From IMG/VR virus record IMGVR_UViG_3300045988_069369: DNA of 40,915 nucleotides; one strand, written 5' to 3'. Below, piece after piece: positions 1 to 40,915 of this stretch. Positions within the stretch are counted from its first letter, which is position 1; each line of letters opens with the position of its first letter. The DNA comes from a virus. Made by a program: the position numbers and the translations under genes. The notes beneath the pieces were generated by a model. That model did no database searches. It saw only the letters and a list, made by a program, of their open reading frames with translations, and was not told the DNA's origin.

Positions 1-119
1 CTGGTGTATTAGTCACTGGATTGTTGTTCTTAGTGTAACCATTGTCCGTGATACCAGTCAAGTCGATGTTACCGTCAAGACCGCCTGCGATATAAGTAGA
101 GGTAAACTGATAGATAGAC
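1..119. repeat. Window-end duplication: 1-119 is identical to 40797-40915 (circular or circularly permuted 40,796-bp unit, opened inside the endolysin gene)
   Basis: Direct comparison of both ends. ctggtgtattagtcactgg...aaactgatagatagac occurs at 1-119 and again at 40797-40915 with no mismatch. Confidence 0.97.
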
Positions 120-721
120 ACTCCATCCATTGATGGAAAAACGTCATAATTCGGTGTTGGAGTTACATTGTAACTTGGGTACGCAGCCATCCAAAGCGAA
201 TTAGGGAACTCACGGATAATCTGGTCTGTGTACACGTTAGCTAACGTGAAAGGCTTGTAGCTGTAATACATAGGCGTATAACCAGCCGCCTTAATCATAC
301 GCATACCATGAAGGATTGCGTTGGTATTCGCTTGTTTATTAGGGCTAGCGCCACTTTCATAGTCAAGAGCTACGATTGATCCTTTTGGCGTTTGAACCTG
401 TGGCAAGAATGTATTTAAGACTTGCTCACCAAGACTTGCGTTGCTACCAACTTGATACCAAATGTAAGTATGGGCACGTTTTCCTTGTGCAATTGCTGAT
501 GCAACTTGTGTCTCATACGTTGATTGTTTGTAAATCCCACCGCCGTTGACACCACCAATTTGGGAAATTGCAAACTTGTCATGACTGTAACCAAAGACAC
601 CGTTAGGACCTTGATATCGTGACCAGTCTACACCTTGGTCCCCGACAGCAGCATAAGCCGTTGATTGCAAAAGAATACTAGCACCTAACAATGCGCTTGC
701 CAATAATTGTTTAATCTTCAT
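1..721 (-). CDS. Endolysin, N-terminal part (Sec-type signal peptide plus GH25-like muramidase). The frame runs off base 1 and continues at 40796 down to the stop at 40240, 425 aa in total.
   Basis: Own translation from ATG 721-719 gives MKIKQLLASALLGASILLQSTAYA/AVGDQGVDWSRYQGPNGVFGYSHDKFAISQIGG... There is no stop down to base 1. The last residues [20 protein letters not shown] are the first residues of the 40240..40857 track ORF. The start overlaps the holin stop (ATGAAGATTAA). The ORF is absent from the track because it runs off the window edge. Confidence 0.9.
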   Translation of the reverse strand, partial: MKIKQLLASALLGASILLQSTAYAAVGDQGVDWSRYQGPNGVFGYSHDKFAISQIGGVNGGGIYKQSTYETQVASAIAQGKRAHTYIWYQVGSNASLGEQVLNTFLPQVQTPKGSIVALDYESGASPNKQANTNAILHGMRMIKAAGYTPMYYSYKPFTLANVYTDQIIREFPNSLWMAAYPSYNVTPTPNYDVFPSMDGVSIYQFTSTYIAGGLDGNIDLTGITDNGYTKNNNPVTNTP

Positions 722-908
722 TAACGTCTTCCTCCTTTAAGTCAGACAAATTAGTTAGTACACAAACCAATCCAGATAAGAGGGCGGTTGAAACAACAAC
801 TCTCCAATCAACTTGACTAATTAATGTACTGGCGCCGATGACACCAACTGCTGATTGTGCCATGGTTTTCAAAACCTTAACTCCCAATTTTTCAAAATAA
901 TTTTTCAT
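711..908 (-). CDS. Holin (65 aa, two hydrophobic segments, acidic C-terminus)
   Basis: Track ORF. Hydrophobic stretches AQSAVGVIGASTLI and VVVSTALLSGLVCVLT, with charged tail KEEDVNED. It lies immediately upstream of the endolysin start and overlaps it. Confidence 0.7.
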   Translation of the reverse strand: MKNYFEKLGVKVLKTMAQSAVGVIGASTLISQVDWRVVVSTALLSGLVCVLTNLSDLKEEDVNED

Positions 909-1129
909 TTCTCAACCTCGCTTTCCAAGCGTGTGATGCGTTCATCAACGTACTTACTGTGTTCTTCCAGCTTAAAGGTACGTTCGATGACGCTGTTATG
1001 TTTATCGACCTGTTTCTTTAATTCGTTGATTTGATAGTTGGTTAGCTTAGTACTCGTTAAAATACCGCCAAATGTGCCAACCAAACTTGCAATCAACGAG
1101 AATATTCCTGTTAAAATTTCAACATGCAT
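905..1129 (-). CDS. Small membrane plus coiled-coil protein of the lysis cassette (second holin-like or XhlA-like component)
   Basis: Track ORF. N-terminal TM segment ILTGIFSLIASLVGTFGGIL followed by heptad-like KKQVDKHNSVIERTFKLEEH...RLESEVEK. It has a 4-nt overlap with the holin start. Confidence 0.45.
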   Translation of the reverse strand: MHVEILTGIFSLIASLVGTFGGILTSTKLTNYQINELKKQVDKHNSVIERTFKLEEHSKYVDERITRLESEVEK

Positions 1130-1153
1130 AATCTCCTCTCGCTTTCCTAAGTC

Positions 1154-1402
1154 TTATTCGGCAGATTCTTTTGTTAAATCAGCCAAAATAGCATCTTCAA
1201 CTTTATAGCGTTCATCTATGAATTCTGCTTCTTGCTTACGCATTTCAATGCGATTTTCAGCGTATAAATTAGGATTGTGTACGTATTCGTTAATTGTTGA
1301 AATACCATTTTCATTAATATCAACGATATATTGTTTGATAAGCTCTTCTTCGATTTTTAGGTTACCGACTAAGCGAGTTGTTTTAATTGTTTCAAGTGCC
1401 AT
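1154..1402 (-). CDS. Hypothetical protein (82 aa) between the tail genes and the lysis cassette
   Basis: Track ORF with an AAAGGAGAA Shine-Dalgarno upstream of the ATG at 1402. Confidence 0.5.
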   Translation of the reverse strand: MALETIKTTRLVGNLKIEEELIKQYIVDINENGISTINEYVHNPNLYAENRIEMRKQEAEFIDERYKVEDAILADLTKESAE

Positions 1403-1406
1403 AATA

Positions 1407-1577
1407 TTATTCTCCTTTGTTTTGTGTTTCTGGTGCGGTCGCTTCTTCTAGTTGTTGTTGAAGCTCTGCGTTTTGTTGTTGTAATTGTTCGACTTGCGCC
1501 TGTAAGGTTGCGTTATCTAGCTCTAATTGCGCAATTCTTAGCGCTAATTTTGATTGAATGTTTTGATTTAAATCCAC
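1407..1577 (-). CDS. Possible small coiled-coil protein (56 aa, GTG start), below the track size cut-off
   Basis: Own translation: (M)DLNQNIQSKLALRIAQLELDNATLQAQVEQLQQQNAELQQQLEEATAPETQNKGE. The frame opens after TAA, the stop TAA is at 1407-1409, and the last codons supply the SD of the next gene. Confidence 0.35.
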   Translation of the reverse strand: MDLNQNIQSKLALRIAQLELDNATLQAQVEQLQQQNAELQQQLEEATAPETQNKGE

Positions 1578-1789
1578 ATTATACCTACTTTCTTACATAA
1601 ATCGTCTAAAATTCCCGTCAAACTTTTAAAATGCCCAGCTAATTTTATATCTGGCGCACTAATAGCAGCGTTAGTCCCAAAGTTCATAATCATCGAGTAA
1701 TTCCAAGCACCTTTTGAACTATTCGTCTGACTATTTGTGAAGTTCACATCATCTTTCACTAAACCCATAGAATACCGGTTTTTTGGCAT
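1568..1789 (-). CDS. Hypothetical 73-aa protein whose C-terminus duplicates the C-terminal tip of the upstream 1736-aa tail protein
   Basis: Track ORF. GHFKSLTGILDDLCKKVGIMWI aligns with GHIKPLLKIVEELCQKTGILWV at the end of ORF 1759..6969. Confidence 0.45.
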   Translation of the reverse strand: MPKNRYSMGLVKDDVNFTNSQTNSSKGAWNYSMIMNFGTNAAISAPDIKLAGHFKSLTGILDDLCKKVGIMWI

Positions 1790-4700
1790 AATTCTTCCAC
1801 GATCTTTAAGAGTGGTTTTATATGTCCGCCAATCCCTATATCTTTAACGAGTAATCCACCATATACCTCAGCAATAGGAATATCTCCCCAATCTTGAGTG
1901 TTAGATGTGCCCGAAAAAGTATTTTTACCATGCACCGAGAATAACCTTGTATCTTTAGAATCATATAAAATAAACGCGTCAGCGTTTATTTTAGCTTCGG
2001 ATGTAGGTTTGTTTTCTACCGTGTTGAAAAGAGTAAATTTTACACCAGCCTGTCTACTATTATCACTTTTTCTAATGTTAAAAGCGGAAGTCAGATATTC
2101 TTGAGAGAAAGTGTCCTTACCAAGATAAGTTGTAATTTCAAAGATTTTGTCATTTGCGACACGTTGTATGTATCCGTAATTATTATTAAAAGTTAGTGTT
2201 CCTCCATTTAAATCAAATACAGTCGCTCCGTTTGTGCTCCTTAATTGTCCCCCGCTAATCATATTCGCTGTGATAGCTCCTGCCGATATCTTATTACTTG
2301 TGATAGCTCCGTCGACAATCATGTCACCTTTGACTTTTATCTTGTCAGAGAATAAGTTGATAGCATTTTGGTTAACAGCAAAATAAGAACCGATAGCGTT
2401 AGCAACATCAGTTGTTGACTTGCCAGCTTTCATGACAATTCCATCTGTATTAATCGTCAAGCTAGCGCTCTTAACCGTCGTGCTGTCTAGCGTATTGACA
2501 CCAGCTTGAGCTGCATCAGCTTTTGAAACAGCTGTGTTTGCTGTTGATTGTGCTGTGTTAGCTTTGGTCTCTACGCTTGACACGCTAGCAGTGATTGCGT
2601 CGGTTGTTTGTTTGATTTCAGACTGCGCACTGGCTAGCTTGCTATCGTAGTCTTCGGGAGCAGGTGTGTAATCTGTAGATACTTTCCCGCGTTCTAGCTT
2701 TATTTTGCTGTATTTAGTTGGATAAGACACTTTTGCATAAGTAGCGTTGGCTGGACTTGTGTATTGTCTGCCACCTTTTAAGTTAGCAGCTGTTGCTGCC
2801 CCAGTCGGTCGACTTATCCAACCACTGTAATCGTTAATGTTGCTACTGTACCAAGCTAGCGAATACCACATATTAGTTTCAGTTACGTCTTCATAAGTAG
2901 TTAATGTATAGACTGTTGACGGCTCAATTTTAATCCAGTCTGTCAACATATGATTCGTGTCTGCAATTGGCTGTATTCCCATCGAAAGACGTGAACCTAC
3001 TTGTGCTGTTGATTTGATAATCAAATTCTTAGCACCTAATTCAGTCGGAATCTTACCCTCAACACTCGTAATCTTACTGCTCAATTGGTTAGCTGTCGCT
3101 GTCAAGTTGCTTTCTGCAGTCGTCACACGACCGCTTAGTGTGTTGAAATCAGATTGTGAAACCTTAGCTTGCAAGCCTGTATTCAATGCGCTGATTTGAG
3201 TCGTGTGTGTACTGATTGTTTGTGCGTTATTGTTAGCAGTGGCTTGTGCATTATCAGCTTTGCTTGTGGCTGTAGAAATACCAGATTGCAAATCAGACTT
3301 AGCGGCGTTTAGCTCTGTCTTAGTGGCAAGCAAAGTCATGCCGTCTGCGGTTTGCTGAATTTGACTAGATAGCGAGCTGATTTCTTCAATGGCATCTTCT
3401 GGTGCTGGAGACCAGTCGGTGGCTAGACTGCCACGTTCGATTTTAAATGGGTCTCCGTACACACCATCGAAGCTTACTTTAAAATAAGACACATCATTGG
3501 TTAAAGTGATTGTTTTAACAGTTTTAGTGTCTTTAGTGTACGAGATAACATCGCGTCCCATAAAATTCTTATTAGCGTCATATTTAGCTAACCTCAACCA
3601 CTCTAAATTTCCCGCCGCAAATTTTGGCGCTGTGATTGTAAATTGTTTGTTATTCGTCCCATCAATAAACCCAGTCGTAAATTGAGTGGTAGCAGTTGCA
3701 AGATTGCCGTTTGCATCAATATAACCATTTTGAATTTGTGATCGGATAATTAAATTCCGCCCACCGAGACTTTTTGGAATCTTACCTTCGACCGCAGACA
3801 CTGCACTTGTAATTTGACCAGGAACTGCTTCGATTTTTGTCTGCAAACTGCTAATGTTGCCGTTTGCTGTTTGCAGATTACTTTGCAAGTTAGCTACTGC
3901 TTTATCATTGCTAGCTTGATAGTTAGCCAGGTTGGTTTTAGTCGTATTGGCTGTTGTGGTCGTTGCTGTTAAGTCATTACGAATGCCAGTCACATCACTT
4001 GTATATGTTGACTTAGCCACATAATCCTTAGCAATCGCTGTACGTTCAGCAGTCAATTGACGTGCTGTTTCGGTCTTAGCGCTCTCAAAGTATTGGTTAG
4101 CCCGTGTGGTTTCCCCATCTTTGTATGTTTCAAGCGATTCAATACGTGTGCTGAAACCTTTCGCTGTTTGGTCTGCGACAGTCTTGTTCTGCTGCACTGT
4201 TCCGTCTAGATTTTGGACAGTCGTTTGCAAACTGGCGTAGTTTTGGTCTGCGGTCTGCTTGTAATCAGCCACTTTTTGCTCGAGGTCAGCTTCGTTTGGA
4301 CTGTAATCAGTTGCAACGTTGCCACGTTCGATTTTATTACAAGTGTAATAAACAAACTTACCACTTTCACTGTTTGTCGTCTGCTCCCAGCCAAGATAAT
4401 TAACACGATGGTCTTCTGACAACATTTTTTCCGTAACAGTGAATGTAACGCTAACTTTTTGCCATTCATTTGTTAAGTTGATTCTTTCAGCTTTTCCGCT
4501 TATGTTCTCTGTATCACTTTGATTATTATAGCGAACAAATAAACGAGACTGAATCGGCGTTTCTTGGTCAGTCTTAGCCAAAACGGAATATGTCAAAACA
4601 TCACCGACTTTTAGCAGTCCTCGCTCAACTAAATGATTGTTTAGATTAATACCTAATCTGTTCCAAACTCCTTGAGTTTTGTATACAACTGCACCGTTGT

Positions 4701-6969
4701 AAGTTTCGCTTGTTTTTGCTGTGCCGTAAAACTGATAATATCCAGTTTGAGGCGCTTGCCAAGGGTCTGCAGAATATAACAAAAGGTTAGTGCCACCGAT
4801 TTTTAAATTTTCAAACTTCGCACTCAGCCCATTCAACCCAATTTCAAGCGTTGCCGTTTTTTGACTAGCGCTGTTAGCTGTTGTCTGAACTTGTGATAAT
4901 GTCGTTTTAGTGCTCGTTAAATCATCTTCGACCGTCTTAGTTCGTGCAGTGACGCTTGTAATGTCTTTGCCATTTTGGGCTATTGTTTTGCTTAATTCGC
5001 TCACTGTCGCCTTCGTCCCATTTGCGGTTTCTTCAACAGTTGAAACACGACTGGTTAAATCTGCTTGTGCGCTAGCTTGTGCTTGTAACTGATTAGCTTG
5101 GCTAGTCAAGTCTTGCTTAGCTTTAGTTAAATCACTTTGCAAGTTAGTAGCTTTCGTATCAACTTCGCTAACTGCGTTTTGCAAGTCTGTTTTTGCTTTA
5201 GACAAATCGTTAGCAACTGCGGCGAGTTGCTCCTTAGCTTCATTGACTGCTGCAAGCGAATCATCTCGCACTTTCTCGATATTGGCTGATAAAGCAGTCA
5301 ATTCTTGTTTAGCTTTGTCAAGTGCTTCTGTGATACCTGTCGTGTCAGCATCCAGACCGTCATCCCCTCGAGCGCCAATAACAGCTGGTTCAGTAACTAA
5401 ACTTGTGTCATTCGTGTACGTGATGACGTCGTACGACCACATATAGTTTTTGTCTGCTGTAACAGTCGTTGGTTTAGTAGACCAGTTTTGACCGCCTGTT
5501 GTGACACCATCTGACTGGTCGTTAGTCGTGTAATAACGTTTGATTGATTTAATACCAACACCGTCGTCAGAATTGGTGAATGTGATGTATTCACGAGCCA
5601 CCTCGTTACCGCCAACAATTGCAACTGCCACAACATTTAGCGTGCCAGTGACTTGGCTAGCGTTGATTGTAACACTTGATGTTTCGCTGACAACGCTGTT
5701 ATTGATAAGCCATTTCCAATCTGCATTAACAATCTTGCTATACTTTTCAAGCTTAGCTGTGATTGTGCTTGAGCCTTGACCGTTTTTAAAATTAAAACCA
5801 TTGTTAGTTTCTAGGCGGATAATGTACGGTGCTGCCTCATTTGCTAACTGTTCAACTTGCTTAAGTAATTCGCTAGCAACTTGTGAATACTTGCGCTCGA
5901 AGTTAGTAAGCGTTGATTTTGTAACTCTACCAGTGATTAAATCTTCGGTAAGCTCCGAAATGCGAGCCTGTACGTAAAGTGGAGGGTCGTAATGCACGTC
6001 GTCAATCAAAGTACGTGTGTCGCCAACATCTCCGTTGATAGCCCCCTCGATATCGTATGTAATTTCTGGCAAACAAATCTTTTTAAGTTCCCCAAGCATG
6101 TAGCCCCAGAGAGCCTCTTTGGTGCTGTATTCGGTTTCTCCTAACTCTTTAATAATCCAGTTATCATTTGATTTCTTGCCGACTGATGGGTACTTATCAC
6201 GGCTTTGGGGTGCATAGACTGTATTCGCATTAGAATAGTAAAGCAGATTGCCGTCATCGTCATAGACTTTTTTGTTCAGCCCATCAAGAGTCAACCCGTC
6301 CTTACCAGTAGCACGCACCGCTGTGCGTAACTCCTTCAAATTATCGCTATAATTAATGACTTTTAAGCCACGTCCAACACGAATTGGACTAGCAGCACGA
6401 TTAGAACCGAGATTGCCTTTCTTATAGACGTTCAATACTTGACGTTTTAACGAGTAGTCTTGGTTCAATTCGACAGTAAATTCAAGTTCTGCATCAAAGC
6501 TGTTAGCAATTGAGAAAAGACGTGCCAGAATCGTGTCTGTGCCAGTCCATTCAAGTTTGATACGTTTATCTGCTACTTCATTAATACCAAGCTCTAAGGC
6601 GTGTTCTGGGTCGTAATAAGCCAAATATTCGACGAAGCTCATTGCATTAGCTGGCTTGTGCGCCCCCCGCTCTTCTTGATTAAGCTCTAGGCCAATAGAA
6701 TAAGCTGTTATTTCAACCTTATAGCCCTTTTTGCTCAAATCCATGATATTCAACCAATAAGGACGCCCTTTGTAGATAAAAGCAAGCTTGCAGCCAGTTC
6801 TGATGGTATCAATATCTTTTGAATTGTACTCGATTGTCAAAATGCTAGCTGAACCAGCCAAGAAACGCTGTAGATTAGCGCTCTGATAGCGAATACCAGA
6901 AATATTATCAAAAAAAGCTACATTATGACTGTCTGTTGAATCACGAATTGCAATACGTACGTTTTCCAT
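1759..6969 (-). CDS. Tail-associated host-recognition protein (Tal-like N-terminal prophage-tail domain, long coiled-coil stalks, three CBM-like modules, C-terminal tip)
   Basis: 1736-aa track ORF directly after Dit. The N-terminus MENVRIAIRDSTDSH...GRPYWLNIMD is typical of siphophage minor structural/Tal proteins. There are Ala/Thr/Gln-rich heptad regions and a thrice-repeated module ending K(I/L)ERG..(A/S)TD(Y/W)(S/T)P..ED. Confidence 0.85.
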   Translation of the reverse strand: MENVRIAIRDSTDSHNVAFFDNISGIRYQSANLQRFLAGSASILTIEYNSKDIDTIRTGCKLAFIYKGRPYWLNIMDLSKKGYKVEITAYSIGLELNQEERGAHKPANAMSFVEYLAYYDPEHALELGINEVADKRIKLEWTGTDTILARLFSIANSFDAELEFTVELNQDYSLKRQVLNVYKKGNLGSNRAASPIRVGRGLKVINYSDNLKELRTAVRATGKDGLTLDGLNKKVYDDDGNLLYYSNANTVYAPQSRDKYPSVGKKSNDNWIIKELGETEYSTKEALWGYMLGELKKICLPEITYDIEGAINGDVGDTRTLIDDVHYDPPLYVQARISELTEDLITGRVTKSTLTNFERKYSQVASELLKQVEQLANEAAPYIIRLETNNGFNFKNGQGSSTITAKLEKYSKIVNADWKWLINNSVVSETSSVTINASQVTGTLNVVAVAIVGGNEVAREYITFTNSDDGVGIKSIKRYYTTNDQSDGVTTGGQNWSTKPTTVTADKNYMWSYDVITYTNDTSLVTEPAVIGARGDDGLDADTTGITEALDKAKQELTALSANIEKVRDDSLAAVNEAKEQLAAVANDLSKAKTDLQNAVSEVDTKATNLQSDLTKAKQDLTSQANQLQAQASAQADLTSRVSTVEETANGTKATVSELSKTIAQNGKDITSVTARTKTVEDDLTSTKTTLSQVQTTANSASQKTATLEIGLNGLSAKFENLKIGGTNLLLYSADPWQAPQTGYYQFYGTAKTSETYNGAVVYKTQGVWNRLGINLNNHLVERGLLKVGDVLTYSVLAKTDQETPIQSRLFVRYNNQSDTENISGKAERINLTNEWQKVSVTFTVTEKMLSEDHRVNYLGWEQTTNSESGKFVYYTCNKIERGNVATDYSPNEADLEQKVADYKQTADQNYASLQTTVQNLDGTVQQNKTVADQTAKGFSTRIESLETYKDGETTRANQYFESAKTETARQLTAERTAIAKDYVAKSTYTSDVTGIRNDLTATTTTANTTKTNLANYQASNDKAVANLQSNLQTANGNISSLQTKIEAVPGQITSAVSAVEGKIPKSLGGRNLIIRSQIQNGYIDANGNLATATTQFTTGFIDGTNNKQFTITAPKFAAGNLEWLRLAKYDANKNFMGRDVISYTKDTKTVKTITLTNDVSYFKVSFDGVYGDPFKIERGSLATDWSPAPEDAIEEISSLSSQIQQTADGMTLLATKTELNAAKSDLQSGISTATSKADNAQATANNNAQTISTHTTQISALNTGLQAKVSQSDFNTLSGRVTTAESNLTATANQLSSKITSVEGKIPTELGAKNLIIKSTAQVGSRLSMGIQPIADTNHMLTDWIKIEPSTVYTLTTYEDVTETNMWYSLAWYSSNINDYSGWISRPTGAATAANLKGGRQYTSPANATYAKVSYPTKYSKIKLERGKVSTDYTPAPEDYDSKLASAQSEIKQTTDAITASVSSVETKANTAQSTANTAVSKADAAQAGVNTLDSTTVKSASLTINTDGIVMKAGKSTTDVANAIGSYFAVNQNAINLFSDKIKVKGDMIVDGAITSNKISAGAITANMISGGQLRSTNGATVFDLNGGTLTFNNNYGYIQRVANDKIFEITTYLGKDTFSQEYLTSAFNIRKSDNSRQAGVKFTLFNTVENKPTSEAKINADAFILYDSKDTRLFSVHGKNTFSGTSNTQDWGDIPIAEVYGGLLVKDIGIGGHIKPLLKIVEELCQKTGILWV

Positions 6970-8520
6970 CTAAATGTATACCTCCTTAATTATCGCTTTA
7001 GCGCTCTCAATTTCGGCAAAGCTTGACATGTTAAGATGCACTTTCGTAGTTCCTGGCGGGACTTTGAAGTATGATGTCCCTAAAATTTCATCATCTTTTC
7101 TGATTTGATTGTTGACTTTAAACTCACCTTTCTCGCCGTCAATTTTGATTACTGACCCAGCTGGATAGCGATTTGGGACATCTTTCCAATAAGGTACATG
7201 TAATTCAAAGAAAGTGAAGTCGTTTAGATAGTGATGTGTGACAAATTGTTGTGTTGTACTGTTTGAGCCAGCATAGTTTCCAACGAAGAATTGAATGCGT
7301 TTCGCTTTCTTGCCGTTAAGCTGGCTAGCTGGGAACGGAAAATAACTTCCGTACCAGAAAAACTGCACTCGGTCTTTCTCTTTGACGAGGTCAAACATGT
7401 TTGAGTTGCGGTCGATGGCTTGGGCACCATACGGGTTGGGTGGTATCCAATAGGACGGCGTGAACTTGATGTCTTTTTTAACTATGCTTCCGCCGTTGCC
7501 GTCACCAACCAAAAAACGCACGTAAGCGTCGTTACGTGTGCGGTCATTCTTTTCAATAGCCATACCAGCCAAAAGGTGGTTATCCTCATCAATCACCGCA
7601 AGGCACCATTCACCATTTTGACTTACTAGACCAGTTTCAAACCAAGCCCTCGCCCAGATATACCACTGCTCGACTGGCGTCTCCAATATGTACTCTTTGC
7701 AAGCGCCATAGCCAAACGCCCCAGCAGTTCCGCTTGTTGGAAAACTTGCTGGCATAAGCCCGAGACGACCGCCGAAAGCAGCATCTGACGACATTTGGGT
7801 TGTTACGATTTTTCTTTGATTCTCATAAAACACGTTGCTGTCTGTCCAATTGGCAAAGTCCCCTTTTTGATTGTTAGTTATCACGACATTCTTACGGTCA
7901 ATATAGCCATCTGCTTCGTCATACTTACCGAATTGCAGTAAACCATAAGGACTTGTAACTGCAACATAGCCTGACTCTTTTTTGAGTTTGATTTCGTAGT
8001 TGACGTATGCGTCTTCAGTGCCGTCGTTGACAATTTCAGCTTCGTATACGCCGAAGTCGTTTTTTGCAAACTCAAAAGTGCGTGTGGCTCTAGTGTGCGC
8101 AACTCCATCTGGAACATAAAACTTGATTGTTGTTTCGTCATACCAATCAGAGATGCCTTGCAACTCGATATCACCGCTAGGAATAGCATTATAATAGCGA
8201 TTTGGCTCGTCTGGCAACACTAGCTCGTGTGTTTCTCTAGTGTTTAAAACCCTTGCTAACTGGTCTCGTATCTCACCTAAGTCTTCTCGAACGGTTGGGG
8301 TGTATTCGATTGTATCAAAGAAACCCCCCCCAGCCATATCTCTGGAAGCTAGTGAAACTGTCACCTCGATAGTTTTTCCAGCAAAAGTGACCTCCTGCAA
8401 TTCTTCCCCAGTTCCAAGAATATCTTCTGTTGTCAACTTGCGCTCATTACCAATTGTGCGCTTTGCTTTTATAAAATTTAAAAAAGGCGTTAAATCAACG
8501 CCGTTATATGTAAATGGCAT
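6970..8520 (-). CDS. Distal tail protein (Dit), enlarged form with an extra domain
   Basis: 516-aa track ORF between TMP and Tal. The N-terminus [28 protein letters not shown] is typical of the siphophage tail family. Its size is about twice that of a minimal Dit. Confidence 0.8.
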   Translation of the reverse strand: MPFTYNGVDLTPFLNFIKAKRTIGNERKLTTEDILGTGEELQEVTFAGKTIEVTVSLASRDMAGGGFFDTIEYTPTVREDLGEIRDQLARVLNTRETHELVLPDEPNRYYNAIPSGDIELQGISDWYDETTIKFYVPDGVAHTRATRTFEFAKNDFGVYEAEIVNDGTEDAYVNYEIKLKKESGYVAVTSPYGLLQFGKYDEADGYIDRKNVVITNNQKGDFANWTDSNVFYENQRKIVTTQMSSDAAFGGRLGLMPASFPTSGTAGAFGYGACKEYILETPVEQWYIWARAWFETGLVSQNGEWCLAVIDEDNHLLAGMAIEKNDRTRNDAYVRFLVGDGNGGSIVKKDIKFTPSYWIPPNPYGAQAIDRNSNMFDLVKEKDRVQFFWYGSYFPFPASQLNGKKAKRIQFFVGNYAGSNSTTQQFVTHHYLNDFTFFELHVPYWKDVPNRYPAGSVIKIDGEKGEFKVNNQIRKDDEILGTSYFKVPPGTTKVHLNMSSFAEIESAKAIIKEVYI

Positions 8521-11500
8521 TATTTAAGCCCCCTCACTAAATTTTCAATATTTTGTTTGTTAGTTAAGTAGCCATCGATGTCATCACCAGTTGCTCTTGC
8601 AAATTCTCGGCCATCAACATTTAGCACTGTATCACGAGAAACGGCACGCTTAACTGTATCAATAGCTTGTCTGATAATTTCTAATTTTTCGCCTTCTTGA
8701 TTGCGATAAGTAACCTCGATGTTATTTGAGTAAGTACCGCTTTCAAATTGATAACTGTAGTTATTAGACATCATATCAGCAATTTGTGCGTTAAAATCAG
8801 CAATATTGCTTCGCAATTGCGATTGAAAATCTTGGATATTGTCAGCAACTGCTTTTGTATTGCTTTCAACACCAAACGTTACCGTTTGAGTTGGGTCAAA
8901 CTCTTCAAAAATAGCTGTCACATTATGCACGGTATTTTGAACTTGTCCGAACATATCGTTCAAGCCCTCGTTTAAACCTTGCATGATTGCTTTACCTGCA
9001 GGCTTTAAAAGCACTCTGTCATAACTGATTGGTCCTTTGTGGGCACGAATCCAATCGGCAATGCCACCGACAAAACTTTGAACCGCTCCCCAAGCAGATT
9101 TCAAGCCACCCAGAAAGCCATTCATGATTGCTGCACCAGCACCAGCCAAGTCGATGTTGCCCAGACTTCTTAAAACACCACTGACGGAACTTATAATCGA
9201 GCTGACACCGCCAACCAATCCGTTGAACGCACCAATAGCGCCAGAAACAAGCCCACGAGCTATGCCGATTACGCCACTGCTCAATCCGTTCCATAGTCCT
9301 GTAATCGTGCCGACAAAGCCAGAAACAAGGCTAGAAACCCCACTGGTTAAACTGTTCCAAGCGGAGATGGCTCCGTTTGCAATCGCACTAGCAATTGAAA
9401 CCACAGCGCTTTGTAACCCATTCCATAAGCCAACAACACCCGAAACAAGACCGTTAACGATGTTTACTACAGCTGTTGACAGCGTTTGCCATATTGCTTG
9501 ACCTGTAGCAAGAATAGCGTTCCAAATTCCCGAAAGAATACCGAGAACGCCATTCCACACAGTGCTTACGCCTGTTGTGATACTTTGCCAAATCAACTGC
9601 AAGTCTGAACCAACTTTGCCAAAATTACCTGTGATTAAATCACAAATAATTAAAACGGGACCCAGAACAATAGCTTTAATTATTTCCCACGCACCTTGGA
9701 AAACTTGCTTAACGCCGTCCCAAATTTGAGAGAATGACATTGATAAGTTTTGCCAGTAACTAAGCATGATGTCGATAAACGGTTGAATAATAGGTAAGAC
9801 AGCAGCTTGTATTGTTTGCCAAACTGTGCTAAAAATTTGCGTGATTCCGTTCCAAAGATTAGAAAAGAAATCTTTGACGCTCGACCACATGTTTTTAATA
9901 CTTTCAACAGCGTTTGACGGTGCTTGTTTGATTCCATTCCAAAGATTAGAAAACCATTCGGTTATGCCGTTCCAAGCGTTCATGAAACTTTCTTTGATAC
10001 CACTCCATGTAGCTTTAATGCCCTCGATTGCATTGCTGATAACCTCTTTCATTCCGTTCCAAACATTGCCTGCCCATTCCTTGGCTGTATCCCACGCTGC
10101 TTTTAAGCTATCCCATGCTTTAATAACACTATTAATTGCGTTATTTACAATTGTTCTGAACTTTTCAGAATGCGTGTAAAAGTAAACGAACGCTGCTACT
10201 GCAGCAATAATAGCAACCACAGCAATACCGAATGGGTTAGCTAAGAACTGAACTACTGTAATCACAGTTTTTATAGCCTTAAAAACTTTACCGATAGCAA
10301 TCAGCAAAGGACCAATCGCAGCGACAACTAAGGCAATTTTTATAATTGTGTCTTGCTGCGCTGGAGATAAAGCCTTAAACTTTTGAGCTAGGTCAGTGAT
10401 GTACTTAGCAGCTTTTTCAATGTACGGTGCTAAACGTTCACCAATAGCAATCCCAAGCCCCTCGATGGCTGATTTTAAGTTACGGAACGCACCACCTATA
10501 CCACCTTCCATGGTGTTAACCATTCGTTTAGTGGAACCTTGAGAATTATCAATAGCGTTTGTTAACTTGTTGAAATCTTTGTCTGATGAATTGATAATTG
10601 CTAACCAACCAGACATGGCTTCCTTACCAAAGATTGTTGCCGCAGCCGATGCTTTTTGAGTTTCAGACAACCCACCCATTTTTTCACGCAGGTCGCCCAT
10701 GATTGTGCGGAAGCTCTTCATGTTGCCCTCGCTATCAGTAACGGAGATTCCTAATGTGTCCATAGCTTTTTGAGCAGCTTCAGACGGGTTAACTAAGTTA
10801 ACTAAACCTGCACGCAATGCTGTACCAGCTTGAGACCCCTTAATACCACTATTTGCCATCAATCCGATAGCGATTGCAGTATCTTTTGCGTTGAATCCAA
10901 GCGACCCAGCAACTGGCGCAACATACTTGAATGTGTCACCCATCATAGAAACGTTAGTATTAGCGTTTGAACTTGCTGCTGCTAAAATATCAGCGAACTC
11001 TCCTGCCTGTTCGGCTTGCATACCAAACGCGGTCATTGCATCGGTTACAATGTCGGAAGTCGTTCCTAGATTTTCACCAGAAGCGGCAGCTAAGTCTAAG
11101 ACTGCTGGAATACCAGCCATGGTTTGCTCAGCGCTCCAACCAGCCATTGCCATGTAGTTCATACCTTCAGCAACTTCGGACGCACTGTAGCGCGTGCTAG
11201 CACCTAAATCTTGAGCTTGCTTGCGCATTTGCATGTAAGCTTTACTAGATGAATTAGCCGCTATGCCAGACGTTGCTGCCACTTTGCGCATTGAATCATC
11301 AAAAGTTGTAAACGTCTTAACCGAAGCACCTAGTCCTGCCATTATCGGCACGGTTAGCTTCTTATTCATCGAATTTCCGACTTTTTCGAGGTTATCGCCG
11401 ATGGCTCCTAGCTTTCCTTTGGCACTGTTAGTGAACGTATTAAAAGCGCTGCTGGCTCTGTCTAGGTTGCTTGTAAAATTGGATGTGTCCGCTTTAAGGA

Positions 11501-11531
11501 CTGCTTCGACGGTATAAGAGTTACTTGCCAT
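8520..11531 (-). CDS. Tail tape measure protein
   Basis: 1003-aa track ORF after the chaperone pair. It has a TP901-type core ([14 protein letters not shown]...), central TM-like segments, and a long periodic W/F repeat region (WNGMKEV..., WSGIKESF..., WNGITEWF...). Confidence 0.9.
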
Positions 11532-11991
11532 TATCTGCTACCTCCTTTTTTAGATATTTTTGACGGCGTTTAGCGATTGCTACTAAATCACTATTTACCG
11601 TATTTCCGTGACCGTTTCCGAGCACGGCATTTCGTTGTTTTGCCTCGTTGTAAAAATCTTCAAACTTAGCATACACGTATTGTTTGCCACTCTTATCCGT
11701 AGCTTTGATTAATCTATTTAGGTAGGCTTGCAAATATAACTCTCGTTCTCTGTTCAAGCGTCGCATTAAGTAGCCACGCTTGCGCACGTTAAACTCTTCG
11801 ATGGTCATGCGTTTGGCTTCAGTTAGCGAGCTGACACCATACAAGCCAATAGCAGAGGCGAGCATATCTTCGTATACTTCCTTGCTGCTATTTGCTAGCG
11901 TTGTTTTGTTGCTTAAGCTTCCGCTACCGCTGCTAACATCTCTTTGACTTTTGATTTCGTCAACGGTGCATTGGCTAATGCTGATAAAAAA
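11521..11991 (-). CDS. Tail assembly chaperone, -1 frame extension (gpT-like part of the G-T fusion)
   Basis: The frame of track ORF 11521..11865 stays open upstream to 11991, just after two TGA codons. It is the -1 frame relative to 11913..12266 and begins exactly at a TTTTTTA heptamer. Confidence 0.7.
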
Positions 11992-12266
11992 TCATCAAAC
12001 ACTTTATCCAAGTCTTCTTGACTTTCGAGCCATGCTTCGATGTCTGCCAAGCGTGGAATCTGTTTCAAAGTGTGTGTTGCTGACAAGATAATATCAGCCA
12101 AAACGACCGGGTTTTTATCTTGGATATAAATGACTGCGCTAGAAAGTCCCATGCCGAAAGTAGCTCCTGAGCTATTTGTGATTTGATAACGTTTATCCAT
12201 TTCACGGATAAAATCAATACCAAAATGCAAATCGTATTCTTTTCCGTTGATTTCAAGTGATTTCAT
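11913..12266 (-). CDS. Tail assembly chaperone (gpG-like)
   Basis: 117-aa track ORF between the major tail gene and TMP, with the conserved G/G-T arrangement. Confidence 0.75.
   Translation of the reverse strand: MKSLEINGKEYDLHFGIDFIREMDKRYQITNSSGATFGMGLSSAVIYIQDKNPVVLADIILSATHTLKQIPRLADIEAWLESQEDLDKVFDDFLSALANAPLTKSKVKEMLAAVAEA
11985..11991 (-). promoter_or_regulatory. Programmed -1 ribosomal frameshift heptamer U UUU UUA (X XXY YYZ in the gpG frame)
   Basis: The minus strand reads GAT TTT TTA TCA in the frame of 11913..12266. The -1 frame becomes open at the first T of the heptamer. Confidence 0.7.
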
Positions 12267-12284
12267 TATATTTGTTACTCCTTA

Positions 12285-12311
12285 CCTAAAATAAAAGGGG
12301 CTAAAAAGCCC
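12285..12311 (-). terminator. Intrinsic terminator/attenuator after the major tail gene
   Basis: The minus strand reads GGGGCT-TTTT-AGCCCC followed by TTTTATTTT, a few nt after the stop at 12320. Confidence 0.7.
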
Positions 12312-12319
12312 CGTAAATG

Positions 12320-12814
12320 TTATTGACCTGTGATTTCTGTTGTATCTTTGAATGCGTAATTGATTTCTGCAATTTGCGAGTCTGAAAGTGTTGCGAAACC
12401 TGCAACTGGTTTCCCTTCGATAGCCATTTCTGTTGAGACTGTTTCGAGGTCTTCAACGTTTTCTGGAACCTCCCAAGAGTTAAGCGAACCTTGAGCATAA
12501 AGTGCTGGAAATTTATTTTCTTGTTTTTCTCCTGCGAGGTCAATTTCCCACACTTCAAGTTTGTAGCCGCTGACTACTGAGTCTTTCAGCATCAAATTAA
12601 GCGCATCTCGTGTTGCCACCGCTTCAATTGAAAGTGTAACTTCAAGCCCTTTGTCAGAAATAACTGAGCCGTCTTTAGTAGCTGTTGAATCGTTTTTACG
12701 TTCATATTTCCATTTGTGTTCCGTTTGCAAAGCTAGTTTAGCTGCTGCTGTTTTATCTCCTAGTTTTCGGAACATCAAAATTTTGTTTTTACCAAAATTT
12801 GCCATTTTGTTCAT
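12320..12814 (-). CDS. Major tail protein
   Basis: 164-aa track ORF. The position and the N-terminus MANFGKNKILMFRKLGD...LALQTEHKW resemble phi13-type major tail proteins. Confidence 0.8.
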   Translation of the reverse strand: MNKMANFGKNKILMFRKLGDKTAAAKLALQTEHKWKYERKNDSTATKDGSVISDKGLEVTLSIEAVATRDALNLMLKDSVVSGYKLEVWEIDLAGEKQENKFPALYAQGSLNSWEVPENVEDLETVSTEMAIEGKPVAGFATLSDSQIAEINYAFKDTTEITGQ

Positions 12815-12821
12815 TCCTCCT

Positions 12822-13211
12822 TTAAATAAATTTGAATTTTAAATCCAAAATGCCGTGGTAAAGCAGTTCTGGAGTTGAATTGTCTTTGATAATTTGGCTG
12901 GAGCTTTCGTACTCCATAAACCATTGTCTACTGCCTATTTTTTTAATATTGCTGAACTCTTCCATGAGCTTGCCAACCCAATCAGAAACAAGCTTTCTGT
13001 TATCTGTATCCCCCCAGATATCACATTGAACTGCTACCTCGCCAATTAGTCTAGTTTTTGTTGCTTGTGGGACAATCTGTGTATAAGCCACGACCATGAA
13101 AGGATAAGGCTCATTATCGTCTGGCAGAAATGGAAAAGCTGGCAAACCTAGAGCAATAGACCGTTTGATTAATTCGTCGTGTATTTCTTGGTCTGGTTGT
13201 TTATTTAACAA
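12822..13211 (-). CDS. Putative tail terminator / tail completion protein
   Basis: 129-aa track ORF immediately upstream of the major tail gene. The call rests on position only. Confidence 0.5.
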   Translation of the reverse strand: MLNKQPDQEIHDELIKRSIALGLPAFPFLPDDNEPYPFMVVAYTQIVPQATKTRLIGEVAVQCDIWGDTDNRKLVSDWVGKLMEEFSNIKKIGSRQWFMEYESSSQIIKDNSTPELLYHGILDLKFKFI

Positions 13212-13551
13212 TTCCTGCTCTCCTTAAATCGTCGATAAATTTTGGCTGTATTTCGTTAAGAGCTGGTCGCATGAATGGTTGGGCTTCCATTTTCCGAGTT
13301 CCGACTTCAAGATAGCCAGAATAGTCAGTGTTGGCTTTAATTACTGCACGCAAACCGTCATTTGCTAAATCAAGAGTAATGGAACGTCTAGTCGCTCCTG
13401 TTGAATACCCTTTTTTGAATACTGCTTTACGTTGAGCTGTCTTTTGAAGCGCTGCACCATTCTTCTTGACAATTTCTTTGTAAACTTCTGTACGTGCCAT
13501 TTTATTAAGCGCGTTTGCTAACTCTTTATCACCATTAAATGTAACACTCAT
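13201..13551 (-). CDS. HK97 gp10-like head-tail joining protein
   Basis: Track ORF. ...TDYSGYLEVGTRKMEAQPFMRPAL... matches the HK97 gp10 family signature as I recall it. Confidence 0.7.
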   Translation of the reverse strand: MSVTFNGDKELANALNKMARTEVYKEIVKKNGAALQKTAQRKAVFKKGYSTGATRRSITLDLANDGLRAVIKANTDYSGYLEVGTRKMEAQPFMRPALNEIQPKFIDDLRRAGIVK

Positions 13552-13865
13552 TCGTGATTAACCTCACTCAAATAAATAGCCTCACGTCGCTTGTAAAACG
13601 TTTTGCGATTAATAATGTAATACTTCTTACCGTAAAGTTTTACGCTCTCTACGGAGCCAGAAATCGGCTTATTAACTCGCATAATCCAAGCGTCAACGTT
13701 TAGTTTGTTGTTCAAGAGTTGATTTTTTAACTCTAGCCCCATTTCAGACACAAAACAAGGGACGACAATTTCTTGTGTTCCCCCCTTGTCCATTTTGCCT
13801 GTTTCTGGATTGTAAGCTGGCTTGCTCGTTTTCAAAACAAGCGTTGCTCGTTCTGCTTCTCTCAT
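13548..13865 (-). CDS. Head closure / head-tail adaptor protein
   Basis: 105-aa track ORF. Position in the connector block, with a 4-nt overlap on each neighbour. Confidence 0.6.
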   Translation of the reverse strand: MREAERATLVLKTSKPAYNPETGKMDKGGTQEIVVPCFVSEMGLELKNQLLNNKLNVDAWIMRVNKPISGSVESVKLYGKKYYIINRKTFYKRREAIYLSEVNHE

Positions 13866-14212
13866 AATACGAACACCTTTCCGTTTTTTGCCTTCCCTGT
13901 TGCAAATTCCTTTTGCAAGAGGTCATCATACGGCAAAAATTCGTATTTGACATCTTCATATGAGACTGAATGTCCCTCAATCGTTTCTGAGCTAGCTCCT
14001 TCAGCTCCTCTGCGATTGAAACGTTTTATAGTGCAATCTTCAATGATAAAACTAAATTTGTCGTCGATAACGTCAGTGCTGTAAGCCAATTTGAAATGGT
14101 CACAGACTTTTGAAATCAATCGCTTCAGCACTTTATCTTGAATATCGTCACTTAAATCTAAGTCTTCTTTCACATTGTTCAAAACTGTGTTTTCAAAATC
14201 AGCCATAAGCAC
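13862..14212 (-). CDS. Head-tail connector protein (gp6-like)
   Basis: 116-aa track ORF, first gene after the capsid block. Confidence 0.6.
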   Translation of the reverse strand: MLMADFENTVLNNVKEDLDLSDDIQDKVLKRLISKVCDHFKLAYSTDVIDDKFSFIIEDCTIKRFNRRGAEGASSETIEGHSVSYEDVKYEFLPYDDLLQKEFATGKAKNGKVFVL

Positions 14213-14215
14213 CCC

Positions 14216-14368
14216 TATTCAGATTTCTTCTTAGCTTTACTTCTGCTCTCTTTTTTCAAAAAACCCTTTTCCGTCAATTCTTCGACACGCTCGCCAACGT
14301 AATCAGAGCCAGCTGGATAAATTACGTCGGTAAGTTTGTCTCGAAAACCTGCAATCACTTTTACCATA
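14216..14368 (-). CDS. Small hypothetical protein (50 aa), below the track cut-off
   Basis: Own translation: MVKVIAGFRDKLTDVIYPAGSDYVGERVEELTEKGFLKKESRSKAKKKSE. GGTGG lies 8 nt upstream of the ATG. The ORF fills the gap between the capsid and connector genes. Confidence 0.45.
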
Positions 14369-14382
14369 CACAACCACCACGC

Positions 14383-15432
14383 CTAAGCTTCAGGTACTGT
14401 AGTCAACATATAAACATCTGCCAAGTTTTTGAATGATGGAAGTGCAATCATTGAGACCTTAGTTTCGACGTTGACTGGGTCTGTTTTAGTAGTTGTTGTT
14501 ACGGCAATACCAGCGTCGACGATTTCGACCTTAGCATTTGTTACGCTGCCACCGAGAAGGTCACTTTCTTCTGGAGTTGTTCCGAAGACTGTTTCACCAA
14601 GCTGCGTGTTAGGTGCAAGGGTGATGTGTCCGTCTGGATAGTATTTTTTGACAATGCCATCAGCATCTTTGTAAGTTTGGTTTTTGACAACAACTGTCAA
14701 GCCGAGTTCGCTTTCAAGATAGTCGAAAAGCTCTGATTTCTTAACCGATGATGCATCTGGTGCAGTCGGTTTAATCAAAGCGAGAGTGCTTTTGGCATTT
14801 TTGATTTGGCTCAAAGTTTTTGAATTCAAAATAATGACTTCTGGCGTAGAGCCGAGGTTTTCCAAAGCGCTGACTGCAGCTTCGATATCTGCAAGTGGTG
14901 TTGATGTTGCTAGATCTGTCCAAGAAGTCGTTACTGTTCCTTTGTGGTCAGGGTCTACATGATAATCAAAATCTTGTGCAACACCGTTTGAAATAACGCC
15001 AATTTTACCAGTTGCGAGCACTTGCATACGCATTGCTTCAAGTCGTGCGTGAGCGCCAGATAGCAACGTTGCCGTGTCATCAAAGATACCAGAAACAACT
15101 GTATTAATAAGCGCTTGGTTACCAGTTTGAGCGATAAGGTTCAATTGTTGACGGTCTTGTTCTTTGACGAGTAATGACTCTTTAAAGAATGGCATTTCTT
15201 GTTCGTCTAGAGTGACGTTCATGCGTTCACGAAGTGTTGCTTTTGTATCAAACGCAGATGGTTTCAAGACAACTGGAAGACCAGCTGAGCCTTTTACGAG
15301 TGCAAGCTTAAGTCCGAGTTGTTTGCGAGCTGGGAAGAATTTTTCTCCGATAGTTGAGTCAACTTCTTGTTGACGTGCGTTCCAATATCCAGCAATGTTT
15401 GAGGCTGTTACTGTATCATAAATTAATGGCAT
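14383..15432 (-). CDS. Major capsid protein (lambda gpE-like family)
   Basis: 349-aa track ORF. The N-terminus MPLIYDTVTASNIAGYWNARQQE...FPARKQLGLK is typical of capsid-E-type proteins. It is preceded by decoration and scaffold genes. Confidence 0.85.
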   Translation of the reverse strand: MPLIYDTVTASNIAGYWNARQQEVDSTIGEKFFPARKQLGLKLALVKGSAGLPVVLKPSAFDTKATLRERMNVTLDEQEMPFFKESLLVKEQDRQQLNLIAQTGNQALINTVVSGIFDDTATLLSGAHARLEAMRMQVLATGKIGVISNGVAQDFDYHVDPDHKGTVTTSWTDLATSTPLADIEAAVSALENLGSTPEVIILNSKTLSQIKNAKSTLALIKPTAPDASSVKKSELFDYLESELGLTVVVKNQTYKDADGIVKKYYPDGHITLAPNTQLGETVFGTTPEESDLLGGSVTNAKVEIVDAGIAVTTTTKTDPVNVETKVSMIALPSFKNLADVYMLTTVPEA

Positions 15433-15436
15433 ATTA

Positions 15437-15814
15437 TTAAGCTCCTTTCACGAATTGAATATGAGATAGTTTAGATTTGACGTTTGCGTCCACTGTCCCT
15501 GAACCGATTTTATCTTCTCGCAAAGTACCACGATAAACAAGTGAAGCGACTGCGTCTTTCTCTGTTACGTCAACATCGTAAAGCAGAATTCCGTCAACAT
15601 ATGTTGCTTCTGACGGATTTGTTTCAACTTTTACTTTTTTAGTGCGGTCTGCAAAGATTGAGGCACCGTCCCCAGATAAGATGGCCCCAGCCTTTAGAAT
15701 AGTTCGACCATTTTCAACGACTGTACCTGTTGTTGTTTTGTCAACCAAGACTGAAATGGCTTCGTAAGGTGTGTTGTGAAGAATTTCAGTGTTTCCGAAA
15801 AATGTTTTTGGCAT
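15437..15814 (-). CDS. Putative head decoration protein
   Basis: 125-aa track ORF between the scaffold and capsid genes. The call is positional. Confidence 0.45.
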   Translation of the reverse strand: MPKTFFGNTEILHNTPYEAISVLVDKTTTGTVVENGRTILKAGAILSGDGASIFADRTKKVKVETNPSEATYVDGILLYDVDVTEKDAVASLVYRGTLREDKIGSGTVDANVKSKLSHIQFVKGA

Positions 15815-15829
15815 ATCATGCCCCTCCTT

Positions 15830-16474
15830 TTAAAAAAGTTTCTTGCTGCTAGCATTAGCATATTGAGCTAAGTTAGCACCATAATTTGTTTGTTTAACAC
15901 TTGAAGCACCAATACCAGGTGCTTTTTGACGTAAGGAAACTTTAACAGCTTCAGCTACCGCTTGATTAAAGACAGCTTCGAACTCTCCTACTTTTTTCAA
16001 AGAATTTTCAGCATTGTCTAAAGCAAACAATTCTGCAAATTCAGCTGGTAAACCTTTTGAAACTAAATCCTTTTCGACTTGAATGACCAGCTTATCACGT
16101 TCAAATTTAGCTTTTTCTTCAGCGAATGCTTTCTGTTTATCTTCAAATTCACGTTTGGCACGTTCCTCTTCAGATAACTGTGAGTAGTCTTTTTCTTTCT
16201 TAAGAGCCTCTGCAATTGCGTCTTGAATACGTTGTGCTTCGCCTTTTTTGTAGTTGTCTAGAGCTTTTTGATTTGACTTGTTGATAATGCTATCAAGTTC
16301 TGACTGAGTTTTAGGAACTTCAAACGCTGGGTCTGTTTCGTGCGCATCATTATTTTCTACATCGTTATTAAAATCGCTATCGTTTCCGCCAGTGTCTGTT
16401 CCTCCAGATTCACCACCATCTGCAAACAATTGCAAGTTTCGAGCGTTTAACGCTAAAAGTTGTTGTTTTTCCAT
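15830..16474 (-). CDS. Scaffolding protein
   Basis: 214-aa track ORF. It has an N-terminal NLQLFA motif, an acidic Gly/Asp tract, and a Lys/Glu-rich helical remainder. Confidence 0.75.
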   Translation of the reverse strand: MEKQQLLALNARNLQLFADGGESGGTDTGGNDSDFNNDVENNDAHETDPAFEVPKTQSELDSIINKSNQKALDNYKKGEAQRIQDAIAEALKKEKDYSQLSEEERAKREFEDKQKAFAEEKAKFERDKLVIQVEKDLVSKGLPAEFAELFALDNAENSLKKVGEFEAVFNQAVAEAVKVSLRQKAPGIGASSVKQTNYGANLAQYANASSKKLF

Positions 16475-16649
16475 TTTCTAATTCCTCCCATGCTAGTCTT
16501 GTGTCACCCTAAATTTCCAGCGCATGCATAGAGCCACGAGAACGGACGTCTCACGCCCTCTAGTCTCTATTTAATGTAATTCTATTCAGGACTTAACAAG
16601 CCACGCTAGTGATGTTTATTTGGCTTATTTAACGACCAGCCAAGTCAAC

Positions 16650-16722
16650 GGGGAAAAGCAGGATTCGAACCTGCGCCTACAGATTAAAAGTCTGCCGCAT
16701 TAACCTCTTTGCTACGTTCCCC
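16650..16722 (-). tRNA. tRNA-Lys (anticodon UUU)
   Basis: The minus strand reads GGGAACG-UA-GCAA-AGAGGUUAA-UGC-G-GCAGA-CUUUUAA-UCUGU-AGGC-GCAGG-UUCGAAU-CCUGC-UUUUCCC-C. The cloverleaf has U8, G18G19, U33, A37 and a GTTCGAATC T-loop. The acceptor stem has one C-U mismatch and one G-U. No CCA is encoded. Confidence 0.75.
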
Positions 16723-16724
16723 AG

Positions 16725-16750
16725 AATAAAAAAGCCGTATAAAATACGAC
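16725..16750 (-). terminator. Intrinsic terminator between the small membrane ORF and tRNA-Lys
   Basis: The minus strand reads GTCGTA-TTTTA-TACGGC followed by TTTTTTATT. Confidence 0.6.
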
Positions 16751-16751
16751 T

Positions 16752-16898
16752 TCAGTTATTGCTTTCAAGTCCGTTTTTCAGACCTTTGAAAATGCCAATG
16801 ATAAAAACAATCAATAGACCAATTAAAACACAAATAGCTAATGCTAAAAGCAAAAATAGCAAAAGCCCAAAAGTAAAACTAAGTAAATTCCAAATCAT
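16752..16898 (-). CDS. Small hydrophobic protein (48 aa), below the track cut-off
   Basis: Own translation: MIWNLLSFTFGLLLFLLLALAICVLIGLLIVFIIGIFKGLKNGLESNN. GAGG lies 6-7 nt upstream of the ATG at 16898. Confidence 0.5.
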   Translation of the reverse strand: MIWNLLSFTFGLLLFLLLALAICVLIGLLIVFIIGIFKGLKNGLESNN

Positions 16899-16914
16899 AA
16901 AAAACCTCACATTC

Positions 16915-17901
16915 TTATTTTTCCCAATTTATCGGTACACCCAGCGGTGTTTCTCTTGATTTATCAAGCATAGCTTCATATTCTTCTTGCGATTTTGAGT
17001 AGTGAGCAGCAGTTGAACATCTACAATGAGGGTGTATTGGTGCCGCGTTCTCTCCCGGCATCATATTTTTAACTTTGAAGATTTTTCCGCTCAAAGCTGC
17101 ACAATGCGGACAAGCGCTTGGTTCTGCGATGTATTCGTACTCCTCATAACCGTTTGCTGTAAATGATTGTTTTTGCGCTTCCGTCATCACCCTCGCACCT
17201 TCAGTCACTGCTAGACGTTTAGCTTGGCTCACAGAAACGTCAAACTCTTTTCTAAGTTGACTGATGAACGTCGTTGGGTTTTTTCCTTTCAAAAGGTATT
17301 CTTCAGTCATTTTTGCAACGATTTGCCTCAAAACGTTTTGGCGTTCCCAAATGTTATCAGACCACGTTGCGCCCTTGAAAGGTGTATTCAGCAGTGTTTT
17401 AACTGTTTGTGTGATTTCTTTTTCGGTCAAGACTGACCTACCAAGTAACCCAGCTTGCGTTTTGATTTCGTTTATATAGTCTTTAGTGATGAAATCTTTG
17501 GTTTGTTTCTGTTCATCATTGCCCAATGCAATTAATTGTAAATCGAGTTGGCACTGTAACAATTCTAGTCGACTGGCTTTCATTTTGAGATTGTATATGC
17601 CGAGTTCTCTGTTCGCATCTGGAGAAAAATTCTTTTCGGCTACGTACCGCTTAGCTTTCTCTTCGAACGCCTTGACGTCCATTTTGTCAACTTGTTTTCG
17701 CACCTCTTCAATCGACAAGCCGTTCTTATCAGCATATCGATTATAAAAAGCTTGTATTTCCTTCTCGATTTCCTTGTAATGATAATTGTATAGACGATTG
17801 AACTCATCTCCCAAGGATGCGTCACGTTCGATTTTAGCTAGCTGTTCCGCTCTAATCCTTTTCTTCCAGTACTTGTTCACCATTGTTTTCGTCTTCCTCA
17901 T
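16915..17901 (-). CDS. Head morphogenesis protein (SPP1 gp7 / Mu F-like). The start is possibly at 17883.
   Basis: 328-aa track ORF after the portal gene. The C-terminal motif CPHCAALSG...PIHPHCRC is typical of the Mu-F family. Confidence 0.8.
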   Translation of the reverse strand: MRKTKTMVNKYWKKRIRAEQLAKIERDASLGDEFNRLYNYHYKEIEKEIQAFYNRYADKNGLSIEEVRKQVDKMDVKAFEEKAKRYVAEKNFSPDANRELGIYNLKMKASRLELLQCQLDLQLIALGNDEQKQTKDFITKDYINEIKTQAGLLGRSVLTEKEITQTVKTLLNTPFKGATWSDNIWERQNVLRQIVAKMTEEYLLKGKNPTTFISQLRKEFDVSVSQAKRLAVTEGARVMTEAQKQSFTANGYEEYEYIAEPSACPHCAALSGKIFKVKNMMPGENAAPIHPHCRCSTAAHYSKSQEEYEAMLDKSRETPLGVPINWEK

Positions 17902-19390
17902 TCAAATCTTTGTCAGACAAGCGACTATTTTTTTCTAATTGAATTGACAGCAAGCTTGAATTTTGTTGTTGTTTTTCAATTCGTTCCATTTCCGTTTGGG
18001 CATCAACCCCAGTCGCTGATTGCAGCATACTGTACACAGTTTCATCACTAACGACCCCGTACAAGCTTTTAGCATTTGTAACGACGCTTGAGGCATCTGC
18101 TGGCAAATTAGGAACGAATGTTACACGTACTTTTGACAAATCAAAGTTTTGAATTTCTTTTAGAGTCTCACTGATTCTAGCAATCAATTTGTATCGACGT
18201 TTAAGCGATTTTTCAAAAAGTGCCTGCATGTCAACACGTTTCTGGTCAAAGCCAAAAATTTTCCACTTCATCGCTTCCCCAGATTGTGTGCCTGAAAAAT
18301 TATCATCACTTAAATCTGGCGTGTTTGTGATTTTATGAATGTCATCAATAACACGATTCTTATAAGCTTCGGTGCCGTTAACATCGTACTGCTTGTATAA
18401 GTATTTAGCATCGACGGAACCCTCATTGCCGTTAGCATCAACTGGTGGTTCTAAGTTTAGCAAACGAGCCTTGCGCATTTTACGCATGAACTCAATTTGT
18501 TTCTCGGCTGTATCACAATCAGCTGGAAAACTAACACGGCCTATAATGGCTAGAATTGCATCTGACAAGTCTTGCATATAATTGGCTGTATCTGACTGTG
18601 AGGCATCATACAAGTCGATTAGAGACAACACAGACTCATAATCACCTATACCGTTTGAGCTGTTAAGATATTCAGTTAATGGAACCGTTCCGAAAAAATG
18701 AGGTGCTTCGTCTATAATTTTAAAGTCTTTAGATGAATCAATAATCAGGATTTCATCTGGTGTGTACACCTCGATAATTTTTTGGTTATTCGAGAATTGG
18801 TTTTTGTCATAATATCTAACACCGACGAGGCTATTCTCTTCTTTGGTCATGTCATAAATAACAAAAGTCGATGTTGGGTCTAGTTTTACTGCTTTTGTTT
18901 CGTCTTCTTGCGTACGATAAACTAAATCATAGGCACGACCTGTCTTAGATAGGTCAAGTACAAGTGAACGGTTTAATTGATGAAAACTATTATTTTTTGA
19001 AATCTCATCTAAAAATCTGATAACACTTTCGTTGCCCGCATCATCATAAGAAACTTGAATAGGATTCCCAACTAGATAACCTTGCTTGAATGTAGCAATA
19101 TATTCACCAAAATTATGAACGGCGCGTGTGTCTGCCATGTCTTGGTCTTTGCGTCGTTCGGATTCTAGAATAGTGTGGTTGTTTCCCTCTGCATAGTCAA
19201 GCAATTCTTGAATGCGTGGACGTTGCACTGTTTGATGATGATTGATATATTGTTTCAAAAGCTTAAAATCATCTGCAAACAATTCTTCTAAACTTTCTGC
19301 TCGATAACGCATTCTTGCTTGTCGATGAAAGCGAGGCTTTAATGTATGTGTTTGACCTGTGCTATCGACAAATGTTTCTGTATAAGCCAT
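17852..19390 (-). CDS. Portal protein (SPP1 gp6-like)
   Basis: 512-aa track ORF directly after TerL, with an acidic C-terminus. Confidence 0.85.
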   Translation of the reverse strand: MAYTETFVDSTGQTHTLKPRFHRQARMRYRAESLEELFADDFKLLKQYINHHQTVQRPRIQELLDYAEGNNHTILESERRKDQDMADTRAVHNFGEYIATFKQGYLVGNPIQVSYDDAGNESVIRFLDEISKNNSFHQLNRSLVLDLSKTGRAYDLVYRTQEDETKAVKLDPTSTFVIYDMTKEENSLVGVRYYDKNQFSNNQKIIEVYTPDEILIIDSSKDFKIIDEAPHFFGTVPLTEYLNSSNGIGDYESVLSLIDLYDASQSDTANYMQDLSDAILAIIGRVSFPADCDTAEKQIEFMRKMRKARLLNLEPPVDANGNEGSVDAKYLYKQYDVNGTEAYKNRVIDDIHKITNTPDLSDDNFSGTQSGEAMKWKIFGFDQKRVDMQALFEKSLKRRYKLIARISETLKEIQNFDLSKVRVTFVPNLPADASSVVTNAKSLYGVVSDETVYSMLQSATGVDAQTEMERIEKQQQNSSLLSIQLEKNSRLSDKDLNEEDENNGEQVLEEKD

Positions 19391-19402
19391 TTAAATTCCT
19401 TT

Positions 19403-20653
19403 CTACAAGCCAAAACCAGCTCGAAGTGTATCGAACTGGTTGCCATTGTTTTTCTGTTTCCTTGTCACTTCGTCTGAATATATTGCATATCTTAACGAGT
19501 CGAGCACGTCATCGTATTCCTTGAGGGGTTCATCTTTAACGCTGTTTGGTTTCCATTTGTATTGATAAATTTCATCGAAAAAGCGAGGAATCACACCCCG
19601 TTTAATGTACAATGTGCGTTCTTTGAAACGTTTAGCCACGCTTTCAATACCGGCAATGACGTTTTTATTTGCGTTTCTTGCGTCAAATTCAGCATTTTGT
19701 AAATGCGCAACGTGTTCAGGACGTGCCGAATCGCACCAAAACGTAATATTGCCGTACTTTGTTTTAAACTCTCTTACTCTGTCTGTCCACCACGCAATCT
19801 CTCTGTATCGCTCTGAAATGCCGTCAACCAAATATTGTTTACCGCCTGACGTTTCACCAACAATTACAATCGAACCGAAGTGGTCATAACCAAAGTCGAT
19901 ACCGCCAAAATATCGAACCATCCGAGGCAATTCATCAACTTCATGAATATTTGCGTCATAATCGCTATATATTGCCCCTTCTGCCACTGTCCACTTACCG
20001 TCTATGTCTCTGTCATAGAACTTACCAGACGGTGTAGCGGCTTTAATAGAAGCTATATAGCGATGACTTAAAAACGTGTTATCATCAAGTTTAAAGCTAA
20101 AATCGATAATCTTACCATTGTTTTTACCAATGTAATCACGTCTAAGCCAGTGATTCGGGTTATCTGGGTTACTGTCCCAAACAATGCGGGCACCTTCACC
20201 AGAACAACGAGAGATGATTTCCTTGAACACAACTTCATTCGCAAGTGATGCCTCGTTGACGTATGCACCGAAAGCAGTGAAACCACGAGCACGTTTGAGC
20301 CCAGAAATCGAACCAGTGTACACTTGAACAACCTTAACACCGCAAAACGTAAATGAACCATGCTTATCGTATTTAGGTTCAAAGCCATATTTGTTATAAA
20401 GCTCTTGCAAGATGTTATTTTGAATAGACGTGCTAGATGTTCCAGCTAAAATGTACATTGGCTCGTCAATACCAAGTTTGTCGGCAATCTTACGAACTCG
20501 CTTCAGTTCAGAAATAAACGTGTCATTATTGACTACCGTCTTACCTGCTCGCTTAGCACCGTGTAAGCCACAAATGAACCAATCGTGTGTCCAGATGTAT
20601 TTGAGTACAGAAAGCTGTTTAGGCGTGTACAGACCGCTTAAATCAACTGTCAT
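19403..20653 (-). CDS. terL: Terminase large subunit
   Basis: 416-aa track ORF. Walker A-like GLHGAKRAGKT lies near the N-terminus and a nuclease half at the C-terminus. It has an 11-nt overlap with TerS. Confidence 0.9.
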   Translation of the reverse strand: MTVDLSGLYTPKQLSVLKYIWTHDWFICGLHGAKRAGKTVVNNDTFISELKRVRKIADKLGIDEPMYILAGTSSTSIQNNILQELYNKYGFEPKYDKHGSFTFCGVKVVQVYTGSISGLKRARGFTAFGAYVNEASLANEVVFKEIISRCSGEGARIVWDSNPDNPNHWLRRDYIGKNNGKIIDFSFKLDDNTFLSHRYIASIKAATPSGKFYDRDIDGKWTVAEGAIYSDYDANIHEVDELPRMVRYFGGIDFGYDHFGSIVIVGETSGGKQYLVDGISERYREIAWWTDRVREFKTKYGNITFWCDSARPEHVAHLQNAEFDARNANKNVIAGIESVAKRFKERTLYIKRGVIPRFFDEIYQYKWKPNSVKDEPLKEYDDVLDSLRYAIYSDEVTRKQKNNGNQFDTLRAGFGL

Positions 20654-21137
20654 CTGTCACAATCTCCTTAACTTTTTCAAGAAAATCAGCAATTTTCTCA
20701 TCTTGTCCCTCATCTCCGCCAACTTGAGATTTGAGTTTTTCAATTTCAAGTTTAAGCTTTTGAAGTTCGAGTTTAGTTGGATAACGTTTCATAAGCTCGC
20801 TGCCTGCTTTAATCACCTCAGCAATTGACGGTTTCTTCTCGATTGTCACGAATGTACCAGTCGATTGGTCAAGCTCAGTGACTTCTTCGGTGAGTTCTTG
20901 CCTTAAAATACTTGTAAACACTTGCAAAACCTCGTCAGCTGTTGCGATTTTATGTTTTTCTAATTCAGCAAGCCTTTGTTTTATAGCTTCTTTTATTTGA
21001 GGTTTTTTGAGGTTCTCCGCCCCAGACTGATAAGCAGCTTTTTTAGCATATCCAGCTTTTATAGCTGCATCCGTTGCATTTCCAGAGATGATGTACTCGT
21101 CTACAAATCTCTGCTGCTTTAATGTTAATTTAGTGAT
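20643..21137 (-). CDS. terS: Terminase small subunit. The conserved N-terminal HTH lies upstream of the first canonical start, so the proposed start is AUC at 21137 behind AAGGAGGTGG.
   Basis: The track ORF 20643..20927 starts at TTG. The same frame is open up to the TGA at 21171-21173 and encodes KLTLKQQRFVDEYIISGNATDAAIKAGYAKKAAYQSGAENLKKPQIKEAI, a classic TerS DNA-binding N-terminus. That stretch contains no ATG, GTG or TTG. Confidence 0.7.
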   Translation of the reverse strand: MTKLTLKQQRFVDEYIISGNATDAAIKAGYAKKAAYQSGAENLKKPQIKEAIKQRLAELEKHKIATADEVLQVFTSILRQELTEEVTELDQSTGTFVTIEKKPSIAEVIKAGSELMKRYPTKLELQKLKLEIEKLKSQVGGDEGQDEKIADFLEKVKEIVTDDS

Positions 21138-21208
21138 TTTCCACCACCTCCTTGCATAAAAAATAGAGGCTCATCTCGAACCTCTTATCTTTATTATTTG
21201 ACAATACC

Positions 21209-21280
21209 ATAATAGCACATTGAGAACACCATGCACGCCCAGATTCCCCTTTTTTATGCCATTTATTCCCACTTATTCCC
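21209..21280 (-). promoter_or_regulatory. Putative activator-dependent late promoter: extended -10 (TGcTATTAT, 21217-21209) with three upstream GGG(G)AAT(AA) repeats
   Basis: The minus strand reads GGGAATAAgtGGGAATAA (21280-21263), GGGGAAT (21249-21243) and TGCTATTAT. There is no TTGACA-like -35. It lies between the activator gene and terS. Confidence 0.45.
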
Positions 21281-21288
21281 ATTTTTTG

Positions 21289-21699
21289 TCATGGCTCTAA
21301 AAAAATATCAATTTCTTCAGTTGCATGCTTGCGCAGACGATAATAAGTTGATTGGCTGATTCCTAAATGCTCCATAATTTCCTCTGGGTATTGTTTTAGA
21401 ATGTACGTCATGCGTAAAATAGCTCGCTCTTTTGGATTAGATACCTTGTTGATTAATCTACTTAATTCAAGCTTGCGATTAATAATGTCGTTCGTGTCAT
21501 GTTCGATTGACTCTTTTAAAACAATAAGCTGTGCGTATACATCGTCGACTTTTGTCGGTTTCCCGCCTTTAATTTTGTCAGTAGACCATTTGGGACTAGA
21601 TAATAATCCAGCTTCAAGCGTTCTAACTTCGTCGATTCTGCTCTGGATATCTGTGTCTAAGTTTTGTAATTCGTCAAGTAATTGTGATGCCTTGCTCAT
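21289..21699 (-). CDS. Late-gene transcriptional activator (sigma-70 region-4-like HTH; RinA/ArpU/Alt-type)
   Basis: 136-aa track ORF immediately upstream of the packaging genes. The C-terminal ERAILRMTYILKQYPEEIMEHLGISQSTYYRLRKHA is a sigma r4-type HTH. Confidence 0.65.
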   Translation of the reverse strand: MSKASQLLDELQNLDTDIQSRIDEVRTLEAGLLSSPKWSTDKIKGGKPTKVDDVYAQLIVLKESIEHDTNDIINRKLELSRLINKVSNPKERAILRMTYILKQYPEEIMEHLGISQSTYYRLRKHATEEIDIFLEP

Positions 21700-21742
21700 T
21701 TCTAGCTTCCTCGTGGTATAATAATATTAACGAATTTATCCC

Positions 21743-21775
21743 ACAAAAGCCTTGCGTGAGCTGGGCTTTTTTTGT
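21743..21775. terminator. Bidirectional-looking hairpin with flanking A and T runs, at the end of the tRNA-like region
   Basis: The plus strand reads caaaAGCCttGCgtgaGCtGGGCTTTTTTTgtgtttt. The minus-strand version is followed only by TTTTG. Confidence 0.4.
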
Positions 21776-21958
21776 GTTTTGAAACTAGCGATAATTTCAA
21801 ATCACAATTAAAAGAAAATAATATCAAAGTACCTCTTTTCTGTTTTTAATTTCGCTATGTTTTGCCAATAAGTAACCCAATAACCCTATCAGCTGTGTAC
21901 TAATTTTTGTAAGAAGAAGTGGTTCATACCACCTCTATTCATATTTTATTTTGGGTTA

Positions 21959-22038
21959 TAGAGAGGGAGGGATTCGAACCCTCAAAGCTTTACGCTCCCT
22001 GATTTCAGGTAACCATCTTCCAATTCTGAGACCTCTCT
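21959..22038 (-). tRNA. tRNA-like element / probable pseudo-tRNA (80 nt, type-II-like) with a non-canonical anticodon arm
   Basis: The minus strand reads AGAGAGG-UC-UCA-GAAUUGGAAGA-UGG-...-GAGC-GUAAA-GCUU-U-GAGGG-UUCGAAU-CCCUC-CCUCUCU-A. It has a perfect 7-bp acceptor stem, a canonical T arm, a D loop with GG and a long variable arm. The anticodon region, however, only forms CCUG/CAGG around a 4-nt loop (AAAU), or a 7-nt loop GAAAUCA lacking U33. Confidence 0.5.
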
Positions 22039-22041
22039 GAA

Positions 22042-22087
22042 TGTCCGCGCGTGGATTCGAACCACGCTTTAAGCCATCCCTACGGAC
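22042..22087 (-). ncRNA. Truncated tRNA-like element (46 nt: acceptor stem plus T arm, no D or anticodon arms)
   Basis: The minus strand reads GUCCGUA-GGGAUGGCUUAAAG-CGUGG-UUCGAAU-CCACG-CGCGGAC-A. It lies 3 nt upstream of the 80-nt element. Confidence 0.45.
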
Positions 22088-22190
22088 ACCGAGTTTATTT
22101 TATTAGTAGAAAAGGTAGGTGCTAGATTGCTCAGCTAGCTAAGCAATCATCATAGCCCTGCTTTCTGTTTAGTTTTAAATGCTAGCCTTA

Positions 22191-22222
22191 TACCCACGAG
22201 CCGAATCGAACGGCTCTAAGTA
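22191..22222 (-). ncRNA. tRNA-type minihelix (T arm stacked on a 6-bp stem)
   Basis: The minus strand reads UACUUA-GAGCCG-UUCGAUU-CGGCUC-g-UGGGUA. No matching 5' acceptor or D/anticodon arms lie upstream. Confidence 0.4.
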
Positions 22223-22235
22223 CCATTGTGAGTCA

Positions 22236-22403
22236 TTAAGCTTTATAAAGTACCAGTGCCTTGTAACCATAAACACCATTTTGAGTTGTATCTGAAACAA
22301 CTGAAACGCTAATAATTTCATGAAACTCTGCAAATTCATTTATGTCCAGTTTTAGATTAGACATAGTTTTTCCCATAAACATTGCTACTCTGTTCCTATT
22401 CAT
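22236..22403 (-). CDS. Small hypothetical protein (55 aa), below the track cut-off
   Basis: Own translation: MNRNRVAMFMGKTMSNLKLDINEFAEFHEIISVSVVSDTTQNGVYGYKALVLYKA. AGGAG lies 8 nt upstream of the ATG at 22403. Confidence 0.5.
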   Translation of the reverse strand: MNRNRVAMFMGKTMSNLKLDINEFAEFHEIISVSVVSDTTQNGVYGYKALVLYKA

Positions 22404-22405
22404 AT

Positions 22406-22591
22406 TTATTCTCCTAATTCAATTTCCACCATACCATCATTATAAATGCTAATTTCTGCAACAGTGCTTTTTAGTACTTCTGGTGGAATATAACTTTCAC
22501 CAAAATCAAACTTTTCTTTTTCTGCTGTGAAGATATAAATTGGTGTATCTTCTGTCCAAATTAAATCAATAATGTCTCTTAATTCAATCAT
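22406..22591 (-). CDS. Hypothetical protein (61 aa), paralog of 28530..28730
   Basis: Track ORF. Both paralogs start MIELRDIIDL and share F(D/E)(F/Y)GE...I.I..D....I.L. Confidence 0.6.
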   Translation of the reverse strand: MIELRDIIDLIWTEDTPIYIFTAEKEKFDFGESYIPPEVLKSTVAEISIYNDGMVEIELGE

Positions 22592-22622
22592 TTGTTTTTT
22601 CCTTTATTTATTTTATATATTT

Positions 22623-22651
22623 ATTATATATAATATTTTGTACTTTGTCAA
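22623..22651 (-). promoter_or_regulatory. Consensus sigma-A promoter TTGACA-N17-TATAAT
   Basis: The minus strand reads TTGACAaagtacaaaatattataTATAAT. The -35 is at 22651-22646 and the -10 at 22628-22623. Confidence 0.8.
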
Positions 22652-22691
22652 CACTTTTTTCATTTTTTTATAAAATAATTTATTTTACACA

Positions 22692-22722
22692 TAAATAAAA
22701 AAGAGCTAACTTTTGTTAGCAC
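22692..22722 (-). terminator. Intrinsic terminator after the M/S methyltransferase pair
   Basis: The minus strand reads GCTAAC-AAAA-GTTAGC followed by TCTTTTTTATTT. Confidence 0.8.
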
Positions 22723-22735
22723 TTCAATAATTTTA

Positions 22736-23167
22736 TTAACTACAAAATATTTTAGATAGCATTGTATTCTTAAATTCCTTTACTTCGCTTAGCTCTTGTT
22801 CAGATAGAAAGATGGAACGCTCGATTACTTCCATATTTTCGACTTGTTCCTTTTGGATATTGATATCGTCTTCAATATATAATTCCATATGCTTAAATTC
22901 CTCAATCTTCATATTCAATCCAGTTTGAAATTTATAAAAAAATTCGTCTGCGCTATTTTTAACTGCGAAATAAAAATATTTTGAATCAATTTTATTACAA
23001 GGTTTTAATACTACGTAACGACTTCCTATTATCATATCTTCATCGACATATTCAACTTGTCCTCTCGTTGCACTTATTTGAACGATAGTGATTCCTGAAG
23101 AATACTCTTTGTTTTTAGATCGCTCGATACTTGCGATATCCAACAATTTGACTTTTTTATATACCAT
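22736..23167 (-). CDS. hsdS: Half-size HsdS-like specificity subunit (one target-recognition domain plus a helical tail)
   Basis: 143-aa track ORF. The N-terminal VKLLDIASIERSKNKEY resembles the start of type I S-subunit TRDs and the C-terminus is helical. Its ATG overlaps the methyltransferase stop (TAATG). Confidence 0.55.
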   Translation of the reverse strand: MVYKKVKLLDIASIERSKNKEYSSGITIVQISATRGQVEYVDEDMIIGSRYVVLKPCNKIDSKYFYFAVKNSADEFFYKFQTGLNMKIEEFKHMELYIEDDINIQKEQVENMEVIERSIFLSEQELSEVKEFKNTMLSKIFCS

Positions 23168-24441
23168 TAAAACAATGTAAGCTGGTCTTCGTCAGCATTC
23201 CTTTCTTTTTGTTTATCCGTGTTAATAATTGTCGCAAACATTTCTTTCTCTCTGTTCATTTTTCCAATGTTGCTTTTGTCTGTCGGTACTAATTCAGAAA
23301 ACATATCCAGTAATTTTTCTTCAGCTTCTGAAATCTCTTTTTTAACTTGCAGCCATTCACTAAATACCTGTTCTAAATCTACTGGGTCTTCTGGCACATA
23401 AGTATCAACATAGCGAGGAATATTTAAATTAAAATCATTTTCTTTTATCTCACTCAGTGAACAAAGATAAGCGAATCTATCTACAGATTTGCGGATATTG
23501 TATACGTCTACAATTCGTTCAATATTAGCTTGTTCTAAAATATTTTGCTTCCCGCCTTTTTTGAACTCATCACTTGCATCTATAAACAAGACATCACTTG
23601 TATTGCGTTCTTTTTTTAAATTTAAAATGACAGTTGGAATAGATGTATTAAGAAATAATTTTTCTGGCAACCCTATCACAGAATTAATGACACTGTCTTC
23701 CAAAAGGTGCTCTCTGATTTTCCCTTCTTTCGCCCCTCTAAACAATACTCCGTGTGGCAAAATTTCAAACAGATTTCCGCTTGGTTTTAAAAGCGATAAA
23801 GCATGTAAGACGAAAGCGAAGTCAGCTTTCGAAGCTGGTGCTAAACCGTATTTTTCAAACCTTTCACCATTGGTAGGATTCCATTTTAGCGAATATGGAG
23901 GATTTGATATAACAGTATCAAAAAGAATTTCGTTGTTTGGACTTTCAGCTATTTGAATTTCGCTAAAGTTTTTTGATCGCTTCAGCTTGTATACCGTGAA
24001 AACTTCTTGTGTAAGGCTATCACCATGAATAACTTCACCATCTACATTCATTAATACTAAGTTTAAAAGCAAAAATGGAATTGGCTGAGCAGAGAACTCT
24101 TCGCACCTTGCAAACTCAACTTCTGGATGCGCTTTTAGAAACGCAACGGTAAGAGAACCTGTTCCAGAACATACGTCTGCAAGATTTTTAGTGTTACCAG
24201 AAAGTTTTGCTAGTAAGTTTGAAAGCCCATCTGGAGTATAATCTTGTTTCAATTCTTTTCGATTAGATTGTTCTTCTTGAAACATATCTCGAAAGATATC
24301 AATAACTTTATCATCCTTTTTTTCATTTATTAATTGTAAAATGTGTTCTCGTGAATCTGGGTTGAGCAAAGCATTTAGTAATTTTTTAGGAATTTCAGAA
24401 GTCTCTCTACATTTTAAAATTTCTTTTAATAATTCTCTCAT
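23167..24441 (-). CDS. hsdM: N6-adenine DNA methyltransferase, type I HsdM-like (orphan; no R subunit in the genome)
   Basis: Track ORF trimmed to the ATG at 24441, which sits behind AAAGAGGTGG and overlaps the upstream stop as ATGA. AdoMet motif DVCSGTGSL and catalytic motif NPPY (VISNPPYSLKW) are present. Confidence 0.85.
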   Translation of the reverse strand: MRELLKEILKCRETSEIPKKLLNALLNPDSREHILQLINEKKDDKVIDIFRDMFQEEQSNRKELKQDYTPDGLSNLLAKLSGNTKNLADVCSGTGSLTVAFLKAHPEVEFARCEEFSAQPIPFLLLNLVLMNVDGEVIHGDSLTQEVFTVYKLKRSKNFSEIQIAESPNNEILFDTVISNPPYSLKWNPTNGERFEKYGLAPASKADFAFVLHALSLLKPSGNLFEILPHGVLFRGAKEGKIREHLLEDSVINSVIGLPEKLFLNTSIPTVILNLKKERNTSDVLFIDASDEFKKGGKQNILEQANIERIVDVYNIRKSVDRFAYLCSLSEIKENDFNLNIPRYVDTYVPEDPVDLEQVFSEWLQVKKEISEAEEKLLDMFSELVPTDKSNIGKMNREKEMFATIINTDKQKERNADEDQLTLF

Positions 24442-24965
24442 TCTTCCACCTCTTTCGCAAACGGCCACAAACGCTCATCAGTCTCTTTAATTTCTTGTTC
24501 GGTTAGTTTAGTATTATAAATAGCCTTGTCAAAAAAACCAGAAACATCTTTGAATGGTAACATCTTATACTGAATATTAAGCCCTCTTGTAATTTTAGTA
24601 AGAATAGCATCTGCTATCTCAACCGTATACAGTTTATCTGGTTCAATCTCTACAGCATTAGCGCCATTTACAATCAATGTTACAAGTGCAAGTGCATTTA
24701 ATTCTGCTTGTCTTTTGTTTTCTGAATTTAACCAATCATATACTTTTAATGGTTGGTTTCCGCAATCAAACCACTCGTCAAAATCGAAACAGCACTCCCT
24801 TGAATCATCAACCCACTCACCCACAAATTTCGGAACAACCACTTTCTGCGGTGCGTATATCTGATTGATTATATGTCTTGCGACATCTAAACCCACAACT
24901 AAATCATTATTCCCAATGTTTAATGAATTACTTTCTATTTTTTCAATCGCTTCTTGTTTATTCAT
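24438..24965 (-). CDS. DUF1642-like phage protein, paralog 1 of 5
   Basis: Track ORF. The N-terminus is MNKQEAIEKIE and the C-terminus LTEQEIKETDERLWPFAKEVEE. Confidence 0.7.
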   Translation of the reverse strand: MNKQEAIEKIESNSLNIGNNDLVVGLDVARHIINQIYAPQKVVVPKFVGEWVDDSRECCFDFDEWFDCGNQPLKVYDWLNSENKRQAELNALALVTLIVNGANAVEIEPDKLYTVEIADAILTKITRGLNIQYKMLPFKDVSGFFDKAIYNTKLTEQEIKETDERLWPFAKEVEE

Positions 24966-25013
24966 TCTTCCACCTCATTAATTTCATGGTTATCATTGCC
25001 CTAATGTTGGTTG

Positions 25014-25229
25014 TTATTCCAGTTCAACTACTACACGAAGCCACACACCAAACTCATTTCCATCAATGCTTACTTCAGCGCTGTGTACATAATCACCATA
25101 AAAATCATCAATGTCGGTTTTTTCAAGATTATATTTTGTACCTGCCTTTTCAATGATAATTGCAGCATCAGTTCCTTCACAATCACAAAATGCATGATTT
25201 TCCAAATAATCTTCAAGAGTTACGTTCAT
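25014..25229 (-). CDS. Hypothetical protein (71 aa)
   Basis: Track ORF trimmed to the ATG at 25229 (MNVTLEDY...), which overlaps the HNH stop as ATGA behind AAAGAGGTG. Confidence 0.55.
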   Translation of the reverse strand: MNVTLEDYLENHAFCDCEGTDAAIIIEKAGTKYNLEKTDIDDFYGDYVHSAEVSIDGNEFGVWLRVVVELE

Positions 25230-25765
25230 TCTTTCACCTCTTTTGCAAACTGCCATACTTCATATTTCTTTGTTTCTCCGCCGTCTCTAACAACTCCACA
25301 TGCCCAAGTTTGTGCTTTGTTAAAGTAATATGATGCTTGAGTCATACTTTCAAACTCTAATATCTCATCTGTTTCCTTTATTTTTACAAAACATTTCTTC
25401 TTATTACTTTCTGTAGCTTTAGTTTTTCTTGGTCTTAATCCAAGTTTATAAGCATGTTTCAAATTCTCACTTCGTGTTACCCACTCCAAATTTTTGGGGT
25501 GATTATTTGTCTTATCTCCATCTATATGATTAACTTCTATATAGTTGTGTGGGTTTTGGCAAAAATATTTAGCAACCAAAGAATGTGCTTGATAGGTTTT
25601 TCTTTTTCCGCTAGAAATTGATGTTAAAGTAACCCAACAATAACCCTTATTTCTGTGGACGCTTTGCTTTAATATTTTACCGTTTCTATTGTTTCTAAAT
25701 CTTCCAAAACTGGAAACTGAATAATTAGGAGAATCTTCTATAACTTTCCAAATTTCTTCCATCAT
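25226..25765 (-). CDS. HNH homing endonuclease (NUMOD4 plus HNH_3-type), with a C-terminal tail borrowed from a DUF1642 gene
   Basis: Track ORF trimmed to the ATG at 25765. It contains EIWKVIEDSPNYSVSSFGRFRN and NHIDGDKTNNHPKNLEWVTRSEN, and it ends ...YEVWQFAKEVKE like the paralog family. Confidence 0.8.
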   Translation of the reverse strand: MMEEIWKVIEDSPNYSVSSFGRFRNNRNGKILKQSVHRNKGYCWVTLTSISSGKRKTYQAHSLVAKYFCQNPHNYIEVNHIDGDKTNNHPKNLEWVTRSENLKHAYKLGLRPRKTKATESNKKKCFVKIKETDEILEFESMTQASYYFNKAQTWACGVVRDGGETKKYEVWQFAKEVKE

Positions 25766-25766
25766 T

Positions 25767-26306
25767 TTACTCCACTTCTTTCGCCCATCTAAATGCCCAT
25801 TCAAAATCTTCCTTGATTTCAGCTTCGGTGAGCTGGTTCTTGTTATATTCTTTCCAATCGTCAGCGAAATCGATTGACGTGCAACTAATCCAGTTATACA
25901 CCTCTACTTTCCCACTTGCATTTTTTCCGAGGTATGTTCTGCTATATTCATCACCATTCGGATTCGGTATTTCAACTGTATACAATTTTTCTTTCTCAAT
26001 TTCATAGCCATATAACCAAGCTTTTGCAAATAATTCACTATTATTACCCTTAAAACGCCAAAATGTCAATCTGTCGTCCATATCAGCATACGCACCATGT
26101 AGAGCATAAAATTTCTCATACTTACAATATTCAATATATTCCGCAACAAATTGTGGTACTACGACTTTTTTCTGTTCGTGGATTTGGGAGATAATACCTA
26201 ATACCTTGTTCTTATCAACCATGTCAATTCGTTGATGTGATACTGTATCGTTTATTTTAAGTGTACCTAAATTTTTAATTAGTTCAATTGCTTCTTGTTT
26301 ATTCAT
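25767..26306 (-). CDS. DUF1642-like phage protein, paralog 2
   Basis: Track ORF trimmed to MNKQEAIELIKN. It ends LTEAEIKEDFEWAFRWAKEVE. Confidence 0.7.
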   Translation of the reverse strand: MNKQEAIELIKNLGTLKINDTVSHQRIDMVDKNKVLGIISQIHEQKKVVVPQFVAEYIEYCKYEKFYALHGAYADMDDRLTFWRFKGNNSELFAKAWLYGYEIEKEKLYTVEIPNPNGDEYSRTYLGKNASGKVEVYNWISCTSIDFADDWKEYNKNQLTEAEIKEDFEWAFRWAKEVE

Positions 26307-26857
26307 TCTTTCACCTCTTTCGCCCATCTAAATGCCCACTCAAAATCTTTCTTGATTTCAGCTTCTGTCAATTGAGTATAATCTGATTCTTTCCAATTAA
26401 CATTTTCAGAGCTGATAAGTTTAATTTCTCCTATTGCATTCCGTGTAAGGATAATATGGTAGTAACCACCATTGTTTGGTAGTTCAACAGTATACAACTT
26501 ATCTTTGTTAACTTCATATCCGTAAAGATTCATCTTAGCAAGAGTCTCAATTGGCTTATTATCATCACAGTCGAACCAATATTTTATCTTACCTTCCAGA
26601 TTACAAGTATAAAGATTTACACAAAGATCGTATACTCCAACTTCAAAATCATCTTTGATTGATTCATAGAAGTCTGCAACGAATTGTGGAACAACTGGTT
26701 TTTCTGGTTCATCAATTTGTTCAACAACTTTGATAGAATCTTTAAGTCCTTCGCATAATCCATTTTTATGACCCTTACCCCAGTTATTTGGAGCATATGT
26801 ATTTTCAGCCTGATTTTTCTTACAGTGGAGTTTTTTAATTGCTTCTTTTTTATTCAT
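26303..26857 (-). CDS. DUF1642-like phage protein, paralog 3
   Basis: Track ORF trimmed to MNKKEAIKKL. It ends LTEAEIKKDFEWAFRWAKEVKE. Confidence 0.7.
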   Translation of the reverse strand: MNKKEAIKKLHCKKNQAENTYAPNNWGKGHKNGLCEGLKDSIKVVEQIDEPEKPVVPQFVADFYESIKDDFEVGVYDLCVNLYTCNLEGKIKYWFDCDDNKPIETLAKMNLYGYEVNKDKLYTVELPNNGGYYHIILTRNAIGEIKLISSENVNWKESDYTQLTEAEIKKDFEWAFRWAKEVKE

Positions 26858-27396
26858 TTTATAACCTCTTTCGCAAATTGCCACAAACGTTCATCCTTCT
26901 GTTTGATTTCTTGCTCTGTGAGCAAGTGCACTTTCCCGTATCTTATTTTATCTGCAAAATTAAACAAAAGTTTCCCTTCTTTACTCTTCCATAATTGAAT
27001 AAATCCATTTCTCCCATCATCTGGAATAGCTACCACATACTGTTGCTCATGCTCAACTTCATATCCGAAAAGTTTCATTTTCACAAGCGTCTCTATACAT
27101 TTGTTATTATCATCATTAAACCATCCATGCAAACCTGCACACAATTTCTGTTCACGGAAGTCTATACAAAGCTTGTATAAGTTATATTCGAGGTCTCCTT
27201 TATTTTCTTCATACCAATCCGCCACAAATTGATGGACTACAGGCTTTTCTGGCTCATTAAGAAAGCAAGAATTACATAAAGCGTTGCCTTTTGCTTCTTC
27301 AAAGCCTGCTTCATAAGCCTCGTTAAGAGTTATAGCAGTAAAGAATTTTGGAGGTTTCATATTTTTTATCGTTTGTTGAAATTCTTGTTTATTCAT
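26854..27396 (-). CDS. DUF1642-like phage protein, paralog 4
   Basis: Track ORF. It starts MNKQEFQQTIKN and ends LTEQEIKQKDERLWQFAKEVIK. Confidence 0.7.
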   Translation of the reverse strand: MNKQEFQQTIKNMKPPKFFTAITLNEAYEAGFEEAKGNALCNSCFLNEPEKPVVHQFVADWYEENKGDLEYNLYKLCIDFREQKLCAGLHGWFNDDNNKCIETLVKMKLFGYEVEHEQQYVVAIPDDGRNGFIQLWKSKEGKLLFNFADKIRYGKVHLLTEQEIKQKDERLWQFAKEVIK

Positions 27397-27739
27397 TGTC
27401 AGACTCCTCTTTAATTAATTTATCTAAATAATATCTTGCTTTCTTCAAATCTTCCACACCGTTCTTCCTTTGAAAACGTAAGATATATTTAACAACATTG
27501 CACCAATAGCTTGCTGCCATCCCTTTTAATTCTTGAATGAAGGCTTCCTGAACATCAAACACTTCGAAACCTTTATCGGTTACATAATGGCTCGGACTAG
27601 TTATGTTGTTTTTTCCTTTGATTTGCAAGTGCCCTTCACCATCTCGGATAATTTGCCCGTTTGTCGTTACAAGTTTGTTGTTGACTTTTTTCATTAATTC
27701 TTGAAATATTTCATCTGCTTCTTTAAAATTATTTGTCAT
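27389..27739 (-). CDS. DUF3310-like phage protein
   Basis: Track ORF. SPSHY...NVVKYILRFQRKNGVEDLKKARYYLDKLI resembles the DUF3310 signature as I recall it. Confidence 0.6.
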   Translation of the reverse strand: MTNNFKEADEIFQELMKKVNNKLVTTNGQIIRDGEGHLQIKGKNNITSPSHYVTDKGFEVFDVQEAFIQELKGMAASYWCNVVKYILRFQRKNGVEDLKKARYYLDKLIKEESDNE

Positions 27740-27740
27740 A

Positions 27741-28466
27741 TTAATCTTCTCCTAAACTCCCTAATTCATTAATTTTTCTAATATAATATTGAGTTAACAG
27801 ACGTTTGGTTTTAGGGTCTGAAATCTTATCTTCACTGTCGTCTGTAACCTCGTCCTCTGGGAACATTGTGATTAGCCCAGAATCGATGCGATCATATAGT
27901 GTTGACCAACTGATATGAAAATAGGCCAGTGCTTGCTGTTTCGTTCCGTAAAATTCATCACCTGTTTCAGTGTTTGTGAAAGTACGTAAGCCTTTCGCGC
28001 CGATTAACGTTTTCGTTACGCTCCCCCTGCTTGTACGATTAAGCAAAGCTGATTTGGTCAAACCCCATGCATCGCAGCATTCACTAATTGAACCTTCAAA
28101 AACTTCGCCCGTCTTATTATCTTCAAAACGATAGATGTTGCGTTTTCTTTGTGCTTTCTTTTGCCATTTTAGGTTTTCAGCGCAAATGTTATCCGGATTT
28201 CCATCAACACATACTAATTTCTCGTCAGACTTTGGCTCTCCTAAAAACGCATCTGCCACAAGTTTTTTTAGTGTAAAAGTCTTGCTTTTTCCGTCTCGGA
28301 AAAATGTAACTTTTTTAGCGTTTTGTATTTTTTTCACACTCATGATTTTACTTTTTCGATGTTGCCCACGAGCATCTATACGTTCAACGCTTCGTACACG
28401 TCCTTTATTTGATACTTCGTAAAATCCTTCATAGTCTTTGACAGGTTTCCAAACCTCATTCTTCAT
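27741..28466 (-). CDS. HNH-family homing endonuclease homolog (NUMOD4 plus degenerate HNH plus two NUMOD1-like HTH repeats)
   Basis: Track ORF. It contains EVWKPVKDYEGFYEVSNKGRVRSV. The HNH position reads CVDGNPDNICAENLKW, with Val where the first His is expected. It also has repeats TGEVFEGSISECCDAWGLTKSALLNR and TGDEFYGTKQQALAYFHISWSTLYDR. Confidence 0.7.
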   Translation of the reverse strand: MKNEVWKPVKDYEGFYEVSNKGRVRSVERIDARGQHRKSKIMSVKKIQNAKKVTFFRDGKSKTFTLKKLVADAFLGEPKSDEKLVCVDGNPDNICAENLKWQKKAQRKRNIYRFEDNKTGEVFEGSISECCDAWGLTKSALLNRTSRGSVTKTLIGAKGLRTFTNTETGDEFYGTKQQALAYFHISWSTLYDRIDSGLITMFPEDEVTDDSEDKISDPKTKRLLTQYYIRKINELGSLGED

Positions 28467-28529
28467 TATTGTCTTCCTCCGTTTTATCTCACTGTCTAAA
28501 AGACGCTATCAGAAATTAGCTATTGTTTA

Positions 28530-28730
28530 TTATTTATACAAAGGTATTGTATAATTTTCGAGATAAATTTTGACCCTATCATCGTTAATATCGATTAAAT
28601 CAACGATATGTGATAGTTTGTCTGTGATGTCATCTTCACCATATTCAAACGTTTCACAATTATCAACAATAATAATTGAGTTGTTGTTTGACATATAGAA
28701 CAAATCAATAATATCTCTCAATTCAATCAT
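28530..28730 (-). CDS. Hypothetical protein (66 aa), paralog of 22406..22591
   Basis: Track ORF. Its ATG overlaps the stop of the C5-methyltransferase relic (ATGA). Confidence 0.6.
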   Translation of the reverse strand: MIELRDIIDLFYMSNNNSIIIVDNCETFEYGEDDITDKLSHIVDLIDINDDRVKIYLENYTIPLYK

Positions 28731-28894
28731 TTGTCTAACCTTTCCGCTATGATTTTAATCACGTTCACTGTCACGCTGTTTCCAGCTTGTTTATATAATT
28801 GGCTATTGCTATTCACTTCTTGCGCTTTGTCAAACGCCCAATCAGGGAAACCTTTGCAAGCGCCGATTCCTGAAAATAAATCTAAGAATTTCAC
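28727..28894 (-). pseudogene. Relic of a C5-cytosine DNA methyltransferase: motif I fused to the motif IX-X region, catalytic core deleted
   Basis: Own translation from the GTG at 28894 behind AAAGAGGT: (M)KFLDLFSGIGACKGFPDWAFDKAQEVNSNSQLYKQAGNSVTVNVIKIIAERLDK. FxDLFSGIG is motif I, and GFPD...YKQ.GNSV is the C-terminal motif region. No PC(Q) catalytic motif is present. Confidence 0.65.
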
Positions 28895-29145
28895 TATTCT
28901 ACCTCTTTATACGTTTTCTCGAAAATACTTTTGCGGCATACATAACATTCGCCAGTTTCGTTCTTGATAAGATAATCACCATCTGAGAAACGCATTTTTC
29001 CCTCAAGAGTATCAATCGAATGTCTTATTGGTCCATAGCCAAAAATAATTCTTTGCAGAAAAGCAAATTCTTCAACTTTCTTGTGATTAAACTTAGTTAC
29101 CTGAATAGCTTCAACGGGTGTTACTTTAATATATCTTTTAACCAT
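28894..29145 (-). CDS. Hypothetical protein (83 aa)
   Basis: Track ORF in a tightly packed gene string. Confidence 0.55.
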   Translation of the reverse strand: MVKRYIKVTPVEAIQVTKFNHKKVEEFAFLQRIIFGYGPIRHSIDTLEGKMRFSDGDYLIKNETGECYVCRKSIFEKTYKEVE

Positions 29146-29303
29146 TCCTTTGCCTCCGTAATTTCCAATTTGTCAAAAGTCATATCTGTCATGTAGTAAT
29201 CTTTTTCTATTGCCCTTAGTGCTTCACTAAAATCACTCGCCATGACAGTGAACCAAAATACAGGGCTGCCTTCCTCAAAACCGACTACTTGATAGCGTTT
29301 CAT
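29121..29303 (-). CDS. Hypothetical protein (60 aa)
   Basis: Track ORF with a 4-nt overlap on the upstream gene. Confidence 0.5.
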   Translation of the reverse strand: MKRYQVVGFEEGSPVFWFTVMASDFSEALRAIEKDYYMTDMTFDKLEITEAKEWLKDILK

Positions 29304-29647
29304 CGTTTTACCTCGATTTTATTTAGTTTAGCTAGTTTGTCCCACATACCGCCAGCAAGACGACTAACTTCCTTAATTTCACTAATTTGCTTTGGCTTTT
29401 CTTTATATTCCCACCATTCGCTACCGTCGTATTCGTGACGTTCAATCCACCAATTATCACCAACAACAACTAAATCATCTGCCACTTCAGCAGCGCCAAA
29501 CCCTGAATGGTATTTAGACTTCTTTGCGACTCGTTCAAAATTTTCTTTTGTAATTCCAAAATTTGCACCTTGAATATATTTAACATCATCAAAAGATTTG
29601 CCATGAATCGTTAACTCTGATATTGTTTCTTCCCATAAATTAGTCAT
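29300..29647 (-). CDS. Hypothetical protein (115 aa)
   Basis: Track ORF trimmed to the ATG at 29647 (MTNLWEET...), which lies inside the last codons of paralog 5 behind AAAGAGGTGG. Confidence 0.55.
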   Translation of the reverse strand: MTNLWEETISELTIHGKSFDDVKYIQGANFGITKENFERVAKKSKYHSGFGAAEVADDLVVVGDNWWIERHEYDGSEWWEYKEKPKQISEIKEVSRLAGGMWDKLAKLNKIEVKR

Positions 29648-30230
29648 TTTCCACCTCTTTCGCCCATCTAAACGCCCAGCCAAAATCTTTCTTGATTTCT
29701 GACTCGGTTAATTGATAAGCTTCATTATTTCTCCAATTATCATCATAGTCATAAACCCTTAACATCACAATTTGGTTAAATCCATTTTTCATAAGCACGT
29801 TGCGTTCGTTTCCGATCTTGTTCGGATTCGGTATCTCAACCGTATACAGTTTCTTTTTTTCGATTTCATAACCATAAAGAATAGCATTTGTAAGTCGTTC
29901 TTTTTCTGCATGAATTACATGAGAATAGTGTTTCAATTCAACCTCTCTGTCCTCGCGGTCATTGTCATATGAGAAACCATAGCCAAATCCAGCTCTTGTG
30001 ACGAAGTAAAGCATGCTGTACTTTGTCCAAAATGGTCTGCGTTTTTGCTCGTCTTTAAGCCCCTCAACCCATTCTGCTTCTTCTTCAGTTAACACTGGCT
30101 TTTTCTGCTCATCAAGCTTTTCAACAATGTCTAATGCGACGTCTAAAGCGTTATTACGATTTAAGTCTTCCCACGAGTTGAAAGGGCTTTTTTCTTTTTT
30201 TATTTTCTCAATTACTTCTTGTTTATTCAT
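29640..30230 (-). CDS. DUF1642-like phage protein, paralog 5
   Basis: Track ORF trimmed to MNKQEVIEKIKK. It ends LTESEIKKDFGWAFRWAKEVEND. Confidence 0.7.
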   Translation of the reverse strand: MNKQEVIEKIKKEKSPFNSWEDLNRNNALDVALDIVEKLDEQKKPVLTEEEAEWVEGLKDEQKRRPFWTKYSMLYFVTRAGFGYGFSYDNDREDREVELKHYSHVIHAEKERLTNAILYGYEIEKKKLYTVEIPNPNKIGNERNVLMKNGFNQIVMLRVYDYDDNWRNNEAYQLTESEIKKDFGWAFRWAKEVEND

Positions 30231-30385
30231 ATTTTCCCCTAATTCTTTCAAATCTGTTTTGAATTTATCTATTTCTATTTGTATTTGCCAGCTAAATCAA
30301 ATGGTTTACTATTTTCAATTCGTCGTAAACCGCCTTCTCGTTGTCTCTATGGCGTTTTAGAATGTTTCAAATGTAATTATACTAG

Positions 30386-30634
30386 CTACCTGAAAGACGC
30401 AAGGATAAACTCTCTATTTAACACACGCTTAACTTCTGGCGAAGAAATCTTTTCACCATTTGTCATAATATCGTTTTCTTTGCTTCCAATCAGTTTTCGC
30501 TCAAGTCGACCAGATTTTTTCCATTTTTCGAGTGAGCTTTTGCATACATCGAAATATTCCACAGCCTCGCTTATCGTCCCCTCAAATCGTCTGCCTGTTT
30601 TAATATCGTGATAGCTATATGTTTTTACTCTCAT
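30386..30634 (-). CDS. Stand-alone NUMOD1/IENR1-like HTH protein (homing-endonuclease DNA-binding module without a nuclease)
   Basis: Track ORF. TGRRFEGTISEAVEYFDVCKSSLEKWKKSG aligns with the two repeats in 27741..28466. Confidence 0.5.
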   Translation of the reverse strand: MRVKTYSYHDIKTGRRFEGTISEAVEYFDVCKSSLEKWKKSGRLERKLIGSKENDIMTNGEKISSPEVKRVLNREFILASFR

Positions 30635-30884
30635 TCATTAATACCTTCATACGTTTTAAAACTGCACTGTCATATTTTGGCATTTTGGCCAAATCAAGAT
30701 ATTTTCTTGCTTCATTTGGTGTAATATTAAGCATTTCTGCAATTTCGACGTTGCTCCTTAAATGGTGCTTATGCGTCCATTCTTTGAATTTCATCAATAC
30801 ATCGAGCGAGCATTCTTCGTGTCGTTCGTTCCAGATAACACAACATTTTGGTGCTCGTTTATTTGCCATTTTAATCATTCTCAT
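30615..30884 (-). CDS. Hypothetical protein, possible HTH (start uncertain: 30884 or 30869)
   Basis: The upstream part of the track ORF begins at a TTG inside rusA. In-frame ATGs lie at 30884 and 30869. Confidence 0.5.
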   Translation of the reverse strand: MRMIKMANKRAPKCCVIWNERHEECSLDVLMKFKEWTHKHHLRSNVEIAEMLNITPNEARKYLDLAKMPKYDSAVLKRMKVLMNESKNI

Positions 30885-31332
30885 ATTCTTCAACTTCCTC
30901 AATTTCAATCTCGATTCGTGGATTTGGACTATATAATTTCCTAGCTCTTAAATCACAGACGATGTTGTCGTCAGACCAAACGATTTCAGATTTTGAAATA
31001 CTATCAAACAGTGATTTGATTAGGTTGTCCACGTCGGCCTTTTTAATGTGCCACAGACGCTCTGAAATATATTTTGAATATAATTGCTTAGCTTTATCTT
31101 TCGCACGCTCTGACGGCTTCCTAGACACGTTCTGAGGTGCTTTCATGTAAAATGTTACTTTTACACAAACAGCACCATCAAAATAGCGTCCGTTATAATT
31201 CTCTTTAATATAATTTGTAACCTGCTTTCGCCATCTCATCATTTTAGGGTCTTCATAAACTGCCGCATGTCGTCCTCTGATTGTGGCTCGTGGTCTTGAT
31301 TGTGGCTTTGGTTCAAATGGAATTAAAAACAT
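30871..31332 (-). CDS. rusA: RusA-family Holliday junction resolvase
   Basis: Track ORF. The N-terminus FLIPFEPKPQSRPRATIRGRHAAVY is typical of RusA. Confidence 0.8.
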   Translation of the reverse strand: MFLIPFEPKPQSRPRATIRGRHAAVYEDPKMMRWRKQVTNYIKENYNGRYFDGAVCVKVTFYMKAPQNVSRKPSERAKDKAKQLYSKYISERLWHIKKADVDNLIKSLFDSISKSEIVWSDDNIVCDLRARKLYSPNPRIEIEIEEVEEYEND

Positions 31333-31342
31333 CTATACCCCC

Positions 31343-31786
31343 TTAAAACGGTAGGTCATCATCTGAGATATCCATTGGATTTGAATTCCCAAATGAATTT
31401 CCTTGCTGCATATAGCCATTTTGTTGTGATTGCTGGTTGTAGCCGCTCGATTTCCCTTGCTGATTATCGTTCTTACTGCCCAGCAATTCAACATGTTCAG
31501 CTACGACCTCAGTTACATATACACGCTGTCCCTGCTGATTTTCGTAGTTCCGTGTCTGAATACGCCCAGTAATTCCAATTTGCGAACCTTTACCACAATA
31601 CTGAGCAATAATTTCTGCCGTTTGTCTCCAAGCCACAATATTAATAAAATCTGCTTCACGTTCACCGTTTTGATTTTTGAATGCGCGGTTCACAGCAAGC
31701 GTCCCTGTTAATACGCTTGTGTTACCCGCCGTTTGTTTTAGTTCTGGTGCTTTAGTTAATCGACCAATTAAATTTACGTTATTCAT
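31343..31786 (-). CDS. ssb: Single-stranded DNA-binding protein
   Basis: Track [20 protein letters not shown]..., an OB-fold core, a Gln/Gly-rich linker, and the acidic tail DISDDDLPF. Confidence 0.92.
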
Positions 31787-31801
31787 TTTAGATACCTGCC
31801 T

Positions 31802-32431
31802 TTATCTATTTTCTTTTGCTTTCAAAATATCGTTTTTCATCTGCTCCATTGCTGCTGTTTTAGCTTCTGTTGATTTCTCCAATCCTTTTTCATCCATAAA
31901 ATCTTTAACATAAGCTGCAATATCTTCTTGTGTTTTACCTAAATCAATCAATTGACTAAATAGTTTGTTTGCTTTAACAGATAACTCCGATTTTTGAGCT
32001 GGTCTTTTTTGCGACCTCTGATTATTCACTTGTTCGTAATTTACCGCTCCATTTCCATCATCATCTTTATCACTTGTAATGCCAAAGATAGCACTTAACG
32101 CATAGCGCTTAGCATATGTAATCGCCGAACCACAACCTTGAATGTTGTTCTTGTCTGGCTTTAATCTTAGCGGTTCGTATTCAATCCATTCACCGCTTGA
32201 GTGCATAACAAGTGTTGTTACGCTAACTACACCATCAATAACAGTTGGTTCTTGAGAGTAGCTTAATCCGTTCTTAGTAGCAACGTCCGTAATACTTTGT
32301 GCGACATTTTCTAAAGGCACGTAAGTGCTATTAAAAAATGGATTTTCAGCATTTTTCAAGGGTTGTTTCATTTCTTGCTGTGTTTTAGCAAATGCTTTTG
32401 CTAGTTCTGAAATACTTTCTGACTTTTTCAT
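31802..32431 (-). CDS. Erf-family single-strand annealing recombinase
   Basis: Track ORF trimmed to the ATG at 32431, which overlaps the upstream TAA. ...NAENPFFNSTYVPLENV...AITYAKRYALSAIFGI... is Erf-like. Confidence 0.75.
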   Translation of the reverse strand: MKKSESISELAKAFAKTQQEMKQPLKNAENPFFNSTYVPLENVAQSITDVATKNGLSYSQEPTVIDGVVSVTTLVMHSSGEWIEYEPLRLKPDKNNIQGCGSAITYAKRYALSAIFGITSDKDDDGNGAVNYEQVNNQRSQKRPAQKSELSVKANKLFSQLIDLGKTQEDIAAYVKDFMDEKGLEKSTEAKTAAMEQMKNDILKAKENR

Positions 32432-32778
32432 TATTTCACGCTTCTTTCTAGCATAATGTCGCACAATTTTTCTTCGACGTCATAGCTTTGGCGTCGTTGC
32501 TTACGTTCTTCTTGAATTTGTCGCTGTTTCTCATCGATTAATGTTTTTACGTCTTCTGTTTCAAATTGGCTTTGCTCATTTGCAAGAGCTTCTTTGATTA
32601 AAATTTCAATCTTATTAACCAATTCTGTATTAAAGCTTTGCCATTTAACTTCAATCAGTTCATCTTCTTTATATTTTGGTAGTTGAATGTAGCCAAGCTT
32701 TTGATGAAAATATTCAGCGCTTGTGTATTCCCCAAACTTAGCAACCAAATTCATGTCTTTGTCAATAAATAATCGCAT
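32431..32778 (-). CDS. Hypothetical protein (115 aa)
   Basis: Track ORF. Confidence 0.55.
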   Translation of the reverse strand: MRLFIDKDMNLVAKFGEYTSAEYFHQKLGYIQLPKYKEDELIEVKWQSFNTELVNKIEILIKEALANEQSQFETEDVKTLIDEKQRQIQEERKQRRQSYDVEEKLCDIMLERSVK

Positions 32779-32952
32779 CTAGCGTCTTCCTTTCGTTTCC
32801 TTCAAATATTTCTTGAAATCATTCAATATATTTTCGTATAGCGCATCTTCGTATGCTTCGATTTTGACTTCATAATTTTCGAGCTCAGCATAACAGCGAT
32901 TAACTTCGTCCTCTAGAAAGCTAATTCTATTTAACAAGCTCTGTACGTCCAT
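32779..32952 (-). CDS. Small hypothetical coiled-coil protein (57 aa), below the track cut-off
   Basis: Own translation: MDVQSLLNRISFLEDEVNRCYAELENYEVKIEAYEDALYENILNDFKKYLKETKGRR. AGAGGGG lies upstream, and the stop abuts the next ATG (TAGATG). Confidence 0.5.
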   Translation of the reverse strand: MDVQSLLNRISFLEDEVNRCYAELENYEVKIEAYEDALYENILNDFKKYLKETKGRR

Positions 32953-32962
32953 ATTTTCCCCT

Positions 32963-33115
32963 CTAGTAAACTATTTTCTTTAGTTGATACATTTTACTGT
33001 CTCTTGCTAACTTCGCTATTAGAGCCTCTGTATTTAGCTTTAAAAGCATGTCTCTAATTTCCTTTGAGTAATTGTAATAATTTTGTTCAAATTGCTGGAT
33101 AAGCAGCTCGTTCAT
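32963..33115 (-). CDS. Small hypothetical protein (50 aa), below the track cut-off
   Basis: Own translation: MNELLIQQFEQNYYNYSKEIRDMLLKLNTEALIAKLARDSKMYQLKKIVY. Its ATG overlaps the upstream stop. Confidence 0.45.
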   Translation of the reverse strand: MNELLIQQFEQNYYNYSKEIRDMLLKLNTEALIAKLARDSKMYQLKKIVY

Positions 33116-33438
33116 ATTTTCCAACCTTTCCAGTATTCAGTGAGGTCAACTGATGTGATAGCTGTTACCGTTCTCTGCGATGTTAAAATCTGTTTCTTAT
33201 ATGGCATTAGACCTACGTTGCGTTCCATGTCATTCTTTGGTAAATAATAGCCACCTCGCCTCATTCTACGACTTGCGATAATTGGTTGTTTGAATTCGCA
33301 TCTCAAGCGCTCTACAGCTTCTTTAACGCCTCGCTCGCTGATGTCAAATTCAGCTTTCAGTAATCTCAGCATTACTGGTCGCTCAAAACTGCCGTGATTT
33401 TTGATGTAATTCAAAATGTTGATTTCTAGTTCGTTCAT
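33112..33438 (-). CDS. Hypothetical protein (108 aa), possible winged-helix
   Basis: Track ORF. Confidence 0.55.
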   Translation of the reverse strand: MNELEINILNYIKNHGSFERPVMLRLLKAEFDISERGVKEAVERLRCEFKQPIIASRRMRRGGYYLPKNDMERNVGLMPYKKQILTSQRTVTAITSVDLTEYWKGWKI

Positions 33439-33454
33439 GTTTTCACCTTTTGCG

Positions 33455-33781
33455 TTAATGCTTTTGGTTATTATATGTTTTTTTGAAATTCAATTCTGTT
33501 GCTTCTTTTGGATTCATGTTTAAATAATCAGCAACTTTATTTACATGTTTGTGCGGGACATTCCCTGTGCGTTTCCATTGATAATAGCCTTGCTTCGTTA
33601 TACCAAATTTTGAAGAAAATTCGTCTAAAGTTTCAAAATTCGATATTCGTTTTCTTTCTAGCAGGTCGAATAGGTTATCGTCTTCACCAATTTTTGTTAT
33701 TTCTTCCAATAAATCATGTACTTCGAAGAAAGTTTCTTTGTCTAATTGATGAGCTAATTTCCATAAAAATTCTAATTCCAT
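33455..33781 (-). CDS. HTH-containing hypothetical protein
   Basis: Track ORF. FSSKFGITKQGYYQWKRTGNVP is HTH-like. Confidence 0.55.
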   Translation of the reverse strand: MELEFLWKLAHQLDKETFFEVHDLLEEITKIGEDDNLFDLLERKRISNFETLDEFSSKFGITKQGYYQWKRTGNVPHKHVNKVADYLNMNPKEATELNFKKTYNNQKH

Positions 33782-34569
33782 AAATTCGTCCTTTCGTCTG
33801 TTTGGTTTTTAAATTGATAAACGTGTTCCTTGCCTACACCTTTGAAAATCCGTGAAAAGATACGTTTCCCATATCGTCTTTGAATTTCTGGCGGTGTCAA
33901 GTTTGTTGTGATAATTGTATTCGTTCGCTTGTTTAAAATGCTGTAAATTAAGTTTGATGACCATTCTGACGTTTTTTCTGTCCCAAGGTCGTCTAGGACT
34001 AAATATTCAATTTTGTCATTTTTATCTTTTCCAGAAAGTAGGTTAGTGTAATATGCTTCGAGTGAAAAGTCTTCTTTCACCTTTGCAATCAAGTCAACAA
34101 CGTTGATAACTGTAGCCAATTTTTTGTTGTAATCACTAATCGCTTTAATGGTACTATAAGCTAAATGGCTTTTGCCAACGCCGCAGTCGCCAATCAAAAT
34201 AATATTGTTTTTAGCGCCTTTAATATACTCACGCGCTTCTTTCTTAATAAAATCTAAATCGGCTTGTCTTTCAGCTGTGTCAACTTTAAAATTATCAAAC
34301 GTTGCATTTTTGAGCTCGCTGTCCATTAGACTGAATTCTTCAAGATAGTAAAGGCGTTTTATTTCTTCGTTTCTTTTAAAACTTTCTTGAGCCTTTTGTT
34401 CTTCAAATTCAAGACGCTCTTCTTTGTTGCATTGTGGACAAATCACATCTCCGGTCTTTGCAATTTTAACCTTTTGGCATTGATGCTTATCACACCATTC
34501 TTTCGATTGCTCCATCTTTGCTTCTGGAAATGGCATCAAAGTATTTCGTGTGTTTGTAAATTCATTCAT
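33772..34569 (-). CDS. DnaC/IstB-like AAA+ helicase loader with an N-terminal zinc finger
   Basis: Track ORF. It has Walker A GDCGVGKSHLA, Walker B LVLDDLG, and CDKHQC...CPQC. Confidence 0.8.
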   Translation of the reverse strand: MNEFTNTRNTLMPFPEAKMEQSKEWCDKHQCQKVKIAKTGDVICPQCNKEERLEFEEQKAQESFKRNEEIKRLYYLEEFSLMDSELKNATFDNFKVDTAERQADLDFIKKEAREYIKGAKNNIILIGDCGVGKSHLAYSTIKAISDYNKKLATVINVVDLIAKVKEDFSLEAYYTNLLSGKDKNDKIEYLVLDDLGTEKTSEWSSNLIYSILNKRTNTIITTNLTPPEIQRRYGKRIFSRIFKGVGKEHVYQFKNQTDERTNLWN

Positions 34570-34572
34570 AAA

Positions 34573-35349
34573 CTAATACCCCGACCCCTGAACACCAAAA
34601 CCAACAAAATCATTATCAGGCTTACTCTTGCTGTGCTTACTTTGTTTTTCTTTTGCTTGTTCCAAAGTGGTTACACCTTCATTTCGCCATGAAGTAAATA
34701 TTCTGTCAATATATGATGGATAGTTAGCTTCGTTAGCCATAGCTAGTTTTAAAGCGTACTGGTAAAGTTCTGTTCCAAATTCATCAATATCCGCAAGGAT
34801 GTCCTGTTGAGTAAATGAGTTCTTTCGTTGCTTCGGAAAAGCTTCAAAAAACATATCGTAAGATTTGCGAATTTCATCAACCTCCCCTTGTTGTTGATTA
34901 CTTAGTCTTGATATATTAGTATTGATATTATTAGTATTGATTGCGTGTACTTTGTTCACTTCCAGAAGTGTACTTTGTTCACTTCCAGTGTGTACTTTGT
35001 TCACTTCCAGAAGTGTACTTTTTTCACGTCCGTTAATATACAACCTGTTTGGCTTGTTTCTTCCTTGTCTTACTTCTTCCAGCAATCCAACCTCGACTAG
35101 CTCTTTCTTGGCTTTTAGAACAGCTTTATTTGAGCAATTAAGCTCTTGCATGAATTGGTCAATTGTAAAATACATGTAGATCTGACCGTTATCGTCATAC
35201 CATTTATTTTTAATCGAGAGTGTTCTTCGGTCAAAAAGCAGCATGTAAGCAAGCTTCGCTTTATCACCCAAATTCTTATATGGCTCTTCTTTCAAAAGCC
35301 ATTGCGGAAATTGGTAGAAAGCATTATTTTTAACCTCGTTAATATGCAT
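34573..35349 (-). CDS. Replication initiator / replisome organizer (RepA_N-like N-terminus, DnaD-like C-terminus)
   Basis: Track ORF. FYQFPQWLL...LAYMLLFDR is RepA_N-like, and the C-terminal ...YIDRIFTSWRNEGVTTLEQAKE is DnaD-like. The iterons lie inside the linker. Confidence 0.75.
   Translation of the reverse strand: MHINEVKNNAFYQFPQWLLKEEPYKNLGDKAKLAYMLLFDRRTLSIKNKWYDDNGQIYMYFTIDQFMQELNCSNKAVLKAKKELVEVGLLEEVRQGRNKPNRLYINGREKSTLLEVNKVHTGSEQSTLLEVNKVHAINTNNINTNISRLSNQQQGEVDEIRKSYDMFFEAFPKQRKNSFTQQDILADIDEFGTELYQYALKLAMANEANYPSYIDRIFTSWRNEGVTTLEQAKEKQSKHSKSKPDNDFVGFGVQGSGY
34945..35034. repeat. Iteron array (about 3.9 tandem copies of a 22-23-bp unit) inside the initiator gene: putative origin of replication
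   Basis: On the plus strand, gtgtactttgttcacttccag(aa) occurs at 34945, 34968 and 34990, with a degenerate copy gtgtacttttttcacgtccgtt at 35013. It is translated as STLLEVNKVH repeats. Confidence 0.75.
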
Positions 35350-35385
35350 TAATCTTATCCCCTATTTTTCATCAAAATGATTGCG

Positions 35386-35520
35386 TTAATCATACGCTTT
35401 CGCTTTCCATGTTTGACAAATATCTTCGCTTTCGCATTCTGGGCATTCAAGCGGTGGATAGCTATCAATGATTTCCCAACGCTCGCCACAATCTAAGCAG
35501 CTGTATTCGTATACGTACAT
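35386..35520 (-). CDS. Small zinc-ribbon protein (44 aa, FmdB-like), below the track cut-off
   Basis: Own translation: MYVYEYSCLDCGERWEIIDSYPPLECPECESEDICQTWKAKAYD. GAGAGG lies upstream. Confidence 0.55.
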   Translation of the reverse strand: MYVYEYSCLDCGERWEIIDSYPPLECPECESEDICQTWKAKAYD

Positions 35521-35534
35521 GTTATTAACCTCTC

Positions 35535-35717
35535 TTAGATTGCATCATCTGGCAAACCGTGCATGCGATTGTATGCAATTTGTTTTTCTTCCCAAGGTAA
35601 ACGTTTTGAATACACGCGCTTTGTTTCTTCTTTCTTTCTCGCTCTCTTGCCTACAAATGGCAATATAAGCACATACATGATTGCTATTAAACTAAAATAA
35701 ATAATAAATGAATCCAT
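35535..35717 (-). CDS. Small membrane protein (60 aa)
   Basis: Track ORF. N-terminal TM FIIYFSLIAIMYVLILPFV, then a basic stretch. Confidence 0.5.
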   Translation of the reverse strand: MDSFIIYFSLIAIMYVLILPFVGKRARKKEETKRVYSKRLPWEEKQIAYNRMHGLPDDAI

Positions 35718-36022
35718 TTTTTTCCTTCTTTCTAGTCTTACCGAAAGCTACCTTTCGTGTTATAATGTAATTATGTTTTTTGGTAAGCGCATTGTTTCTG
35801 CAATGGGCTTTTTTTGTGCCATCAATTAGCAGTTAAAGCCCTAACAAGGTTGTCAATTATTGTAGCTTTATGAAAAATCATTGTTTAGAGTTGGTTAATA
35901 ACTGCGTTTTTATCTATTTTAAAGGAGGTTATCTCCTTGTTAGAGCCATAGCTGCTAATCGATGACGTGTTACCGGCTCAGCTGGAAGTGCTAATTTTAA
36001 TTAAAGTTAACGTGCTAATGAA

Positions 36023-36226
36023 TTAAATTCCTAGCAAATCAAAAGTTGAAACGTGATAAGTTGAGCACAATTTAATCAAATTGCTAGTTGAGATTGTGTA
36101 TATGTTCTTTTCCCACAAAGCAACAGTTTGAGTGCTTACGCCTAGAGATTCGCCAAATTCTTTTTGAGTTAGTCCTTCTCTTGCTCGAATTACTCGAATT
36201 GATGTGTTTGGTCTTAGAATTTCCAT
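36023..36226 (-). CDS. Cro/XRE-type HTH regulator
   Basis: Track ORF. REGLTQKEFGESLGVSTQTVALWEKN is a classic XRE HTH. Confidence 0.8.
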   Translation of the reverse strand: MEILRPNTSIRVIRAREGLTQKEFGESLGVSTQTVALWEKNIYTISTSNLIKLCSTYHVSTFDLLGI

Positions 36227-36258
36227 TTGTTGACCCCCTTCCTTAACTTTGTGACTTT

Positions 36259-36287
36259 ATTATAACCCAAAATAAAGTCGATGTCAA
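36259..36287 (-). promoter_or_regulatory. Consensus promoter TTGACA-N17-TATAAT for the cro-like gene
   Basis: The minus strand reads TTGACAtcgactttattttgggtTATAAT. T-tracts are phased upstream at 36290-36360. Confidence 0.8.
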
Positions 36288-36375
36288 TAGTTTTTTGTAG
36301 TTTTTTTAAAGTTTTTTTATTTTTTTAAAAACATTTTTTTACTTTTAATCAATCAAACCTGTTGAAAGTGTTTGG

Positions 36376-37107
36376 TTAATTGTCTTTGTTATTTTCGTTC
36401 AGTAGCTTATTGGCGAAATATAATTGACCTTTGCCAGTGATTTTAGGTGTTTTATTAATACTGATGTGACCATCTGAATGGTTGATAGCCGTTTCTTTGA
36501 TTTCAAATAATCCAAGCTCCATTGATTTTTGTGTCGGCATATTTCTATTGCTACCTTGGCGATTGATTAGATAGCCATTTTCTCGCAACCATGCAAACAT
36601 TCGATTTTGACCTAAGTTGATGCCGTTTTGGCGCATAAGCTTAGCAAATTCACCAACTAAAATAGACGTCCGACTTGCGCTGACTGCGTTAGCGAAGATG
36701 ACTTTAGGTCTTTGTTCTTCGATTGTTGCCTCCAGCTTAATAATTTTACGGTCGGCAATTTTAAGAGCTCGAGCCATGATTTTCTCAGGACTATTAAAAT
36801 CTTTTTCGACTTGAATGAAGTATTGACGAACCTCTTTGCCTTTGTCGGTTTTAGTCATCATTGCAATATGCTTAGCCATATCGATAGATAGTGTATAATC
36901 ATCTAAATATTGAATGCGCCCGTTTCCGTTTTTTATGGGTGTACTTTCGGGTACATCCATAAAATCATAACCCTCGATAAACATATCTAGATATTGTCCG
37001 AGCCACGCACTAAAGCGTTTCTTAACTCCCAAGGCTTGATGAAGTTGACGACCTGAAATGACAGGCTCTTGGTTCTCGTTTAAAGTTACGTTAATTAATT
37101 CGTTCAT
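36376..37107 (-). CDS. Phage antirepressor (N-terminal Bro-N/AntA-like plus C-terminal KilAC/ANT domain)
   Basis: Track ORF. ...ISGRQLHQALGV... is at the N-terminus, and ...ILVGEFAKLMRQNGINLGQNRMFAWLRENGYL... at the C-terminus. Confidence 0.75.
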   Translation of the reverse strand: MNELINVTLNENQEPVISGRQLHQALGVKKRFSAWLGQYLDMFIEGYDFMDVPESTPIKNGNGRIQYLDDYTLSIDMAKHIAMMTKTDKGKEVRQYFIQVEKDFNSPEKIMARALKIADRKIIKLEATIEEQRPKVIFANAVSASRTSILVGEFAKLMRQNGINLGQNRMFAWLRENGYLINRQGSNRNMPTQKSMELGLFEIKETAINHSDGHISINKTPKITGKGQLYFANKLLNENNKDN

Positions 37108-37120
37108 GTGTTATCCTTTT

Positions 37121-37360
37121 CTAATTATGTTCAATGTCTTGAATGCAATGTTTAAAAAAATATGAATTAATTTCATTATTTGGAATATGCAACAGTTCGC
37201 AAGCTTTTGAAATTTCTTGCTGTTGCCAACTACGTTTGTTGTTGGTTTTGGAAGATATCGATTTTTCAGATAAGTTCATGTTTTCTGCGAACTTTTTCTT
37301 TGTGCCAAAAACCTCAACGATTTTACCGTTCAATTTAGAATAATCATATTTGTAAACCAA
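37121..37360 (-). CDS. DUF739-like small HTH regulator (start moved to the TTG at 37360 behind AAGGGGTG)
   Basis: Track ORF 37121..37387. The sequence (M)VYKYDYSKLNGKIVEVFGTKKKFAENMNLSEKSIS...YFF resembles the DUF739 family. Confidence 0.6.
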   Translation of the reverse strand: MVYKYDYSKLNGKIVEVFGTKKKFAENMNLSEKSISSKTNNKRSWQQQEISKACELLHIPNNEINSYFFKHCIQDIEHN

Positions 37361-37408
37361 ATGGTCACCCCTTTTCTTTTTGTTCAACTTATTGAACTTT
37401 ATGTTTTT

Positions 37409-37437
37409 ATTATACAGTGCAAGAAAGATAATGTCAA
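37409..37437 (-). promoter_or_regulatory. Consensus promoter TTGACA-N17-TATAAT
   Basis: The minus strand reads TTGACAttatctttcttgcactgTATAAT. Confidence 0.8.
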
Positions 37438-37543
37438 GTATTTTTGTTCAATTTTTTGGACTTTTTTTACTTTTATATTGAACTTTTTTTGAACATGCAC
37501 TATAAAATGGAACTTTTTTAAAGTTTTTGGACACGTTTTGGCC

Positions 37544-37570
37544 ATAAAAAAACACCCGAATAATCGGGTG
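37544..37570 (-). terminator. Intrinsic terminator (second of a tandem pair)
   Basis: The minus strand reads CACCCGA-TTAT-TCGGGTG followed by TTTTTTTAT. Confidence 0.8.
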
Positions 37571-37588
37571 TTGCTGTAGGATAGATAA

Positions 37589-37614
37589 GATAAAAAAGTA
37601 CCTCGTGAGGCACT
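37589..37614 (-). terminator. Intrinsic terminator (first of a tandem pair) after 37638..37925
   Basis: The minus strand reads AGTGCCT-CACG-AGGTACT followed by TTTTTATC. Confidence 0.65.
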
Positions 37615-37637
37615 TTTATTATAACATATATTTTTGG

Positions 37638-37925
37638 TTATTTTGCAGTTACTTTCAATTGTTTTTGAATGTAATCAAGAATTGATTGAAAATCTTTTGT
37701 GATTTTAGCTTCTGTGCCATACAATCCTTTTTGAACAGAAACACGAAATTTGTATTCGTGTTCTGAGACTTTCAATCGTTTATATTCGGATGCCTCTGTA
37801 GAAAATGCGTCGTAATAAGTAAGTTTATTAAATTTATTTTTAAAATCCTCTACAGTGTTAAAATGCCTGATAAGATTTGCATATTGACTTTTGCTAACGA
37901 TGACTTTTCCTGTTTCGTTTTTCAT
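37638..37925 (-). CDS. Hypothetical early protein (95 aa)
   Basis: Track ORF with its own consensus promoter and terminators. Confidence 0.6.
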   Translation of the reverse strand: MKNETGKVIVSKSQYANLIRHFNTVEDFKNKFNKLTYYDAFSTEASEYKRLKVSEHEYKFRVSVQKGLYGTEAKITKDFQSILDYIQKQLKVTAK

Positions 37926-37964
37926 TTTGAATACCTCTTTTGTCTTTCTTTATCTTATGAATTA

Positions 37965-37993
37965 ATTATAATATATATATTATAATATGTCAA
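37965..37993 (-). promoter_or_regulatory. Consensus promoter TTGACA-N17-TATAAT
   Basis: The minus strand reads TTGACAtattataatatatatatTATAAT. Confidence 0.8.
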
Positions 37994-38123
37994 GAGTTTT
38001 TTACAAAGATTTTTTGCTTAACGTCCTCTGTTGGCTTTATTTTGGCTATTCCAATACCGATTGGAATAAGAATAGCCATGATAAGCAACTGCGCCTAAAT
38101 GGGCAAATTAATTTCTTGATAAA

Positions 38124-38465
38124 TCATTCTGTTAGCTCCTCGAATATAGGTTGTAGTCTTTCAGCCAATTCTTTATATTTTGCGTTTTTTCTTTCAAGAA
38201 TTTTCTTGCATTTACTCAAACTTCCTACGCCATAACTAGCACCACGCATAAGTAGCGAATGTGTTTTGTCGTCTTTGATTTTAATAGCTTTTAAAGTGTT
38301 CGGGTTAATTAAGAATTTTTCGCATGGTAAATTTTCAGCAAGTGCCAAGTAATCTTCGTGTTGCTTTAATTTTCCAACATTCCAAACAAAATAGCCAGCT
38401 GGAATTTTTTCAACTATTTCAAATTTGTAAGTGTTAAACGAAGTTTTTTCTGTAATGTATTTCAT
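38124..38465 (-). CDS. Hypothetical early protein (113 aa)
   Basis: Track ORF. Confidence 0.6.
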   Translation of the reverse strand: MKYITEKTSFNTYKFEIVEKIPAGYFVWNVGKLKQHEDYLALAENLPCEKFLINPNTLKAIKIKDDKTHSLLMRGASYGVGSLSKCKKILERKNAKYKELAERLQPIFEELTE

Positions 38466-38479
38466 GTTAGTACCTCTTT

Positions 38480-38716
38480 CTAGTCGTTAAATAATTCAGT
38501 AATGTCAGAGTAGTTTAATCCTTGTAATCCTTTCATCCTACTGTTAAATTCTCGCATGTCGTTATAATATTCAATAACTCTGTCATTATCTAAATAAGCG
38601 ATGTTGTCAGAAACCTCATAAATTCGTGATTCGGTCATCATAATATCAAGAGCCTGTTCAGCTGTAAGAAAAGCGTATGTTTTTGTATCGCGGTTAACAA
38701 ATAGTATTTTTTTCAT
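38480..38716 (-). CDS. Hypothetical early protein (78 aa)
   Basis: Track ORF with AAAGAGGT upstream. Confidence 0.6.
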   Translation of the reverse strand: MKKILFVNRDTKTYAFLTAEQALDIMMTESRIYEVSDNIAYLDNDRVIEYYNDMREFNSRMKGLQGLNYSDITELFND

Positions 38717-38894
38717 GTTTTTACCTCTTTCTTTTTGAGGTACTAAAAAAGTACCTATTAGCTGTTTACTATCTAGATACTTTTTGATATACTATTGATA
38801 TATCTTATTTAGATAGTAATGTTTACTTTAGGTGTTCATTCAAACTTTGGTCGGGGAGAATGAATACCTTTTTTTATTTTTTATTTATGATTAT

Positions 38895-38923
38895 ATTATA
38901 GTATATATAATACATATTGTCAA
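38895..38923 (-). promoter_or_regulatory. Consensus promoter TTGACA-N17-TATAAT
   Basis: The minus strand reads TTGACAatatgtattatatatacTATAAT. The -35 overlaps the stop of 38920..39111. Confidence 0.8.
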
Positions 38924-39111
38924 GAGTTTTTTGAAAATTTTTTTAAATTTTCTTGAATAAGTTTTTGTAATTCAAGTAAATCTTCTTTTGTGGCATTATT
39001 GCGAATAAAACCACGAGACGTTGACCTTTTGGTCAGATAATTTCTGTGTTCTCTGTTTCTTTCATTCCATTTTTTGTTAGCTCGTTGTTGAGCTGTTAAT
39101 TCTTCTGTCAT
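38920..39111 (-). CDS. Hypothetical basic early protein (63 aa), first gene after the non-coding region
   Basis: Track ORF with AAAGGAGAA upstream of the ATG. Confidence 0.6.
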   Translation of the reverse strand: MTEELTAQQRANKKWNERNREHRNYLTKRSTSRGFIRNNATKEDLLELQKLIQENLKKFSKNS

Positions 39112-39147
39112 TTGTTCTCCTTTTGTATTTATTTATTTTATAAATTA

Positions 39148-39176
39148 ATTATAATATATATATCATAATATGTCAA
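39148..39176 (-). promoter_or_regulatory. Consensus promoter TTGACA-N17-TATAAT (first early promoter)
   Basis: The minus strand reads TTGACAtattatgatatatatatTATAAT. Confidence 0.8.
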
Positions 39177-39254
39177 GAACTTTTTTACAAAATTTGATAT
39201 TTTTTTAATTTCTAGTTTGTTGAATCGGACTTTTTGATTTGGTGGCCATAATAA

Positions 39255-39286
39255 CAACAAAAAAAGAGCTAACAAAATGTTAGCCC
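39255..39286 (-). terminator. Intrinsic terminator closing the large non-coding unit
   Basis: The minus strand reads GGGCTAAC-ATTTT-GTTAGCTC followed by TTTTTTTGTTG. The core is nearly identical to the terminator at 22692-22722. Confidence 0.8.
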
Positions 39287-39316
39287 CTCATCACATATCC
39301 CCTCGGGGGTATGGAT

Positions 39317-39346
39317 TTATCACAAATTTAAAACAACTAACTAAAT
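39317..39346 (-). repeat. 3' arm of the 30-bp closing helix
   Basis: Minus-strand RNA AUUUAGUUAGUUGUUUUAAAUUUGUGAUAA pairs with the 5' arm through 27 Watson-Crick and 3 G-U pairs. Confidence 0.85.
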
Positions 39347-39862
39347 GAGCCTTCGCTCTGCTTCAAATATATGCAACTTATTAGCTGATAGTCGTCTTAG
39401 GTCTGAGCTACGAGGAGCTACCTCATAACTTCCTAAGAGGTTCAATGACTAGACAGGACTGGTTACCTTCAACGTTCACCCAACATTCAGAAACGTAAAT
39501 ATGTGACAATATCTCCAATTTATCACTTGCGCTTTTGGGCTACTTGTACAATTTTTTGGTGTAAGCAACGAGCTTTTAACTCGTCAATGCGCACAATGGC
39601 TTATTTTGACAACTTCCTACTTGCTTCAAGTGGTCAAGTTTGGGCTTGCAGGATTATTTCTCACAGAGACGTCTATTATCGCCACCACCGTTTAAACTTA
39701 GCCTAGTTACACATATCCTCCACGTCACACGCACTCTTGCTATTCTTTCACTTCGCAACAATCAAAGATTGATTACTTATCTAACGACAGTATCCCACCG
39801 TTAGCGTAACGAGCTATTAAGCGTATAACTTTAGCATGCTGTCAAACAATCTTCACTAAATT

Positions 39863-39892
39863 ATTTAGTTAGCTGTTTTAAACTTGCGATAA
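39863..39892 (-). repeat. 5' arm of the 30-bp closing helix
   Basis: Minus-strand RNA UUAUCGCAAGUUUAAAACAGCUAACUAAAU. The arms differ at 3 positions, each a G in this arm opposite a U in the other. Confidence 0.85.
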
Positions 39893-39896
39893 CAAT

Positions 39897-39905
39897 ATTA
39901 TAGCA
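39897..39905 (-). promoter_or_regulatory. Extended -10 promoter (TGcTATAAT) for the large non-coding unit
   Basis: The minus strand reads atgTGcTATAATattgttATCGC. The -35 region (TTGTTT) is weak. Confidence 0.6.
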
Positions 39906-39922
39906 CATATTAACTTTTTAAA

Positions 39923-39950
39923 CAATAAAAAAGACTAACTAACGCTAGTC
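39923..39950 (-). terminator. Intrinsic terminator (second of two after the upstream small unit)
   Basis: The minus strand reads GACTAGC-GTTA-GTTAGTC followed by TTTTTTATTG. Confidence 0.65.
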
Positions 39951-39954
39951 CTGC

Positions 39955-40001
39955 AAAATAAATAATGAAAATTTAAACTGGTCGAATTCGACCAGTTTAA
40001 A
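39955..40001 (-). terminator. Strong palindromic hairpin terminator
   Basis: The minus strand reads TTTAAACTGGTCG-AATT-CGACCAGTTTAAA (13-bp perfect stem) followed by TTTTCATTATTTATTTT. Confidence 0.7.
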
Positions 40002-40161
40002 AGCATGGCTGGATAATCCTCCAGCGGGGTTAACGATTAGAGAGGAATGACTTCTCTAACTCCTCATTGTGCTTCTTAGGCTTATCGCCGAGGAACAGTT
40101 TTTAAGCTCTACCAAGCCACATAACGTGCTTCAATTATGCGTCCGTATTACTACGAATCCA
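39955..40161 (-). ncRNA. Candidate small non-coding RNA (about 200 nt) between the endolysin terminator and the large unit
   Basis: The promoter TTGACA-N18-TAGAAT lies at 40197-40168. No ORF is present. Hairpins include UCGUA-GUAA-UACGG (GNRA loop), UUAGAGA...UCUCUAA and GCUGGA-GGAUUA-UCCAGC, followed by tandem terminators. Confidence 0.4.
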
Positions 40162-40167
40162 ATTTCT

Positions 40168-40197
40168 ATTCTACACCATTATCACTTTTTTTGTCAA
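40168..40197 (-). promoter_or_regulatory. Promoter TTGACA-N18-TAGAAT immediately after the endolysin terminator
   Basis: The minus strand reads TTGACAaaaaaagtgataatggtgTAGAAT. Confidence 0.5.
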
Positions 40198-40229
40198 ACA
40201 AAAAAGCCCCAGCCACGAAGACTGGGGGT
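40195..40229 (-). terminator. Intrinsic terminator of the late operon (after the endolysin)
   Basis: The minus strand reads CCCCAG-TCTTCGTGG-CTGGGG followed by CTTTTTTGTTTG, 10 nt after the stop at 40240. Confidence 0.8.
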
Positions 40230-40239
40230 GTTAAGGCAT

Positions 40240-40915
40240 TTATTTAACTTTTAGCGTTTGACCGATGTAGATGAGATTAGCATTTGATAGACTGTTAAGA
40301 CTAGCGATTGATTGGTAGCTAGTGTTGTAACGGCTTGCAATAGCTGATAGGGTATCTCCTGCTCGCACCGTGTAATAAACTGACCCAGCGCTTGCTGCGC
40401 CGTTGACACGCAAGGTTTGCCCCGCAAAAATGAGATTTGGATTTGAAATACCATTCAAACTTGCTAACGCTTGATAGCTAGTATTAAATTTGGCAGCTAT
40501 ACTAGACAACGTATCTCCAGATTTTACCGTATACGTTCCGCCTGCTGCTGGTGCTTGGATTGGTGCAGATGAAACCGCGATGACCTCAACGTCTGATTTG
40601 TTGATCCATGAATTTACACCAGCTAGCAACACACGATTGCCAGATACTTGAGCCACATCGTATGTGCGACCTTTGGTCCAACTTGGGATACCTTGACCAG
40701 TCGCCCAGTTGTTAGCACTGAATTTAACCTTAACTTGGTTTCCTGTATTAATATCAGAATTAGGAGTGTTTTCTGCTTGTTGACCTTGACTAATAGCTGG
40801 TGTATTAGTCACTGGATTGTTGTTCTTAGTGTAACCATTGTCCGTGATACCAGTCAAGTCGATGTTACCGTCAAGACCGCCTGCGATATAAGTAGAGGTA
40901 AACTGATAGATAGAC
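40240..40915 (-). CDS. Endolysin, C-terminal part (SH3-like segment plus two LysM repeats); same gene as 1..721
   Basis: Track ORF 40240..40857 extended in frame to the window end. The LysM repeats are [43 protein letters not shown] and [43 protein letters not shown]. Confidence 0.9.
40797..40915. repeat. Second copy of the window-end duplication (equals 1-119)
   Basis: Same comparison as for 1-119. Confidence 0.97.

What the first reader, a model, noticed from the sequence alone, without database searches (positions are those of the whole stretch)
21959..22222. Cluster of three non-canonical tRNA-like elements (anticodon-less 80-mer, 46-nt armless form, 32-nt T-arm minihelix) inside a 0.5-kb non-coding stretch
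All three elements carry a textbook T arm (G-UUCGAAU-C or UUCGAUU) stacked on an acceptor-like stem, but none is a normal tRNA.

1. 22038-21959 has a perfect 7-bp acceptor stem, a D loop with GG, a long variable arm and a T arm. Its anticodon arm collapses to CCUG/CAGG with a 4-nt loop, so there is no U33 and no readable anticodon.
2. 22087-22042, only 3 nt upstream, has an acceptor stem and a T arm joined by a 14-nt linker, with no D or anticodon arms.
3. 22222-22191 is a bare acceptor/T-arm minihelix.

They sit in a transcription unit driven by a perfect consensus promoter at 22651-22623. A long-range TAACCCAA/TTGGGTTA pairing (21958-21951 with 21880-21873) and a terminator-like hairpin at 21775-21743 lie downstream.

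They may be decayed tRNA genes. Acceptor/T-arm mimics could also act as decoys or substrates for tRNA-directed enzymes such as the CCA-adding enzyme, RNase P, or host anticodon-nuclease defences. That last idea is speculation.
Basis: partly seen in the sequence, partly recalled or inferred. Interest (0 to 1): 0.65.

Follow-up and report, generated by a model that had tools for sequence, protein, structure and literature searches.

The report
Phage array of tRNA top-half mimics
A Streptococcus phage carries, just before its late genes, a conserved string of small RNA elements that copy only the upper half of a tRNA and cannot read codons; they are kept by selection rather than being dead tRNA genes, and most likely work as cutting marks (or decoys) for the host's tRNA-processing enzymes.

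Summary
The three elements are real and far beyond chance. All three belong to conserved families in Streptococcus phages.

- **Armless form (E2, E3).** There are 48 distinct copies. Each has a 6-bp acceptor stem and a 6-bp T stem, and 11 of these 12 pairs show compensatory changes. The T loop is UUCRANU, the linker always contains GG, base 73 is almost always A, and the next base is always U.
- **E3 revised.** Family covariation gives a 43-nt armless form at 22233-22191, not a bare 32-nt hairpin.
- **80-mer (E1).** It is a long-variable-arm tRNA look-alike found in 115 viral contigs. Its "anticodon" hairpin always has a 4- or 6-nt loop, never 7.
- **Context.** The elements sit in a modular, structured 0.54-kb non-coding RNA. 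Each is followed by a short segment that pairs with the loop of a downstream hairpin.
- **Pseudogene reading rejected.** The odd features are conserved, not randomly decayed.
- **Best reading (inferred, untested).** These are non-decoding tRNA top-half mimics matured by RNase P, RNase Z and the CCA-adding enzyme. Cleavage would cut a polycistronic non-coding RNA into stable pieces. A decoy role against tRNA-targeting defences remains open.
- **Prior description.** No Rfam family matches, and the paper searches found no description.

The parts
22623..22651 (-). Sigma-70 consensus promoter (TTGACA-17-TATAAT). It lies just downstream of an intrinsic terminator at 22720-22705.
   Evidence: 12/12 match. 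The terminator is listed in the same call.
22236..22591 (-). Two small ORFs co-oriented with the RNA region: 61 aa (22591-22406) and 55 aa (22403-22236). The 55-aa ORF is weakly Cse60-like.
   Evidence: The 55-aa ORF, ending ...ALVLYKA, precedes the first minihelix in several relatives.
22191..22233 (-). E3, an armless tRNA-like element. 5' acceptor strand ACUCAC 22233-22228; linker AAUGGUACUUA 22227-22217; T stem and loop 22216-22198 (GAGCCG-UUCGAUU-CGGCUC); 3' acceptor strand GUGGGU 22197-22192; discriminator A 22191.
Evidence: Covariance model R1 scores it 57.5 bits.
22091..22190 (-). Spacer module C. After UA, segment s1 GGCUAGC (22187-22181) pairs with the apical part of hairpin 22148-22125 (GCUAGCU, 22139-22133). 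The conserved strands GAAAGCAGGGCUAUGAUG and CUAGCACCUACCUUUUCUA form the basal helices.
   Evidence: Covarying s1/loop pairs in relatives: GGCUAGG/CCUAGCC, GACUAGC/GCUAGUC, GGCUAGAAA/UUUCUAGUC, GACUAGGAAG/UUUCCUAGUC.
22042..22087 (-). E2, an armless tRNA-like element. Acceptor GUCCGU/GCGGAC; 14-nt linker with GGGAUGG; T arm GCGUGG-UUCGAAU-CCACGC; discriminator A 22042. Only UUC separates it from E1.
   Evidence: R1 scores it 50.4 bits. Near-identical copies occur in L003, L010, L011, L014 and L017.
21959..22038 (-). E1, an 80-nt tRNA look-alike with a long variable arm and a 4-nt loop in place of the anticodon loop.
   Evidence: Rfam tRNA model 28.2 bits. R2 family of 48 distinct copies. It is 80/80 identical to Javan288. 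Some GenBank records label relatives tRNA-OTHER or tRNA-Tyr.
21783..21958 (-). Spacer module F. Segment s1 UAACCCAA (21958-21951) pairs with UUGGGUUA (21880-21873) in the loop of hairpin 21893-21864, forming a pseudoknot. It also contains a small hairpin (21936-21915), the conserved ACAAAAAUUAGUAC (21910-21897), and the helix UAGCGA (21857-21852) with UCGCUA (21791-21786).
   Evidence: There are five covarying duplex variants. The Watson-Crick duplex with the sequence's own partner averages 8.1 bp, against 5.1 bp with a partner from another class.
21743..21775 (-). An A-run followed by a GC hairpin and a short U-run. It may be a weak or bidirectional terminator closing the unit. A TATTATAC box and a ribosome-binding site follow it.
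   Evidence: Fold. Not called by the terminator scan. An analogous element is conserved in relatives.
21289..21699 (-). Downstream gene encoding a DUF1492 protein, a putative late-gene regulator, followed by terS and terL.
   Evidence: PF07374 at 133 bits. ORF layout.

Best explanation
E1, E2 and E3 are functional, non-decoding tRNA mimics. They are modules of a roughly 0.54-kb structured non-coding RNA. That RNA is transcribed with two small ORFs from the consensus promoter, at the end of the early region and just upstream of the late-regulator and terminase genes.

Selection keeps what tRNA end-processing enzymes read:
- a 12-bp acceptor/T-arm stack capped by a T loop;
- a GG that can dock on the T loop;
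- a purine at position 73 followed by U;
- no encoded CCA.

The proposed mechanism is that host RNase P cuts at the 5' side of each element, RNase Z cuts after base 73, and the CCA-adding enzyme finishes the 3' end. This would punctuate the precursor into mini-tRNA-like RNAs and spacer RNAs (modules C and F).

The new 5' end of each spacer would begin 2-3 nt before a segment that pairs with a downstream hairpin loop. That would shield it from 5' exonuclease.

**Shown:** the structures, their conservation and covariation, their strand, modularity and genomic context.
**Inferred:** recognition by RNase P, RNase Z and the CCA-adding enzyme, the cleavage events, and protection of the 5' ends.
**Unknown:** what the released RNAs do.
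For: **Armless family.**
- Training set plus loci: 28 hits, 27 distinct. 96.3% of cells are paired and 11/12 pairs show double changes. Covariation is 0.949 against 0.258 in shuffles and at most 0.21 in slid controls.
- Loci found by unrelated criteria: 40 further hits, 28 distinct. 99.4% of cells are paired and 11/12 pairs are compensatory. Covariation is 0.730 against 0.227.
- Among 48 distinct copies: discriminator A in 44, +1 = U in 48/48, never CCA, GG in the linker in 48/48, T loop UUCRANU in 47/48.

**Three grades share only the 12-bp stack and T loop.**
- The 80-mer.
- The armless form.
- A linkerless 12-bp hairpin (for example GGCUGCAGGUGG-UUCGAAU-CCAUUUGCAGUC) in at least eight loci.

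**Match to host tRNA processing.**
- All tRNA genes of Streptococcaceae lack CCA. RNase Z cuts them right after the discriminator, leaving a trailer that starts with U (PMC8549757).
- B. subtilis CCA-less precursors have U74 and A75, and RNase P acts on them first (PMC1874595).

**Orientation and position.**
- All 21 hits in loci oriented by the DUF1492 gene are on the gene strand, 260-620 nt upstream of it.
- Elements abut ORF stops and starts and each other. E2 and E1 are 3 nt apart.

**Trailer pseudoknot.** Each element is followed by A/G-U-A/U-A and then a 6-10-nt segment. That segment pairs with a downstream hairpin loop and covaries, in four spacer classes.

**Transcription unit.** There is a consensus promoter upstream and a hairpin at the end. 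In pneumococcal and mitis phages the 80-mer cluster lies between a promoter-like site and a clear intrinsic terminator.
Against: - There are no expression or end-mapping data, and every enzymatic step is inferred.
- E1 keeps a complete D arm, a variable arm and an invariant 28-nt 5' half. That is more than processing needs and hints at another partner.
- In most pneumococcal copies pair 1:72 is mismatched (28 of 48 distinct sequences).
- The array is dispensable and turns over fast. A phage with 99% identical flanks has a different set. One relative has none (L147). Copy number ranges from 0 to 5. This fits an accessory or arms-race role at least as well as housekeeping punctuation.
- The pseudoknot that starts 2-3 nt after base 73 could hinder RNase Z rather than follow it.
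- The spacer RNAs have no identified target.
Confidence: 0.5

Rival explanations
1. RNA decoys or sponges. After maturation the mini-tRNAs, and the anticodon-less 80-mer, would soak up a host anti-phage effector or another tRNA-binding factor. The target would recognise the tRNA body or acceptor end, for example an acceptor-end-modifying toxin or a tRNA nuclease. Because they cannot decode, they would protect host tRNAs without disturbing translation.
For: - Several independent lineages of tRNA-shaped but non-decoding RNAs exist in Streptococcus phages.
- Most pneumococcal phages carry the 80-mer and no true tRNA.
- Cassettes are gained and lost quickly between near-identical phages, and homing endonucleases are associated with the locus.
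- The window also carries a true tRNA-Lys(UUU).
- Phage tRNAs are known to counter tRNA-cleaving defences (PMC11555353, PMC12445682).
Against: - Known phage countermeasures replace the cleaved tRNA with a decodable one. No RNA decoy of this kind has been described.
- Most known tRNA nucleases read the anticodon arm, which is missing here.
- No cognate defence system has been identified, and nothing was tested.
- This reading does not explain the conserved structured spacers.
Confidence: 0.2
2. A cis-acting leader or 3'-UTR device. The array, with module F, would control read-through, stability or translation of the downstream late regulator (DUF1492) or of the upstream mRNA. RNase P/Z cleavage or the pseudoknots would act as the switch.
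For: - Module F always comes last. It is always followed by an A-run hairpin, a TATTATA box, a ribosome-binding site and a regulator or HNH gene.
- The spacers contain Shine-Dalgarno-like purine tracts paired to anti-SD-like strands.
- In bovis-group phages the array lies upstream of DUF1492. In pneumococcal phages it lies between the regulator and terS.
Against: - In pneumococcal and mitis phages the cluster is bracketed by its own promoter-like site and a strong terminator, so it forms a separate unit.
- Gene neighbours vary: methylase, HNH, several regulator families.
- The array can be absent (L147).
Confidence: 0.12
3. Decayed tRNA genes (pseudogenes) left in a phage tRNA slot, with no function.
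For: - True tRNAs (Phe, Lys, Ser) occupy the neighbouring slot in more distant relatives.
- A few copies are visibly broken, such as the T arm and acceptor strand in L056, the truncated copy in L010, and the interrupted copy in L157.
- Array content varies.
Against: - The non-canonical architecture itself is conserved and maintained by compensatory changes.
- GG, the T loop, A73 and U+1 are invariant.
- The 80-mer is found in 115 viral contigs and in prophage-like contigs from about eight Streptococcus species or lineages, always with a 4- or 6-nt loop.
Confidence: 0.04
4. A DNA-level element: a recombination or integration site, a homing-endonuclease target, or a replication or packaging signal that merely resembles tRNA.
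For: - Cassette boundaries coincide with element ends, and E1 is inserted precisely at an ..A-U| junction.
- An HNH gene is inserted inside a T loop in L157.
- tRNA gene fragments are known by-products of integration (bioRxiv 10.1101/2022.07.05.498093, listed).
Against: - Stems tolerate G-U pairs that would be A-C on the other strand, and all copies share the gene strand.
- Both acceptor strands are present and covary, unlike the 3'-half fragments left at att sites.
- The pseudoknots covary as RNA.
Confidence: 0.05
5. Unusual decoding tRNAs, for example doublet or frameshift readers with 6-nt loops.
For: ARAGORN reads a two-base anticodon in one related family. Some 80-mers have 6-nt loops.
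Against: - Loop length switches between 4 and 6 nt within one family, and the window copy has 4 nt.
- The armless and linkerless forms have no anticodon arm at all.
Confidence: 0.02

Closest known systems
tRNA-like 't-elements' of plant mitochondrial transcripts, and the mitochondrial tRNA punctuation model (from my own knowledge)
   Same: Acceptor/T-arm mimics without decoding capacity sit inside longer transcripts. RNase P and RNase Z are thought to read them to create the ends of the flanking RNAs.
   Different: Those are organellar and lie next to mRNAs. Here the setting is a bacteriophage, the elements form arrays with structured non-coding spacers, and each element has a trailing pseudoknot. 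Processing has not been shown here.
MALAT1/mascRNA tRNA-like element (PMC8457004) and the MHV68 tRNA-miRNA (TMER) units (the latter from my own knowledge)
   Same: A tRNA-like module cut by RNase P and RNase Z releases a small CCA-tailed RNA and defines the end of a neighbouring non-coding RNA. Leader-trailer pairing influences the cut.
   Different: Those are eukaryotic or herpesviral and keep a cloverleaf-like fold. The phage elements are reduced to a 12-bp stack with a 10-14-nt linker, or none. They are tandemly arrayed.
RNase P-processed phage regulatory RNAs: the P1/P7 C4 antisense RNA and the P4 CI RNA (from my own knowledge)
   Same: A phage small RNA is matured by a host tRNA-processing enzyme through a tRNA-like fold in the precursor.
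   Different: There is no sequence or architectural similarity. Those are single regulatory RNAs with known targets and they lack T-loop minihelices.
tmRNA tRNA-like domain
   Same: An acceptor stem and a T arm are joined by a reduced D-loop analogue, with no anticodon arm.
   Different: There is no G3:U70 alanine identity pair (0 of 55 rows), no tag reading frame and no pseudoknot series. ARAGORN and Rfam find no tmRNA.
Bacterial Y RNA (YrlA) tRNA-like module (PMC4201824)
   Same: A non-decoding tRNA mimic with a T arm and acceptor-like stem, found in bacteria and some phages.
   Different: There is no Rfam YrlA match even at E <= 10. No Ro/Rsr gene was found among the 20 window ORFs of the 21.3-37.1 kb stretch that were screened against Pfam. 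There is no long Ro-binding terminal stem.
Canonical phage tRNAs used against tRNA-cleaving defences (PMC11555353, PMC12445682)
   Same: They are phage-encoded, expressed from strong promoters, tRNA-derived, and clustered near homing endonucleases.
   Different: Those tRNAs decode and replace cleaved host tRNAs. E1, E2 and E3 cannot decode.
Armless mitochondrial tRNAs of nematodes and mites (PMC7803006)
   Same: They are of similar size, about 42-54 nt, and have lost arms.
   Different: They keep the anticodon arm and lose the D and/or T arms. The phage elements do the opposite.

Membership tests
Canonical tRNA (Rfam RF00005) | Score at or above the family's gathering threshold, or detection by a tRNA finder | tested here: not met
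   E1 scores 28.2 bits against a threshold of 29. E2 and E3 are not reported even at E <= 10. ARAGORN finds only tRNA-Lys in the window.
Canonical tRNA (Rfam RF00005) | A 7-nt anticodon loop with U33 on a 5-bp stem | tested here: not met
   E1 has CCUG-AAAU-CAGG. Loops are 4 or 6 nt in all 42 family variants. E2 and E3 have no anticodon arm.
Canonical tRNA (Rfam RF00005) | A 12-bp acceptor/T stack, a T loop of the form UUCRANY, and G18G19 | tested here: met
   All three elements have these features. They are conserved and covary across the families.
tmRNA | A tRNA-like domain with G3:U70, plus a tag-peptide reading frame and pseudoknots | tested here: not met
   ARAGORN and Rfam are negative. 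Pair 3:70 is C-G, U-A or U-G and never G-U.
YrlA / bacterial Y RNA | A match to the Rfam model and linkage to an rsr (Ro) gene | tested here: not met
   No match at E <= 10. No Ro-like domain among the 20 window ORFs screened.
tRNA gene fragment from site-specific integration (att site) | Only the 3' part of a tRNA gene, identical to a host tRNA and lying next to an integrase | tested here: not met
   Both acceptor strands are present and covary. The position is between the early genes and terminase. No integrase was seen among the 20 ORFs screened, and the whole window was not screened. Identity to a host tRNA was not tested.
RNase P / RNase Z substrate (tRNA-like processing element) | A coaxial acceptor/T stack of about 12 bp with a T loop, a single-stranded 5' leader, and no CCA after base 73 (for RNase Z) | tested here: met
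   The geometry and flanks are conserved: +1 = U in 48/48 and never CCA.
RNase P / RNase Z substrate (tRNA-like processing element) | Actual cleavage at the predicted sites, followed by CCA addition | not testable with these tools
   This needs end-mapping RNA-seq or in vitro assays.
Leucine tRNA derivative (origin of E1) | A long variable arm, a D loop of the form GAAUUGGUAGA, and A73 | tested here: inconclusive
   The variable arm is present and covaries. The window copy has A73 but pneumococcal copies do not. The only weak BLAST matches are of the T-arm half, to phage genes annotated tRNA-Leu or tRNA-Ser. One record calls a relative tRNA-Tyr. The D-loop resemblance to tRNA-Leu is from memory.
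Intrinsic terminator (for hairpin 21775-21743) | A GC-rich stem followed by a U tract | tested here: inconclusive
   The hairpin is in the fold, but the scan does not call it. Relatives often lack the U tract.

The most novel reading that the evidence does not exclude
The arrays may be an RNA-based counter-defence. In this reading, Streptococcus phages mass-produce CCA-tailed tRNA top halves and an anticodon-less full-shape mimic. These would act as non-decoding decoys that titrate host immune effectors, or other factors, that recognise the tRNA body or acceptor end. The structured spacers would be co-released partner RNAs. Homing endonucleases would shuffle the cassettes between phages.
Probability: 0.15. 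Interest if true: 0.85.

Novelty: new variant of a known kind. Interest (0 to 1): 0.65.

Why it matters
- tRNA-like processing signals are known from organelles, mammalian long non-coding RNAs and a herpesvirus. A conserved, arrayed family of tRNA top-half mimics with trailing pseudoknots has not been described in bacteriophages as far as I could find. Rfam has no model for it, and eight of the nine full-text searches looked for such a description and found none (the ninth was on RNase Z).
- The result explains the "tRNA-OTHER" annotations in pneumococcal prophages.
- It defines at least four new RNA motifs: the armless minihelix, the 80-mer, module C and module F. All four have covariation support.
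- It gives a testable case of phage transcripts being punctuated by host RNase P and RNase Z.
- If the products turn out to be decoys, this would be a new class of RNA-based anti-defence. The hosts include S. pneumoniae, the S. bovis group and dairy S. thermophilus.

Tried and rejected
**Searches that found nothing**
- Rfam at a permissive threshold over 21600-22700 gave nothing credible besides the sub-threshold tRNA hit. The C/D-box, HSUR and sX4 hits are chance matches.
- Looking for in-window antisense targets of the conserved single-stranded motifs of module F found none above chance.
- BLAST of E1 against E. coli genomes, meant to anchor it to tRNA-Leu, gave no match.
- Pfam screening of 20 window ORFs for tRNA-related enzymes (CCA-adding enzyme, ligase, Ro) found none.
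- Eight of the nine literature searches looked for a prior description and found none. One search was on RNase Z.
- Pellegrini et al. 2003 (PMC202377) on RNase Z could not be read.

**Ideas considered and dropped**
- Mini-ORFs in module C (AUGAUG after an SD-like tract). Frames and lengths are not conserved (MMIA*, MMAVS*, 16 aa, 23 aa), so this was rejected.
- The 12-aa and 41-aa ORFs in module F are likewise not conserved.
- A k-turn or C/D-box reading of AUGAUGA...CUGA. The CUGA is not conserved, so this was rejected.
It is the minimum-energy fold of the single sequence but has no covariation support.
- The tRNA-like element as the 5' UTR of terS in pneumococcal phages. This is weakened by an intrinsic terminator between the cluster and terS.

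**Weak or limited tests**
- A generic test of trailer-to-downstream complementarity is only slightly above shuffled controls (7.8 against 7.0 nt). The support comes from class-specific covariation instead.
- RNAalifold cannot represent the pseudoknot. It recovered only hairpin P3 and the invariant UAGCGA/UCGCUA helix.
Full report
**What the window is.** It is a Streptococcus siphophage genome read on the minus strand. The order is ROOL and Bacilli-1 RNAs, replication genes, an orphan N6 methylase with a half-HsdS, the finding region, a DUF1492 regulator, terS/terL, then head and tail genes. BLAST of the 541-nt region against 50,697 phage records hits 69 records, all of them Streptococcus phages. 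None covers 80% of the query. Different sub-segments match different phage groups, so the region is a mosaic of modules.

**Checking the observation.** The sequence shows the three elements as described.
- The T-loop word GTTCGAWTC occurs four times in the window. Three are in this region and one is in the real tRNA-Lys. All four are on the minus strand, and 0.76 are expected.
- The Rfam tRNA model scores E1 at 28.2 bits against a 29-bit threshold. It treats the anticodon arm as a 21-nt unaligned stretch.
- ARAGORN calls none of the three.
- The whole 506-nt region folds at -149.9 kcal/mol, z = -4.74.
- The promoter at 22651-22623 matches the consensus 12/12 and lies just after a terminator.
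- The hairpin at 21775-21743 is in the fold but is not called a terminator.

**The armless elements are a family.**
- A structure-based scan of related loci shows a peak of elements with 10-14 nt between the 5' acceptor strand and the T stem.
- I aligned 26 of them (A1) and built covariance model R1.
- In the window R1 finds only E3 (57.5 bits) and E2 (50.4 bits) at significant scores.
- It finds 28 copies in bovis-group phage loci. It finds only 3 in 881 kb of pneumococcal-type loci.
- It finds 40 more (28 distinct) in loci retrieved through a module-F pattern or through the DUF1492 protein.
- Pair counts are 96.3% and 99.4% of cells paired. In each set 11 of 12 pairs show changes on both sides. 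Covariation scores are 0.949 and 0.730, against 0.258 and 0.227 in shuffles and at most 0.21 in slid controls.
- These alignments were fitted to the model and the sequences are related. The slid controls and the variety of pair types still make chance unlikely.
- The geometry is a 6-bp acceptor stem, a 10-14-nt linker that always contains GG, and a 6-bp T stem with a UUCRANU loop. This gives a 12-bp stack, as in a tRNA.
- Base 73 is A in 44 of 48 copies, the next base is U in 48 of 48, and CCA never follows.
- For E3 the covarying partner of GUGGGU is ACUCAC (22233-22228).

**The 80-mer is a family too.**
- Its 5' half (28 nt) occurs in 115 IMG/VR contigs. It also occurs in 10 species-representative genome records. 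Nine are Streptococcus (oralis, mitis, pseudopneumoniae, vulneris, varani, henryi and others) and one is an apparently mis-binned MAG.
- GenBank records label it tRNA-OTHER or, once, tRNA-Tyr.
- There are 42 sequence variants. The hairpin in the anticodon position is always CCUG-loop-CAGG, with a loop of 4 nt (AAAU, AAAA, UAAU) or 6 nt (UAAUGU and similar).
- Model R2 recovers it in DUF1492-anchored loci that were not selected by the pattern.
- On 48 distinct sequences the variable arm shows compensatory changes in 3 of 4 pairs, the T arm in 2 of 5, and pair 2:71 also does. The D stem and anticodon-like stem never vary. Pair 1:72 is unpaired in 28 of 48.
- U8, A14, G18G19, U54, U55, C56 and A58 are all kept.
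- The window copy is 80/80 identical to that of S. macedonicus phage Javan288, although the neighbouring elements differ.
- In about 8 of 60 loci a true tRNA-Phe follows it directly. Most loci have no true tRNA.

**A third, simpler grade.** At least eight loci carry a 12-bp hairpin capped by a T loop, with no linker at all, in the slot before module F. ARAGORN calls one of them tRNA-Ala. What all three grades share is the 12-bp stack and the T loop.

**The surrounding RNA.**
- Each element is followed by A/G-U-A/U-A and then a 6-10-nt segment, s1. This segment is complementary to the apical loop of a hairpin 50-110 nt downstream.
- Module F duplexes are UAACCCAA/UUGGGUUA (the window), UAACCAGA/UCUGGUUA, UAACCCGA/UCGGGUUA, UAAACCAGA/UCUGGUUUA and ACCCAG/CUGGGU. 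All 20 sequences have at least 6 contiguous pairs. The own-partner Watson-Crick duplex averages 8.1 bp, against 5.1 bp for partners from other classes.
- Module C duplexes include GGCUAGG/CCUAGCC, GACUAGC/GCUAGUC, GGCUAGAAA/UUUCUAGUC and GACUAGGAAG/UUUCCUAGUC. Two further classes are UACACC/GGUGUA and GCCCAGAG/UUCUGGGC.
- The hairpin that carries the module-F loop also covaries.
- Pneumococcal and mitis phages show the same logic, for example UGACUAC pairing with GUAGUCG in a hairpin loop.

**Context and dynamics.**
- All 21 armless hits in loci oriented by DUF1492 are on the gene strand, 260-620 nt upstream of that gene.
- In pneumococcal and mitis phages the cluster lies after the regulator gene and before terS. 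It sits between a promoter-like site and a clear intrinsic terminator.
- Copy number ranges from 0 (L147) to 5 (L014).
- A phage with 99% identical flanks (L157) differs from the window exactly between 22219 and 21958. Its first minihelix is interrupted inside the T loop by a 0.74-kb insert encoding an HNH/NUMOD4 endonuclease. Homology resumes at s1 of module F.

**Mechanism.**
- The conserved features are the ones that tRNA end-processing enzymes use, not the ones that decoding uses.
- All tRNA genes in Streptococcaceae lack CCA. RNase Z cuts them immediately after the discriminator, and the trailer begins with U (PMC8549757).
- In B. subtilis such precursors have U74 and A75, and RNase P acts on them first (PMC1874595).
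- I therefore favour maturation by RNase P, RNase Z and the CCA-adding enzyme. This would punctuate a polycistronic non-coding RNA.
- From my own knowledge, a structure within a few nucleotides of the 5' end protects RNAs in Firmicutes from RNase J1. That would give the trailing pseudoknot a role. This step is inference.
- The fast turnover, the association with homing endonucleases, the extra conservation in E1 and the existence of several non-decoding tRNA-like lineages keep a decoy function alive. The two readings are compatible.

**Rejected or weak readings.**
- Pseudogenes are contradicted by covariation and by conservation of the odd features.
- A DNA-level role is contradicted by G-U pairs specific to one strand and by the RNA pseudoknots.
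- Unusual decoding is contradicted by loop lengths of 4 or 6 nt and by the armless forms.
- tmRNA and YrlA membership tests failed.

**Novelty.** Rfam 15 has no matching family. Eight full-text searches for a prior description found none. The nearest analogues are tRNA-like processing elements in other systems (PMC8457004 for MALAT1; plant t-elements and MHV68 TMERs from memory). I rate this a new variant of a known kind, real and well supported structurally, with its function still to be tested.

Noticed in passing
window 16649-16722 (-): A genuine tRNA-Lys(UUU) sits inside the head-gene module, between the head-morphogenesis and scaffold genes. Rfam scores it 65 bits. Phage tRNA-Lys genes are known to counter anticodon nucleases such as PrrC (PMC11555353).
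   Followed up: partly
window 39328-39884 (-) and 40094-40158 (-): A full-length ROOL RNA (245.7 bits) and a Bacilli-1 RNA (73.6 bits) lie on the gene strand at the start of the early region. This phage therefore carries at least three kinds of structured non-coding RNA. No minihelix lies next to ROOL.
   Followed up: partly
L157 1484-2244 (IMGVR_UViG_3300045988_052431, 99% identical flanks to the window): The first minihelix is cut inside its T loop (...GGTACTAGCAAGGTT|) by a 0.74-kb insert. The insert carries an HNH/NUMOD4 endonuclease ORF (1553-2092). Homology to the window resumes exactly at window position 21958. Free-standing HNH genes also flank the array in Javan288, Javan220, L136 and L149. 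They may drive cassette exchange.
   Followed up: partly
L007 2642-2706 and 2774-2854 (Javan336), with relatives in L036, L045, L083, L118, L128-L130: S. mitis-group phages carry two further non-decoding tRNA-like families. One has an acceptor and T arm with a 30-nt insert. The other is a cloverleaf with a 4-bp stem and a 6-nt loop, called tRNA-??? (aa) by ARAGORN and scored 40.1 bits by Rfam.
   Followed up: partly
L204 1388-1850 (S. thermophilus Brussowvirus CHPC951, record positions 35590-36052): Dairy-phage genomes show T-arm elements in the non-coding stretch before their last gene. The same stretch has an AUAGAAAAGAGG motif, an A-run hairpin and a TATTATATCA box. The architecture may therefore extend to S. 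thermophilus phages. Model R1 scores the region only 23 bits.
   Followed up: partly
window 24438-30251 (-): Five paralogous DUF1642 ORFs are present: four in tandem at 24438-27396 (interrupted by one NUMOD4/HNH ORF at 25226-25804) and a fifth at 29640-30251. A second NUMOD4 ORF lies at 27741-28466. An orphan N6 DNA methylase with a half-size HsdS-like specificity ORF follows at 24468-22736.
   Followed up: no
L001, L004, L011, L017, L144, L152, L159, L165, L167, L171, L172 (between module F and the A-run hairpin): Many relatives carry an additional conserved hairpin module, ..GCAAGGCGC...GUGCGCCUGC... The window lacks it.
   Followed up: no
window 22161-22111 and 21936-21911 (-): The 3' strands of the spacer helices (CACCUACCUUUUCUA and ACCACUUCUUCUUAC) resemble the 16S rRNA anti-Shine-Dalgarno tail as I remember it. 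They are paired to SD-like purine tracts (GAAAGCAGGG and AGAGGUGG). The meaning is unknown.
   Followed up: no

Follow-up and report, generated by a model that had tools for sequence, protein, structure and literature searches.

Within the 40,915 nucleotides of viral DNA analysed here (IMG/VR record IMGVR_UViG_3300045988_069369, hereafter the window), a minus-strand segment of about 635 nt begins with promoter-like letters, ends in a hairpin with a T-run and lacks an ORF of appreciable length. The original prediction, made by reading the letters, took this segment for the gene of a large, self-contained structured RNA that resembles ROOL and GOLLD and might even represent a new class. The questions are thus whether the segment indeed encodes such an RNA, to which family it belongs and what it could do for the phage. 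The locus is very probably a ROOL RNA gene (RF03087) of an S. equinus-type siphophage, which forms an autonomous unit and likely specifies an accessory RNA particle of the phage. A full-length match to the ROOL model, strand-specific folding energies and covariation among homologues all support a self-contained structured RNA on the minus strand.

Family assignment

When the whole window was scanned with the Rfam 15 models (cmscan), three matches exceeded the gathering score, namely ROOL, the Bacilli-1 RNA (RF02931, 40158-40094, minus strand) and one tRNA. The ROOL match spans positions 39884-39328 on the minus strand and reaches 245.7 bits (E = 6.4e-55), which is 2.5 times the gathering score of RF03087 (99.1 bits). 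It covers the model from end to end (positions 1-574 of 574) and is not truncated; the core of the RNA comprises 576 nt, and the family mean is 581 nt. The conserved ROOL motifs AAUAGACG, GUACAAGUAGCCC, UUCUGAAUG..GGGUGAA and GAGCGAAGGCUC were all aligned to the model. In a permissive Rfam scan of positions 39100-40300, no family other than ROOL matched the ROOL segment at E <= 1, and GOLLD gave no match at this threshold on either strand. The search of the minus strand with Rfam models, which had been proposed together with the prediction, thus identified ROOL as the only large-RNA family that matches, and of the two suggested resemblances the one to ROOL was borne out, whereas the one to GOLLD was not. 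Weak matches of mir-133 and FsrA to the hairpin region at 39969-40059 lie far under the respective gathering scores and are regarded as chance.

The gene therefore belongs to an already-known family, and the suggestion of a new class had to be abandoned. The ROOL family was described in 2017 by Weinberg et al. (PMC5737381) and occurs in phages and prophages, frequently close to tRNAs. The copy in the window shares with the family the full-length match, the size, the closing helix P1, the covarying multi-junction architecture and the conserved motifs, as well as a variable internal linker, the complementarities of the bridge loops and the location in a phage; it is an ordinary member of a family whose structure has been solved. 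It differs from the consensus in the hairpin at 39774-39760, which is shortened to 15 nt compared to about 26 nt (about 11 nt fewer), and in P1, which consists of 30 bp here and of 16 bp in the model. There is no adjacent tRNA gene, a neighbour that is typical of ROOL RNAs but not obligatory, and the phage genome that carries the copy is devoid of a lysogeny module. GOLLD is likewise a large ornate RNA of phages and prophages in Lactobacillales, which assembles into a 14-meric cage made of RNA only and contains a variable linker (PMC12286853); however, its sequence and secondary structure are unrelated to those of the ROOL segment. The coordinates of all features are collected in Table 1.

Table 1. 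Features of the ROOL unit in the window (positions refer to the whole stretch; bridge names follow env-120).
Feature	Position	Strand	Description and basis
ROOL unit promoter	39897..39925	-	Weak -35 and extended -10 element TGCTATAAT; predicted start about 39889-39893
ROOL RNA core, bounded by both P1 arms	39317..39892	-	RF03087 match, folding z-score, consensus structure
P1 5' arm (closing helix)	39863..39892	-	30 pairs; 91.7% of cells paired, 54 sequences
Candidate bridge B1, side one	39840..39843	-	GACA in hairpin loop 39845-39840; counterpart of env-120 A38-C41; complementary to UGUU 39485-39482
Candidate bridge B4, side one	39633..39637	-	UUGAC in hairpin loop; counterpart of env-120 G307-A310; complementary to GUCAA 39610-39606
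Candidate bridge B4, side two	39606..39610	-	GUCAA in junction strand; complementary to UUGAC; conserved kissing loop in env-120
Variable linker	39495..39534	-	Within long hairpin GCCCAA (39540-39535) ... UUGGGU; counterpart of disordered in-cage linker
Candidate bridge B1, side two	39482..39485	-	UGUU beside conserved CUGAAUG; counterpart of env-120 G465-U468; complementary to GACA
Candidate bridge B6 loop	39416..39420	-	UAGCU loop of hairpin AUGAGG/CCUCGU; counterpart of env-120 loop L18; self-complementary GC
P1 3' arm	39317..39346	-	Pairs with 39863-39892
3' tail hairpin	39290..39316	-	CCCC/GGGG core, between P1 and terminator, outside the conserved ROOL core; predicted fold
Intrinsic terminator	39255..39289	-	12-bp stem 39289-39263, then U-run; terminator scan and fold

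Genomic context and relatives

The ends of the window share a direct repeat of 119 bp, and the window represents the circular genome, about 40.8 kb in size, of an S. equinus-type phage. All genes are located on the minus strand. The endolysin gene, which encodes a GH25 domain and two LysM domains, is split across the window ends, stops at 40240 and lies upstream of ROOL. It is followed by the Bacilli-1 RNA unit, the ROOL unit, small early ORFs and the genes for a DUF739 protein, the antirepressor Ant and DnaD-like and DnaC-like replication proteins, and neither an integrase nor a repressor gene was found between the endolysin gene and the early genes in the window. The position after the endolysin gene is a classic slot for accessory genes in streptococcal phages. 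The sole tRNA, Lys-UUU, is encoded at 16649-16722, which is 22.6 kb away from ROOL.

A BLAST search of phage genomes revealed that positions 39318-39905 are 90-92% identical to segments of the S. equinus phages 36L, PY1-PY9, Bsingle and Pika (records PQ6217xx) and of the prophage Javan207 (MK448703). The homology coincides exactly with the stretch from the -10 box through the last P1 nucleotide; outside it the flanking DNA, which includes the 3' tail and the terminator, is unrelated. The ROOL RNAs of the S. equinus phages and Javan207 are found in the same place as the ROOL of the window, downstream of the endolysin gene; in 36L and Javan207, ROOL follows this gene directly, while it is located about 2 kb downstream in PH15, past small ORFs. 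PH15 and Javan246, both phages of S. gordonii, gave partial matches of about 70-77% identity. In the GenBank records of the S. equinus-phage relatives, the RNA is unannotated and several of them place hypothetical CDSs over it. Within IMG/VR, the ROOL of contig UViG_3300045988_052431 (40,951 bp) differs by one base, and a motif scan retrieved 107 loci, most of which are ROOL according to nhmmer; all 16 rescanned loci are full-length ROOL matches in Rfam with 245-362 bits. The clade of the window scores about 100 bits under the oral-streptococcus clade in this rescan. A scan of genome contigs with an 18-nt motif mostly retrieved chance matches in unrelated bacteria, and a few Streptococcus loci turned out to be real ROOLs.

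Transcription unit and composition

An extended -10 element had been predicted at 39905-39897, and the sequence TGCTATAAT is indeed present at this position. It is preceded by a weak -35 element (TTGTTT, 39925-39920) at a spacing of 17 nt; since this -35 element matches the consensus at only three of six positions, a simple promoter scan missed the promoter. Extended -10 elements function without a good -35 element. In each of the 54 aligned homologues, the motif TGnTAnAAT precedes the first P1 nucleotide by 12-13 nt, despite differing upstream sequences. At the other end of the unit, the terminator scan found a stem followed by a T-run where a hairpin with a U-run had been expected, and the stem folds as a 12-bp hairpin. 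T-runs occur 14-51 nt past P1 in 53 of the 54 homologues. The predicted ROOL transcript would thus start at about 39890 and end at about 39255, resulting in an RNA of roughly 635 nt from the minus strand. The gene downstream has its own promoter at 39176-39148, which matches the consensus at 12 of 12 positions. The conserved promoter, the following T-runs or terminator and the separate consensus promoter of the next gene indicate that the ROOL unit is autonomous.

The composition of the segment also agrees with the original prediction, which described it as free of ORFs and less AT-rich than the intergenic regions: the longest minus-strand ORF within the unit comprises 35 amino acids, and the G+C content of the ROOL core is 38.7% compared to 18.9% in the true intergenic spacer at 39112-39254. 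A coding-potential check, in which the homologues were compared, revealed no conserved ORF on either strand.

The closing helix P1

The two P1 arms constitute an inverted repeat of 30 nt (39317-39346 and 39863-39892), which is 90% complementary as DNA and the longest in the region 38900-40915. The proposed 30 consecutive pairs could be confirmed at every position: the minus-strand RNA forms 27 Watson-Crick and three G-U pairs (39887/39322, 39883/39326 and 39873/39336), and on the plus strand these three G-U sites become A-C mismatches. P1 cannot be extended at either end, and it corresponds to the outermost helix of the ROOL consensus. The asymmetry between the strands, with G-U pairs in the minus-strand RNA where a plus-strand RNA would have C-A mismatches, had been interpreted as a sign of selection on an RNA helix, and the comparative data bear this out. 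P1 is 91.7% paired over 54 homologues and compensatory double changes occur at 10 pairs; among its cells, G-U or U-G was counted 177 times compared to 10 cases of A-C or C-A. Family-wide, independent support comes from the published covariation table, which includes the env-120 P1 pairs 1/659, 3/657 and onward.

Secondary structure and covariation

The structure was tested with an alignment of 54 distinct Streptococcus-phage homologues, which essentially form two clades of 11 and 43 sequences, and the covariation counts given here consequently reflect few independent events. The structure projected from Rfam together with P1 is 75.8% paired over the 54 sequences, compared with 35-48% when the partners are slid, and its covariation score amounts to 0.237 compared with 0.04-0.09 in the slid controls. 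An independent RNAalifold run on the 54 sequences resulted in a consensus of 154 pairs, 67 of which show compensatory changes. Of the 141 pairs projected directly from the cmscan alignment, 112 are canonical and 29 non-canonical in the window sequence; most of the latter are register slips in parts of the alignment with low confidence, which were resolved by RNAalifold. The minimum free energy of the minus-strand RNA is -166 kcal/mol (z = -4.5), whereas the plus strand reaches -122.6 kcal/mol (z = -1.9).

Several internal helices had been proposed by eye. UCUUAGG/CCUAAGA, AUGAGG/CCUCGU, CUAACG/CGUUAG and GACGAG/CUCGUU are backed by the family model and by covariation, while AAUCAA-UCU-UUGAUU is confined to this clade and is a shortened form of a longer consensus hairpin. 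Two further proposals compete with covarying family helices and were rejected. The nested pairing of 39822-39812 with 39386-39376 is only 65% paired, and most homologues disrupt six of the 11 pairs; the strand 39386-39376 takes part in a different, covarying helix, whose other strand is at about 39706-39688 (alignment columns 187-205 and 551-572). The hairpin ACUUG-AAG-CAAGU is not conserved, and at its site the family structure contains the pairings CAA/UUG and GC/GC, which covary with CUU/AAG. The shortened hairpin at 39774-39760 and the lower model score suggest that some contacts may differ in the clade of the window.

Candidate contacts between copies and a possible cage

Cryo-EM revealed that the ROOL RNA env-120 forms a protein-free, hollow octameric cage of D4 symmetry, which is about 28 nm across (Kretsch et al. 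2025, PMC12286853, PDB 9MDS). The octamer stoichiometry of env-120 is kept down to 12.5 nM, monomers of ROOL are undetectable up to 55 C, and the non-conserved linker of env-120 is disordered within the cage (PMC12286853). According to the summary given in PMC12515178, the ROOL RNAs of E. faecalis and Firmicutes CAG:227 have also been solved as octamers (Ling et al. 2025), and 3' extensions of ROOL were shown to be tolerated (PMC12515178). In order to locate the counterparts of the env-120 bridges, the bridge residues were taken from Supplementary Table 2 of PMC12286853 and placed by local sequence context rather than by numbering, since the extracted env-120 text comprises 650 nt compared to 659 nt; env-120 is distant from the window sequence and can be aligned with it only via the family model.

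As judged from sequence, the complementary segments of three bridges, namely B1, B4 and the GC of B6, are retained in the window RNA. The pairs equivalent to B1 are paired in 99.5% of the cells over 54 sequences. Those equivalent to B4 are 84% paired over the same set, and UUGAC/GUCAA in the window is replaced by UAGC/GCUA in the oral-streptococcus clade, which is a compensatory change. Bridge B6 joins the two half-shells of the env-120 cage via G565/C566 (PMC12286853). The corresponding L18 loop is UUGCU in env-120; in the window it reads UAGCU and holds the 4-nt palindrome AGCU, and the neighbouring clade has UCGCU. Over the 54 sequences, UAGCU occurs in 11 and UCGCU in 43, and the GC is invariant. 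The complementarities of B1 and B4, which were published as pseudoknots and seen by cryo-EM as bridges between molecules, are candidate intermolecular bridges in the window RNA; by sequence alone, such a kissing loop looks the same as an intramolecular pseudoknot. The spacer between GUAGCCC and UUCUGAAUG, in which the variable linker resides, ranges from 31 to 69 nt over the 54 homologues and is not conserved in sequence.

By analogy with the solved homologues, the ROOL monomer of the window would fold flat, and eight copies would assemble into a protein-free hollow D4 cage of about 28 nm, a model extrapolated from distant homologues. Loop-loop bridges would hold this cage together, and the linker would point into the cavity. 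For ROOL in general, the literature contains the suggestion that the linker or other molecules are encapsulated. The weakest and most speculative step of the model concerns the function: most likely, an abundant accessory RNA particle of the phage would enclose or sequester a macromolecule of the host or the phage during infection. This role is favoured because the unit occupies an accessory slot, flanked by the lysis cassette and the early genes, and has a strong promoter of its own.

Alternative explanations

Instead of acting as a cage, the ROOL member might act in the cell as a monomer or a ribonucleoprotein, for instance as a ribozyme, a protein sponge or a ribosome-binding RNA, and the cage would then be confined to in vitro conditions. 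A small but appreciable probability is assigned to this explanation, since PMC12286853 and PMC12515178 report no cage in vivo and the clade of the window deviates by its shortened hairpin and lower model score. However, the concentration down to which homologues multimerise is far under cellular levels, monomers were undetectable even upon heating (PMC12286853), and the intermolecular contacts are conserved or covarying, the window sequence included. Furthermore, a conserved gene for a protein partner beside ROOL was not found at the loci of 36L, Javan207 and PH15.

It is rather improbable, yet conceivable, that the ROOL clade of the S. equinus phages is a structural variant with different contacts between the shells or a different stoichiometry, and that ROOL and Bacilli-1 constitute a non-coding island, which occupies, in a lytic phage, the place of the lysogeny module and acts early, e.g., against host defence. 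The 30-bp P1, the truncated hairpin at 39774-39760, the palindromic UAGCU loop and the absence of a neighbouring tRNA are the features that point to a possibly different assembly.

It is unlikely that the ROOL unit, which we regard as the source of an accessory RNA particle, is a coding gene or a cis-regulator. The records of 36L, PY1-PY9, Bsingle and Pika annotate CDSs for hypothetical proteins on the homologous segment, and minus-strand ORFs of 30-35 amino acids are present in the window; small proteins encoded by the segment are nevertheless a very improbable explanation, as the longest sense ORF lacks conservation and varies between 32 and 60 amino acids among the homologues, the indel lengths are not divisible by three, the substitutions are explained by the conservation of base pairs, and a model of a non-coding RNA matches the whole segment. 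Control of the downstream early genes in cis, with the unit serving as a leader or a riboswitch-like 5' UTR, is equally improbable. ROOL immediately precedes the first early ORF (39111-38920) and shares its strand; however, both the strong intrinsic terminator and the consensus promoter at 39176-39148 stand before this ORF, and the genes downstream of ROOL differ in other phages.

An element that acts as DNA and is bounded by the 30-bp inverted repeat, for instance a MITE, an origin or a site of recombination, would account for the long terminal inverted repeat and for the module-like behaviour of the segment, at whose edges the homology to other phages begins and ends. The probability of such an element is negligible. 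The imperfections of P1 are G-U pairs on one strand only, an asymmetry that persists in the divergence of the homologues, compensatory changes were found in P1 and at about 60 internal pairs, and the 5' edge of the module takes in the promoter. Moreover, the segment is present as a single copy in the window, and its homologues in 36L, Javan207 and PH15 are syntenic in that they share the region after the endolysin gene and do not reside at scattered loci, so that the MITE considered in the original prediction is disfavoured. A new class of large structured RNAs unrelated to ROOL and GOLLD is refuted by the full-length match and the aligned ROOL motifs.

Implications

As a discovery, the ROOL copy adds little, because the standard Rfam model finds it at once; the case nevertheless illustrates that inspection of a sequence by eye sufficed to detect a genuine RNA of large, structured type. 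With respect to the distribution of the family, it places ROOL in a phage that is free of a lysogeny module, with a conserved promoter of its own and no tRNA close by. The GenBank entries of related S. equinus phages call for a correction, as they carry genes for hypothetical proteins over the ROOL RNA. The cultured S. equinus phages 36L and those of the PY series possess a ROOL with 92% identity to that of the window, which would make the function of ROOL accessible to genetic tests.

Variation and annotation of ROOL in related phages

Related streptococcal phages carry ROOL RNAs that differ in both score and length. Members of the S. equinus-type clade score approximately 250 bits, whereas those of the oral-streptococcus clade reach approximately 350 bits, and a hairpin which comprises about 26 nt in the Rfam consensus and in the oral-streptococcus clade is shortened to 15 nt in the S. 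equinus-type ROOLs (Table). Length differences are also found in the linker (columns 377-445 of alignment A1): one close relative has a 25-nt insertion, another a deletion (L085, around 5200-5300; L083). This pattern fits a linker that would act as a spacer unconstrained in sequence or length.

The ROOL RNA of cultured S. equinus phages is 92% identical to that of the window; it is unannotated in their GenBank records (PQ621707, PQ621708-PQ621717), and CDSs of a 'hypothetical protein' overlie it, at 3305-3445 in phage 36L (L001, PQ621707) and at equivalent places in PQ621708-PQ621717. These CDSs are probably mis-annotations.

Genomic context of ROOL

The window ends in an identical 119-bp direct repeat (1-119 and 40797-40915), and the sequence is therefore a circular assembly of approximately 40.8 kb; the endolysin gene, which encodes a GH25 domain and two LysM repeats, is divided between the two ends. 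Every real-looking ORF of at least 70 amino acids is located on the minus strand. The sole tRNA gene is 22.6 kb away from ROOL, and the tRNA neighbourhood often seen for ROOL is thus absent in the window.

Between the endolysin stop (40240) and the ROOL promoter, the minus strand harbours a second unit devoid of ORFs (39931-40197). Within this unit, a Bacilli-1 RNA is preceded by its own promoter and followed by two terminator-like hairpins. The S. equinus satellite phages Javan201 and Javan203 are 94% identical to positions 39999-40158, and satellites of S. suis and S. uberis share 93% identity with positions 39955-40014. ROOL and Bacilli-1 also occur together in the related loci L035 and L085; scans of the remaining relatives did not find Bacilli-1 beside ROOL.

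Genes for an integrase or a repressor are absent from the interval 37107-40240, between the endolysin gene and the antirepressor gene Ant (36379-37107). The phage seems to derive from a temperate lineage and to have lost the lysogeny module, and the two RNA units appear to occupy the place where this module would be expected.

Two consensus sigma-70 promoters are each located where the early region starts and are probably early promoters; the spacers that hold them are very AT-rich (18.9% G+C for the spacer of 39148-39176).

Table. Features of the window discussed in the text
Feature	Position	Strand	Remarks
tRNA-Lys	16649-16722	-	anticodon UUU; among structural genes
Sigma-70 promoter	38895-38923	-	perfect TTGACA-17-TATAAT
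Sigma-70 promoter	39148-39176	-	perfect TTGACA-17-TATAAT; precedes small ORF 39111-38920
Shortened ROOL hairpin	39760-39774	-	AAUCAAUCUUUGAUU
Terminator-like hairpin 2	39952-39931	-	
Terminator-like hairpin 1	40001-39972	-	perfect 30-nt palindrome
Bacilli-1 RNA (RF02931)	40158-40094	-	73.6 bits vs 55.6
Bacilli-1 unit promoter	40197-40168	-	TTGACA-18-TAGAAT
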